Assembly: GCA_965209055.1 (NCBI GenBank)
Contig: OZ242374.1
Span: 1,184,001 to 1,248,000, forward strand
Length of the DNA stretch: 64,000 nt
Source of the DNA: Acidobacteriota bacterium
GTDB lineage: Bacteria > Acidobacteriota > UBA6911 > RPQK01 > JAJDTT01
Reading direction: 5' to 3'
A model generated the notes under the pieces. The model was not told where the DNA came from. It searched no databases and saw only the letters and a list, made by a program, of their open reading frames with translations. The position numbers and the translations under genes were made by a program. Within the stretch, counting starts at the first letter, position 1; every line of letters starts with the position of its first letter. Below, one piece after another: positions 1 through 64,000 of this stretch.

Positions 1-2
1 TT

Positions 3-1928
3 GCTCTGAGCTGGGGCGCGGCGTCTGGCAGCGGTTCGGACATCCTGCGCTATGAATACCGCTACGCCGCGGCCGGCCGAGCCTACGACGACGCTTGGAC
101 GACCGTCAGCGGCGCCGGGAACGCCAGGAGCGTCACGGTTTCCAACCTCACCAACGGCACGGAATACCGATTCCAGGTGCGGGCGGTGAACAGCATCGGC
201 GACGGCACCGCTGCCGAAGTCAGAGCCACTCCGGGCCGCGCTCCGAGCGCGCCGACGGGCGTGACGGCGAGAGTCGAAAGCGAGACCATCACGGTGAAGT
301 GGGGCATGCCGGCCGACACCGGCGGCTCCGACATCACCGGCTACCAGGTGCGCTACCGCATGAACGGTAGTGGCTGGAGCAGTTGGAGGACGGTGGCCGG
401 CGGCGGAAGCGCCACCAGCTACACCATGACGGGCCTGACCAACGGGATCGGCCATGAGATCCAGGTCGCAGCGGTGAACGCCATCGGGCGCGGCGCCGTC
501 GCCTCGGTCGAGGCCACGCCCATGGAGGGTCTCAACTTCGCCCACTTTGCCAACGGCACGGCGGGTGAGGTGACCATCACGTCCGACATCGTGCTGGTGA
601 ACGTGGAGACCTCCGCGGTGACCCCGGCCATCTACTTCTACAACCAGATGGGCGACATGATCGACGCCGACTCGGTGGTGGATGTGACGGGAGACCTGAT
701 GGTCAATGGCGACGGCGCCTTGACCGTTCCCATGGGGATCCCGAGCCGAGGCGAAATGACAATTTCGACCAACGGCGAAGGTGCCCTGGTGGTCGGATCG
801 GCGAGGGTGTTCGGCACCGGCCGCCTGGGAGGCGTGCTGCGCTTCGACATCCCGGCCGTTGGAGTCGCCGGCGTGGGAGCCAGCGAGCCCGTCAGCGACG
901 CCATCTTCCCGGCTCGCCGGATGATCGGTGGAGTCAGAACCGGAGCGGCGATCCGCAACCTCAGCGCCGATGACATGACCGTGACCTGCATGCTGATGCA
1001 GGGCGGCGAGGTCATGGATACGGCCCCGATCATGCTGGACGGCGACGGCCATCACTCCGCGTTCATCGACGAGATGTTCCCGGGCGCCGATACGGTCGAC
1101 TTCGTGGGATCGGTGCGTTGCACCGCCCCCGGCGACGGCATGTTCGTCGGAGTCGCCCTGGAAATGGATGCCGCCAACGGCATTTTCACCACCCTCCCGA
1201 TGGTGCCTCTGGGGTCCGGCGCCGGCAGCGGTAATTCGACGCTCAACTTCGCACACTTCGCCAACGGCGATTTCGGCGGAACGGCAACGAGTTCCGACCT
1301 GGTCTTCGTCAACGTGGCCACCTCGGCGGTGGCCCCGGCCATCCACTTCTTCGACCAGAAGGGCACCATGATCGATGCCGCGATGGTCGTGGACGCCACG
1401 ATGGACGGAGTCGAGGTCGCCGACGGTGTCCTGATGGTGACGGACGAGATCCCGGTCATGGGTGAAATGACCGTCACCACCAGTGGCATGGGCGAGGGCA
1501 TGGTCGGCTCGGTGAGAGTCGTCTCTGACGGACCCATCGGCGGTGTCCTCCGCTTCAATATCCCCAGCATCGGGGTTGCCGGAGTGGGAGCCAGCGATGC
1601 CGTGAACGCAGCCATCTTCCCGGCCCGCCGCATGGCGGCCGGCATCAACACCGGCGCCGCCATCCGCAACCTCATGGCGGATATGACGTCGGTGACCTGC
1701 CGCTTGATGATGGGCGGTCAGAGGCTGGGTGAGAAGGTGATCAATCTGCCTGGCAACGGCCAGAACTCCGAGTTCATCAACGAGATGTTCGCCAACGCCA
1801 ACACGGACGACTTCACCGGCTCGGTCCACTGCACCGCGCCGTCGGGGTCCATGTTTACCGGCGTGGCTCTGGAGATGGATTTCAACAACGGGATCTTCAC
1901 CACCCTCCCGGTGGTCCCGGTCCGGTAA
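3..1928 (+). CDS. Fibronectin type III repeat surface protein, 5'-truncated by the window edge, with two tandem ~200-aa C-terminal domains
   Basis: Frame is open from nt 3 (ALSWGAASGSGSDILRYEYRY...LTNGTEYRFQVRAVN). A second FN3 follows (W...GGSDITGYQVRY...LTNGIGHEIQVAAVN). The C-terminal repeat LNFAHFANG...GIFTTLP occurs twice. Confidence 0.9.
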   Translation, partial: ALSWGAASGSGSDILRYEYRYAAAGRAYDDAWTTVSGAGNARSVTVSNLTNGTEYRFQVRAVNSIGDGTAAEVRATPGRAPSAPTGVTARVESETITVKWGMPADTGGSDITGYQVRYRMNGSGWSSWRTVAGGGSATSYTMTGLTNGIGHEIQVAAVNAIGRGAVASVEATPMEGLNFAHFANGTAGEVTITSDIVLVNVETSAVTPAIYFYNQMGDMIDADSVVDVTGDLMVNGDGALTVPMGIPSRGEMTISTNGEGALVVGSARVFGTGRLGGVLRFDIPAVGVAGVGASEPVSDAIFPARRMIGGVRTGAAIRNLSADDMTVTCMLMQGGEVMDTAPIMLDGDGHHSAFIDEMFPGADTVDFVGSVRCTAPGDGMFVGVALEMDAANGIFTTLPMVPLGSGAGSGNSTLNFAHFANGDFGGTATSSDLVFVNVATSAVAPAIHFFDQKGTMIDAAMVVDATMDGVEVADGVLMVTDEIPVMGEMTVTTSGMGEGMVGSVRVVSDGPIGGVLRFNIPSIGVAGVGASDAVNAAIFPARRMAAGINTGAAIRNLMADMTSVTCRLMMGGQRLGEKVINLPGNGQNSEFINEMFANANTDDFTGSVHCTAPSGSMFTGVALEMDFNNGIFTTLPVVPVR

Positions 1929-1953
1929 CCATCCCCAAAAGGGAACCAAACCC

Positions 1954-1990
1954 AAAAGGGGCAACCGCACCAGCGGTTGCCCCTTTTTTT
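1954..1990 (+). terminator. Rho-independent terminator, probably bidirectional
   Basis: AAAAGGGGCAACCGC-ACCA-GCGGTTGCCCCTTTTTTT: perfect hairpin with A and T tracts, between convergent genes. Confidence 0.9.
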
Positions 1991-2207
1991 GGAGCGGCGA
2001 CTTTCCTGTCGCCGGAGAAGGCGGTTTTCCTACCGCCGATTGGAGTGGCGACTTTCCTGTCGCCACGGGAGCGAAGCGACCGATCCCGAGCCGATTTGCC
2101 AATCGTCGAATGGAGCGTCGGCTTTCCTACCGCCGAACTACCGACCAACGAAAAACCCGAACGGCGAGCGGCGAAGGGTGCACGGGGCGACAGGAAAGTC
2201 GCCCCTC
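1991..2207. repeat. Cluster of REP-like palindromes
   Basis: GGAGCGGCGACTTTCCTGTCGCC, GGCGGTTTTCCTACCGCC, GGAGTGGCGACTTTCCTGTCGCC and an inverted GGGGCGACAGGAAAGTCGCCCCTCC. Confidence 0.85.
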
Positions 2208-2212
2208 CGCGA

Positions 2213-3103
2213 TTATAAATCGCCTCGCATCCCCGCCACGACGCCTCGCCAGATGGTCGCCACGCGCCGCCGGCGCAGCAGCACGGCGTTCCAGGCCAGG
2301 CTCAACACCAGCGACTTCCCCCAACAACCCCATGCCCAGGCGCCGGCCCGATGCTTCCTCAGGAACAGCACCGCATTCCGCCGGACCCAGAACACCCGCT
2401 TCAGGGGATCGTGCCGCGTCGAATGCGCCCGCCGGTGATAGACCCTCGCCGCCGGACAGAAGTAGGCCCGGTACCCCCGCCTTCCGGCGCGGAAGAGGAA
2501 GTCCACCTCCTCGTGGTACATGAAGTAGTCCTCGTCGAAAAACCCCGCGTCCTCGAACACCCGCCGGTGGACCAGAAGCGCGCATCCCAGCAGCAACTGC
2601 ACCCGGCGGACCCGGCCGTACCGCCCGCCGTCCCGCGCCCCCTTGCCGCGAAAGGAAGCCAGGACGTGGCTCCAGGTGATGCGTCCCCAGGCGGCGTCCA
2701 ACCGGTCCGGCCTCTCCTGCAGCAGGACCTTCGGTCCGTAGACCCCCGGCCCCTTCTCCCGGGCCGTCTCCAGCAGCCGGGAGACCGTCTCCGGCTCCAC
2801 CAGGATGTCGTTGTTCAGCAGGAGAAAATATTCGGCGGCCGGACTCGAGCCGTCTTCCGCGCCGGGAACCGACCTCCGCAGCACCGAGTTGAGGGCGCCC
2901 CCGTAACCCAGGTTCTCCGCCAGCGGCGCCAGGCGCACCGGATCCCGCACCTGGTCTGCGGAGCCATCGGTGGACCCGTTGTCCACCACGACGATCTCGA
3001 GGTTGGGGTGAAGCGTACAACGCAACGAGTCCAGGGTCGCCGGGAGGACGTCGCGCCCGTTCCAGTTCACGACGATCGCTACGACCCGTTCATCAGTCGG
3101 CAT
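2213..3103 (-). CDS. Glycosyltransferase family 2 (WbbL/RfbF-like)
   Basis: VVNWNG, VVVDNGSTDGS, LLNND, FFDEDYFMYHEEVD. Start reassigned to ATG 3103 (MPTDERVV). Confidence 0.9.
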   Translation of the reverse strand: MPTDERVVAIVVNWNGRDVLPATLDSLRCTLHPNLEIVVVDNGSTDGSADQVRDPVRLAPLAENLGYGGALNSVLRRSVPGAEDGSSPAAEYFLLLNNDILVEPETVSRLLETAREKGPGVYGPKVLLQERPDRLDAAWGRITWSHVLASFRGKGARDGGRYGRVRRVQLLLGCALLVHRRVFEDAGFFDEDYFMYHEEVDFLFRAGRRGYRAYFCPAARVYHRRAHSTRHDPLKRVFWVRRNAVLFLRKHRAGAWAWGCWGKSLVLSLAWNAVLLRRRRVATIWRGVVAGMRGDL

Positions 3104-4149
3104 ATTTCCCGTCCCGTGAGGACCCGGTCGCGGCGCACCCGCCAGCGCTTGGCCAGCGCCTGGGGAGTCCGCGCCATCCCCGCCGCGAGTCCTCGCAGGA
3201 ACGACCCCACGTAGCCCGCCTTGAGGGCGTGGAACGCCGTGCTGCGGGCCCAGCCGTAGGCCAAGTGGAGCAGGTTGCGTCCCGGTTGATAGGTGACCAT
3301 CAACTGCCACCGGTTGCGGGTGATCCAGTAGACCCGGGCCGGCGAATAGCAGACGGGGAGTGAAGGCGGGTCCGGCCGGGGTGGGATCGACCGGACCCTG
3401 GCGTCCGTCTCCGCCGGAAGGACGAGTCGGCAGTCCTCCTCTACCGATGCCAGGAGGTCCGCCACCAGGTCTTTCCGAGAGGAATCGGACGCTGCCTCTA
3501 TATGGTAGACGATAGCCTCGGGGACGTAAAGGCAGGAATGGCCGGTGAACTGGGCTCTCAGGCTCAGTTCCACGTCCTCCAGGTACATGTAGTAGGTTTC
3601 ATCGAAGAGCCCGATGCGGTCGAAGAGCCGGCGGCGGTAGAAGGCGGCGCCGGCGCTGGCCCCCAGGACCGGCCGGCTGTGGCTGTGGAGCCGGCACGCG
3701 TCGCCCCGGCCCCGCTTGAAGGGCATTCCCGTCCGGTCGTAGCCGTCGCCGGCGCTGTCGATGAGGTCCCGCCGGCGGAAGTCCATCATTCGGGACGCCA
3801 GGAACCAGTAGGAGGGGTTCCGGTCCAACGCCGCCAGTCCCGCCTCCACCCAGCCCGGGTCCACCTCCGTGTCGTTGTTCAGGAGCGCCACGTATTCGGA
3901 ACTGCAATGGAGGATGCCGCGATTCACCGCCCGGGCGAACCCCTGGTTCTCCTCCAGCGCCAGCGCCTCCACCCCGGGAAACCGGTCTTCAAGCATCTCC
4001 CGGGTCGAGTCGGTGGAACCGTTGTCCACCACCAGGACGGGGCATCGCACCCGCTGCCTGGCCAGCGACGAGAGGCAGTGCTCCAGCAGCCGGGCCCGGT
4101 TCCACGTGGGGATGATCACCGTCAGCCTGGGATCGTAGCCGCCGGTCAT
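3079..4149 (-). CDS. Glycosyltransferase family 2
   Basis: VIIPTWN, VVDNGSTD, LLNND, GLFDETYYMYLEDVE. ATG 4149 overlaps the upstream TGA (ATGA). Confidence 0.9.
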   Translation of the reverse strand: MTGGYDPRLTVIIPTWNRARLLEHCLSSLARQRVRCPVLVVDNGSTDSTREMLEDRFPGVEALALEENQGFARAVNRGILHCSSEYVALLNNDTEVDPGWVEAGLAALDRNPSYWFLASRMMDFRRRDLIDSAGDGYDRTGMPFKRGRGDACRLHSHSRPVLGASAGAAFYRRRLFDRIGLFDETYYMYLEDVELSLRAQFTGHSCLYVPEAIVYHIEAASDSSRKDLVADLLASVEEDCRLVLPAETDARVRSIPPRPDPPSLPVCYSPARVYWITRNRWQLMVTYQPGRNLLHLAYGWARSTAFHALKAGYVGSFLRGLAAGMARTPQALAKRWRVRRDRVLTGREICRLMNGS

Positions 4150-5105
4150 GCCTGGCGTTCCTCCCGCCGGCCTCGAAGCAGCCCCAGGTTGTAGTGGTAG
4201 CTCATGAGATCCGGATAGAGGGAGCTCAGGTCCGGCCAACCCCGTTTCTCGGTCCAGGCGCAGGCCCAGGTCAGCAGCTCCATGCGCACCCGGTCCCGGA
4301 GCCGGTATCGGGGCAGGCGGTCCACGTTGAGGAAGTCCGCCAACTCGGGATGCTTGCGGTAGAAGTTCCAGGCCGAGGAGCCGACCCGCCGCTGCCGCCG
4401 GACGAAAGCCCTCACCGACGTCGGGTGGTGATGGTGGGCCACCGCGCCCGCGTGGTAGACCAGCCGCATCCCCATCCGGTGGAGCCGCCATCCCAACTCG
4501 ATGTCCTCCCACCCGTACTCGCCGAAGTCCTCGTCGAACCCCCCCGACTCCCGGAAGAACTCCCGGGAGATGGAGAGGTTGCTGGTGTAGAAGAAGTTGA
4601 AGGGAACGTCGTTCGGGTCTTCGATCAGCGCGAACCCGAACTGCCACCCCTCCTCGCCCACGTACTCCATGAACCGGGTCCGGGGATACTCCCGGGCCCA
4701 GGGCGTGTACCCGATCACCACGACCCGTTCGGCATCCTCGCGCCGGACCCCGTCGCGCGCCCCGAGATGCCCCTCCAGAAAACCGGACCCGGGAACCGTA
4801 TCGTCCCCCAGAAACACCAGCCACTCCCCCCGGGCCCGCCCCACGCCCAGGTTCCGCGCCGCGCCCTGCTTGCGATTCTCCTGGTGAAGGTAAACCAGCG
4901 GCACCGGATACTCCGAAGCCATCCCCCGAACCCGCTCGCCCGTGTCGTCGGTGGATCCGTCGTCCACCACGATCACCTCGTAGGGAACGCCGCCCCCCGA
5001 ATCGTCCGCAGACTCCTCAAGCAACGTCTGCCGGCCCAGCGCCTCCAACGTCCGCACCAGGATCCGGGACCGGTTGTAGGTCGGGATGACGACGGTCGCT
5101 CGCAT
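4146..5105 (-). CDS. Glycosyltransferase family 2
   Basis: VVIPTYNR, VVDDGSTD, FLGDD, GGFDEDFGEYGWEDIELGWRL. Confidence 0.92.
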   Translation of the reverse strand: MRATVVIPTYNRSRILVRTLEALGRQTLLEESADDSGGGVPYEVIVVDDGSTDDTGERVRGMASEYPVPLVYLHQENRKQGAARNLGVGRARGEWLVFLGDDTVPGSGFLEGHLGARDGVRREDAERVVVIGYTPWAREYPRTRFMEYVGEEGWQFGFALIEDPNDVPFNFFYTSNLSISREFFRESGGFDEDFGEYGWEDIELGWRLHRMGMRLVYHAGAVAHHHHPTSVRAFVRRQRRVGSSAWNFYRKHPELADFLNVDRLPRYRLRDRVRMELLTWACAWTEKRGWPDLSSLYPDLMSYHYNLGLLRGRREERQA

Positions 5106-5279
5106 GGTCCTGCCCCAAGTCTACCAAGGAGAGCCGATCTCCAATCGCCCGCTCTTGCGTCGCCGCATTGCTACGCGGCAGTCCGGCGGTTGGAAACCGC
5201 CTCCCGCTGGGCTCTTTCGCATATTTGTCGCGGCCGTCGTTGTATATTGTGAATGCAAGACTTCGGAGGACTCCAAGCC

Positions 5280-5552
5280 ATGAATGTCGATCTGATCAGC
5301 GTCCTGGTAGCCGTCGTCGCAGTAGGAGTCGGCCTGGCCGGACTGGTGCTGGCCGGTTGGCGAGGCGTTCGGCTCGAAATGCGCGAAATGCGCCACGAGA
5401 TGCGCGGAGAGATCCACGAAATCCGGCAGGACATGGGCAACCACATGGGACGGATCGACTCCCAAATCGCCGAACTCCGGGAACGGATCGGCCGCGTGGA
5501 AGGATTACTGCAGGGACTGCGGAAAGTCTTCATCCCCCGCACCGCGGACTAG
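5280..5552 (+). CDS. Small N-terminal TM + coiled-coil protein, copy 1 (90 aa)
   Basis: MNVDLISVLVAVVAVGVGLAGLVLA hydrophobic segment, heptad-like middle, LRERIGRVEGLLQGLR end, GGAGG RBS. Confidence 0.8.
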   Translation: MNVDLISVLVAVVAVGVGLAGLVLAGWRGVRLEMREMRHEMRGEIHEIRQDMGNHMGRIDSQIAELRERIGRVEGLLQGLRKVFIPRTAD

Positions 5553-5752
5553 GACCAGCGCTGCCAGGAAGGGCGATTGGAAGGGTGATTGGAAGGGCGA
5601 TTTCTAATCGCCCTCTTCGTCTTTCCCCCCAAGCCGAATAAGAAATCGGCGGTTAGGAAACCGCCGCCCCGCCCCAACCGAGATCTTTCGCATATTTTCC
5701 GCGATCGTCGTTTGTATACTATTGAACGCACAACATCCGAGGACTCGAAGCC

Positions 5753-6088
5753 ATGAATGTCGATCTGATCAGCGTCCTGGTAGCCGTCGTCGCAGTAGGA
5801 GTCGGCCTGGCCGGCCTGGTGTTGGCCAGTTGGCGGGGCGTCCGGCACGAAATGCGGGGCATGCGCCACGAGATGCGCGGAGAGATCCACGAAGTCCGGC
5901 ACGAAATGCGCGGCATGCGGCACGAGATGCGGGGAGAGATCCACGAAGTCCGGCAGGAGATGCGGGATATGCGCAACCACATGGGACGGATGGACGCCCA
6001 TATCGGCGATCTCCGGCAACGCGTGGGGCACGTGGAAGGATTGCTGCGGGGCCTGCGGGAAGTCTTCGTTCCCCGCACTGCGGACTAG
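5753..6088 (+). CDS. Small TM + coiled-coil protein, copy 2 (111 aa, internal 18-aa duplication)
   Basis: Paralogue of copy 1; RHEMRGMRHEMRGEIHEV occurs twice. Confidence 0.8.
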   Translation: MNVDLISVLVAVVAVGVGLAGLVLASWRGVRHEMRGMRHEMRGEIHEVRHEMRGMRHEMRGEIHEVRQEMRDMRNHMGRMDAHIGDLRQRVGHVEGLLRGLREVFVPRTAD

Positions 6089-6276
6089 GAGGAGCGCCAG
6101 GAAGGGCGATTGGAAGGGCGATTTCTAATCGCCCTCTTCGTCTTTCCCCCAAGCCGAGTAAGAAATCGGCGGTTAGGAAACCGCCGCCCCGGCCCGCCCC
6201 AACCGAGATCTTTCGCATATTTTCCGCGATCGTCGTTTGTATACTATTGAACGCACAACATCCGAGGACTCCCCCC

Positions 6277-6546
6277 ATGAATGTCGATCTGATCAGCGTC
6301 CTGGTAGCCGTCGTCGCAGTAGGAGTCGGCCTGGCCGGACTGACATTGGCCAGTTGGCGGGGCGTCCGGCATGATATGTGGGACATGCGGCAGGAGATGC
6401 GGGACATGTGCCAGGAGATGAGGGACGTGCGCAACCACATGGGACGGATCGATTCCCATATCGCCGAACTCCGGGAACGGATCGGCCGTGTCGAAGGACT
6501 ACTGCAGGGACTGCGGAAGGTCTTCATCCCCCGCACCGTGGACTAG
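6277..6546 (+). CDS. Small TM + coiled-coil protein, copy 3 (89 aa)
   Basis: ATG 6277 after GAGG; paralogue of copies 1, 2 and 4. Confidence 0.8.
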   Translation: MNVDLISVLVAVVAVGVGLAGLTLASWRGVRHDMWDMRQEMRDMCQEMRDVRNHMGRIDSHIAELRERIGRVEGLLQGLRKVFIPRTVD

Positions 6547-6752
6547 GACCAGCGCTGCCAGGAAGGGCGCTAGGAAGGGCGATTGGAAGGGCGATTGGAA
6601 GGGCGATTTCCTAATCGCCCGTTCTTCATCCCCCCAAGCCGAATAAAAAATCGGCGGTTAGGAAACCGCCGCCCCAACCGAGATCTTTCGCATATTTTCC
6701 GCGATCGTCGTTTGTATACTATTGAACGCACAACATCCGAGGACTCCCCCCC

Positions 6753-7034
6753 ATGAATGTTGACCTGATCAGCGTCCTGGTAGCCGTCGTCGCAGTAGGA
6801 GTCGGCCTGGCCGGACTGACATTGGCCAGTTGGCGAGGCGTCCGGCACGAAATGCGGGACATGCGGCAAGAGATACGGGGAGAGATCCACGAAGTCCGGC
6901 AGGAGATGCGGGATATGCGCAACCAGATGGGACGGATCGACTCCCATATCGCCGAACTCCGGGAACGGATCGGCCGTGTGGAAGGACTACTGCAGGGACT
7001 GCGGAAAGTCTTCGTTCCCCGCACTGTGGCCTAG
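6753..7034 (+). CDS. Small TM + coiled-coil protein, copy 4 (93 aa)
   Basis: Paralogue with the same upstream region. Confidence 0.8.
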   Translation: MNVDLISVLVAVVAVGVGLAGLTLASWRGVRHEMRDMRQEIRGEIHEVRQEMRDMRNQMGRIDSHIAELRERIGRVEGLLQGLRKVFVPRTVA

Positions 7035-7070
7035 GAGGAGCGCCAGTAAGGGCGCTAGGAAGGGCGCTAG

Positions 7071-7597
7071 GAAGGGCGATTTCCTAATCGCCCGTTCTTC
7101 TTCCCCTCACATCGCGTCAGGAATCAGCGGTTGGAAACCGCCGCCCCAGGGGGAGGAAGGGCGATTTCCCAATCGCCCGTTCTTATTTCCCCTCACACCG
7201 CGTCAGGAATCGGCGGTTGGAAACCGCCGCTCCAGGGGGAGCAAGGGCGATTTCCCAATCGCCCGTTCTTATTTCCCCCACATCGCGTCAGGAATCGGCG
7301 GTTGGAAACCGCCGCCCCAGGGGGAGGAAGGGCGATTTCCCAATCGCCCGTTCTTATTTCCCCCACATCGCGGCAGGAATCGGCGGTTGGAAACCGCCAC
7401 CCCAGGGGGAGGAAGGGCGATTTCCCAATCGCCCGTTCTTCTTTCCCTCACATCGCGGCAGGAATCGGCGGTTGGAAACCGCCGCCCCAGGGGGAGGAAG
7501 GGCGATTTCCTAATCGCCCGTTCTTATTTCCGCCACATCGCGGCAGGAATCGGCGGTTAGGAAACCGCCGCCCCATCGGCGATTGGAAACCGCCGCC
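7071..7597. repeat. BIME-like tandem array: six 85-86-bp units, each with two different REP hairpins
   Basis: Units start at 7071, 7156, 7242, 7327, 7412 and 7497. Each has GGGCGATTTCC(C/T)AATCGCCC, a linker, then GGCGGTTGGAAACCGCC. Linkers are near-identical. Confidence 0.92.
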
Positions 7598-7611
7598 CCA
7601 TCCGCTTTTTT

Positions 7612-8934
7612 TCACACCGCCCGGTTGACGTAGTCGATGGCCCGGAGGCAGGCCACCCTCAACCCCTCCCGGCGGACAGTGCGGAAGAATCTCGCCGCCA
7701 GGCCCGGCGGACCCGGCGGATGCAGCGCGGCGTGAGATGCTACCCAGCGGAGGTCCCGGAACTCCCTCTCGAGAGTCCGGATCTTCTCCCGCAGGGCCTC
7801 CGGCAGGGAATCCAGTGACGCCGCGCTGGGCCCCAGGTCCAGCAGGGAACCCAGGTCGAGCGACTGCAGGAACTCCAGTTCCTCTTGGACGTAGCCCGGA
7901 TCGTCCACGATCTGCCGCAGCGGGTCGCCGAACAGCTCCACGATCTCCCGGTCGCCGCGCCGGCGCAGCGCCTGAACCTGGCGCCGCTTCTCCAGCAACC
8001 GCGGCAGCGATTGGAGCACGTCGTCCACGGCCACCAGGTGGTTCAACGAGTCCAGCAACCGCGACCGTGCGGTGGCGCCGCCCTCCTCCAGCCTGTGCCG
8101 CGTCTCGGACCAGAAGTAGAAACTCTCCTTGCGGACCCCCGAAAAATGCACCGCCCGCTTCACCGAGAGGACCAGGGCCAACGGCAGGATCTTCCGGAAG
8201 TTCTCCTCCTCGTAGTTCTTGAAGATGGTGAGCAGCGCGTTCCGGTGGATCAGGTAGCGGGTCTTCTCCGGGGCCTGGGTTTCCAACGTGGCATGTCCCC
8301 GGTGGCGCACCACCGAATCGGGGGCCAGGACCACGCGGTAGCCGGCCAGCCAGAGCCGCCAACCCAGGTCCACGTCCTCGAACAGGGCGAAGTAATCCGG
8401 GTCGAATCCCCCCAGCTCCAGAAAGACCTCTCGGTCCACCAGCATGGCCCCGCCGCAGGGGAACAGCACCTCCTCCCGGCGGACCGCCTTCTCCACCGCC
8501 AGGCCCAGATCCTCCTGCAACCCGTACCCCAGGTATTGCAGGGAGGAGCCGTTGTAGTCGATGCGGCTCCCCTCCCAGTCCAGGATCCGGGAGGCCACGC
8601 AGGGAGTTCGTGCGTCCAGCTTCTCCAGAGCGGCGGCCAGCCAATCCGGTTCCGGGCGCATGTCGTTGTTGATGAAGGCGACGCAGGACCCCTGCGCCGT
8701 CTCGGCCCCGACGTTGCAGGGCTGGGCGAAGCCGCGGTTGACTCCGTTCTCCAGCAACCGGACCTGGGGATAGCGCCTCCGCAGGAACTCCTGGGAGCCG
8801 TCGGTGCTCCCGTTGTCCACCACGATGACCTCGCCCGGTTCCAGCGCCAGCAGGGGAGGGAGCAGGGTCGACAGGTGGGATTTTCCGTTCCAGTTGACGG
8901 TGACGACCGTGACGTCACCGGGGGATGGGGACAT
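7612..8934 (-). CDS. Glycosyltransferase family 2 with C-terminal helical/coiled-coil extension
   Basis: TVNWNG, VVDNGSTDGS, FINND, GGFDPDYFALFEDVDLGWR. Confidence 0.9.
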   Translation of the reverse strand: MSPSPGDVTVVTVNWNGKSHLSTLLPPLLALEPGEVIVVDNGSTDGSQEFLRRRYPQVRLLENGVNRGFAQPCNVGAETAQGSCVAFINNDMRPEPDWLAAALEKLDARTPCVASRILDWEGSRIDYNGSSLQYLGYGLQEDLGLAVEKAVRREEVLFPCGGAMLVDREVFLELGGFDPDYFALFEDVDLGWRLWLAGYRVVLAPDSVVRHRGHATLETQAPEKTRYLIHRNALLTIFKNYEEENFRKILPLALVLSVKRAVHFSGVRKESFYFWSETRHRLEEGGATARSRLLDSLNHLVAVDDVLQSLPRLLEKRRQVQALRRRGDREIVELFGDPLRQIVDDPGYVQEELEFLQSLDLGSLLDLGPSAASLDSLPEALREKIRTLEREFRDLRWVASHAALHPPGPPGLAARFFRTVRREGLRVACLRAIDYVNRAV

Positions 8935-17440: not shown

Positions 17441-18372
17441 TACCAGGTGGCGCTGTCTCGGACCAGCGGGGGCTTCCCCACCTTCACCCGGCGGGCCCCG
17501 ACGCTATCGAGGCGGTCGAGCCGCGGCGCCCCCTCCAACGCCTGGAGGTCGGCGTCGAAGTACTCGAACCAGGGGAGCCCGGCTTCGGTGTAGTCGGCGG
17601 CGGTGGGCGGCTCATACGGCGGCGCGTATCCGGTCACCGTCCGGTATTGCCCGCTGTTGAGGAGGTGGACGAAACAACGTGAGCGGACGTCCCGCTCCCA
17701 GGCGGAGAATCCGTAGTCGTCGGAGTAGACCTCCTGGCGCATCATCCCGCCGGGCGCGAGGCCCATTTCGCTATCCGGCAGCGCCGAACAATAGATGGCA
17801 TCGATTTCGTAGGAGTCGGGGACCCTTTCGGCCATCAGTCTCTCGTACCGCGACGCCTTCATCGGATAGACGACGAACTGCAGGCCGCCATGCTCCGCGG
17901 CTCCCGTCAACTGCTCCTCGGCCGTATAGCCCTGCCCGAGGGGCATGGCGACAAACTGGCGGATCAATCCCTTGCGCACGCAGAAGCCGTCGAGCCAGGG
18001 CTGATCCGGGATCACGACATAGTCCTGGGGCCGCCGGTGCAGCTCGTTGCGGAACGATTGTCCCGTGACGGCGTCGACTTTCCCGGTCGATACCTTGACG
18101 GCCATGGGGTACGAGCCACCGAAAGAAATCCAGAGCGCCTCCGCCTGGTACATGGGCATGAAAACGCCGCCATGATCGCTCCACCGTTGCGGCAGGCGAT
18201 GGGCATAGTCCTCCACGTGGTGCAACGGAAACACTCCCAGTCCCGGGGGCAGGGGATACTCACGGTCGTCATCCGGAATCCGCAGGGTCCTCGCAAACGA
18301 AATCGAACACCTCGCCTCCCGATGGACCTCCGGAAAGCTGAAAGCCAACGTATCGTGCCGTAGTTCAATCAT
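17440..18372 (-). CDS. Conserved hypothetical protein (RTLRIPDD...LPPGLG family)
   Basis: Long ORF with host-like codon use, GGAGGAG RBS, and motifs RTLRIPDD, PMYQAEALWISF, QPWLDGF, QFVAMPLGQGYT, GLPWF. Confidence 0.8.
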   Translation of the reverse strand: MIELRHDTLAFSFPEVHREARCSISFARTLRIPDDDREYPLPPGLGVFPLHHVEDYAHRLPQRWSDHGGVFMPMYQAEALWISFGGSYPMAVKVSTGKVDAVTGQSFRNELHRRPQDYVVIPDQPWLDGFCVRKGLIRQFVAMPLGQGYTAEEQLTGAAEHGGLQFVVYPMKASRYERLMAERVPDSYEIDAIYCSALPDSEMGLAPGGMMRQEVYSDDYGFSAWERDVRSRCFVHLLNSGQYRTVTGYAPPYEPPTAADYTEAGLPWFEYFDADLQALEGAPRLDRLDSVGARRVKVGKPPLVRDSATW

Positions 18373-18416
18373 TTTCTCCTCCTCTCCTGTTCCCCCAGGT
18401 TCCTGCAACCTGTCCT

Positions 18417-18767
18417 TCACCAGTCACCGTCGCGAATCTCTCTTGCAACCCTCAGCACCGCGTGGTCCGGCGCCTCGCGGAGTTGACGCAGCAGATCGGC
18501 GAAGAGTTTTGGACGGAGCATCACGATCTCCTGAAGGTCCTTGGACACCTTCCCCCCCATCGCCAGCAGCACGTCGGCATCCTCGTCCAGCTCCATGGCG
18601 AGCCGGCGGATGGTCCGCTCCGACGGAGGCGGTGTCTGTCCCCGCTCGATCTTGCTCAGGTAGGCCGGCTCGATTCCGACGCGCCCGGCCACCTGCCGCA
18701 ACGAGAAGGTCCGGTCCTTGCGCCGCCGCCGTTCCCGGACCTCTCGAATGTATTCTCCAAACGCCAT
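18417..18767 (-). CDS. XRE-family HTH transcriptional regulator
   Basis: FSLRQVAGRVGIEPAYLSKIERG HTH. Confidence 0.88.
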   Translation of the reverse strand: MAFGEYIREVRERRRRKDRTFSLRQVAGRVGIEPAYLSKIERGQTPPPSERTIRRLAMELDEDADVLLAMGGKVSKDLQEIVMLRPKLFADLLRQLREAPDHAVLRVAREIRDGDW

Positions 18768-18840
18768 TCCGACCCCGGGACCGATCGTTTCGTCCCTCGT
18801 TCGAGTGTGTACTATATACTACACACTACATATGACAAAC

Positions 18841-18920
18841 GGAGCGGCGGTTTCCAACCCCCAACCACGGGAGTGACCATAGGGGGAAAAAGAGTCGGCG
18901 GTAAGAAAACCGCCGCTCCG
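18841..18920. repeat. Inverted REP pair
   Basis: GGAGCGGCGGTTTCCAACC...GGCGGTAAGAAAACCGCCGCTCC. Confidence 0.8.
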
Positions 18921-18956
18921 CGGGGGTGTGCTAAAATCAGGCCCGAAATTCCGCCC

Positions 18957-19931
18957 ATGAGATTGATCTCCATGGTGATTCCCCTTTTCAACGAGGAGGA
19001 ATCGCTCCCCGAGCTCTACCAAGGCATCGTCGAGGAATTGAGTCCCCGGTCCGGCGACCTGGAGATCATCTTCGTCGACGACGGCAGCACCGACGGTTCC
19101 TTCGCCACGCTGACGCGCCTTCAGCAACGCGACTCCCGGATCCGGATCATTCGGTTTCGCCGGAATTTCGGGAAGTCAGCGGCTTTGGCGGCGGGTTTTC
19201 AGCACGCCCGGGGAGAGGTCGTGGTCACCATGGACGCTGACCTTCAGGATCGACCCCACGAGGTGGGCAAGCTGTTGGACCGGCTCGAAGAGGGGTTCGA
19301 CCTGGTCTCCGGATGGAAGGTCAAGCGCCGCGACCCCTGGCGCAAGCGCGCCGCGTCGCGGATCTTCAACTTCGTCACCGCCTTCCTGACGGGAGTTCCG
19401 CTCCACGACCTCAACTGCGGACTCAAGGCCTATCGCCGGGAGGTGATCCGCGAGGTGAAGGTCTACGGCGAGATGCACCGGTTCATTCCGGTCCTGGCCA
19501 GCTACCGCGGCTTTCGCATCGGCGAGGTCCCGGTGGACCATGCGCCCCGCGCCTACGGGCGCAGCAAGTACGGGGCGAGCCGATTCCTGGGCGGCTTCTT
19601 CGATCTCCTGACGGTGATCATGCTGACCCGCTACAACAGCAAACCGCTGCACGTCTTCGGGATTCTGGGCCTGGTGCTGCTGCTGGCCGGCTTTTGTGTC
19701 GAGGCCTACCTCACGGTGGGTTGGCTGCAGGGTCAATGGATCGAGGACCGGCCCCTGTTCATGCTGGGAATCCTGCTCCTCATCGTGGGCGTCCAGTTCA
19801 TCTTCTTCGGGCTCCTGGCCGAGATGATCGCCTACTCGTCCCGCAGGGAAGGGGACTACTCGGTGCGCGAGGTCCGGGTGGCGGAACCGGAGGAGGCCAG
19901 CTCAAAGTCCCTGGTCTCTCTGCCCGGATGA
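18957..19931 (+). CDS. GT2, ArnC/GtrB/DPM1-like polyprenyl-phosphate glycosyltransferase
   Basis: VIPLFNEEES, FVDDGSTD, RRNFGKSAAL, MDADLQD, YGEMHRFIP and two C-terminal TM helices. Extended -10 TGCTAAAAT upstream. Confidence 0.9.
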   Translation: MRLISMVIPLFNEEESLPELYQGIVEELSPRSGDLEIIFVDDGSTDGSFATLTRLQQRDSRIRIIRFRRNFGKSAALAAGFQHARGEVVVTMDADLQDRPHEVGKLLDRLEEGFDLVSGWKVKRRDPWRKRAASRIFNFVTAFLTGVPLHDLNCGLKAYRREVIREVKVYGEMHRFIPVLASYRGFRIGEVPVDHAPRAYGRSKYGASRFLGGFFDLLTVIMLTRYNSKPLHVFGILGLVLLLAGFCVEAYLTVGWLQGQWIEDRPLFMLGILLLIVGVQFIFFGLLAEMIAYSSRREGDYSVREVRVAEPEEASSKSLVSLPG

Positions 19932-21070
19932 GGATCGCCCTCCTGGGTCCGGCCCATCCCCTGCGCGGCGGAATCGCCCAGTACACCGCATCCCTTTACG
20001 GGGAGCTGGAGCGGCGCCACCAGGTGCGCATCTTTTCCTTCCGGAAGCTCTATCCCCGGTTGCTGTTTCCCGGAAGCTCCGAGTTGGACCGGAGCCCCAG
20101 CGCCTGGCGGGTGCCCTCCGTCAGGATCCTCCGGCCCCTCCGGCCCGGGAGTTGGGCCGCGGCGGCCCGGAGAGTCGCCGCCTGGGAGCCCGAACTGCTG
20201 GTCTTCCAATGGTGGCACCCTTTCTTCGGTCCGGCCTATGCCGACCTGATCCGGCGCTTCCGCAAGCGGTCGGCGGCGGTGATCCTGTTTCTGTGCCACA
20301 ACGTCTTTCCCCACGAGCGGATGGGGAGCCGCGTGCTGGAGAAGATGCTGGTGAGGATGGCCTTTCGCCGCGTGGACGGCTTCCTGGTCCAGTCGCAGGG
20401 CCTGGCCCGGCAGGTGCGGGAACTCCGTCCCGCGGTCCCGGTCCGCAGGGTCCGTCATCCCGCCTATTCCTTCTACCGGCGCTGGGACTCCGAAACGTCC
20501 CGGCCGGCCGGGAAACCCAGCATCCTCTTTTTCGGCAACATCCGGGCCTACAAGGGGCTCGACGTCCTCATCGAGGCTTTCGCCCGGGTTCGCAAGGAGC
20601 TGGAGGCGGAGCTGGTGGTGGCGGGGGAGTTCTATTCCGATCCCGGTCCCCTGAAGGAACGGGTCCGGGCTCTCGGCCTCGACGGCGATGTTCGCTGGAC
20701 CGGCGCCTATGTGCCCAACCGCGAGGTGCCCGCCCTCTTCCGCCGCGCCCACGTGGTGGCGCTTCCCTACCGGAGCGCGACCCAGAGCGGAATCGTCCCG
20801 CTGGCCTACCAGTTCGGCGTCCCGGTCATCGCCAGCGACGTGGGCGGACTCTCGGAGGTGGTGCGGGACGGCAGGACCGGGCTCCTCTTTCCAGCCGGGG
20901 ATTCCGAACGGCTGGCGAGTCTCCTGGTAGATTATTTTCGCCGGAATCTGCGGCCGCGGTTCCAGCCCCACATCCTGGAATTCAACCGGAAGCTGGGTTG
21001 GGAGCGGGTGGCCGGACCGATTCTGGAGCTGGCCCGGTCGCTGGGAGCGAAGGAAGACGGGGAAGTCTGA
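19928..21070 (+). CDS. Glycosyltransferase family 4
   Basis: GPAHPLRGGIAQY, FFGNIRAYKG, LPYRSATQSG, PVIASDVGGLSE. Confidence 0.9.
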   Translation: MRIALLGPAHPLRGGIAQYTASLYGELERRHQVRIFSFRKLYPRLLFPGSSELDRSPSAWRVPSVRILRPLRPGSWAAAARRVAAWEPELLVFQWWHPFFGPAYADLIRRFRKRSAAVILFLCHNVFPHERMGSRVLEKMLVRMAFRRVDGFLVQSQGLARQVRELRPAVPVRRVRHPAYSFYRRWDSETSRPAGKPSILFFGNIRAYKGLDVLIEAFARVRKELEAELVVAGEFYSDPGPLKERVRALGLDGDVRWTGAYVPNREVPALFRRAHVVALPYRSATQSGIVPLAYQFGVPVIASDVGGLSEVVRDGRTGLLFPAGDSERLASLLVDYFRRNLRPRFQPHILEFNRKLGWERVAGPILELARSLGAKEDGEV

Positions 21071-21072
21071 TC

Positions 21073-23334
21073 ATGTCGGGGAGAAGGAAACACCGGAGGT
21101 CGCCTCCTGGTCCTGCCGCCCGTCTCTGGCGGCCGGACCTGCTCTACCCGTGCCTCCTCCTGGCCCTCGTCCTGGGCCTCTACTGGAACACGCTGGGCCA
21201 CGATTTCGTCCACGACGACCTCACCCTGATCCAGCAGAACCGGACGGTGACGGAGCAGCGGTGGGGCGAGATCCTGAGTCCCCGGGTCTACCGGCCGGTC
21301 CGCACCCTCACCTACGCCCTGAACTATTGGGCGGGCGGGCTGGACCCCACCGGGTACCACCTCTTCAACCTGCTCCTGCACGCTCTGAATTCGTTGCTGG
21401 TCTACTGGCTCTTCCGGGCCGTCACCGGCCGCCGGACGCTGGCGTTGGCCGGAGCGCTCCTCTTTGCCGCCCACCCGGTTCAGACCGCCGCCACGGCCTA
21501 CGTCTCGGGACGGAAAGACCTGTTGGCCGCCTTCTTCATCCTCGGGGGGTGCCTGTCGTTCCTCTCCTACCGGGACTCGGGCCGGCGCCGGTATCTCCTT
21601 GTCTGTCTCGCCTGCCTAGTGATGGGCGTCCTGGCCAAGGAACTGGTCATCGTCCTTCCGGCGCTGCTCCTGCTGTTGGACCTGTGCCGGACGGACCGGT
21701 CCCGGGGCCCGGGGGGCGAGCCGGCGACGGTTCGCATCGTCCGCGCTCTCCTGCGTTCCCGGATCGCCTACGCTCTGGGTTTTCTCCTGGCCGCGGTTTC
21801 GTTCTACTACGCCCTTTATCTGAGTCCGGCCAGCCGCATGGAGGGACTCTGGGGTGGGAGCCTGGCGGCCCACGCCGGCACCTCCTTCAAGCTGTTCTCC
21901 CACTACCTGGCGCTGGCGGTGTTCCCTCACCCCTTGATCGCGGACTACAGCGGAGAGGTTTTTCCCCTCTCTCCCGGGTTCGCCGACGCGGCGACGCTGC
22001 TGGCGGTGCTCCTGCTGGCGGCCTTCATCGCCTCCGCCGTCTGGCTCTATCCTTCCCGGCCCCTGGTCTCGCTGGGAATGGGCTGGTTCCTGACGGCGTT
22101 GGCGCCGGTGCTCCAGATCGTCCCCTTTCACGAGTTGGCGGCCGACCACTTTCTCTACGTCCCGCTGATCGGGGTTTGCCTCGTGGGTGGGTTGACCGTG
22201 GACTACGTCTCCCGGGAAAGGGGTTACAGGGAGCTGGCCCTGGGAGTTCTGGCGCTGGTCGTGGTCGTCTTCTCGGTGCGCACCGTGGGGCGCAACCGGG
22301 ACTGGGCCGACGTCGGGACCCTGTGGCGGGCGACCCTGGAACAGGCGCCCGGGTCGTACCGCGCCCACAGCAATCTGGCGGTCACCTACATGGGGAAGCA
22401 GGAGCCGGAGGCGGCCCTGAAACACACTCTGAGAGCCTTGGAGCTGAATCCCGGACGGGCCCTGGAGTGGAGCAATCTGAGCGCCCTGTACGTCCAACTG
22501 GCGGAACGGGCGCGAGCGCAGAGGAAATACGACCTGGCGTCGAGTCTGCTGGACAAGTGCCGCGAGGCGGCGGAAGAAGCCCTGGAGAGAGACGACTCGA
22601 ACTTCATGAGCCTGGCCAACATGGGGAACTGCTTCGAGAAGGAGGCCGAGGTCGCCGTCGACACGGGAGAGACGGAAGAAGTCGTGCTGCTGCGGCAGAC
22701 CGCGTTGAGCTACTTCCAGAGGTCTCTCAAGTTCCGGAACCGCGAACCCTCCGCCCGCATGGTCTGGCTGTCGATCGGAGGCATCTTCCTGGACCAGGCC
22801 CGCGTGGCCCACAGTCAGCGGGTTGAAGCCTTCAACAAGGGGGAGTTCCGACGATTGCAGGAGTTCGAGAAGCAGGCCAACGAGCTCTACGAACAGGCGA
22901 TCGTCCATTTCAGGAAATTCGTGGAGGCCTATCCCGGCAGCCGCCAGGGACAGCTCAACCTGGGGCTCTGCTACGTTCACCTGAAGAAATTCCAGGAGGC
23001 CGTTCCACACCTGGAGCGGGCCGTCCGCCTCCGGGCCGAGCCGGAGAGCGTGAACCTGCTGGCCCACTGCTACGACCGGACGGGCGACGGCGACCGGGCC
23101 GTCCGCCTCTACCGCCAGTCGATTCGCCTCCGGGCCGCGGCCGAGACCCATTACAATCTGGGCGTGCTCCTCCGGCGCCGGGGCGAGCTGGCGGAGGCGG
23201 AGAAGAATCTGAAGCGCGCCCTGGAGTTGTCGCCGTCCAGGGACCTGGCCCGCAAGATCGGTATCGTGCGGGGCCTCATTCAAGACCATGTACGCCGATC
23301 ACAAGATCACGGTCGTCATCCCCTGCCTCAATGA
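21073..23334 (+). CDS. TMTC-like GT-C membrane glycosyltransferase with C-terminal TPRs
   Basis: DFVHDD acidic loop, YRPVRTLTY, YHLFNLLLHALN, FAAHPV, SGRKDLL, AKE, ADHFLYVP, RNRDW, about 11 TM segments, then TPR helices. Confidence 0.82.
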   Translation: MSGRRKHRRSPPGPAARLWRPDLLYPCLLLALVLGLYWNTLGHDFVHDDLTLIQQNRTVTEQRWGEILSPRVYRPVRTLTYALNYWAGGLDPTGYHLFNLLLHALNSLLVYWLFRAVTGRRTLALAGALLFAAHPVQTAATAYVSGRKDLLAAFFILGGCLSFLSYRDSGRRRYLLVCLACLVMGVLAKELVIVLPALLLLLDLCRTDRSRGPGGEPATVRIVRALLRSRIAYALGFLLAAVSFYYALYLSPASRMEGLWGGSLAAHAGTSFKLFSHYLALAVFPHPLIADYSGEVFPLSPGFADAATLLAVLLLAAFIASAVWLYPSRPLVSLGMGWFLTALAPVLQIVPFHELAADHFLYVPLIGVCLVGGLTVDYVSRERGYRELALGVLALVVVVFSVRTVGRNRDWADVGTLWRATLEQAPGSYRAHSNLAVTYMGKQEPEAALKHTLRALELNPGRALEWSNLSALYVQLAERARAQRKYDLASSLLDKCREAAEEALERDDSNFMSLANMGNCFEKEAEVAVDTGETEEVVLLRQTALSYFQRSLKFRNREPSARMVWLSIGGIFLDQARVAHSQRVEAFNKGEFRRLQEFEKQANELYEQAIVHFRKFVEAYPGSRQGQLNLGLCYVHLKKFQEAVPHLERAVRLRAEPESVNLLAHCYDRTGDGDRAVRLYRQSIRLRAAAETHYNLGVLLRRRGELAEAEKNLKRALELSPSRDLARKIGIVRGLIQDHVRRSQDHGRHPLPQ

Positions 23335-23962
23335 GGAGGAGGGGATCCGCATGGTCCTGGAGCGGATCCCCCGGTTCGTGGACGAGGTCATCGTGGTGGA
23401 CAACGGCTCCACCGACGCCACGGCCCGGGTCGCCGCGGGTCTGGGGGCCCGCGTGATCCGGGAGGACGTGCGCGGGTATGGCCGCGCCTACAAGACGGGC
23501 CTGCTCCACGCCCAGGGGGACATCATCGTGACGCTGGACGGGGACCACTCCTACCCCGTCGACTCCCTCTCCTACCTGATCGAGGCGCTCATGGGCGCCG
23601 ACGTGGGCTTCGTCTCCGCTTCCCGGTTCCCGGTGCAGAACCCCAAGGCCATGTCCTGGACCAGCTTCGTCGGAAACAAGTGCCTGAGCGTGGTCCTCTC
23701 GGTCCTGTTCCTGCGCCGGGTCCGGGACTCCCAGTCGGGGATGTGGATCTTCTACCGGGAGGCGCTGGAGAACATGAACCTGGTCAGCGACGGGATGGCC
23801 TTCTCCGAGGAGATCAAGATCGAAGCCATGCGCCATCCCCGGATCGGCTTCAAGGAGATCCCCATCAACTACTCGAACCGCGCCGGAGAGGTGAAGCTCC
23901 GGCCCTGGAGAGACGGTTGGAGCAACCTGGTCTTCCTCTTCAGGAAACGGTTCGGAGGGTGA
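23288..23962 (+). CDS. GT2, Dol-P-Man-synthase-like
   Basis: VIPCLNEEEG, VVDNGSTD, GYGRA, LDGDHSYP, DSQSGM, R.GEVKL...DG. Confidence 0.88.
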   Translation: MYADHKITVVIPCLNEEEGIRMVLERIPRFVDEVIVVDNGSTDATARVAAGLGARVIREDVRGYGRAYKTGLLHAQGDIIVTLDGDHSYPVDSLSYLIEALMGADVGFVSASRFPVQNPKAMSWTSFVGNKCLSVVLSVLFLRRVRDSQSGMWIFYREALENMNLVSDGMAFSEEIKIEAMRHPRIGFKEIPINYSNRAGEVKLRPWRDGWSNLVFLFRKRFGG

Positions 23963-24933
23963 ACGTGGATCCGGACGCCATCCTCTCCTGCCCCGTCTGC
24001 CGGTTTCCCCGCTGCCGGTTCTGGCGCTGCCTGGAGGACCGCTTCTTCCGGGTCACGCGCGACACGTTTCCCCTCTACCTCTGTCCGGAATGCGGACTCC
24101 GCTTCCAGCGGGCGTCCGACGTTGCCGGCCGGATCCCCGGCTTCTACCCGCCCGGCTACTGGTGGGACCCGGAGGGGGACCCCCGGGGCGTGGAGGGTCT
24201 CTACCGGGAGTGGGTCCTGCGGCGCGACCATTTGCGCTTCGTCCTCTCGGCGGCCCCGCCGGGGAACGGCCGCCGCCTCCTGGACATCGGCTGCGGCAGC
24301 GGCACCTTTCTGAAGCTGGCCCGGGAGGCCGGTTTCCGGGTCAAGGGGCTGGAGGCCTCCCCCGAGGCGGGGGAGGCGGCGGAGAAGATCCTGCCGGGCC
24401 GGGTGGTGGTGGGAGACGAACGGGACCTGATCAGAAGCGGCGCCAGGTTCGACGTGCTCACCCTCTTTCACGTCCTGGAGCACCTGCCCCGGCCGCTGGA
24501 CTACCTTCGCCGGGTCCGCCGGCTCCTGGCCGATGATGGCGGTCTGGTGGTCCAGGTTCCCAACAGCCACAGCATCCAGGCGGCGCTCCTGGGCTCCCGC
24601 TGGTACGGCCTGGACTGTCCCCGCCACATTCACAACTTCACGTCGCAGGCGCTCATCGAGCTGCTCGGGCGCGCCGGCTTCCGGGTTCGCCGCGTGCGCC
24701 ACTTCTCCCTGCGCGACAACGCCGCCGCCCTGGTCTCCAGCCTCTTCCCGGGCCTCGACCCCATGTCCCGGAAGGTCCGCCTGCTGCGCGAGGAGAAGCG
24801 GTCGCGCTCCTGGGGGCTCCTTGCGGCGGAGGCCGTCTATTTCGGGCTCCTGCTCCCGGCCCAGCCCCTTGCCGCCCTGGAAGCGGCCCTGGGAAGGGGC
24901 GCCACGGTGACGGTCTTCGCCACAGCCGAATAA
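23959..24933 (+). CDS. Class I SAM-dependent methyltransferase with N-terminal Zn ribbon
   Basis: CPVC...CPECG, LLDIGCGSG, FHVLEHL, VQVPN. GTG overlaps the upstream TGA. Confidence 0.88.
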   Translation: MNVDPDAILSCPVCRFPRCRFWRCLEDRFFRVTRDTFPLYLCPECGLRFQRASDVAGRIPGFYPPGYWWDPEGDPRGVEGLYREWVLRRDHLRFVLSAAPPGNGRRLLDIGCGSGTFLKLAREAGFRVKGLEASPEAGEAAEKILPGRVVVGDERDLIRSGARFDVLTLFHVLEHLPRPLDYLRRVRRLLADDGGLVVQVPNSHSIQAALLGSRWYGLDCPRHIHNFTSQALIELLGRAGFRVRRVRHFSLRDNAAALVSSLFPGLDPMSRKVRLLREEKRSRSWGLLAAEAVYFGLLLPAQPLAALEAALGRGATVTVFATAE

Positions 24934-25090
24934 CCCTCCGAACCACCAGGAGCGGGGCGGCGGTTTCCTAACCGCCGAACTCCCCCTTGGCCGCCGAACT
25001 CCCCCTGGCACTCGGGTTGCTCCTCACAGAGAACCGGACCGGAATTGTCCAATCCGGCTCCGGGGGAGTAGACTTGCAGGGAGTGTTTCC

Positions 25091-25369
25091 ATGACGTTTG
25101 AAGTCACGGTCATTATCGTTTCGCTCGGTGGCCTTTATCTGACCACCACCGGCCTCATCCTCACCCAATTCCGGGCTGGTCATCGGGATCTCAGCGGACA
25201 ACTGGCGGACATCCGGTCGGATCTTCGTGACGCTGCTCGTGAAATCATCGAAATCCGTGATCGCATCGCCCAGGTCGAAGTCACGCTGACCCAACGCATC
25301 GCCCGGGTCGAAGGCAACGTGGAGATGCTCCGGGAGTACATCATGGGAAAAGGACGCGAGGCTGTCTGA
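25091..25369 (+). CDS. Small TM + coiled-coil protein, divergent member of the same architecture (92 aa)
   Basis: Hydrophobic N-terminus, heptads, QRIARVEG; AGGGAG RBS; preceded by a REP at about 24950-24978. Confidence 0.7.
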   Translation: MTFEVTVIIVSLGGLYLTTTGLILTQFRAGHRDLSGQLADIRSDLRDAAREIIEIRDRIAQVEVTLTQRIARVEGNVEMLREYIMGKGREAV

Positions 25370-25397
25370 ACTCCCTGGCATTCCGGGTCCATGACCA

Positions 25398-26456
25398 TTG
25401 GCCGATTCTCCGAAACGCAGTAGGAAACTTGTTTCCGTCGTCGTCGTGAATTACGGCCGCGCCGAACTGCTGCGCGCCTGCCTGAAATCTCTCCTGGACC
25501 AGACCTGGCCCCGCCTGGAAATCCTGGTGGTCGACAACGGATCCCGGGACCACAGCACGGAAGTCGCCTCCTCCTTCGCGGACCGCGGAATCCGGCTTCT
25601 GGCCCTCACCGAAAACCGGGGTTTCGCCGCCGCCGTCAACCTGGGGGTCCGCCGGGCCCGGGGCGAACTGGTGGCCCTGCTGAACAACGACGCCGTGGCG
25701 TCACCCGAATGGGTCGAGCAACTGGTGTCCGGCCTCGACGCCTCGCCGGACGTGGGCATGTGCGCCTCCAAGATCCTCTTTTACGGGTCCGACGTCATCG
25801 ACAAGGCGGGCCATCTCATCTTTCCGGACGGGCAGAACCGGGGCCGGGGGACCGGCGAGCCGGACCGGGGCCAGTACGACCGGAACCGGGAGGTCCTGGC
25901 GGCGGACGGCTGCGCCGCCCTCTACCGCAAGGAAGTCCTGAAGCAGGCGGGCGGCTTCGACGAGAATTTCTTCGCCTACGCGGAGGACGCCGACCTGGGG
26001 CTCCGGGCCCGCTGGCTGGGCTGGCGCTGCCGCTACGTGCACGGGGCGGTGGTGCATCATCACCACTCCTCGACGCTGGGTCCCTACTCGCCCCGGAAGA
26101 TCTACTGGGTGGAGCGGAACCGGATCTGGCTGGCGCTCAAGAACTTCCCCCTCCCCCTCCTGCTCCTGAACCCCTTTTTCACCATCTATCGTCTGGCCTG
26201 GAACCTCTGTGCGGCGCTGCTCCGCCGGGGGCCCGCCGGCAACTTCCGCCGGGAAGGCTCGCTGTGGCTCCTGCTCCGGGTCCAGCTCCGGGCCTGCCGG
26301 GACGCCCTCACCGGCGCCGGCCCGATGCTCCGCGAACGCCGCCGCATCCGGTCCACCCGCAAGATCGGAGACCTGGAATTCTGCCGCCATCTGTTCCGCT
26401 TCCGCATCTCCGCCTGCCGCCTCGCCTTCGGGGACAAGGAGCGGCGACATCCTTGA
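25398..26456 (+). CDS. Glycosyltransferase family 2
   Basis: VVVNYG, VVDNGSRD, LLNND, GGFDENFFAYAEDADLGLR. Confidence 0.9.
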   Translation: MADSPKRSRKLVSVVVVNYGRAELLRACLKSLLDQTWPRLEILVVDNGSRDHSTEVASSFADRGIRLLALTENRGFAAAVNLGVRRARGELVALLNNDAVASPEWVEQLVSGLDASPDVGMCASKILFYGSDVIDKAGHLIFPDGQNRGRGTGEPDRGQYDRNREVLAADGCAALYRKEVLKQAGGFDENFFAYAEDADLGLRARWLGWRCRYVHGAVVHHHHSSTLGPYSPRKIYWVERNRIWLALKNFPLPLLLLNPFFTIYRLAWNLCAALLRRGPAGNFRREGSLWLLLRVQLRACRDALTGAGPMLRERRRIRSTRKIGDLEFCRHLFRFRISACRLAFGDKERRHP

Positions 26457-26506
26457 AGTGTGATAGTGTTCCCTGTTGCCGTGCCTCTCCGGCCGCAGCG
26501 TTCCGA

Positions 26507-26578
26507 GCTGGCGTAGCTCAAGGGTAGAGCAACTGATTTGTAATCAGTAGGTTGGGGGTTCGATTCCCTTCGCCAGCT
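26507..26578 (+). tRNA. tRNA-Thr(TGT), CCA not encoded
   Basis: Acceptor GCTGGCG/CGCCAGC, anticodon arm ACTGA-TTTGTAA-TCAGT, GGTTCGATTCC. Confidence 0.95.
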
Positions 26579-26643
26579 CTCCTTCTTTGCCAGGCCCGGC
26601 CCGGGTGTCCCGGCCGGCGGCGTCAGGCCGTCCCAATTTGAGT

Positions 26644-26672
26644 TTGAAACGGTCCAACGAAGTGCGTATAAT
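26644..26672 (+). promoter_or_regulatory. sigma70 promoter of the tRNA-Tyr/Gly/Thr-tuf operon
   Basis: TTGAAA-N17-TATAAT. Confidence 0.8.
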
Positions 26673-26787
26673 GTGGCACTTCCCGTATCCTCCCTGGCAA
26701 TCAGGCTGTTTTCCAGGAAGGTGGGGTGTACTGGCAGGAACAAAACGGCGGGGCGGACGGGGATTGGAGATTCCCCGATTGCAATGA

Positions 26788-26872
26788 GGAGGGGTGGTCG
26801 AGTGGACAAAGGCAACGGGCTGTAAACCCGTCGCCCTTCGGGGCTACGCAGGTTCGAATCCTGCCCCCTCCA
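26788..26872 (+). tRNA. tRNA-Tyr(GTA)
   Basis: Acceptor GGAGGGG/CCCCTCC, ACGGG-CTGTAAA-CCCGT, long variable arm, GGTTCGAATCC. Confidence 0.95.
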
Positions 26873-27001
26873 GACCAGGCGCCGGGAGCGGCGGGGAGCG
26901 GCGGTTTGGAACGGCGGTTTCTAACCGCCGAATCCGAAGCCAACCCTAATCGCCACGCTCCGGATTTCGGACGGACTCGAAATTTTCGCATACGGTCGAG
27001 A

Positions 27002-27077
27002 GCGGGAGTAACTCAGTTGGTAGAGTAATAGCCTTCCAAGCTATCGGTCGCGGGTTCGAGTCCCGTCTCCCGCTCCA
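27002..27077 (+). tRNA. tRNA-Gly(TCC)
   Basis: GCGGGAG/CTCCCGC, ATAGC-CTTCCAA-GCTAT, ends in TCCA. Confidence 0.95.
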
Positions 27078-27117
27078 ACAGTGGCCTCGTGGACAACAGC
27101 CGGCGAGACGGGTATGT

Positions 27118-27189
<72 letters not shown>

Positions 27190-27227
27190 TTCCAACTGAC
27201 AGCCAAAGGTAATTCAGGAGTTCCATC

Positions 27228-28415
<1,188 letters not shown>

Positions 28416-28419
28416 GGCG

Positions 28420-28569
28420 ATGCGCGACATCATCACGCTCCGATGCATCGAGTGCAATCGGAAAAACTATAATACGACCAAGAACAAGAAGACTCAGCGA
28501 GGTCGGCTCGAGCTGAGAAAGTACTGCAGTTGGTGTCGTCGCCACGTGGCTCACCGCGAGGCGCGATAA
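28420..28569 (+). CDS. rpmG: 50S ribosomal protein L33 (Zn-binding type; not in the ORF track)
   Basis: MRDIITLRCIECNRKNYNTTKNKKTQRGRLELRKYCSWCRRHVAHREAR; conserved position after tuf. Confidence 0.95.
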   Translation: MRDIITLRCIECNRKNYNTTKNKKTQRGRLELRKYCSWCRRHVAHREAR

Positions 28570-28581
28570 ATGATTTTCAAC

Positions 28582-28659
28582 AGGCCAGTAGCTCAAAGTT
28601 GGTAGAGCGCCGGTCTCCAAAACCGGATGTTGGGGGTTCGAGTCCCTCCTGGCCTGCCA
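28582..28659 (+). tRNA. tRNA-Trp(CCA)
   Basis: AGGCCAG/CTGGCCT, CCGGT-CTCCAAA-ACCGG, ends in GCCA. Confidence 0.95.
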
Positions 28660-28696
28660 ATTTTGGGGCCCTGAGCGGCTTGGGTCCGGAACCGTC

Positions 28697-28912
28697 ATGT
28701 TGGAAAAACTTGCGAGCGCTCCCACGAGGCTGAAGAGCTTCTATTTCGACGTGAAGAGGGAATTGCGGAAGGTCACCTGGCCCGGCCGCAACGAGGTCTA
28801 TGGGACCACTGCGGTGGTGCTGATCAGCGTCTTCTTCTTCGGGTTCTATCTCTTCTTCGTGGACATGATTCTGAGCAACCTCGTGGACCGGGTGTTCGAG
28901 TTTTTCCGGTAA
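28697..28912 (+). CDS. secE: Preprotein translocase subunit SecE
   Basis: ELRKVTWP plus TM; conserved synteny. Confidence 0.95.
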   Translation: MLEKLASAPTRLKSFYFDVKRELRKVTWPGRNEVYGTTAVVLISVFFFGFYLFFVDMILSNLVDRVFEFFR

Positions 28913-29009
28913 CGAACGTGTTTTCCCCGGAGCCGGGTCCGGGACGCTGCGGAGCGGGATGACCGGCTCCGCGACAGGAAGGAAGGAGGGTTCGCCGTTG
29001 GAGGATTCC

Positions 29010-29564
29010 ATGGGTGGCTCGGGCGAATCCGCACTCCCCAAGAAGTGGTACATCATCCACACCTATTCCGGTTTCGAGCGGAAGGTGGCCGAGGGTCTCA
29101 TGAACCGGGTGCAGGCCTACGGTCTGCACGGGAAGATCGGCCAGATCCTGATTCCCACCGAGGATGTCGTGGAGATGCGCGGCGGCAAGAAGGTCGTCAC
29201 TTCCAAGCTCTTTTTTCCCGGATACATCCTGGTGGAGATGGAACTGACGGACGAGACCTGGCACCTGGTTCGCAACACCCCCAAGGTGAGCGGCTTCGTC
29301 AGTCAGGGCAACAAGCCCACGCCCCTGACCGAGGAAGAGGTCAACCAGGTGGTTCAGCGGGTGTCGACGGCCGCCGAGAAGCCCAAGCCCAAGTTCATGT
29401 TCGACAAGAACGACATGGTCAAGATCATCGACGGCCCGTTCTCCAACTTCACCGGAGAAGTCGAGGACGTGAACGTGGAACGCAGCACCCTGAAGGTCAT
29501 GGTGACCATCTTCGGAAGGCCGACGCCAGTGGAGTTGGAGTTCATACAAGTAGAAAAGCTCTAG
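29010..29564 (+). CDS. nusG: Transcription termination/antitermination factor NusG
   Basis: WYIIHTYSGFE, FPGYILV, KOW GPFSNFTG, IFGRPTPVEL. Confidence 0.97.
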   Translation: MGGSGESALPKKWYIIHTYSGFERKVAEGLMNRVQAYGLHGKIGQILIPTEDVVEMRGGKKVVTSKLFFPGYILVEMELTDETWHLVRNTPKVSGFVSQGNKPTPLTEEEVNQVVQRVSTAAEKPKPKFMFDKNDMVKIIDGPFSNFTGEVEDVNVERSTLKVMVTIFGRPTPVELEFIQVEKL

Positions 29565-29637
29565 GGGCGGCGGTTTCCTAACCGCCGAACTCTTCGCGGG
29601 AACGGCGGTTTGGAACGGCGGTTTCCTAACCGCCGAA
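29565..29637. repeat. REP pair between nusG and rplK
   Basis: GGCGGTTTCCTAACCGCC twice, the first directly after the TAG stop. Confidence 0.85.
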
Positions 29638-29660
29638 TCCCCTAGCGAACAGGAGAAAAA

Positions 29661-30098
29661 ATGGCCAGACGCAGAGGCAAACGCGTGATCGGAATGGTCA
29701 AGCTCCAGATCCCGGCCGGCAAGGCGACCCCGGCGCCCCCGGTGGGGCCGGCCCTGGGCCAGCAGGGCGTCAACATCATGGATTTCTGCAAGGCCTTCAA
29801 CGCCAAGACCAGCTCCGACGAGGGGTTGATCATTCCGGTGGTCATCACCGTCTACCACGACCGGAGCTACAGCTTCATCACCAAGACGCCGCCGGCCGCG
29901 GTCCTGTTGAAACGCGCCGCCGGAATCGCCAAGGGGTCGCCGGAGCCCAACAAGAGCAAGGTCGCCCGGGTGACCATGGGGCAGGTGGAGGAGATCGCCC
30001 GGATCAAGATGGCCGACCTGAACGCCGGCGACATGGAGGCGGCCTCGCGGATCATCATGGGGACGGCCCGGAGCATGGGAGTCGAGGTCGGTCCGTAG
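29661..30098 (+). CDS. rplK: 50S ribosomal protein L11
   Basis: [20 protein letters not shown]. Confidence 0.98.
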
Positions 30099-30113
30099 TC
30101 AGGAGCATTCCGG

Positions 30114-30803
30114 ATGGCTGGAAAGAAATACCTGGAAGCGAAGAAGAAGGTCGAACCCCGGGAATACTCGCTGGAGGACGCGATCCAGCTCCTGCAGCAG
30201 ATCAAGTTCACCCGTTTCGACGAGACCTTGGAGATCGCACTCCGTCTCGGCGTCGATCCCCGGCACGCGGACCAGATGGTCCGAGGCACCGTGGTGCTGC
30301 CTCACGGCCTGGGCAAGGCGGCGACGGTCTGCGTCATCGCCTCGGGAGAAAGGGTGAAGGAAGCCGAGGCGGCGGGTGCCGACTTCGTGGGCGGCGACGA
30401 GATCGTGGAGCGGATCCAGAAGGGTTGGCTCGGCTTCGATGCCGTCGTGGCCACCCCCGACATGATGAAGCTGGTGGGGAGGCTGGGAAGGATTCTGGGT
30501 CCCCGCGGGATGATGCCCAATCCCAAGGCGGGCACCGTCACCTTCGACGTGGGCCATGCCGTGCAGGAGATCAAGGCCGGAAAGGTGGAGTTCCGGGTGG
30601 ACCGGAACGGCGTCATCCATGCTCCCCTGGGGCAGATTTCGTTCTCCGCCGACCACTTGGTCTCCAATGCCCTCAGCTTGATCACGGCGGTGGTCAGGGC
30701 CCGGCCGGCGGCGGCCAAGGGGCGGTACCTCAGGACCATCTACGTTTCGTCCACCATGAGCCCCGGGGTGAAGGTGGACGCCAATCGAGTGGAGGCGGCG
30801 TAA
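30114..30803 (+). CDS. rplA: 50S ribosomal protein L1
   Basis: FDET...[25 protein letters not shown]. Confidence 0.98.
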
Positions 30804-30903
30804 GGGCGCGTCCCGGGCGCCGGGCGCCGGACGGAAATGATCCGGCGGCGGCGGCTCGGACCGGACCCCGCGAAGCCCCGCCTGAAGAAAGAGGCAGGTC
30901 GCA

Positions 30904-31425
30904 GTGACACGGGACGAAAAAAGACAGATCATCCAGGCGCTCAGGCAGACCTTCCGGCAGAACCAGACGGTTCTGCTGTTGACGTTCTCCGAGATCAACG
31001 TTCCGGATCTGACCGCGTTGCGGAGGCAGATCAGGGAAGCGGGCAACGGTTACCGGGTGGTCAAGAACACTCTGGCCATCCGCGCCGCCGAGGAAACTCC
31101 CGTCGGACAGTTGAACGACGACTTCGAAGGGCCGACCGCGGTGGCCTTCTCGGATTCCGATCCCACCGTCCTGGCCAAGATCCTCAAGGAATTCGCCGAC
31201 GCCCATCCGGGCATGAAATTCAAGTCGGGAGTGGTTGCGGGGCGGGCCGTGGGGGGCGACCAGGTGTCGGAACTGGCCGACATGCCCTCGCGGGAAGAGC
31301 TCCTGGCCAAGGTTGCCTTTATGTTCAATGCTCCGCTGACTCGTCTCGCCACCACGCTGCAGTCCCCCCTCGCCAAGATGGGATCGCTGCTCAAGCAAGT
31401 GGCCGAGCAGAAAGAGGAAGCGTAA
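30904..31425 (+). CDS. rplJ: 50S ribosomal protein L10
   Basis: VVKNTL, GPTAVAF, PSREELLA; synteny. Confidence 0.95.
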   Translation: MTRDEKRQIIQALRQTFRQNQTVLLLTFSEINVPDLTALRRQIREAGNGYRVVKNTLAIRAAEETPVGQLNDDFEGPTAVAFSDSDPTVLAKILKEFADAHPGMKFKSGVVAGRAVGGDQVSELADMPSREELLAKVAFMFNAPLTRLATTLQSPLAKMGSLLKQVAEQKEEA

Positions 31426-31466
31426 TCGGAAAGGACCACCGGGTCCCTCATCGGAGGTAAAGAGAA

Positions 31467-31844
31467 ATGTCCATTACCAATGAACAGATCCTGGAGTGGA
31501 TCGGCAACGCGTCGATCCTCGAGATCAATCAGCTCGTCAAGGACATGGAGGAGAAGTTCGGGATCAGCGCCGCCGTGGCGGCTCCCGCCGCCGTCGGTGG
31601 CGCAGGGGCCGCGGCCGAGGCCGTCGAGGAGCAGACCGAATTCGACGTGGTCCTCACCTCCTACGGAGCCAAGAAGATCAATGTCATCAAGGTGGTCCGC
31701 CAGGTCACCACTTTGGGACTGAAGGAAGCCAAGGACCTGGTGGAGAGTGCTCCCAAGACGGTTCGCGAAGCGGTGGACAAGGAAGAAGCCGAGAAGATCA
31801 AGAAGCTCTTCGAGGACGCCGGCGCGACCGTCGAGCTCAAGTAG
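31467..31844 (+). CDS. rplL: 50S ribosomal protein L7/L12
   Basis: [29 protein letters not shown]. Confidence 0.98.
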
Positions 31845-32101
31845 AAGCGGATCCCGTCGCTGGAGCGGCGGGAGCGGCGGTTGGAACGGCGGTTTCCTAA
31901 CCGCCGACTCCCCCCTCCCCGCTCCCCGTCCCACAGCGCCCCCCGGCGCGGGGCCGCGTGCGGGTGCCCGGGTTTCACGTCCCTCTCGCCGGCGGGGCGA
32001 GCAGGTTCCTAATGTCAGATTTTCTTCATGGCGCCGACCGGGTTTCGGGAGAAGTTACCCGATGACCGGACCAGGCCGGACCAAGCTGGGAGTTATTGCG
32101 C

Positions 32102-35100
32102 ATGTCTGAACTCGTCGAGAGTGTCAATGGAGAGCGCGTCGATTTTGCCAAGATCAGGACCGTCTTTCCGATTCCCAACCTGCTCGAGGTCCAGAAGCAG
32201 TCCTATCAGCGATTTCTCCAGATGGACCTGCTTCCTTCCGAGCGGGAGGACATCGGCCTGCAGGCGGTCTTCAACTCGGTATTTCCCATCGCCGACTTCA
32301 GAGGCATCTCATCGCTGGAGTTCGTGGACTACTCCATCGGGAACTGGGAGTGCAAGTGCGGGGAGATCAAGGGGATCGAGAAGCTGCGGAGTTCCTGCGC
32401 CAGTTGCGGCGAGACCCTGGTGGTGAACCCGTACAGCGTCGAGGACATCACCTGCCGCAGTTGCGGCTCGCGGAATCCCAACAAGGTGGAGCGTTGCGAG
32501 GCCTGCGGCGATCCGGTTCACCTCAACATCAAGTACAACCTGGACGAGTGCAAGGAGCGGGGGATGACCTATTCGGTTCCGCTCCGCGTCACCATCCGGC
32601 TGGTGGTCTGGGACAAGAACCCCGATACCGACGACAGGACGATTCGGGACATCAAGGAGCAGGAGGTCTTTTTCGGGGACATCCCCCTGATGACCGAGAA
32701 CGGGCTCTTCATCATCAACGGGACCGAGCGGGTCATCGTCAGCCAGTTGCACCGCTCTCCCGGAGTCTTCTTCGAATCCAACCGGGTCAAGAAACATTGC
32801 CTGGCCAAGATCATCCCCTACCGGGGATCCTGGGTAGAGTTCGAGTTCGACGAGAAGAAAAACCTGCTCCACATCCGGATCGACCGCAAACGGAAGTTTC
32901 CCGCCACCGTCTTCCTGCGCGCGCTGGGACTGGAGACCGACGAGGAGATCCTGCGCACCTTCTACACCGTCTCCACGATTCGGGTCGGAGCGGACGGCAG
33001 ATTGTTCCGGAAGCTGGATGAATCGTTGATCGGGACCCGGTCCAGCCACGGCGTCCCGGACCCGTCCGATGAGGATCGCCCTCTGGTCCGGGCCGGACGG
33101 AAGTACAGCCAGACCAGCTATTCGCGAATGCTGAAGGCCGGCGTGGACGAGGTGGAGATCGGAATCGAAGACTTGCAGGGAGCCATGTCGGCCGCGGAGG
33201 TCGTCGATTTCAAGACCGGCGAGATCCTGCTGGAGGCCAACAACTTCGTCGCCGAGAGCACCGTGAACCGGGCCATCGAGGCGGGCATCGAGGAACTGGC
33301 GGTCTTCTATCCGGAGTCGGACGACGTGGGGACGATTCTGACCGATACCGTCAAGAAAGACGCGGTCAAGTCCCGGGAGGAAGCGCTCATCGAAATCTAC
33401 CGGAAGCAGCGGCCCGGCGATCCTCCCACGCTGGATACGGCGACGGCCCTCTTCAAGGGGATGTTCCAGGATCCCAGGCGGTACGACTTCTCGCGCGTGG
33501 GCCGTCTGAAGCTGAACATCAAGCTGGGTCAGGACATTTCCCTCGACGAGCGGACCCTTTCCACCAGCGATTTCTGCCAGATCGTCGACTACCTGATGAG
33601 GCTCGGGAACAACCTGGGGGCCGCCGACGACATCGACCACTTGGGGAACCGGCGGGTCAGAGCCGTCGGAGAGCTCCTGGAGAACCAGTTCCGCATCGGC
33701 CTGGTGCGAATGGAGCGGGCCATCAAGGAAAAGATGTCCGTGCACCAGGAGATGACCACGGCCATGCCCCATGATCTGATCAACGCGAAGCCGGTGACGG
33801 CCTCCATCCGGGAGTTCTTCGGCAGCAGCCAACTCTCCCAGTTCATGGATCAGACCAATCCGCTTTCGGAGATCACCCACAAGCGGCGGCTCTCCGCTCT
33901 CGGGCCGGGCGGCCTCAGCCGCGAACGGGCGGGGTTCGAGGTACGCGACGTCCACCCCTCCCACTACGGGCGCATCTGTCCGGTGGAGACGCCGGAAGGG
34001 CCCAACATCGGGCTGATCTCCTCCCTGAGCTGCTACGCCCGGATCGACCAGTTCGGTTTCATCGAGTCCCCCTACCAGAAGGTGGTGGACGGCCGGATCC
34101 TGGACTACGTCCGGATCACCGACGCGGGAGACTCCGAATTCAAGATCGCCGAGGCGTATCCCTACGACGACGTGGTGCAGACCAACAAGGTGTTGAGCGG
34201 CCGCAAGAAACGGCTCGTCCGGTCCGAACCGCACGCCTTCTACCTCACCGCCTGGCAGGGCGACAAGCATGTCACGGCCCAGGCCAACGTGGAGGTGGAC
34301 GATCGGGGCCGGCTGATCCGCGACCGGGTGAGCGCCCGGCACGAGGGGAACTTCGTTTTCGTTCCCAAGGATGAGGTCCAGTACGTGGACGTCAGCCCCA
34401 AGCAGTTGGTCAGCGTGGCGGCCAGCCTGGTCCCCTTTCTGGAACACGACGATGCCAACCGGGCCCTGATGGGCTCCAACATGCAGCGGCAGGCGGTCCC
34501 CTTGATTCGGGCCGAGGCGCCGCTGGTGGGCACCGGCATGGAGCGCATCGCCGCCCGCGATTCGGGGGCAGTCATCCTCTGCAAGCGCGACGGAATCGTG
34601 GACAGCGTCGATGCCCAGCGGATCATCGTGCGGGTCATCAGCCAGGACGGAGACGAGACCCGGGGAGCCGGCGTCGACATCTACAAGCTGATCAAGTTCG
34701 CCCGGTCCAACCAGAACACGTGCATCAACCAGAAGCCGCTGGTTCGTATCGGGCAGCAGGTCCGGAAGGGTCAGGTCCTGGTGGACGGTCCCTGCACCGA
34801 CCAGGGGGAACTGGCGCTGGGACGAAACGTCCTGGTGGCGTTCATGCCCTGGCGGGGCTACAACTTCGAAGACGCCATTCTGGTCAGCGAGAAGCTGGTC
34901 AAGGAGGACATCTACACCTCCGTTCACATCGAAGAGCTGGACATCGAGTCCCGCGACACCAAGTTGGGTCCCGAGGACATCACCCGGGACATTCCCAACG
35001 TGAGCGAGTCGGTCCTGGCCGACCTGGACGAGAGCGGGATCGTCCGGATCGGGGCCAAGATCCGGCCCGGCGACATCATGGTGGGGAAGGTGACTCCCAA

Positions 35101-36463
35101 GGGTGAGACCCAGCTCACCCCCGAAGAGAAGCTCTTGAGAGCCATCTTCGGCGAGAAGGCGGGCGAGGTGAAGGACGCGTCCCTCTATGCCCCGCCGGGC
35201 ATCGAAGGAACGGTGGTCGGAGTGAAGATCTTCGCCCGCAAGGGAGTGCCCAAGGACCTCAGGAGCCAGCAGATCGAGGATGAAGAGGTGGCCCGCCTGG
35301 CCAAGGACCGGCAAGACGAGATCCGGATCATCCGCGAAGAGGCCGCCAAGACCATGTTGGATCTGGTCTCCGGCGCCACGCTGGCGGAAGACCTCATCGA
35401 CCTTCAGGGCGAGGTGTTGGGCCGCGAGGGCGACCAGGTCTCGCGCCGCCGGTTGAAGCGCCTCCCGTACCGCGAGCTGGTCGAGGTGGTTCCCGACGAT
35501 GCGAAGCTGCGGCAGGAGCTCGCCGGCCTGTTCCGGAAGACGGAGAGGCAGATCAAGATCCTGCATTCCCTTCACGACGAGCGGCTGGGCCGGATCGAGA
35601 AGGGGGACGAGCTGGCGCCCGGCGTCATCAAGATGGTGAAGGTGTACGTGGCCATGAAGCGGAAGCTCTCCGTGGGCGACAAGATGGCCGGAAGGCACGG
35701 CAACAAGGGAGTTATCGCCCGCATCACCCCCGAAGAGGACATGCCCTATCTGCCCGACGGCACGCCGGTCGAGATTTTGCTGAACCCCTTGGGGGTCCCC
35801 TCCCGGATGAACGTGGGGCAGATCCTGGAGTCGCATTTGGGTTGGGCGGCCAAATCGCTGGGGGTGCACTACGCCACTCCCGTATTCGACGGGGCCGAGG
35901 AGCCGGAGATTCGGTCCGAGCTGCGCAGAGCGAGTCTCCCGGAGGACGGCAAGACGGTCCTCTACGACGGAGTGACCGGCAAGTCTTTCGACCAGAAGGT
36001 GATGGTCGGCTACATCTACATGAACAAGTTGAGCCACCTGGTGGACGAGAAGATCCACGCCCGCTCCATCGGGCCCTACAGCCTGATCACCCAGCAGCCC
36101 CTGGGGGGCAAGGCCCAGTTCGGAGGACAGCGGTTCGGAGAAATGGAGGTCTGGGCCCTGGAAGGCTACGGAGCGGCCCACATTCTCCAGGAGCTGCTGA
36201 CCGCCAAGTCGGACGATGTCCATGGGCGGGCCAAGATCTACGAGGCCATCGTCAAGGGTGAGTCCAACTACACCCCGGGAATTCCCGAATCGTTCAACGT
36301 TCTGATTCGGGAACTCCAGTCCCTGGGTCTGGACGTGGAGCTGGTGGAGCGGCCTCGCAGGAGGTTCCGCCGCCGGTCCGAGATCCGGGAGTCCGTGGAA
36401 TCCATGGTGACCGAAACGCCGGAGGCGGAAGAGGCTCCCGCGCCGGAGACCATGGACGCCTGA
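32102..36463 (+). CDS. rpoB: DNA-directed RNA polymerase subunit beta
   Basis: [19 protein letters not shown], rifampicin cluster [20 protein letters not shown]; N-terminal Cys-rich insertion. Confidence 0.99.
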
Positions 36464-36506
36464 GGGTCCCAATGCGCGTTCGCTGACACTGTTTGGGAGG
36501 AAAGCT

Positions 36507-40724
<4,218 letters not shown>

Positions 40725-40901
40725 GAGGGGCGACTTTCCTGTCGCCCGGTCTTCATTGTTATTGTGCGAGTCGGCAGGGGAGAAGTGTAGAGGGGGGACT
40801 GCCGTCCCGCCTGACCTCCCCTATTGGCGACAGGAAAGTCGCCACTCCCCCGGCGACAAGAATGTCGCCGGTCCTATCCGGCGGTAGGAAAACCGCCGCT
40901 C
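40725..40901. repeat. REP cluster after rpoC
   Basis: GAGGGGCGACTTTCCTGTCGCCC directly after TAG, plus inverted copies GGCGACAGGAAAGTCGCC, GGCGACAAGAATGTCGCC and GGCGGTAGGAAAACCGCC. Confidence 0.85.
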
Positions 40902-40906
40902 CTTCT

Positions 40907-41470
40907 CTACTCTTCGGTGGGTCCTTCGCCCGACTCGGCCTCGGTGCCTAATACGGGACTGGCCTGCGTCGGCGTTGATCCGTCGGCGCTGTAGCGGATC
41001 ACTCCAGTCTGATCGGCGAAAAATCCCCGCTGTCCGGTGGTGCCCGCCGTGACGGGAACGGCAGTGACCGTAAACCCGCTGGAGCCGTCCGGCGTCAGGG
41101 TCAGGTTGTAGCCGTCCTTGGTGCCGGATCCCAGCGCCGCATCGATGAGCCCCTGCGCCACGAGTTCTTCCGTGCTCCCGAAGGATCCGTTCCCCACGGT
41201 GGACGCATAGGTGATCTCGCTGGTGACGATGACCCGGAGGGAGGCGATGGCCGAGGTCTCGTTGGCGAAGAGGCGGGAACGCATGAAATTGGGAACCGCC
41301 AAAATGGAGATGATCCCGATGACGGCCACCACGATCATCAATTCGATCAGAGAGAATCCGGCAGCTCCGTCCTTGGGGGAGTGAGAGGGCATCGAGCCGA
41401 AGCTGCCGGACTCCTTTCGGATCCGGTCTCCGCAGTCGGAAACCGGAAAGACGCTGGTTCGTCGGAACAT
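40907..41470 (-). CDS. Type IV pilin (prepilin)
   Basis: Class III cleavage/methylation site G|FSLIELMIVVAVIGII, then ANETSAIASLR. Alternative start at 41392. Confidence 0.9.
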   Translation of the reverse strand: MFRRTSVFPVSDCGDRIRKESGSFGSMPSHSPKDGAAGFSLIELMIVVAVIGIISILAVPNFMRSRLFANETSAIASLRVIVTSEITYASTVGNGSFGSTEELVAQGLIDAALGSGTKDGYNLTLTPDGSSGFTVTAVPVTAGTTGQRGFFADQTGVIRYSADGSTPTQASPVLGTEAESGEGPTEE

Positions 41471-41567
41471 CTTTATTTCATCCTCGCTGGCTGTTTCATC
41501 CTTGCATAGTATGAAACGTCGCCGCCCGCGTATCCATGAGAGAAAATGAGGAAAGAGGAAAGCTCCC

Positions 41568-42701
41568 CTACATCTGGGACAATCTTCCCATCAAACTGAA
41601 AATGGGCATGTACATGGACAGCACCATGCCGCCGACGACGATGCCCAGGACCAACATCATCATGGGTTCCAGCAGGGCCAGAAACCGGTTGATGCTGGTG
41701 TCCGCTTCCTCCTCGTAGTAGACCGCCAGTTTCAAAAGCATGTCGTCCAGTGTGCCCGTCAGCTCGCCGATCCGAATGATCTCCGACGCCATTTGGGGAA
41801 AGAGGCCGCTGTGCCGGAATGGTTCCGCCAAGGCGCTCCCCGACTCGACCTCACTCCGGAGCGCCAGCACCGTCTGCTGAAATCGCCCGTTTCCCAGAGC
41901 CCGGGCCGTCAGGTCCATGGCTTCCAGGATGGGGACTCCGCTGGAGAGGAGCGTGGATAGGGTCCGTGCGAAATTGGCCGTCAGGAGTTGGGTGGTCACC
42001 GGACCCAACAGCGGCGCCGCCAGAATGATGCGATCCATCCACATCCGCCCCTTGGCCGTCCGAAAGTAGAGTCCACCCGCTATGGCCCCCATCCCCGCCC
42101 CCAGGCTCAGGAGCAGTCCCCACCGGCTCAGGAACCCGCTGGCTCCCATGACCATCCGCGTCGGCAAGGGGAGGGGGACGTCCAGGTTGGCGAAGAGGGA
42201 CGCGAACACCGGAATCACCCAGACCAGGATGACGCCCAGAACCAGGAACGAAGTCACGATGACGACCGCCGGATAGAGCGAGGCCGAGAGCACCGCCTTG
42301 CGCCATTGCAGCCGTTTTTCCAGGAACCGGGTGAGGCGCTCGAACACGGTGTCCAGGAATCCCCCCGTCTCGCCCGCCCGGACCATGTTGACGAAAAGGG
42401 GATCGAAGACACGGGAATGGCGCTCCAGCGCCGCAGCAAGGGTGGAACCCGATTCCACGTCGTAACGGACCTGGCGCAGGGTGGAGCCCAGGGCGCGGTT
42501 CTCCTCCTGCCGGGCCAGATTCTGCAAGGCCGTCACCAGCGAGACGCCCGCCCCCAGCATCACCGACAGTTGCCGCGTGAAAAGAGCCAACTGCCGGGTC
42601 GAGATCCTTCCGATTCGAGCCTGAGCAATGCGGCGGGGACGAAACTCCCGCCCGTCTGAAATCGCCACTGATACTGGTAACGATTGCGGATGGGAAAACA
42701 A
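41568..42701 (-). CDS. pilC: Type IV pilus platform protein (GspF family), N-terminus apparently short
   Basis: FTRQLSVMLGAG, AGETGG, YP, GELTGTLD, LEP...MYMPIF. Confidence 0.88.
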   Translation of the reverse strand: MFSHPQSLPVSVAISDGREFRPRRIAQARIGRISTRQLALFTRQLSVMLGAGVSLVTALQNLARQEENRALGSTLRQVRYDVESGSTLAAALERHSRVFDPLFVNMVRAGETGGFLDTVFERLTRFLEKRLQWRKAVLSASLYPAVVIVTSFLVLGVILVWVIPVFASLFANLDVPLPLPTRMVMGASGFLSRWGLLLSLGAGMGAIAGGLYFRTAKGRMWMDRIILAAPLLGPVTTQLLTANFARTLSTLLSSGVPILEAMDLTARALGNGRFQQTVLALRSEVESGSALAEPFRHSGLFPQMASEIIRIGELTGTLDDMLLKLAVYYEEEADTSINRFLALLEPMMMLVLGIVVGGMVLSMYMPIFSLMGRLSQM

Positions 42702-42716
42702 CGAACAGGCGATTTC

Positions 42717-43859
42717 CTAATCGCGCGTTTCTGTAGGTGTCCGCCTGCCACTCGGGAATCGGCGGTTGGGAAACCGCCGCCCCAGGCACCGCGTTAGATC
42801 GGCGGTGTCGGGGGAGACTTCCAGGCAGGCCTCGTGGGAGATCCGGCCCGCACGGACCAGCTCGGCCAGACTCTGATTCAGGGTGCGCATCCCGCTTCCG
42901 GACTGTCCCGTCTGCATGGCCGAGCGGATCTGGTGGAGCTTGTGCTCGCGGATCAGGTTCCGGATGGCCGGGTTGGGGATCAGGACTTCCGCGGCAGCGA
43001 CCCGCCCTTGCCCGTCGCGGGACCGGATCAAGGTCTGGCAGACGATTCCCTCCAGGACCGAGGAGAGGAGGGACTGGATGCGGCCCTGCTGATCGGCCGG
43101 AAACATGTCCAGGATTCTCCCGATGGTGTCGGGCGCCGTTCGGGTGTGAAGGGTCGAGAGGGTCAGGTGCCCCGTTTCGGCCAGCCGGAGGGTGGTCTCG
43201 ATGGTCTCGGTGTCCCTCATCTCTCCCACCAGGACCACGTCGGGGTCCTGCCTCAGGGCCATGCGGAGCGCCGACGCGAAGGAGGGGGAGTCCCCCGGAA
43301 CCTCCCTCTGGCTGACGACGCTCATCTGGTTGTGGTGCACGAATTCAATGGGATCTTCGATGGTGATGATGTGTTTGGCCCGGGTTCGATTGATCCGGTC
43401 GATGAGGGCCGCCAGCGTGGTCGACTTGCCGCTGCCGGAGGAGCCGGCCACCAGAATCAGGCCGTGGGGCCGGGCGGCCACGCGCTCCACCACGGCGGGC
43501 AGGCCCAGTTCCTCCAGTGGTTTGACCTGAAGCGGGATGAGCCGCACGACTGCCGCCGTCTTGCCCCGGCGGGTGAAGACGTTGGCGCGGAATCGGGACA
43601 GCCCTTCCACCTCGAAGCTGAAGTCGATCTCCCGGAGACGTTCGAACCGGGACTGTTGCCGGTCCGACATGATGCCGTAGGCCAGATTCCGTGTCTCTTC
43701 CAGGTTCGGTTGGAGGTGGTTCGCGGCCACCAGCCGGCCATGGACGCGCAGGCAGGGTACGGAATCGGGAATGAGATGCAGGTCGCTGGCGCCGGAGTCG
43801 TGGGCCAACCGCAACAGGTTCAGGATCTGTCCCGTGGGACGCGTCTGGTCAGTCACCAT
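42717..43859 (-). CDS. pilT: Type IV pilus retraction ATPase
   Basis: ASDLHL, GSGKSTT, TIEDPIE, ALRQDPD, AETGHL, AIRNLIRE. Confidence 0.95.
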   Translation of the reverse strand: MVTDQTRPTGQILNLLRLAHDSGASDLHLIPDSVPCLRVHGRLVAANHLQPNLEETRNLAYGIMSDRQQSRFERLREIDFSFEVEGLSRFRANVFTRRGKTAAVVRLIPLQVKPLEELGLPAVVERVAARPHGLILVAGSSGSGKSTTLAALIDRINRTRAKHIITIEDPIEFVHHNQMSVVSQREVPGDSPSFASALRMALRQDPDVVLVGEMRDTETIETTLRLAETGHLTLSTLHTRTAPDTIGRILDMFPADQQGRIQSLLSSVLEGIVCQTLIRSRDGQGRVAAAEVLIPNPAIRNLIREHKLHQIRSAMQTGQSGSGMRTLNQSLAELVRAGRISHEACLEVSPDTADLTRCLGRRFPNRRFPSGRRTPTETRD

Positions 43860-43869
43860 GTTCCGCCGC

Positions 43870-45135
43870 TCAAGCGAGGTGCGTCGCCTTGAGCACCTCC
43901 TCCACGGTGCTGACGCCGGCGCGGACCTTCTCCAGTCCGCTGTCGCGCAGGGTGAGCATCCCCTCGCTGACCGCCTGTTTCCGGATCCTGGTGGCGTCGG
44001 CTCTCCGCAGGATCAGTTGCTGGATGGTTTCCGTCACCTCCATGGTCTCGAAGAGTCCGATCCGCCCTCGGTAGCCGGTGCCGTGACAGGCGGGGCAGCC
44101 CCGGGCGTCGAAGCGGGAGATCTCGAGGATCGGGTCGGGCCCGGTTGCGGCCGGTTCCGGGACAGGTGCCGGGGACCGGTCCGGCTCCTTGCATTCTCCG
44201 CACAGCTTCCTCACCAGCCGTTGGGCGCACACCAGGTTCACCGAATTGGCGATGAGAAACGGAGGAATCCCCATGTCCAGCAGCCGGCCCGGCGTCGACG
44301 CGGCGTCGTTCGTATGCAGGGTGCTCAACACCAGGTGTCCGGTGATGGCGGCGCGAATGGCGATCGCCGCGGTTTCCCGGTCGCGGATCTCCCCCACCAT
44401 GAGGATGTCCGGGTCTTGGCGGAGCAGTGCCCTGAGCGCCGTGGCGAATCCCAGACCCACCGAGTCCTTGGTCTGGACCTGGTTGATTCCCGAGAGGTTG
44501 AACTCCACCGGGTCCTCCACGGTGTTGATGTTCAATCCGGGCTCGTTGAGCCGGGACAAGCAGGTGTAGAGGGTGCTGGTCTTCCCGCTGCCGGTGGGGC
44601 CGGTCGCCAAAACGATTCCATGGGATCTCCGCAGGGCCCGCCTCATGCGGTCGAGGGAGCCCTCCTCCATCCCCAGGTCCGACAGCTTGCGCGGGAGGCG
44701 CTCCCGGTCCAGGATCCTCAACACCAGCTTTTCTCCGAATATGGTGGGGAGCGAGGAGACGCGGAGATCGATCTCCTGGTCCTCTCCGGCCTGCGGCGCC
44801 TTCATCCGGATTCGGCCGTCCTGGGGAAGCCGCCGTTCGCCGATGTCGAGGTCGCCCAGAATCTTGACTCGGGAGATCAGGGCATCTCGAAGGGCCAGCG
44901 GAGGGGAGGCGACCGGATAGAGGACCCCGTCGATCCGGTAGCGGATGCGGAACTCCCCGTCGTAGGTCTCCAGGTGGATGTCGCTGGCTCTCTTGCCGAT
45001 GGCGTCGAAGACGATGAGGTCCACCATGCGGACCACAGGCTCCCGCCCGTCCGGCGGGAGAGAAGTTTCTCCCGGCCGGTTCCGAGTGGAGAGGTCCAGC
45101 GACAGGGTCGGAGATTCGCCTACCGGAACAGCCAT
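43870..45135 (-). CDS. pilB: Type IV pilus/T2SS assembly ATPase (GspE/PilB family), short form
   Basis: ASDIHLE, RLPQDGR, GPTGSGKT, LRQDPD, tetracysteine CGEC/CPAC. Start reassigned to ATG 45135. Confidence 0.88.
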   Translation of the reverse strand: MAVPVGESPTLSLDLSTRNRPGETSLPPDGREPVVRMVDLIVFDAIGKRASDIHLETYDGEFRIRYRIDGVLYPVASPPLALRDALISRVKILGDLDIGERRLPQDGRIRMKAPQAGEDQEIDLRVSSLPTIFGEKLVLRILDRERLPRKLSDLGMEEGSLDRMRRALRRSHGIVLATGPTGSGKTSTLYTCLSRLNEPGLNINTVEDPVEFNLSGINQVQTKDSVGLGFATALRALLRQDPDILMVGEIRDRETAAIAIRAAITGHLVLSTLHTNDAASTPGRLLDMGIPPFLIANSVNLVCAQRLVRKLCGECKEPDRSPAPVPEPAATGPDPILEISRFDARGCPACHGTGYRGRIGLFETMEVTETIQQLILRRADATRIRKQAVSEGMLTLRDSGLEKVRAGVSTVEEVLKATHLA

Positions 45136-45974
45136 AGATCCAGACCTACGAACAGAAGCAGCCCTAGACTGATAACGCCGTTGACCGTGAAAAACGCGGC
45201 GTTGATCCGGCTCAGGTCGGATGGACTGACGATTCGATGTTCGTAGATCAGGGCGGCCGTCACCAGTACGAGGCCGGCCCAGCTCAACAGGCCCAGATCG
45301 GAGGCGTAAAACGCGTAGCCCAGGACGGCCACCATCGCGGCGTGCAGCAGCGCCGAGACCTTCAGGGCCGCGGCCACACCCAGGCGGCCCGGGATCGAGT
45401 ACAGGCCCATTCGGCGGTCGAATTCCTCGTCCTGGCAGGAATAGATGATGTCGAAACCGGCCACCCAGAGCAGAACGCCCGCCGCCAGGTAGAACGGGTC
45501 CAAGGAGAGCTCTCCCCGCACGGCCACCCAGCCTCCGACCGGCGCAATGGCCAGGGAGAGGCCCAGAAACAGGTGGGACAGCGAGGTGAACCTCTTCGTA
45601 TAGCTGTAGAGCAGGACGATGGCCAGGGCCGCCGGCGAAAGCAGCAGGGCCAGCGGATTCAAGCTCCAGGCCGAGAAGAAGAAGAGCCCCGCGGACGCCA
45701 GAATGAAGCCGATGACGAAACCGGGATTCAGCAGTCCCTGCGGAAGCTCGCGTCCCGCGGTCCGGGGATTGAGCCGGTCCTGGCGCCGGTCCACCAGTCG
45801 ATTGAAGGCCATGGCCGCGCTTCTCGCGCCCACCATGGCTCCCACGATCCAGATGCAGGTTTCTCCGGCGGGGAGTCCCCGCCGGGCCAGAAGAGCTCCC
45901 AGAAAGGCGAAGGGCAGGGCGAAGACGGTGTGCTCGAACCTGATCATCCGCAATGTGAGCACGAGTTGCCGCAT
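45120..45974 (-). CDS. UbiA-family prenyltransferase (MqnP-like)
   Basis: IRFEHTVFALPF, ARSAAMAFNRLVD..D..NPRT, YSYTKRF, FDIIY.CQD.EFD. Confidence 0.9.
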   Translation of the reverse strand: MRQLVLTLRMIRFEHTVFALPFAFLGALLARRGLPAGETCIWIVGAMVGARSAAMAFNRLVDRRQDRLNPRTAGRELPQGLLNPGFVIGFILASAGLFFFSAWSLNPLALLLSPAALAIVLLYSYTKRFTSLSHLFLGLSLAIAPVGGWVAVRGELSLDPFYLAAGVLLWVAGFDIIYSCQDEEFDRRMGLYSIPGRLGVAAALKVSALLHAAMVAVLGYAFYASDLGLLSWAGLVLVTAALIYEHRIVSPSDLSRINAAFFTVNGVISLGLLLFVGLDLWLFR

Positions 45975-46056
45975 GGGAGTCGGGGATTATAACAGGCGGT
46001 CTTTCGCTCCTCACGGAGGGGGGGTCCAATCGGCCATTCTTTGCGCACCCGATTAA

Positions 46057-46195
46057 GGGAGGGGGGACTCCGTCCCCCCTAACCTCCCTTGTCGGCGGTT
46101 AGAAACCGCCGTTCCCGGCGGTTGGAAACCGCCGCTCCCGCCGGTTGGAATTCGCCGCTCCCGGCGGTTGGAAACGGCCGCTCCAAGTCGCCGCT
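46057..46195. repeat. REP cluster
   Basis: Four tandem, variably degenerate GGCGGTTGGAAACCGCCGCTCC copies plus GGGGGGACTCCGTCCCCC. Confidence 0.85.
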
Positions 46196-46221
46196 CCTCG
46201 TTCTCTGCTATCTTTGCGCTC

Positions 46222-47841
46222 GTGGCGAAACGCATCCATCCTGTTCGGCTGGAGGTCTACCGGCATCTCCTGACCTCGGTCCCCGAGGAGATGGGGACGG
46301 CGCTCCACCGGACCGCCTATTCTTCCAACGTCCGGGAGCGCCGGGACTATTCCTGCGCGCTCTTCGACTCGAAGGCGCAACTGGTGGCCATGGGGGACCA
46401 CATGCCGGTCCATCTCGGCTCCATGCCCATGTCGGTCCAGGCGGCGCTCGACCATGAACCCCTGCAGCCGGGCGATGTGGTGATCCTCAACGACCCCTTC
46501 GCCGGGGGGACCCATCTTCCCGATCTCACCATGGTGGCGCCGGTGTTCGAACCCTCGGACGGGTTCGTCCGCCCCGTCTTCTACGTGGCCGTTCGCGCCC
46601 ATCACGCGGACGTGGGGGGAATGTCCCCCGGCTCCATGCCCCTGAGCCGGGACGTCTTCCAGGAGGGAATCCGGGTTCCGCCGTCCAAGCTCTACCGGCG
46701 GGGCCGATTGAACGTCGACCTGCTCCGCCTGCTCCTCAGCAACGTCCGCACGCCCCTGGAGCGGGAAGGGGATCTGGCCGCCCAGGTGGGGTCGCTGAGA
46801 GTCGGCGACAAGCGATTGCGGGTGCTGGTCGAAAAGAACGGCAGGCCTGAGGTGGAAAAGTACTGCCGGGCCCTCCAGGACTATTCGGCGAAGATCATGC
46901 GGCAAACCATTCGCCGGATTCCGGACGGACGCTACGCGGCCGAGGACCTGCTGGATGAGGCGGGCCCCGGGGAGGGACCGGAGCCGGTCCCGATTCGCGT
47001 CAGCGTCCGGGTCGCCGGACATTCCATGAAGATCGATTTTGCCGGATCTGCCCCCCAGATGCCCGGCTGCCTCAACGCCGTGCGGGCCGTCACCCGGTCC
47101 GCCGTCTACTACGTCCTCCGCTGCCTGGCTCCCGACTATGCTCCGGCCAGCGCCGGGCTGATGCGCTCGGTGCGCGTCTTGACGCCGAAGGGAAGCGTGG
47201 TGGACGCCCGGTTTCCGGCGGCGACGGCCGGCGGCAACGTCGAGACCTCCCAGCGAATCGTGGACGTCCTGCTCCGGGCCCTGGCCCAGGCCCTTCCCGA
47301 GCGGATCCCGGCCGCCAGCAGCGGCACCATGAACAACATCACCATCGGCGGCCTCCACCCCGGCACGGGCAAGCCCTTCTCCTACTACGAGACCATCGGG
47401 GGCGGCATGGGGGCCGGCCCGGCCGGCCACGGAACCAGCGGCGTGCACACCCACATGACCAACTCTCTGAACACGCCCATCGAAGCCTTGGAGTACGACT
47501 TTCCGCTTCGGGTTCGGGAGTACCGGTTGAGGTACGGGTCCGGCGCCAAGGGCAGGTATCGAGGGGGGGACGGAATCGTCCGGACCCTGGAGGCCTTGAC
47601 CGACTGCACCACCACGATCCTTTCGGAGAGGCGGGTCAACCCTCCCTATGGTCTCAACGGGGGTGAGACCGGGAAAAAGGGCCGGAACTACCTGGTGGTC
47701 GGGGGCCGCCGCAAAAACCTCGCCGGCAAGGTGTCTCTCCAACTCTCGCCCGGACAAGCCGTCCGGATCGAGACTCCCGGAGGGGGAGGATGGGGGAGCA
47801 AGGAAGGAAGGAAACCGAAAACGGGAGAGGGGAAAGAGTGA
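46222..47841 (+). CDS. Hydantoinase B/oxoprolinase family protein
   Basis: RTAYSSNVRERRDYSCA, PVHLGSM, NDPFAGGTHLPD, HHADVGG, YYETIGGG, ETPGGGGWG. Confidence 0.92.
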   Translation: MAKRIHPVRLEVYRHLLTSVPEEMGTALHRTAYSSNVRERRDYSCALFDSKAQLVAMGDHMPVHLGSMPMSVQAALDHEPLQPGDVVILNDPFAGGTHLPDLTMVAPVFEPSDGFVRPVFYVAVRAHHADVGGMSPGSMPLSRDVFQEGIRVPPSKLYRRGRLNVDLLRLLLSNVRTPLEREGDLAAQVGSLRVGDKRLRVLVEKNGRPEVEKYCRALQDYSAKIMRQTIRRIPDGRYAAEDLLDEAGPGEGPEPVPIRVSVRVAGHSMKIDFAGSAPQMPGCLNAVRAVTRSAVYYVLRCLAPDYAPASAGLMRSVRVLTPKGSVVDARFPAATAGGNVETSQRIVDVLLRALAQALPERIPAASSGTMNNITIGGLHPGTGKPFSYYETIGGGMGAGPAGHGTSGVHTHMTNSLNTPIEALEYDFPLRVREYRLRYGSGAKGRYRGGDGIVRTLEALTDCTTTILSERRVNPPYGLNGGETGKKGRNYLVVGGRRKNLAGKVSLQLSPGQAVRIETPGGGGWGSKEGRKPKTGEGKE

Positions 47842-48950
47842 AGCCGGAGCGGGTGATCGTTCGAGAAGTCAGCCTTCCTCTCGTCCATTTCTTCGAGACC
47901 AGCTTCGGACGGATCCATGGCCGCCGGGTCCTGCTGGTGGAGGCCCGGGCGGACGGACTCTCCGGCTGGGGCGAGTGTGTCGCCGACGATGCGCCCGGAT
48001 TCAGCTATGAGACGGTGGACACTGCCTGGCCGGTTCTGAGCCGTTTCCTGGTCCCGAGCATGCTGGGCGTCCGCTTCAGCCGGGCGGACGAATTTCCGGG
48101 CCGGGTCCGTTCGGTCCGGGGGCATCCCATGGCGAAGGCGGGTCTGGAGGCCGCTCTCTGGGACCTCCAGGCCAAGGCGGCGGGCGTGCCCCTGTGGCAG
48201 CTCCTGGGGGGACGCCATCGCCGGATCCCGTGCGGGGTCTCCATCGGCATCCAGGATCACCCCGACATTCTCCTGCGCAAGATCGAGCAGGAACTGGAGG
48301 CCGGGTACCAGCGGATCAAGATCAAGATCAAGCCGGGTTGGGACCTCGATATCGTGGCCGCCGTACGCAAGCGCTTTCCCCGGATCTCGCTCATGGTGGA
48401 CGCCAACTCCGCCTACAACCGGGCGGACTTCGACCACCTGGCCGAACTGGACCGGTTCGACCTGCTGATGATGGAGCAGCCCCTGGAGTACGACGACGTC
48501 TTCCGGCACGTGGAGCTCCAGGCCCGGCTCCGGACCCCCATCTGCCTGGACGAATCGATACGCCACCGGCGGGACGCGGACCATGCCATCGCCGTGGGAG
48601 CCTGCCGCATCGTCAACATCAAGATGGGGCGCGTGGGCGGACACACCGAGGCCAAGGCGGTCCACGACGTCTGCCGGGCCCGGGGCGTTCCGGTCTGGTG
48701 CGGAGGGATGTTGGAGACCGGCATCGGGCGGGCCCACAACGTGGCCCTCTCCACTCTGGAAAACTTCACTCTGCCCGGCGACGTCTCGGCCAGCCGCCGC
48801 TATTTCCACCGGGACACGGCCCGGCCCCCCATCGAAGTCGACTCGGACGGGACCATCACGCCCTCCCTGGACCCCGGGATCGGTTACCAACCCGACCTCG
48901 AATGGATCGATCGCATCACCGTCCGGTCGGAGACGTTCCGATCCGCTTGA
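47838..48950 (+). CDS. menC: o-succinylbenzoate synthase / N-acylamino acid racemase (enolase superfamily)
   Basis: FETSFG, GWGE, RIKIKIKPG, VDANSAY, EQP, CLDES, NIK.GRVGG, WCGGMLETGIGR. Confidence 0.85.
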   Translation: MKPERVIVREVSLPLVHFFETSFGRIHGRRVLLVEARADGLSGWGECVADDAPGFSYETVDTAWPVLSRFLVPSMLGVRFSRADEFPGRVRSVRGHPMAKAGLEAALWDLQAKAAGVPLWQLLGGRHRRIPCGVSIGIQDHPDILLRKIEQELEAGYQRIKIKIKPGWDLDIVAAVRKRFPRISLMVDANSAYNRADFDHLAELDRFDLLMMEQPLEYDDVFRHVELQARLRTPICLDESIRHRRDADHAIAVGACRIVNIKMGRVGGHTEAKAVHDVCRARGVPVWCGGMLETGIGRAHNVALSTLENFTLPGDVSASRRYFHRDTARPPIEVDSDGTITPSLDPGIGYQPDLEWIDRITVRSETFRSA

Positions 48951-49130
48951 AACGCATGGGATCGGCGACTTGGAGCGGCGGTTTCCAACCGCCGGCCAAG
49001 GGGGGGTTAGGGGGGACGACAGTCCCGCCTCCGCAACGCGTCTTCCAAGAGGACTACTGGAAGTCTTCCCTCCGAATGTAGTAATATTTGTCACTCAACT
49101 GTCTACCATTTGGACATTGAAGGGAGCCCC

Positions 49131-51248
49131 GTGAGAAGCCTCCGGCACAAACTGGTCCTCTTCATTCTCCCCCTGGCGGTGATCCCGCTGGCCGCCATCT
49201 GCGTCTTCGCCTACTACCAGGCCAAGGAGCAGATCACCCAGGACCGGACCGTCCTCTACCTGGAGCAGGTCGCGCAGGGCATCGCCGACAACATCCTGCT
49301 TTCGATCCTGGAGAAGAAGGAAGAGACCGTCTCCATGACGCTCTACCGGGAGCTGGGAGACTACCTGGTCCGGCGGGTCGATCCTCCCACGCTGCTGCTG
49401 AACCAATTGGTGGTGGTGCACGAGGTCTACGACCTTCTGGTGCTGTTCGACCGGGAGGGCCGTGTGCTTTCCACCAGCAGCATCGACCGGAACGCCGTGG
49501 GGGTGAGCCTGGATCCGGAACGGCTCGCGGACCTGCGGGGACGGAGCCTCCTTTCCTACACTGCGGACGGCAGTTGGTTGGAGGAGGTCCGCCAAGGGCG
49601 ATTCGGCTACCTGGACTGGCACGCCTCGCCTCTGATCCGTCAGCTTTACTCCTATCAGGACGACGACATCGCCCGCCAGAGATCCATCGGGTTCGCGGCT
49701 CCCTTCCTGTCGGAGGACGGGGCGCTTCTGGGAGGGATCCTGGCCTACATGAACTGGGAGTATGTCCAGGCGATTCTGGACAACATCGAGGAGGACCTGG
49801 AACGGCGCTCCCTGACCTCCGGTTACGCCTTTCTCTTCGGCAAGGACGTGAACACCGTCATCGGACACAAGTACCGGAGGAATCGTCCGGGATCGGGAGG
49901 GGGACAGGTTCCCCTGGTGGACAACTACGGGTCGCGCCTGGGGGAGGACCACGGCCTCGAAGATCTCCAGGATGCCATCGCCGGCGGCGCCACCCACTTC
50001 TACTACGAGTATCCCCCGGGCACCTCCAAGATCAGCGGCCTGGCGGTGGTGAATCACGATTTCCTCCGGTGGATCTGCGGAGTGGGCATCAACGACGAAG
50101 ACATCTTCGCCCCCGTGCAGGACCTGAAACGGGTGCTGATGGGGGCCGTCTCGCTGACCGCCCTGCTGGTGGGGCTGCTGACCTACTCCATCGCCCGGGG
50201 CATCACCGTCCCGGTCAAGCGGCTCACCCGGGGCGCTCGCGTTCTGGCCGGCGGCGAGCTGGACCAGCGGGTGCGGGTGGCCTCCCGGGACGAGATCGGC
50301 GAGTTGGCGGTGACCTTCAATGAAATGGCCCAGTCGCTTCAGGATCGGAGCCACGCCCTGATCGAGCTCAATCGCAGCCTGGAAGAGAAGGTCAGGAAAC
50401 GGACCAGCGAACTGGAGCGGACCGGCCGGGAAGTCCGGAAGGCGTACCAGGAACTCAAGGACACCCAGGTGCAACTGGTGCAGAGCGAGAAGATGGCGTC
50501 GCTGGGCCAACTGGTGGCCGGCATCGCCCACGAGATCAAGAATCCCCTGAACTTCATCTACGGCAACACCGACTTCCTGCGCCAGTACGTTCAGAAGTTG
50601 GAAGAGGTGATCCGCTTCTACGACAGCCATTCCGGACTCAAGCCGGACGATCGGGAGACGCTCGATTCCCTGCGGCGGCGGATCAACTACGACTTCGTCA
50701 TCGAGGATCTCGACCGCCTGATGGACAACTTCGAGGAGGGGGCCCAGCGAATCCACGCCATCATCGGAGACCTGAGGACCTTCTCCAGGATGGACGTGGA
50801 CAAGACGCAGCGGGTGCCGATCCAGGAGCCGCTGGACCTGGCGTTGAACCTGCTGCACAACGAATACCGGGACCGGATCCGGATCCAAAAGGATTATGGC
50901 GACGTGCCCCCGGTGGAATGCCATCCGGGGCGCCTGAGCCAGGTCTTCATGAACGTCCTCTCCAATGCCTGCCAGGCCATTCCCGACCGCGGCGAGATCC
51001 GGATCCGGACTTCGACGGACAACGGAGAAGCGGTGATCGAGATCGAGGACGACGGATCCGGGATCAGGAAGGAGCACCTGGGAAAGGTCTTCGAGCCCTT
51101 TTTCACCACCAAGGCCGTGGGTCAGGGCACGGGACTGGGTCTGAGCATCAGCTACGGGATCGTGCAGCAGCACCAGGGGTCCATCCAAGTGGAGAGCGAA
51201 GTCGGGCACGGCACCCGTTTCTGCGTCCGGCTTCCCCTGAGGTCATGA
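49131..51248 (+). CDS. Membrane sensor histidine kinase (Cache-like, HAMP, HisKA, HATPase)
   Basis: Two TM segments, DEIGELA, GIAHEIKNPL, NACQA, DDGSGI, FEPFFTTK, GTGLGL. Confidence 0.95.
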   Translation: MRSLRHKLVLFILPLAVIPLAAICVFAYYQAKEQITQDRTVLYLEQVAQGIADNILLSILEKKEETVSMTLYRELGDYLVRRVDPPTLLLNQLVVVHEVYDLLVLFDREGRVLSTSSIDRNAVGVSLDPERLADLRGRSLLSYTADGSWLEEVRQGRFGYLDWHASPLIRQLYSYQDDDIARQRSIGFAAPFLSEDGALLGGILAYMNWEYVQAILDNIEEDLERRSLTSGYAFLFGKDVNTVIGHKYRRNRPGSGGGQVPLVDNYGSRLGEDHGLEDLQDAIAGGATHFYYEYPPGTSKISGLAVVNHDFLRWICGVGINDEDIFAPVQDLKRVLMGAVSLTALLVGLLTYSIARGITVPVKRLTRGARVLAGGELDQRVRVASRDEIGELAVTFNEMAQSLQDRSHALIELNRSLEEKVRKRTSELERTGREVRKAYQELKDTQVQLVQSEKMASLGQLVAGIAHEIKNPLNFIYGNTDFLRQYVQKLEEVIRFYDSHSGLKPDDRETLDSLRRRINYDFVIEDLDRLMDNFEEGAQRIHAIIGDLRTFSRMDVDKTQRVPIQEPLDLALNLLHNEYRDRIRIQKDYGDVPPVECHPGRLSQVFMNVLSNACQAIPDRGEIRIRTSTDNGEAVIEIEDDGSGIRKEHLGKVFEPFFTTKAVGQGTGLGLSISYGIVQQHQGSIQVESEVGHGTRFCVRLPLRS

Positions 51249-52660
51249 ACGACAGGCACTCACTGCTGGTGGTCGACGACGAGGCGGGCAATCTGCAGAA
51301 GCTGCGCCGCACCTTCATCAACGATTACGAGGTGCTGGAGGCCGCCTCCGGCCGGGAGGCTCTGGACCTGCTGCGGCGGAGGGAGGTCTCGGCCGTGATC
51401 ACGGATCAGAGGATGCCGGCCATGACCGGTGTGGAGTTGCTGCATCGTTCGCTTCACATCCGTCCCGGCGCGGTGCGGATCATTCTCACCGGATACACCG
51501 AGTCCGAGGACCTGATGGACGCCATCAATCAGGGGCACGTCCATCGGTACATCACCAAGCCCTGGGATCCCGGATCTCTGCGGAAGGTGGTGAAGCAGGA
51601 GTTGGGCCGCTGGGAGTTGAAGCGGGAGCAGGAGCGTCTCGGAAGGGAGCTCCACCGGATCAACAGCCGCCTCGAGGCGGAGAACTCGAAGCTGCGAGAG
51701 GAAAAGCAGCTCTTGGAAGGCTCCAAACCCCGGCTCGTCTACCGCAGCCGCGCCATCAAGACGCTGCTGGGTTCGCTGGACCGGGTGGCCCCCACCGGCT
51801 CCACTGTCTTTCTGCAGGGGGAGACCGGAACGGGAAAGGAGCTTCTGGCCCGGTACGTCCATGATCGGAGCCCCAGGGCGGGCGAAGCCTTCGTGCCGGT
51901 CAACTGCGGCGCCGTCCCGGCCGACCTGGTGGAGAGCGCGTTTTTCGGTCACAAGAAGGGAGCCTTCACCGGTGCGACGGAAGAGAAGAAGGGGTACTTC
52001 GAGCTGGCCGACGGCGGTACGATTTTTTTGGACGAGGTGGGAGAGGCGCCGTTGGACCTTCAGGTGAAGCTGCTCCGGGCGCTTCAGGAGAGCGAGATCT
52101 TTCCGGTGGGCGCCGAAGCCCCCGGGAAGATCGACGTCCGCGTGGTGGCGTCCACGAACCGGGACCTGAGCCGGGAGGTCGCCGAGGGCCGCTTTCGGCA
52201 GGACCTCTACTTCCGCCTCAACGTCTTCACCGTCATGGTGCCTCCCCTCAGGGCCCGGCCCGAGGATGTGGACGAACTGGCCCGGTTCTTTCTGGAACGT
52301 TCCTGCCGGCGGCTGAACAAGTTCGGCTGCTGTTTCGAACCAGGGACTCTCGAAGTGCTCCGGGGATATTCCTGGCCCGGCAATGTCCGGGAGTTGGAGA
52401 ATGAGGTGGAACGGCTGGTGATTCTGGCCGAGCCGGACCGGCCCATCTCACCCTCGGCGCTGTCGGGGAGGATCTCCTTTCCGCCCGAATCGGGTCCCGC
52501 CCAGGGTTCGTTGAAGCAGCGGCTGGCCCAACTGGAGCGCGACCTCATCCTGGAGGCCCTCCGCGTCCACGACAACAACCGGAGCCGGGCCGCCGAAGCG
52601 CTCCAAGTGAGCCGTCAGACCATCATCTCCAAGCTGAAACGTTATGGAGGAACGAGGTAG
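51245..52660 (+). CDS. sigma54-dependent NtrC-family response regulator
   Basis: Receiver (VVDD, TDQRMP, KPW), GETGTGKE, GAFTGA, FLDEV, WPGNVRELEN, Fis-type HTH. Confidence 0.95.
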   Translation: MNDRHSLLVVDDEAGNLQKLRRTFINDYEVLEAASGREALDLLRRREVSAVITDQRMPAMTGVELLHRSLHIRPGAVRIILTGYTESEDLMDAINQGHVHRYITKPWDPGSLRKVVKQELGRWELKREQERLGRELHRINSRLEAENSKLREEKQLLEGSKPRLVYRSRAIKTLLGSLDRVAPTGSTVFLQGETGTGKELLARYVHDRSPRAGEAFVPVNCGAVPADLVESAFFGHKKGAFTGATEEKKGYFELADGGTIFLDEVGEAPLDLQVKLLRALQESEIFPVGAEAPGKIDVRVVASTNRDLSREVAEGRFRQDLYFRLNVFTVMVPPLRARPEDVDELARFFLERSCRRLNKFGCCFEPGTLEVLRGYSWPGNVRELENEVERLVILAEPDRPISPSALSGRISFPPESGPAQGSLKQRLAQLERDLILEALRVHDNNRSRAAEALQVSRQTIISKLKRYGGTR

Positions 52661-52736
52661 TCGGCGACCTTCGTGTCGCCGGGAGGGAAAGTCGCCGCGG
52701 CCGGGGGGAGGCCGCGGCGACAGACGCCACCGAAGC

Positions 52737-53309
52737 TCAGGCCGCCTCGAGGCGTTGGCGCAGCCGGCGGCGCCCATAGAACAGGCGCGACTTGATCGTG
52801 CCTTCGGCGACTTTCAGGGATTGGGCGATTTCGCGGATGGTGAACCCTTCCAGGTCATGAAGCCAGACCACATTGCGGTGGCGTTCGTTGAGGTCCGAGA
52901 TGGCGGACCGGACTCGCCTCTTGATCTCCGTGCGCCGGAGTTCTTCGAACGGAGTCCGCTGGGATGCGTCCTCCAGGTGGCCCCATTCCGAAACGTCCCC
53001 GTCCAGGTTGTTGCGATGTTTCCGGTTCCGCCGGAGCGTCTCCAGGCAGACGTTGATGGCGATTCTGTTGATCCAGGTGCTCAGCTTGGAATCGCCCCGG
53101 AACTTGTGGCACGCCCTGTGAATGTTGACGAAGGTCTCCTGGAGAGCGTCCCAGGCAGCCTGCTCTTCCTTGAGGATGCGGATCGCCGTGCTATAGATGT
53201 TGCCCTGGAACCGCCTGAAGAGTTCCCGGAAGGCCTCCTCGTCCCCGTTGCGGATTCCCGAGATCAGCCGTCTCTCCCACGATTCCGGTTTCGCTGCGTA
53301 AGCTCTCAT
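52737..53309 (-). CDS. ECF sigma-70 factor
   Basis: GDEEAFREL, DALQETF, TWINRIAIN, EIA...GTIKSRL; AGGAGG RBS before ATG 53309. Confidence 0.92.
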   Translation of the reverse strand: MRAYAAKPESWERRLISGIRNGDEEAFRELFRRFQGNIYSTAIRILKEEQAAWDALQETFVNIHRACHKFRGDSKLSTWINRIAINVCLETLRRNRKHRNNLDGDVSEWGHLEDASQRTPFEELRRTEIKRRVRSAISDLNERHRNVVWLHDLEGFTIREIAQSLKVAEGTIKSRLFYGRRRLRQRLEAA

Positions 53310-53337
53310 GATCACCTCCTTCTGCCGCATTTCTTAC

Positions 53338-53352
53338 GCAAGACGCGTGCCA
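53338..53352 (-). promoter_or_regulatory. sigma54 -24/-12 promoter upstream of the ECF sigma gene
   Basis: TGGCAC-GCGTC-TTGC, an exact TGGCAC-N5-TTGC consensus 28 nt before the ATG. Confidence 0.8.
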
Positions 53353-53585
53353 AACACGGAAACCGTTGTATTTCTTGAGGTTACGGCGAGTCTCCAAGAA
53401 GGGGACCGTCAACCGGATTGACAGTCCGTCACGGCAAGAATCGGGGTAAGTCTCAATAGTTCAACGGGATACAAGATGTGAAAACATTGGACACTGAGTG
53501 TCTGTCAATCGGACAGACGCCGGACTTCCCGGCTCCCGGGGCGGGGCCGTCTCCGTGCTATAATTCGCGGCGGCTGGCATCCATC

Positions 53586-54359
53586 TTGAAACACTATCGA
53601 CGACATGGCGCGAGTGAGGTCGCCACTCCTTCACTGTTTTTCCTGGTGCGCCAGGATGTCCAGGATGTCAGGTCCAGTTACCGGGCCTCCAGGGCGGAAT
53701 TTTTCTGTGGCGAATGGCTGGACGAAGCCGATCTCCACTGGACACCGGACATGGTCGTTCCCGTGAATCCCGACGAGATCGAGGAGTTCGATCCCCCGAG
53801 AGAATTGGATTGGCCCGATTTCGCCGACAGCATGATCATTCGTCACTCGATCCATTACGATCGGCCCCGGATCTGGAAGAACGCCGGGTTGGATCTCTAC
53901 TCGAGATTCAACGAGAGCCGCGAGGAATTTCTTGCCCGTTGCCATCAAAGAGAGGTCCGCAAAAGGGTCTTGCAGCGGGAAGAGTTGAGGGACGTTTTCT
54001 TGCGCCGGGTCATCGAACTCAAGACGGCGATGACGAAGATGGTGGCCGAGGAGAGATCGGTGGATATGCACCGGGACCGGCGGCTGGCGACGGTCAGGAG
54101 CTTGTTTTCCGATTTGGCCAAGGAGTGGGATCGGCTGCCTCTTCGCGACGACGAACCGGCGCTCCGGAAAAGCGGGGACGCCGACGGAACGGACCGCGAT
54201 CTTCATGAGATGGTCGACTCGTTTCGCGACGACCTCCGGTATCGTTTCGGCCGTATCGAGGTCGGGATTCGGCCCCGGGTCGAGGACCTCGATCCCTACG
54301 AGGTGCCGGTGAACCACTCGCAGGTCGAAATCATCTCGCGCGGGTTCCTCTGGTCTTAG
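53586..54359 (+). CDS. Hypothetical protein
   Basis: Long ORF with plausible composition; extended -10 TGCTATAAT at 53556-53564. Start uncertain. Confidence 0.6.
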   Translation: MKHYRRHGASEVATPSLFFLVRQDVQDVRSSYRASRAEFFCGEWLDEADLHWTPDMVVPVNPDEIEEFDPPRELDWPDFADSMIIRHSIHYDRPRIWKNAGLDLYSRFNESREEFLARCHQREVRKRVLQREELRDVFLRRVIELKTAMTKMVAEERSVDMHRDRRLATVRSLFSDLAKEWDRLPLRDDEPALRKSGDADGTDRDLHEMVDSFRDDLRYRFGRIEVGIRPRVEDLDPYEVPVNHSQVEIISRGFLWS

Positions 54360-54643
54360 CAGCCCGTGGTAAAAGTCGTCACGGCATTCGACCGTCCCTG
54401 CATCCCGGCGGACTGCGTTGCGATTCGGGCACATACTCCCGGTATGCGCGCCGAATCGCGCCTTGTCCGGCGGGCGCAGGAACGGTCTCGGTGCTCGCGG
54501 GACTTTCACCACGGACTGTTAGTAAAATCGAAACTGCGGGCCGGGACCTGACGAACCGTGGCAGCGGCAAAGGCGGCCTCTGCGGCCGCCCGTTCTTGTC
54601 CCAGTCCTTGGATCGGAACCAGGAAGAGGAGTGACCGGCAACC

Positions 54644-55780
54644 ATGGAGCGGATCCTTTTGGCCATGAGTGGCGGCGTGGACAGCTCTGCCGCCGCAGTC
54701 CTGCTCAAGGACGCGGGCTACGACATCGTGGGATGCACCATGCGGTTGTGGGACCACCGCAAGGACCCCCAGGGTACGGCGGTCCGGTCCGGGCGTTGCT
54801 GCTCGCTGGACGACACTTACGACGCGCGCCGTGTGGCGGAGAGGTTGGCGGTCCCGTTTTACGTCGTCAACATGGAGAAGGTCTTTCGGGAAAAGGTCAT
54901 CAGGACCTTTATCGGAGAGTACCTGGAGGGCAGGACTCCGTCTCCCTGCGTGCTCTGCAATACCTTCGTCAAGTTCGACCGGTTGATGGATTTCGCTCGT
55001 CAGATCGGTCTCCAGCGGGTGGCCACCGGTCACTACGTTCGGGTGGGCCGCGACGAAGAGGACGGCCACGTGCTCCTGAAGGCCCGGGACACGGACAAGG
55101 ACCAGTCCTATTTCCTGTTCGAGCTCAACCAGGATCAGTTGGCCCGGACGCTGTTTCCCGTGGGCGAGTATCCCAAGGCCGCGGTTCGGGACATCGCCCG
55201 CGCCAACGGGCTTGTCACCGCCGACAAACCGGAGAGCCAGGAAATCTGTTTCGTTTCCGGGGGCAACTACACGGACTTCATTCGCCGGCAGGCCGGAGGG
55301 GTGGACCACGACTTTCTGCCGGTCCTCCAGGAGCAGGAGCGTCCCGGGCCGGTGCTCATGGCGGACGGCTCGCGGGTGGGGACTCACCGGGGACTGTTCC
55401 GTTTCACGGTGGGACAGAGGCGGGGCCTGGGCATCTCGCATCCGCGGCCTCTGTACGTTCTGCGTCTGGAGCGGCGGAAGAACGCCGTGATCGTCGGTTA
55501 CAAGGAGGAGCTGTTCAGCACGGGGCTGGTGGCCGAGCGTGTCCATTGGATCTCGGGACGGACGCCGCGGGGCCCGGTCCGGGCCTCGGTCAAGATCCGT
55601 TCCCGGCACGCCGAGGCCGCCGCGGAGATCGACTGCCCGGCGGCGGCGGAGAACGGGGGAGGAATGGCACGCGTCGTCTTCGATCGTCCTCAGATGTCGG
55701 TCTCGCCCGGTCAGGCGGCGGTCTTCTACCAGGGTGACCGGGTCCTGGGCGGAGGCTGGATCCGCGAGCGCATCCAGTAA
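54644..55780 (+). CDS. mnmA: tRNA-specific 2-thiouridylase
   Basis: AMSGGVDS, TPSPCVLCN, ATGHY, KDQSYFL, ESQEICF, TVGQRRGLG, PGQAAVFY. Confidence 0.97.
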   Translation: MERILLAMSGGVDSSAAAVLLKDAGYDIVGCTMRLWDHRKDPQGTAVRSGRCCSLDDTYDARRVAERLAVPFYVVNMEKVFREKVIRTFIGEYLEGRTPSPCVLCNTFVKFDRLMDFARQIGLQRVATGHYVRVGRDEEDGHVLLKARDTDKDQSYFLFELNQDQLARTLFPVGEYPKAAVRDIARANGLVTADKPESQEICFVSGGNYTDFIRRQAGGVDHDFLPVLQEQERPGPVLMADGSRVGTHRGLFRFTVGQRRGLGISHPRPLYVLRLERRKNAVIVGYKEELFSTGLVAERVHWISGRTPRGPVRASVKIRSRHAEAAAEIDCPAAAENGGGMARVVFDRPQMSVSPGQAAVFYQGDRVLGGGWIRERIQ

Positions 55781-55921
55781 GGAGGAGCGGCGGTTTCCAG
55801 TGGGGGCGGCGGTTTCCAACCGGGGGCGGCGGTTTCCAACCGCCGAACAAAAAAGTCAGTTTGCGTGACCTCCCGCGAAATCTCCCGGCCGCGTGAAACT
55901 TCCGGCGCCCCGTCCAGTCCA

Positions 55922-57076
55922 ATGGGTGTGATTCCAAAAGTCTCAGTTCTGGTGGTGGCCGGAGAAACCTCCGGCGAGCAGCATGCCGCGGCGCTGGTCC
56001 GGGAAATCGACCGGCTCAGCTCCGGCATCCGGATCCAGTGGTTCGGGAGCGGCAGCCAAAAGATGTCCCAGGCGGGCGTTGACCTGCTGGAGGACGTCTC
56101 CAGGCTGGCCGCCATCGGTCCCTGGGAGGCGGCTGGAAATCTGTCCAGCTATTGGAAGCTGTATCGGAGCATTCTCCGGGAGGTCCGGTTGCGCCGGACC
56201 CGGCTCGCCATCCTGGTCGACTTTCCCGATTTCAATCTCAGGCTGGCCCGCCGTTTGAAACAGGCGGGCGTGACGGTCGTATACTTCATTGCACCCCAGG
56301 TGTGGGCATGGCGCTCTTCGCGCGTCCGCCAGATTCGAAGGGACGTGGATCTGGTTCTGGCCGTCTTTCCCTTCGAGCAGGAGTACTTTCGGAGCCGGGG
56401 CGTCAACGCTCGCTACGTGGGGAATCCGTCTCTGGAGCGGCTTCGGGAGGTGGAGCCCGGAGCCGGGTCCGGCCCGCAGGAGGAACCCCTGGTGGCTCTG
56501 CTGCCGGGCAGCCGGATCCAGGAGGTGCGGCGAATCTTCCCACGCATGCTGGACGCCGCCCGCTACGCTGCACGCCGCTGCCAGGCACGATACTGGGTGG
56601 TCAAGGCTCCGGACCTGCCGCTGGAGGAACTGAAGAAAGTCTACCGAAGCTGGTTGGGGAGGCGGGGCAAGCCCTTGCCTCTGGAGTTCCGGGAGGAGGA
56701 AACGGCCCAAGTCCTTCCCCGGACCGACTGTGCCATAATCAAAAGTGGGACCTCTACATTGGAAGCCACGTTGCTGCGCGTTCCGTTCGCCATGGTCTAC
56801 CGGATGTCGTGGCCGACATGGATATTCGCCCGTCTTCTGGTCCGGACCCGGACCTACTCTCTGACCAATCTGGTTATGGGCGAACGCATCGTGCCCGAGT
56901 TCATTCAATGGCAAGCGCGGGGACGGACCATCGGCCGCTACCTGGTGCGGCTCCTCACTCAGGAAGGGGAGAGGGCGAGCGTCAGGGAGAAATTGGGACA
57001 GGCCGCCGGCCGCCTGGGCCGGCAGAACGCGTATCGTGAAGCTGCGATGCAGGTCCGAACTTATCTGCAGGAGTGA
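55922..57076 (+). CDS. lpxB: Lipid-A-disaccharide synthase
   Basis: VAGETSG, VDFPDFN, APQVWAWR, FPFE, VGNP, LLPGSR..E, SGTSTLE, PEFIQ. Confidence 0.95.
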   Translation: MGVIPKVSVLVVAGETSGEQHAAALVREIDRLSSGIRIQWFGSGSQKMSQAGVDLLEDVSRLAAIGPWEAAGNLSSYWKLYRSILREVRLRRTRLAILVDFPDFNLRLARRLKQAGVTVVYFIAPQVWAWRSSRVRQIRRDVDLVLAVFPFEQEYFRSRGVNARYVGNPSLERLREVEPGAGSGPQEEPLVALLPGSRIQEVRRIFPRMLDAARYAARRCQARYWVVKAPDLPLEELKKVYRSWLGRRGKPLPLEFREEETAQVLPRTDCAIIKSGTSTLEATLLRVPFAMVYRMSWPTWIFARLLVRTRTYSLTNLVMGERIVPEFIQWQARGRTIGRYLVRLLTQEGERASVREKLGQAAGRLGRQNAYREAAMQVRTYLQE

Positions 57077-57080
57077 TGTC

Positions 57081-59063
57081 ATGAAAGTGCTGATCGCGAT
57101 TTCTCTTCTGGTACTGGGGAATGCTCCGGCATGGGCGGAGACGGCGCCCGCCGGACCGCGCCTGCTGGATGTGAGCCATTACGACATCGAGGTGGAGGTG
57201 GACCCCCAGGAGCGTTTCCTGGAGGGATCGGCCCGGGTCACCTTCAAGGTCTTGGAGAACATCCTCAGCATCCCCTTCGACTTCAACAATCAGCTCAGCA
57301 TTCTGTCGACCATGGACCAGGACGGGAACCGGTACTCGACACGATTCGACGACCTGAGCCAGAAGAACATGAGGGTTCAGGGCCCCAAGTCCCTCAACCC
57401 GGGGACCGAGGTGACGCTCACTTTCCGGTTCGAGGGGAATCTGGAAGGGGATGAATTCGCCTTCCTGAACGTCGCCCGCACCGAGAAGGCCGTGATTTCC
57501 CCCGACGGAGCACTGCTCTTGTCCGAGGGCCGCTGGTTTCCTCAGCACCTGCTTCCGTTCGACTCGGCGACGGCCAAGGTACGGGTGCGGGTTCCCCTTG
57601 GATTCTCGGCCGTGGCGCCCGGACGCCTGGAATCGATCCGGACCGAGGGCGTCACCGAAGTCTTCAATTGGTCGAGCGACTATCCCCTGACCGAGATCCC
57701 CGTGGTGGTTGCCCAATACCTCCGGCAGGATTTCAAGGAGGGTCCGGTTCCCATCAGCTTCCACGTGAGGGAGGACTTCAAGGGCGACTTGACTCCCTGG
57801 GCTCAGGAGATCGAAAAGATCCTGGAATTCTACACCCAGGAGTACGGACCCAGCCCGGTGTCCAAACTGGACCTGGTTGCGGTGGGCAAGGTGGAGTTGG
57901 AGACCGCCGGGTCGTTCGGCCTCATATTTCTGGAATCCGGACTGCTCGAAGCCAAGCGGATGCCGGTGATGGAGTTGGCCAAACGGCTGGCCCGTCATTG
58001 GTGGGGGTACTCGGTGCGGCCGAAGGGGGACCGCGACGTCTTCCTCCGCGAAGGTTTCTGCACCTACGCGGCACTCCGTTACATGGAGTCGAGTCACGCC
58101 GACGATTTTCGCGGCGTGCTGGCCCGCGAGGCGGTGGATGCCATGAAGCACCAGAAACTGGCCCCCATCACCGAGGGCCTCACCTTCAAGCCCGGCTCTT
58201 CCCAGTACGAGTCCATCGTCGGCAGCAAGGGGGCCTGGGTGCTCTATATGCTGGGTCAGCTCATCGGCCGGGAGGGCTTCGACGGGTATTTCAAGGAGTG
58301 GTACCAGGAGCGGAAGGACCAGGAGTCGGGCATCCAGGATTTCGTCGACTTCGTCCAGCGGAAGAGCGGCGAAGACTACGGCTGGTTCTTCGTCCAGTGG
58401 GTGGAGTCGGTCGGAGTCCCCGAGTTCAAGGTCGACTACAACATCTACAAGCTGCGAGACGGGACCTTCCAGATCCGCGGCCAGGTGAAGCAGGACATCG
58501 ACCTCTTCCGCATGCCGGCCGACCTGCGAATCGAGACCAAGGGTGACGCCAACGACGACAAACTGGTCATCGGAGGCCGCTCCACGTCGTTCAAGCTCGA
58601 CATGAAGGACCGGCCCCTCCGGGTGGTGGTGGATCCCAACGGAAAGATCCTGAACGATTCGGATCGGATGCGGGTCCTGGTCCACATCGCGCTGGGAGAG
58701 GACTACCAGCGGAAGGCGGAGTTCGTGGCGGCGATTCAGGAATTCGAGAAGGCCAAGGAGATGGACCCCAGAAGCTCCATGGCCAGCTATCGGCTGGGCG
58801 AGGTGTTCTTCCAGCAGCACAGCTTCTCCAATTCGGCCAACGCCTTCCGGGAGTCCCTCAACGGGAACCTGAATCCACCCTGGATCGAGACCTGGATCCA
58901 TATCTACCTGGGAAAGATCTACGACATCCTGGGCCAGCGGGAGCGGGCCAAGTCGGAATACCGCAAGGCCGCCAACAGCAAGATCGACTACAACGGAGCC
59001 CAGGCCGAGGCCAAGAAATACCTGGAGGAGCCCTTCACCCGCCCCCGTACCGTCTCGAGCTGA
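57081..59063 (+). CDS. Secreted M1-aminopeptidase-like protein with C-terminal TPRs; Zn motif degenerate
   Basis: Signal peptide, HYDIEV, WWG...LREGF.TY, KGAWVLYML, WFFVQW...GVP, VDP, TPRs. The HEXXH position reads KRLAR. Confidence 0.8.
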   Translation: MKVLIAISLLVLGNAPAWAETAPAGPRLLDVSHYDIEVEVDPQERFLEGSARVTFKVLENILSIPFDFNNQLSILSTMDQDGNRYSTRFDDLSQKNMRVQGPKSLNPGTEVTLTFRFEGNLEGDEFAFLNVARTEKAVISPDGALLLSEGRWFPQHLLPFDSATAKVRVRVPLGFSAVAPGRLESIRTEGVTEVFNWSSDYPLTEIPVVVAQYLRQDFKEGPVPISFHVREDFKGDLTPWAQEIEKILEFYTQEYGPSPVSKLDLVAVGKVELETAGSFGLIFLESGLLEAKRMPVMELAKRLARHWWGYSVRPKGDRDVFLREGFCTYAALRYMESSHADDFRGVLAREAVDAMKHQKLAPITEGLTFKPGSSQYESIVGSKGAWVLYMLGQLIGREGFDGYFKEWYQERKDQESGIQDFVDFVQRKSGEDYGWFFVQWVESVGVPEFKVDYNIYKLRDGTFQIRGQVKQDIDLFRMPADLRIETKGDANDDKLVIGGRSTSFKLDMKDRPLRVVVDPNGKILNDSDRMRVLVHIALGEDYQRKAEFVAAIQEFEKAKEMDPRSSMASYRLGEVFFQQHSFSNSANAFRESLNGNLNPPWIETWIHIYLGKIYDILGQRERAKSEYRKAANSKIDYNGAQAEAKKYLEEPFTRPRTVSS

Positions 59064-59272
59064 CCGGAGCGCCGCCGGGAGCGGCGGTTTCCAACCGCCG
59101 ACCAAGGGGGGTAAGGGGGGACGTCAGTCCCCCCTTTACGCTTCAAGAGTCCCAGCTCCGAATCGCGACGCGCATTCTCCGAGGCTGCTAAACTAAACGC
59201 CCATAGCGGGAATCTCCTGGGGCGCACCCCATCGGCTTCGGTGATTGCCGCTGTAGTTTCTCGACCCAGGGT

Positions 59273-59348
59273 GGGGGTATAGCTCAGTTGGAAGAGCACC
59301 TGCTTTGCAAGCAGGGGGTCGTCGGTTCGAATCCGATTACCTCCACCA
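59273..59348 (+). tRNA. tRNA-Ala(TGC)
   Basis: GGGGGTA/TACCTCC with G3:U70, CCTGC-TTTGCAA-GCAGG, ends in ACCA. Confidence 0.96.
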
Positions 59349-59452
59349 TTACTCCTTCCAGAGCGATCCAGAGAAGTCCTGTAAGTTCCTATTTAACAGC
59401 AATTTAACGAGTTTTTGCGTCCATACTACTCCAATAGCATCCCTTGACATCC

Positions 59453-59482
59453 GGGGGCAACTGGGGGCAACATTGGGGGCAA
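59453..59482 (+). repeat. Three GGGGGCAA direct repeats (putative integrase arm-type sites)
   Basis: GGGGGCAA-CT-GGGGGCAA-CATT-GGGGGCAA between the tRNA and the P4-like integrase. Confidence 0.65.
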
Positions 59483-59513
59483 GTTAGAAGTCATCGAAAG
59501 GAGTTGCCCCCAC

Positions 59514-60707
59514 ATGCCCCTCACCGCCACTGCCGTTCGTCATGCGAAACCTTCCAAGAAGACCAGGAAAATGTTCGACGGAAGGGGTCTGTATCTGGAA
59601 TTAACTCCCAGCGGCGGCAAACGTTGGCGGCTGAAATATCGCTTCGCAGGAAAAGAGAAACGGATCTCCCTCGGTGTATATCCCGACGTGTCCTTGAAAG
59701 AAGCCCGGATACGGCGTCATCAAGCACGCACGCTGTTGGCCCGAGAGATCGATCCCAGCGAGCACCGCAAAGCGCACAAGGCCGCGAAGGAACAACGCTC
59801 AGCCAACAGTTTCGAAGCCGTGGCCCGGGAATGGTTCACGAAACATGCTCCCAACTGGGCGACGAGTCACGCCACGCGCGTCCTCAGCCGACTGGAGCGG
59901 GACATCTTTCCGTGGATGGGCAGGCGGCCGATTTCCCGCATCACGGCCCCTGAGTTGTTGGCCGTTGTCCGTCGGATCGAGAAACGGGGGGCACTGGAGA
60001 GTGCCCACCGGACCCTTCGGATCTGCGGACAGGTGTTTCGCTATGCAGTGGCCACGGGAAGAGCCCAGCGTGACCCCTCCAGTGACTTGCGAGGCGCATT
60101 GCCGCCGGTCAAGAGAACCCACTTCGCCGCTCTGACCGAACCAAAGGAGGTCGGACCCTTGCTGCGAGTGCTGGACGGCTACCGGGGGACGCTGATCGTG
60201 CGTTGCGCCCTGCGCTTCGCTCCGTTAGTCTTCGTGCGGCCCGGGGAGTTGCGCCACGCTCAGTGGTCGGATATCGATCTAGAAGCGGCGGAGTGGCGTT
60301 ACACCGTCACCAAGACCGACCTCCCGCATGTCGTTCCGCTTGCCCGCCAAGCAGTGGGGATCCTAAGCGAACTGCAACCCCTGACCGGACGGGGACGCTA
60401 TGTGTTCCCCAGTGCCCGCACTCCGAACGGAAACCGACCCATGAGCGAGAATGCCGTTCTCGCCGCCCTGCGGCGCATGGGGATCGGAAAGGAGGAGATG
60501 ACGGGCCATGGGTTTCGGGCGATGGCAAGAACCATCCTAGATGAAGTGTTGGGATTTCGTCCCGACTTCATCGAGCACCAGTTGGCCCACGCGGTGCGTG
60601 ACCCCAACGGGCGGGCTTACAACCGCACGGCCTATCTGCCGGAACGGCGAAAGATGATGCAGGAGTGGGCCGACTATCTGGATCAGTTGAAGGCAGTGAG
60701 CAAGTAA
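59514..60707 (+). CDS. P4-like tyrosine recombinase/integrase
   Basis: Arm-binding N-terminus (DGRGLYL...GGKRWRLKYR...SLGVYP); catalytic R (VRPGE), K, HGFR, LAH, Y (AYNR). Confidence 0.95.
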   Translation: MPLTATAVRHAKPSKKTRKMFDGRGLYLELTPSGGKRWRLKYRFAGKEKRISLGVYPDVSLKEARIRRHQARTLLAREIDPSEHRKAHKAAKEQRSANSFEAVAREWFTKHAPNWATSHATRVLSRLERDIFPWMGRRPISRITAPELLAVVRRIEKRGALESAHRTLRICGQVFRYAVATGRAQRDPSSDLRGALPPVKRTHFAALTEPKEVGPLLRVLDGYRGTLIVRCALRFAPLVFVRPGELRHAQWSDIDLEAAEWRYTVTKTDLPHVVPLARQAVGILSELQPLTGRGRYVFPSARTPNGNRPMSENAVLAALRRMGIGKEEMTGHGFRAMARTILDEVLGFRPDFIEHQLAHAVRDPNGRAYNRTAYLPERRKMMQEWADYLDQLKAVSK

Positions 60708-61616
60708 TTGCGACCCATCCTAGCGTCTGAGCTGAAACTCTGAAGTCCGTTGGGATCGGACGGTCTCCACGGATTCAGGTCGCGGCACCATTCAGACAGA
60801 ATCCAGGCACGATTATCGATCCTGGCACATCCTGCGGTGTAATTCTCCGTTAATCTGAGTCCAGCGTTCCAAGGGCAAGGGTCGGACTTTTTGGCCAGAC
60901 CGTTTCCCGCAGGAGATTCCAAACGGAGGTTGACCCTTGAGAAGTTGACGGCGCCATCCGTGGAGCCAGGCCGCGGGAGGACCAAGTTCACCCCCGAGCG
61001 GAAGGTCCTTGTGATGTTCCTTCGAGACAAGGGCATGATTTGGACCGCTCTGGCGAGGAAGGAGGGGGGCAGGCCAGACAGAGTGCATGCCTTCCCGCAT
61101 CCGATATCGATCGCGCGGGTCCGGACCCGTCGGGCGTGAAAAACTCCCAGATTCCGGACAACCTAACCGCGAGCCGATATTCACTCACTTGGGCTCGGGG
61201 TGGCAGATCGCCGCAATTCTGCGCCAAGAGTACTTCCGAGGCCCCGATGGTGATCAGTGCGGCTGCAACGGACAAGAACACGGATGGGGATATTCGGCTC
61301 ATAGATTCTCGCCTCCAAGTCACAGAGAAAATACGGCATCGGTTCCGTCACATTTATTTTGAAGGGGGCATGATCTTCCACGTCGTCCACCTTCGACCAA
61401 GAGTCGCGGAGCTGGCCCAGGCGCACTTCATGATGATCCATCACACGTTTGTCCCAGGCTTGTGGAGGAGATTAGAAACGTGACGACACGATGAACCAGA
61501 CGATGTGCTCGGAGGCTGTGTCGTATCGGTTACGATGCGCGCCCGCGCACGACTGGGGGAAAGCGACCAACGGTCCAGAATTGACCTCCAACTCGGCCAC
61601 CGCGTATTGTTGCGGC

Positions 61617-61844
61617 ATGAGTCAATTGGATCGCATCACCCTGGAGCCGGAGAAGAGAGGAGGGAAGCCGTGTATTCGCGGGCTGAGGATCACGGTGTAC
61701 GACATCCTCGAGTACTTGGCGTCCGGGATGAAGGAATCGGAAATACTGGCGGATTTCCCGGACTTGGAGCGCGGAGACATCCGGGCGGCACTCGCATTTG
61801 CTGCGGAGCGTGAACGCAGGCTCGTTTCGATTCCGCCCGGGTGA
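61617..61844 (+). CDS. DUF433 antitoxin (VapB45-like)
   Basis: RITLEPEKRGGKPCIRGLRITVYDIL..LASGM...EILADFPDL...DIRAAL.FA. Confidence 0.9.
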   Translation: MSQLDRITLEPEKRGGKPCIRGLRITVYDILEYLASGMKESEILADFPDLERGDIRAALAFAAERERRLVSIPPG

Positions 61845-62173
61845 AGCTCCTTTTCGACGAGAATCTGTCCCCGCGTCTGGTCGGTGGTCTAACGGACGTG
61901 TTTCCGGGATCCGTCCACGTCCGAGATATCGGCTTGGCCCGTGCGACCGACGCTGCAATCTGGGCTTACGCGAGGGAACACGACTTCACCATCGTCTCGA
62001 AGGACTCGGATTTCCATCAGGTGAGTTTCCTTCGGGGTCCGCCTCCGAAGGTCATCTGGATCAGGCGAGGCAACTGCACCACGACGGACATCGAGACGTT
62101 GCTCCGATTCAACCGGACAGGGATCCGCGCCTTCGTTTCCGAATCAGGGTCGGCATTCCTAGCGCTCTCTTAG
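61841..62173 (+). CDS. DUF5615 PIN-like toxin (VapC45-like)
   Basis: KLLFDENLS, HV, D..IW.YA, IVSKDSDF, PPKVIWIR.GN. GTGA overlap with DUF433. Confidence 0.9.
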   Translation: MKLLFDENLSPRLVGGLTDVFPGSVHVRDIGLARATDAAIWAYAREHDFTIVSKDSDFHQVSFLRGPPPKVIWIRRGNCTTTDIETLLRFNRTGIRAFVSESGSAFLALS

Positions 62174-62391
62174 TCGATCACGGATCCCGGATGGGATCAG
62201 GCAGCTCTTGTTCGGTCGGAACACGGGAACTGGACCGCCTTGAGCCAATCCTCGTCGCAACCTGCTTCCCTTGTTCTCATGACCTCGATAAACGGGCGAA
62301 CTCCTATTGCGCCACGGCTTGCGACTGCGAGCCCAGTCGCCGACCATGAGAGTATCCGTCCTCCCACATGCTGTACTCTTTCCACTCTCAC

Positions 62392-63567
62392 CTAACCAGT
62401 GATCAGATCCTCAAGACGTTCTCCCCACCGCTGCAACGCTCGGCCTATTTCCGGTAGCTTGTCCCACCGGTTGTACACTGCTGTCATGTGCCGGAACGGC
62501 CACGAGTGGTTCAGAATCCGGGCGATTGTGACATCGTCGGTGCCGAGCTTGCTCAAGTTCGTCGCACAGGTCCGCCGCAAGTCGTGGGGTCGAAAATGGA
62601 ATCCTGTTTTTTTCTGAATGCGTTGGCTCATCTTTTGGAGCCAGCGGATGTGTCCACCTCTGGGGGAGGCAAAGACAAATTCCGAGTCACCAGTCAAGGG
62701 GCGCAGGCCCTCGATGATGACCAGAGCCTGCGACGACAAGGGCACCTTGTGTTCACGCTTGTTCTTGGTTTCGGTGGCTGGAACGGTCCAGATGTTCTCG
62801 TCGTCCAGGTCGCGCCACCGCATCGCTTTCGTTTCGCCGGGTCTTTGCCCCATCAACAAGATGAGCCGATAGATGGAAGCGGTCGGTTCCATTCGGTTCT
62901 CCAAATCTTTCCAAAGCGCCCGGATTTCATGGTCGCTCAGCACGCGGTCACGACTCCTTTCCCTGGCCGGCAAAGCGACGTGGGTGCAGGGATTGGCAAA
63001 TGTCTCCGGAACCAGCGCCTTCCTCAACGCAAAATTGAAGATCGTGGAGGTCAGTGCCTTGACCCGGTTGGCCATGACCGGAGCCTGACGATTGAATTGG
63101 ATGTCGTCCAGAAGACGAATGACATCGGACCGTGTGATGGTGCGAAACTTTCTTCGGCCCCAAACCGGCAGCAGGTAGGTGTTCAAGATGCGAGTGTCTT
63201 CCTTGATGCTGGCCGGTTTCTTGTTGGGTCGGGCGTGTCTCTCCAGATACAACTCGGCCAACTCCTCGAATGTACCGGCTTGGCGTTCTTGCCGGCGTTC
63301 TTCCGCTGGGTCTTCTCCTCGCTGGACCGCACCCAGCAATTTGAACGCCTGAGACCTGGCCTGAGCCAGCGAGAGTGCCGGATAGACGCCAAGCTTCATC
63401 CGTCTTCGTCGGCCGTCGGCTCGATAAAGGAACGTGAAGGTTTTTCGCCCGCTCTTCATGATCCGAACTCCGAAAGATCCAGGGAAGGACTGATCCCAGA
63501 ATTCCTGGACAGTTTGTTCCGTCTTCAGGTTCTTCAGCAGTCTGTCGGTCAGCTTTGTGGTGGGCAT
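62392..63567 (-). CDS. Second tyrosine recombinase/integrase
   Basis: Arm-binding N-terminus (WD...FGVRI..SGRKTF...LGVYP), GQRPGE, TKNKREH, HDLRRT, LNH, VYNR. Confidence 0.92.
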   Translation of the reverse strand: MPTTKLTDRLLKNLKTEQTVQEFWDQSFPGSFGVRIMKSGRKTFTFLYRADGRRRRMKLGVYPALSLAQARSQAFKLLGAVQRGEDPAEERRQERQAGTFEELAELYLERHARPNKKPASIKEDTRILNTYLLPVWGRRKFRTITRSDVIRLLDDIQFNRQAPVMANRVKALTSTIFNFALRKALVPETFANPCTHVALPARERSRDRVLSDHEIRALWKDLENRMEPTASIYRLILLMGQRPGETKAMRWRDLDDENIWTVPATETKNKREHKVPLSSQALVIIEGLRPLTGDSEFVFASPRGGHIRWLQKMSQRIQKKTGFHFRPHDLRRTCATNLSKLGTDDVTIARILNHSWPFRHMTAVYNRWDKLPEIGRALQRWGERLEDLITG

Positions 63568-63581
63568 TTCGTCTCCTCTTC

Positions 63582-63620
63582 TTGGAACCCATTTCAGAAA
63601 AAGGTTCCATATGGGTTCCA
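63582..63620. repeat. GGTTCCA direct and inverted repeats (putative arm-type sites of integrase 2)
   Basis: TTGGAACCCAT...AGGTTCCAT-ATGGGTTCCAA. Confidence 0.55.
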
Positions 63621-63748
63621 ATACGCTCAGGATTTAGCGGGAACTACTAAGACCCAATGATACGACGCTGGACTGACAAGTTCAATGATATCAGTCATTT
63701 GTAAGACTTTCTGGGATCAGTTGAGACGTAGTGAGACGACCTTCTTCG

Positions 63749-63797
63749 CTGAATGGGGTTCAGGGGGTCGGGAGTTCGAATCTCCCCGTCCCGACCA
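63749..63797 (+). other. 3' half of tRNA-Pro(GGG): att-site duplication
   Basis: CTGA-ATGGGGT-TCAG anticodon arm, GGGAG-TTCGAAT-CTCCC T arm and CGTCCCG-ACCA, with no D arm or 5' acceptor strand upstream. Confidence 0.85.

Positions 63798-64000: not shown

What the first reader, a model, noticed from the sequence alone, without database searches (positions are those of the whole stretch)
5129..7597. 'Loaded' and 'empty' cassette array: one REP doublet frames four small genes, then repeats six times with no cargo
Seen: the doublet GGGCGATTTC..AATCGCCC, a ~35-nt linker, GGCGGTT(A)GGAAACCGCC precedes each of four paralogous genes (about 5129 degenerate, 5591, 6111, 6597). It then recurs as six cargo-free 85-bp units (7071-7597). 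Each loaded unit has its own TATACT-like box and RBS. The block sits antisense inside a glycosyltransferase operon. Established: REP doublets and BIMEs are substrates of HUH (RAYT/TnpA-REP) nucleases and are recombination hotspots. Inference: an integron-like or accordion-like array in which REP doublets act as sites for gain, loss or amplification of a gene cassette. No recombinase or RAYT is encoded in the window.
Basis: partly seen in the sequence, partly recalled or inferred. Interest (0 to 1): 0.8.

Follow-up and report, generated by a model that had tools for sequence, protein, structure and literature searches.

The report
Tandem small-gene array separated by REPINs
Four tandem copies of a small membrane-anchored helical-rod gene are separated by the genome's ordinary mobile palindrome pairs, and the locus looks like ordinary tandem duplication, not a new gene-capture system.

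Summary
Four paralogous small genes (89-111 aa) lie head to tail. Each is preceded by a hairpin A, 32-34 nt linker, hairpin B doublet and a conserved promoter-like motif. A 5.9 x 85-bp doublet array follows, between two opposite-strand GT2 genes.

The doublet is not special to this locus. It is the genome's standard REPIN, with 282 exact hairpins genome-wide. The same doublets flank a RAYT gene about 46 kb upstream of the array. The "empty" part is one of 14 pure REPIN tandem arrays in the genome.

All 8 congeneric genomes carry the small gene in the same slot, in 1 to 4 copies. The REP types there differ between species, and three relatives have IS insertions. Copies mostly group by genome in a tree. 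The doublet before gene 4 is a chimera of the downstream and upstream doublet types, as unequal REP-to-REP crossover would leave. The four dispersed paralogues have no REPs.

Verdict: tandem paralogue amplification by homologous recombination in a REPIN- and IS-rich intergenic hotspot, with terminator-like REPINs. The accordion idea is partly supported. The integron-like cassette idea is not. Interest is low to moderate.

The parts
4146..5105 (-). GT2 glycosyltransferase gene. Its 5' end faces the array, so the two are divergent.
   Evidence: Pfam Glycos_transf_2, 8.1e-23. An orthologue flanks the slot in all 8 congeners.
5129..5201 (+). Degenerate REPIN before gene 1: a half A (CCAATCGCCC, 5141-5150) and an intact B (5185-5201, TTGG loop).
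5216..5279 (+). Conserved promoter-like motif (TTCGCAT..CGTCGTTGTATATT) and GAGGA ribosome-binding site of gene 1.
   Evidence: The same motif stands upstream of paralogues in relatives and, in weaker form, of the dispersed paralogues. The sigma-70 scan did not flag it.
5280..5552 (+). Small gene copy 1, 90 aa: N-terminal TM helix plus EMR heptad-repeat helix.
5567..5602 (+). 12-nt repeats (GGAAGGGCGATT x3): the tag plus the left arm of hairpin A.
   Evidence: Six of the 7 forward-strand genome hits of this half-REP repeat lie in this array.
5595..5665 (+). REPIN doublet 2: A with TCT loop, 34-nt linker, B with TTAGG loop. It is terminator-like on both strands.
5753..6088 (+). Small gene copy 2, 111 aa, with an extra 54-nt (18-aa) heptad block.
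6116..6185 (+). REPIN doublet 3, nearly identical to doublet 2.
6277..6546 (+). Small gene copy 3, 89 aa.
6561..6608 (+). 12-nt half-REP repeats, x4.
   Evidence: One 12-mer is missing in a contig of run X2 (table 4).
6601..6670 (+). REPIN doublet 4, a chimera. The A arm and its tail are of the 'empty-array' type. The linker and B are of the loaded type.
   Evidence: alignment A2
6753..7034 (+). Small gene copy 4, 93 aa.
   Evidence: The model is a single helix over residues 2-91, pLDDT 72.8.
7069..7575 (+). Tandem REPIN (BIME-like) array, 85 nt x 5.9.
   Evidence: It is one of 14 pure A/B tandem arrays in the genome.
7578..7594 (+). Solo B-like REP (GGCGATTGGAAACCGCC).
7612..8934 (-). GT2 glycosyltransferase gene. 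Its 3' end is convergent with the array.
12089..12484 (-). Paralogue 5 (131 aa) in a second slot, flanked by other REP types.
12753..12995 (-). Paralogue 6 (80 aa) in the second slot.

Best explanation
The locus is a tandem paralogue array of a lineage-restricted small gene. The protein is a single-pass membrane anchor followed by one long helix with a variable number of heptads. The array sits in an old intergenic slot of a Wzm/Wzt-type glycan cluster.

Each copy appears to be its own transcription unit. It has a conserved promoter-like motif and ribosome-binding site in front. A REPIN follows the stop codon, at 32-66 nt in this genome and directly after TAGGAG in several relatives. The REPIN consists of two inverted REP hairpins, each with a 5' GGAG/GGAA tag.

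These REPINs are ordinary members of the genome's RAYT-associated REPIN population. Here they probably act as intrinsic-terminator-like or RNA-stabilising hairpins. That role is inferred.

Copy number grew and shrank by unequal homologous recombination or gene conversion between repeated units. This is shown by comparison between species and by mosaicism within the array. At least one crossover fell inside the REPINs themselves, which is shown by the chimeric doublet before gene 4.

The six 'empty' units are a separate local tandem amplification of one REPIN. This is the usual BIME or REPIN-cluster behaviour. They lie between the convergent 3' ends of the small-gene array and the GT operon.
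For: 1. The doublet is the genome's REPIN.
- There are 187 exact B and 95 exact A hairpins genome-wide, or 460 hairpins in 233 clusters with one mismatch allowed.
- 55 of 95 A hairpins have a B-like partner downstream, mostly 31-37 nt away. 80 of 95 A are preceded by GGAA or GGAG. 157 of 187 reverse-complemented B are preceded by GGAGC or GGGGC.
- A Y1 (RAYT) gene scores 30.8 bits on Pfam Y1_Tnp against a cut-off of 23. Its best NCBIfam hit is REP_Tyr_transpos at 1e-21. Two A, one B and a B-like hairpin flank it.

2. The 'empty' array is ordinary here. 15 of 67 tandem-repeat loci with period 60 or more carry A/B hairpins. 14 of them are pure REP arrays of period 65-128, and four others have 6.9-13.3 copies. 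Tandem REPIN and BIME clusters are described in passages of PMC3116915 and PMC8266576.

3. The slot is conserved and copy number varies.
- The family was found in 8 of 8 same-genus genomes.
- It always lies between the same two GT orthologues.
- G000 has 4 copies, G004 has 3 and G003 has 2. G001 has 1 plus a truncated copy. G002, G005, G006 and G007 have 1 each. G008 has at least 2, on contigs that break there.

4. Expansion was lineage-specific or concerted. The 3 copies of G004 form a clade (100/99). G000 copies 1, 3 and 4 form a clade (95/95).

5. The units are mosaic. Promoter segments are identical in units 2-4. The 3' ends pair as 1=3 and 2=4. The N-terminal segments pair as 1=2 and 3=4.

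6. The REPIN before gene 4 is chimeric. Its A arm and tail match the empty units, and its linker and B match units 2-3.

7. The loaded and empty doublets are different subtypes.

8. Terminator-like sites number 13 against 2.3 expected. A hairpins with a T-rich tail lie on the + strand, and B hairpins with a T-rich tail lie on the - strand. Both hairpins fold in the RNA predictions.

9. REP pairs also separate unrelated genes, for example in a pseudopilin-like operon at genome 1133-1134.7 kb.
Against: - Only 1 of the 3 internal junctions is informative about where a crossover fell.
- All comparisons are between species. No second strain of the same species was available.
- The short-read contigs could not bridge the array, so the count of six 85-bp units rests on the assembly alone.
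- The promoter and terminator roles are untested, and the sigma-70 scan found 0 sites.
- The NCBIfam RAYT score is 77.4, just under the cut-off of 80.
- The 12-nt repeats of tag plus half a hairpin are almost confined to this array. This reading does not explain them beyond slippage.
- A RAYT paralogue lies within the fetched 19-kb locus in 4 of 8 relatives. A direct RAYT role is therefore not excluded.
Confidence: 0.75

Rival explanations
1. REPIN/RAYT-driven cassette system. The RAYT cuts at the doublets, and gene units are excised, inserted or amplified site-specifically, as in an integron.
For: - The REPs belong to a RAYT system.
- In relatives the REP hairpin follows directly after the stop codon (TAGGAG).
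- Tandem repeats of tag plus half a hairpin are nearly specific to this array.
- A RAYT paralogue lies within the fetched 19-kb locus in 4 of 8 relatives.
- REP-cluster density peaks at 20 and 11 per 100 kb around the RAYT and this window, against a mean of 3.8.
Against: - All units hold the same gene family with its own promoter-like motif.
- The 4 dispersed paralogues have no REP within 300 bp.
- In 20 distant loci the family is a single copy in 18 and mostly lacks flanking hairpins.
- The loaded and empty doublets are different subtypes.
- 13 other pure REPIN arrays exist in the genome without cargo, and no other locus with a period of 270 or more carries A/B REPs (0 of 18).
- The nearest tyrosine recombinase match is about 53 kb away, and the RAYT is about 46 kb away.
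- RAYT-mediated movement of cargo genes is not described in the passages read.
Confidence: 0.07
2. The REPINs are pure passengers. The gene was duplicated as a gene-plus-spacer unit by slippage or unequal exchange within coding or promoter homology only. The REPINs have no role in recombination or expression.
For: - Doublets 2 and 3 are nearly identical, as expected if they were simply copied with the unit.
- 18 other long-period tandem loci in the genome have no A/B REPs.
- The coding region contains 21- and 54-nt repeats that are prone to slippage.
Against: - The chimeric doublet before gene 4 shows exchange inside a REPIN.
- A REP hairpin, of varying type, sits directly after the stop codon across the genus, which suggests a retained role.
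- Terminator-like sites are enriched, 13 against 2.3 expected.
Confidence: 0.13
3. Assembly artefact: a repeat was expanded or collapsed by the assembler.
For: - Short-read contigs break throughout the region, and none spans it.
- The closest relative's assembly (G008) breaks inside its array.
Against: - The genome is one 6.08-Mb contig.
- The four copies differ from each other in sequence and length.
- Contigs of run X19 match unit-specific stretches of each copy with 0-1 differences (5391-5595, 5950-6129, 6330-6483, 6977-7098, table 8). That run may be the source sample, so this is not independent.
- Relatives with single-contig genomes also hold 2-3 tandem copies.
Confidence: 0.03

Closest known systems
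REPIN-RAYT systems (REP doublets forming hairpins; Bertels and Rainey 2011, PMC3116915, passages read)
   Same: - Two inverted short palindromes separated by a spacer of about 33 nt.
- Hundreds of copies, occurring as singlets, doublets and ordered tandem clusters of nearly identical REPINs together with their flanks.
- A REP cluster next to the RAYT gene.
- The RAYT is present in all 9 genomes of the genus.
   Different: - The host is an Acidobacteriota/Aminicenantes-type MAG lineage according to record titles, not a Pseudomonas or an enterobacterium.
- The 5' tag is GGAG/GGAA, not GTAG.
- Here REPINs alternate with tandem gene copies. The passages read do not describe that arrangement.
BIMEs of Escherichia coli (REP plus inverted REP, often in consecutive tandem copies; introduction of PMC8266576, passages read)
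   Same: - Alternating inverted REPs with a variable linker, in tandem copies.
- An intergenic position between operon genes or at convergent 3' ends.
- Proposed roles in transcription attenuation and mRNA stability.
   Different: The sequences are unrelated. No binding of IHF, gyrase or Pol I could be tested.
REP-mediated tandem chromosomal duplications in Salmonella (Shyamala, Schneider and Ames, EMBO J 1990). This is recalled, and the paper search did not retrieve it.
   Same: Recombination between REP copies on either side of a segment yields a tandem duplication with a hybrid REP at the join point. Doublet 4 here fits that pattern.
   Different: Those duplications were large, unstable and selected in the laboratory. 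This one is a fixed, diverged array of 480-bp units.
Integron cassette arrays
   Same: Direct array of small genes separated by imperfect palindromic sites.
   Different: - No adjacent integrase.
- The units are paralogues of one family.
- Each unit has its own promoter-like motif.
- The palindromes are a genome-wide REP family.

Membership tests
REPIN / BIME (REP doublet) | Short palindromic repeat present in high copy number across the genome | tested here: met
   187 exact B and 95 exact A hairpins. With one mismatch allowed, 460 hairpins in 233 clusters.
REPIN / BIME (REP doublet) | Two REPs in inverted orientation separated by a short spacer, acting as the repeated unit | tested here: met
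   A resembles the reverse complement of B, with one covarying stem position. 55 of 95 A have a B-like partner downstream, mostly at 31-37 nt. 'A+ B+' and 'B- A-' are the commonest multi-hit clusters, 26 of 56.
REPIN / BIME (REP doublet) | Conserved 5' tetranucleotide next to the palindrome (most often GTAG, per PMC8266576) | tested here: inconclusive
   A conserved tag exists, but it is GGAG/GGAA (80 of 95 A) and GGAGC/GGGGC (157 of 187 reverse-complemented B), not GTAG.
REPIN / BIME (REP doublet) | A RAYT (Y1 HUH transposase) gene flanked by the same REPs | tested here: met
   The gene lies at G000:C1:1142808-1143563. Pfam Y1_Tnp gives 30.8 bits against a cut-off of 23. An HVH motif and a YWDR tyrosine are visible in the translation. 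Two A and one B lie 5' of it and a B-like hairpin lies at its 3' end. NCBIfam REP_Tyr_transpos gives 77.4 against a cut-off of 80.
REPIN / BIME (REP doublet) | Predominantly extragenic location | not tested
   No gene calls for the whole genome were made. The sites inspected by eye were intergenic.
Integron | IntI-type tyrosine recombinase and attI next to the array | tested here: not met
   The nearest Phage_integrase matches lie at window 60147-60596 and 62467-62943, about 53 kb away. The flanks are GT2 genes.
Integron | Promoterless cassettes of unrelated genes, each ending in an attC site | tested here: not met
   All four units are paralogues (62-86% identity). Each has the same promoter-like motif. 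The palindromes are genome-wide REPs.
REP-mediated tandem duplication | Hybrid REP at the join point: the 5' part from the downstream REP and the 3' part from the upstream REP | tested here: met
   In doublet 4 (6601-6670) the loop and tail match the empty units e1-e6, and the linker and B match doublets 2 and 3. The other two junctions are uninformative.
Active RAYT-dependent mobility of these units | Cleavage and strand transfer at the REP foot, with excision products | not testable with these tools
   Only contigs of public runs were on hand. Their joints had sides under 30 nt and match REPs elsewhere.

The most novel reading that the evidence does not exclude
The REPINs are more than passive spacers. 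At this slot they, possibly with help from a RAYT that lies near the cluster in several relatives, serve as the preferred breakpoints of a fast 'accordion'. The accordion would change both the copy number and, through the 21/54-nt heptad repeats, the rod length of a membrane-anchored coiled-coil protein tied to a Wzm/Wzt glycan pathway. The tandem half-REP repeats (tag plus left arm) would be footprints of repeated RAYT nicking and strand transfer.
Probability: 0.1. Interest if true: 0.65.

Novelty: new member of a known kind. Interest (0 to 1): 0.3.

Why it matters
The locus documents a complete REPIN-RAYT system in an uncultured Acidobacteriota/Aminicenantes-type lineage. The system has a GGAG-type tag, inverted doublets, many tandem arrays and a conserved RAYT. 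The locus also gives a clean natural example of a hybrid REPIN at a gene-duplication junction. It does not reveal a new gene-capture mechanism. If strain-level data later showed breakpoints confined to the REP feet, it would become a rare case of REPINs shaping gene copy number.

Tried and rejected
- Public sequencing runs. Only Logan contigs were available. No contig spans the array. All listed joints have sides under 30 nt or unknown letters between them, and they fit REP copies elsewhere. There is no verdict on copy-number variants or circles.
- Metagenome contig scan with P0002. None of the 474 pattern matches was confirmed as a relative.
- Function of the small protein. Pfam and NCBIfam give only sub-threshold coiled-coil noise such as DUF1664, COMP and Mua. 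The ESM Atlas returns only unnamed clusters. The AlphaFold model is one long helix with pLDDT 72.8, so no fold search was worthwhile.
- Sigma-70 promoter scan: 0 sites. The promoter reading therefore rests only on conservation of the motif.
- Earlier notes on this genome: none.
- Paper search for REP join-point duplications. It returned nothing relevant, so the Salmonella precedent is cited from recall.
- I considered the empty units as cassettes that had lost their cargo and rejected this. Their linker and B-loop subtype differ from those of the loaded units, and 13 similar arrays elsewhere have no gene family nearby.
- I looked at G003's promoter-only unit as a possible gene excision at a REP. 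It could equally be a REPIN insertion into a duplicated 5' UTR, so it stays undecided.
Full report
WHAT IS THERE. The window is G000:C1:1184001-1248000 of a single 6.08-Mb contig with 62.8% G+C. Between two minus-strand GT2 glycosyltransferase genes (4146-5105 and 7612-8934) lie four plus-strand paralogues. They are at 5280-5552 (90 aa), 5753-6088 (111 aa), 6277-6546 (89 aa) and 6753-7034 (93 aa). Each is preceded by hairpin A (GGGCGATTTC(C)TAATCGCCC), a 32-34-nt linker and hairpin B (GGCGGTTAGGAAACCGCC). A conserved stretch ending in CGTCGTTTGTATACT and a GAGGA about 9 nt before the ATG follow. Before gene 1 the A hairpin is reduced to its right half. After gene 4 come 5.9 copies of an 85-nt A-linker-B unit (7069-7575, 94% matches) and one solo B-like hairpin. 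The motifs found 7, 9 and 15 matches in the window, against a mean of 0.00 in shuffles.

NESTED REPEATS. The locus has further layers of repetition.
- 21- and 54-nt repeats inside the coding regions make up the EMR heptads and account for the longer copy 2.
- 12-nt repeats of GGAAGGGCGATT (tag plus left arm of A) occur 3-4 times just 5' of three of the A hairpins.
- Six of the 7 forward-strand genome hits of that half-REP repeat are in this array.

THE DOUBLET IS THE GENOME'S REPIN.
- The genome holds 187 exact B and 95 exact A hairpins in 154 clusters. With one mismatch allowed there are 460 hairpins in 233 clusters.
- A is close to the reverse complement of B, differing at one covarying stem pair.
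- 80 of 95 A are preceded by GGAA or GGAG. 157 of 187 reverse-complemented B are preceded by GGAGC or GGGGC. 55 of 95 A have a B-like hairpin downstream, mostly 31-37 nt away.
- A Y1 transposase gene lies at genome 1142808-1143563, about 46 kb upstream of the array. It passes Pfam Y1_Tnp (30.8 bits, cut-off 23). Its best NCBIfam hit is REP_Tyr_transpos at 77.4 bits, just under the cut-off of 80. It shows an HVH motif. Two A, one B and a B-like hairpin flank it.
- This is the arrangement described for REPIN-RAYT systems and REPtrons in the passages read from PMC3116915 and PMC8266576.
- RAYT homologues occur in 9 of 9 genomes of the genus.

THE 'EMPTY' ARRAY IS ORDINARY HERE. Tandem Repeats Finder run on the whole genome gives 67 loci with a period of 60 or more. 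Fifteen of them contain A/B hairpins. Fourteen of these are pure REP arrays of period 65-128. Four of them are longer than this one, with 6.9, 7.0, 7.9 and 13.3 copies. The fifteenth is the gene-bearing array itself (476 nt x 3.1). None of the other 18 loci with a listed period of 270 or more carries A/B hairpins. REP pairs also separate unrelated genes, for example between successive genes of a pseudopilin-like operon at genome 1133-1134.7 kb. The empty units also differ in subtype from the loaded doublets. Their linker reads CACATCGCG.CAGGAATC against AAGCCGA.TAAGAAATC in the loaded units. Their B loop is TTGG against TTAGG. They are therefore a separate amplification of one REPIN and not cassettes that lost their cargo.

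THE GENE FAMILY. The protein has an N-terminal hydrophobic helix, an arginine-rich heptad region of variable length and a conserved C-terminal GRIDSHI.ELRER...VEGLL.GLR motif. The AlphaFold model is one helix over residues 2-91, with mean pLDDT 72.8. No Pfam or NCBIfam model reaches its cut-off, and the Atlas gives only unnamed clusters. The large protein search found 181 relatives. The only names given are 'hypothetical protein' from Candidatus Aminicenantes MAGs. Genome records with relatives are titled Acidobacteriota or Aminicenantes MAGs for the closest. At 34-48% identity they include Candidatus Binatia, one Candidatus Poriferisocius and one Bryobacterales record. The surrounding cluster holds many GT2 genes and a Wzm/Wzt-like ABC transporter: ABC2_membrane at 14384-15169, and ABC_tran with a sub-threshold Wzt_C match (28.9 bits, cut-off 30.4) at 13179-14387. 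Any link of the rod protein to glycan export is speculation.

COMPARISON WITH RELATIVES.
- The family was found in 12 of 41 genomes searched. That is 8 of 8 in the same genus, 0 of 6 in the sister genus, and 3 more distant genomes.
- In all 8 congeners the gene lies in the same slot between the orthologues of the two GT2 genes.
- Copy number in the slot is 4 in G000, 3 in G004 and 2 in G003. G001 has 1 plus a 5'-truncated copy. G002, G005, G006 and G007 have 1 each. G008 has at least 2, and its contigs end inside the array.
- The slot is a hotspot. G006 has a TnpB (OrfB_IS605) insertion between promoter and ATG. G005 has an IS110-family insertion. G002 has a DDE_Tnp_1 insertion.
- REP types differ between species. 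In several, a REP hairpin follows directly after TAGGAG at the gene's end, but it may be A-type or another type (GGCGACTTTCCTGTCGCC and others).
- The 85-nt array was seen only in G000 among these loci.
- A second slot (window 12089-12995) holds 0-2 copies in different species.
- In a maximum-likelihood tree of 25 copies, G004's three slot copies form a clade (100/99). G000 copies 1, 3 and 4 form a clade (95/95). G000 copy 2 joins the last copy of G008 with weaker support (84/92). I left the truncated copies and the divergent antisense paralogue out of the tree.

HOW THE ARRAY CHANGES. The units are mosaic. The promoter segment is identical in units 2-4 and differs in unit 1. The 3' ends pair as 1=3 and 2=4. 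The N-terminal segment pairs as 1=2 and 3=4. That is the pattern left by repeated unequal exchange or gene conversion. The doublet before gene 4 is a chimera. Its A loop (TCCT) and tail (GTTCTTC) are those of the empty units downstream. Its linker and B are those of doublets 2 and 3. An unequal crossover between the REPIN downstream of a gene and the REPIN upstream of it gives exactly such a hybrid at the new junction. I recall this from the Salmonella REP join-point work of Shyamala and colleagues, which the paper search did not retrieve. The other two junctions are uninformative because the doublets on either side are alike.

AGAINST A CASSETTE SYSTEM.
- All units are one family, each with its own promoter-like motif.
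- The four dispersed paralogues (genome 4264454, 4565853, 802558 and 480362) have no REP hairpin within 300 bp, whereas the six clustered ones do.
- In 20 more distant loci the family is a single copy in 18, mostly without flanking hairpins.
- No recombinase adjoins the array.

LIKELY ROLE OF THE REPINS (inferred). Terminator-like sites number 13 in 4900-7800, against 2.3 expected. Hairpin A with a T-rich tail lies on the plus strand. In the loaded units, hairpin B with a T-rich tail lies on the minus strand. Both hairpins form in the RNA folds. The tails are interrupted T runs, so the terminators would be weak. The six-unit array lies where the small genes and the GT operon converge.

WHAT STAYS OPEN. 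Public runs gave only contigs, which cannot bridge the repeats. Contigs of run X19 do match unit-specific stretches of all four copies with 0-1 differences, which argues against a collapsed or invented copy. That run may be the source sample. One contig of X2 lacks one 12-mer at 6573. The number of 85-nt units, strain-level variation, any RAYT activity and the meaning of the half-REP repeats remain untested. A RAYT paralogue lies within the fetched 19-kb locus in 4 of 8 relatives: intact in G003 and G005, frameshifted in G006 and partial at the fetched edge in G002. REP-cluster density peaks at 20 and 11 per 100 kb around the RAYT and this window, against a mean of 3.8. A direct RAYT contribution therefore keeps a small probability.

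VERDICT. The structure is real and tidy. It is explained by known processes: a REPIN-RAYT repeat population, BIME-like tandem REPIN arrays, and tandem paralogue amplification with a REP-to-REP join. It is a new member of a known kind and of low to moderate interest. I did not test that note.

Noticed in passing
G000:C1:1142808-1144421 (L001/L025), outside the window: The single intact RAYT lies next to a Phage_integrase-family gene. A degraded RAYT remnant at genome 782738-782999 also lies next to an integrase match (783201-783656). The genome has 58 Phage_integrase matches, about 27 of them with nearly equal scores (90-100 bits). This suggests a multi-copy tyrosine-recombinase element.
   Followed up: partly
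window 60147-60596 (+) and 62467-62943 (-): Two Phage_integrase-family matches lie at the far end of the window. The first also has a Phage_int_M domain.
   Followed up: partly
genome 1.1-1.3 Mb, which includes the window: A/B REP-cluster density is 20 and 11 per 100 kb here, against a genome mean of 3.8. The RAYT gene lies in the same interval.
   Followed up: no
genome 1132900-1134700, outside the window: A pseudopilin-like operon has REP hairpin pairs of several types in each of its short intergenic gaps. Some of them run into the 5' ends of the reading frames.
   Followed up: no
window 11980-12720, and relatives L015-L024: Several REP types share the frame GGCG-N-(T/C)TTCC-N-CGCC with covarying stem positions (GGCGACAGGAATGTCGCC, GCGGCGGTTTTCTTACCGCCGC, GGGGGACT...GTCCCCCC). 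They replace one another at the same site between species, as in a REP superfamily undergoing turnover.
   Followed up: partly
L015 9228-9440 (-), L018 15143-15334 (+), L019 14450-14662 (+), L024 383-574 (+): Most relatives carry a divergent paralogue of 63-70 aa next to the GT_4146 orthologue, on the GT strand. It has a TM helix and the C-terminal IRERVAHIEGLLKGLR motif and lacks the EMR repeats. G000 and G007 lack it.
   Followed up: partly
L015 about 9550-9930 (G003): A unit with B, promoter-like motif and 5' UTR runs straight into GGAG plus hairpin A with no gene. It is either a precise gene loss or a REPIN insertion into a duplicated leader.
   Followed up: partly
L015 18415-18999, L019 793-1413, L023 17522-18129, L020 2-130: RAYT paralogues lie at the edge of the same glycan cluster in 4 of 8 congeners. 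One is frameshifted and one is cut by the fetched edge. G000 has none there.
   Followed up: partly
window 13179-15169 (-): A Wzt-like ATPase (ABC_tran over cut-off, Wzt_C just under it) and a Wzm-like ABC-2 permease mark the cluster as a likely ABC-transporter-dependent glycan pathway.
   Followed up: no
L022 (G008:C458), the part beyond 8051: The contig of the closest relative joins the last small-gene copy to unrelated coding sequence and repeats part of the GT_7612 orthologue (7063-7638). It is probably a mis-join at the repeats.
   Followed up: no
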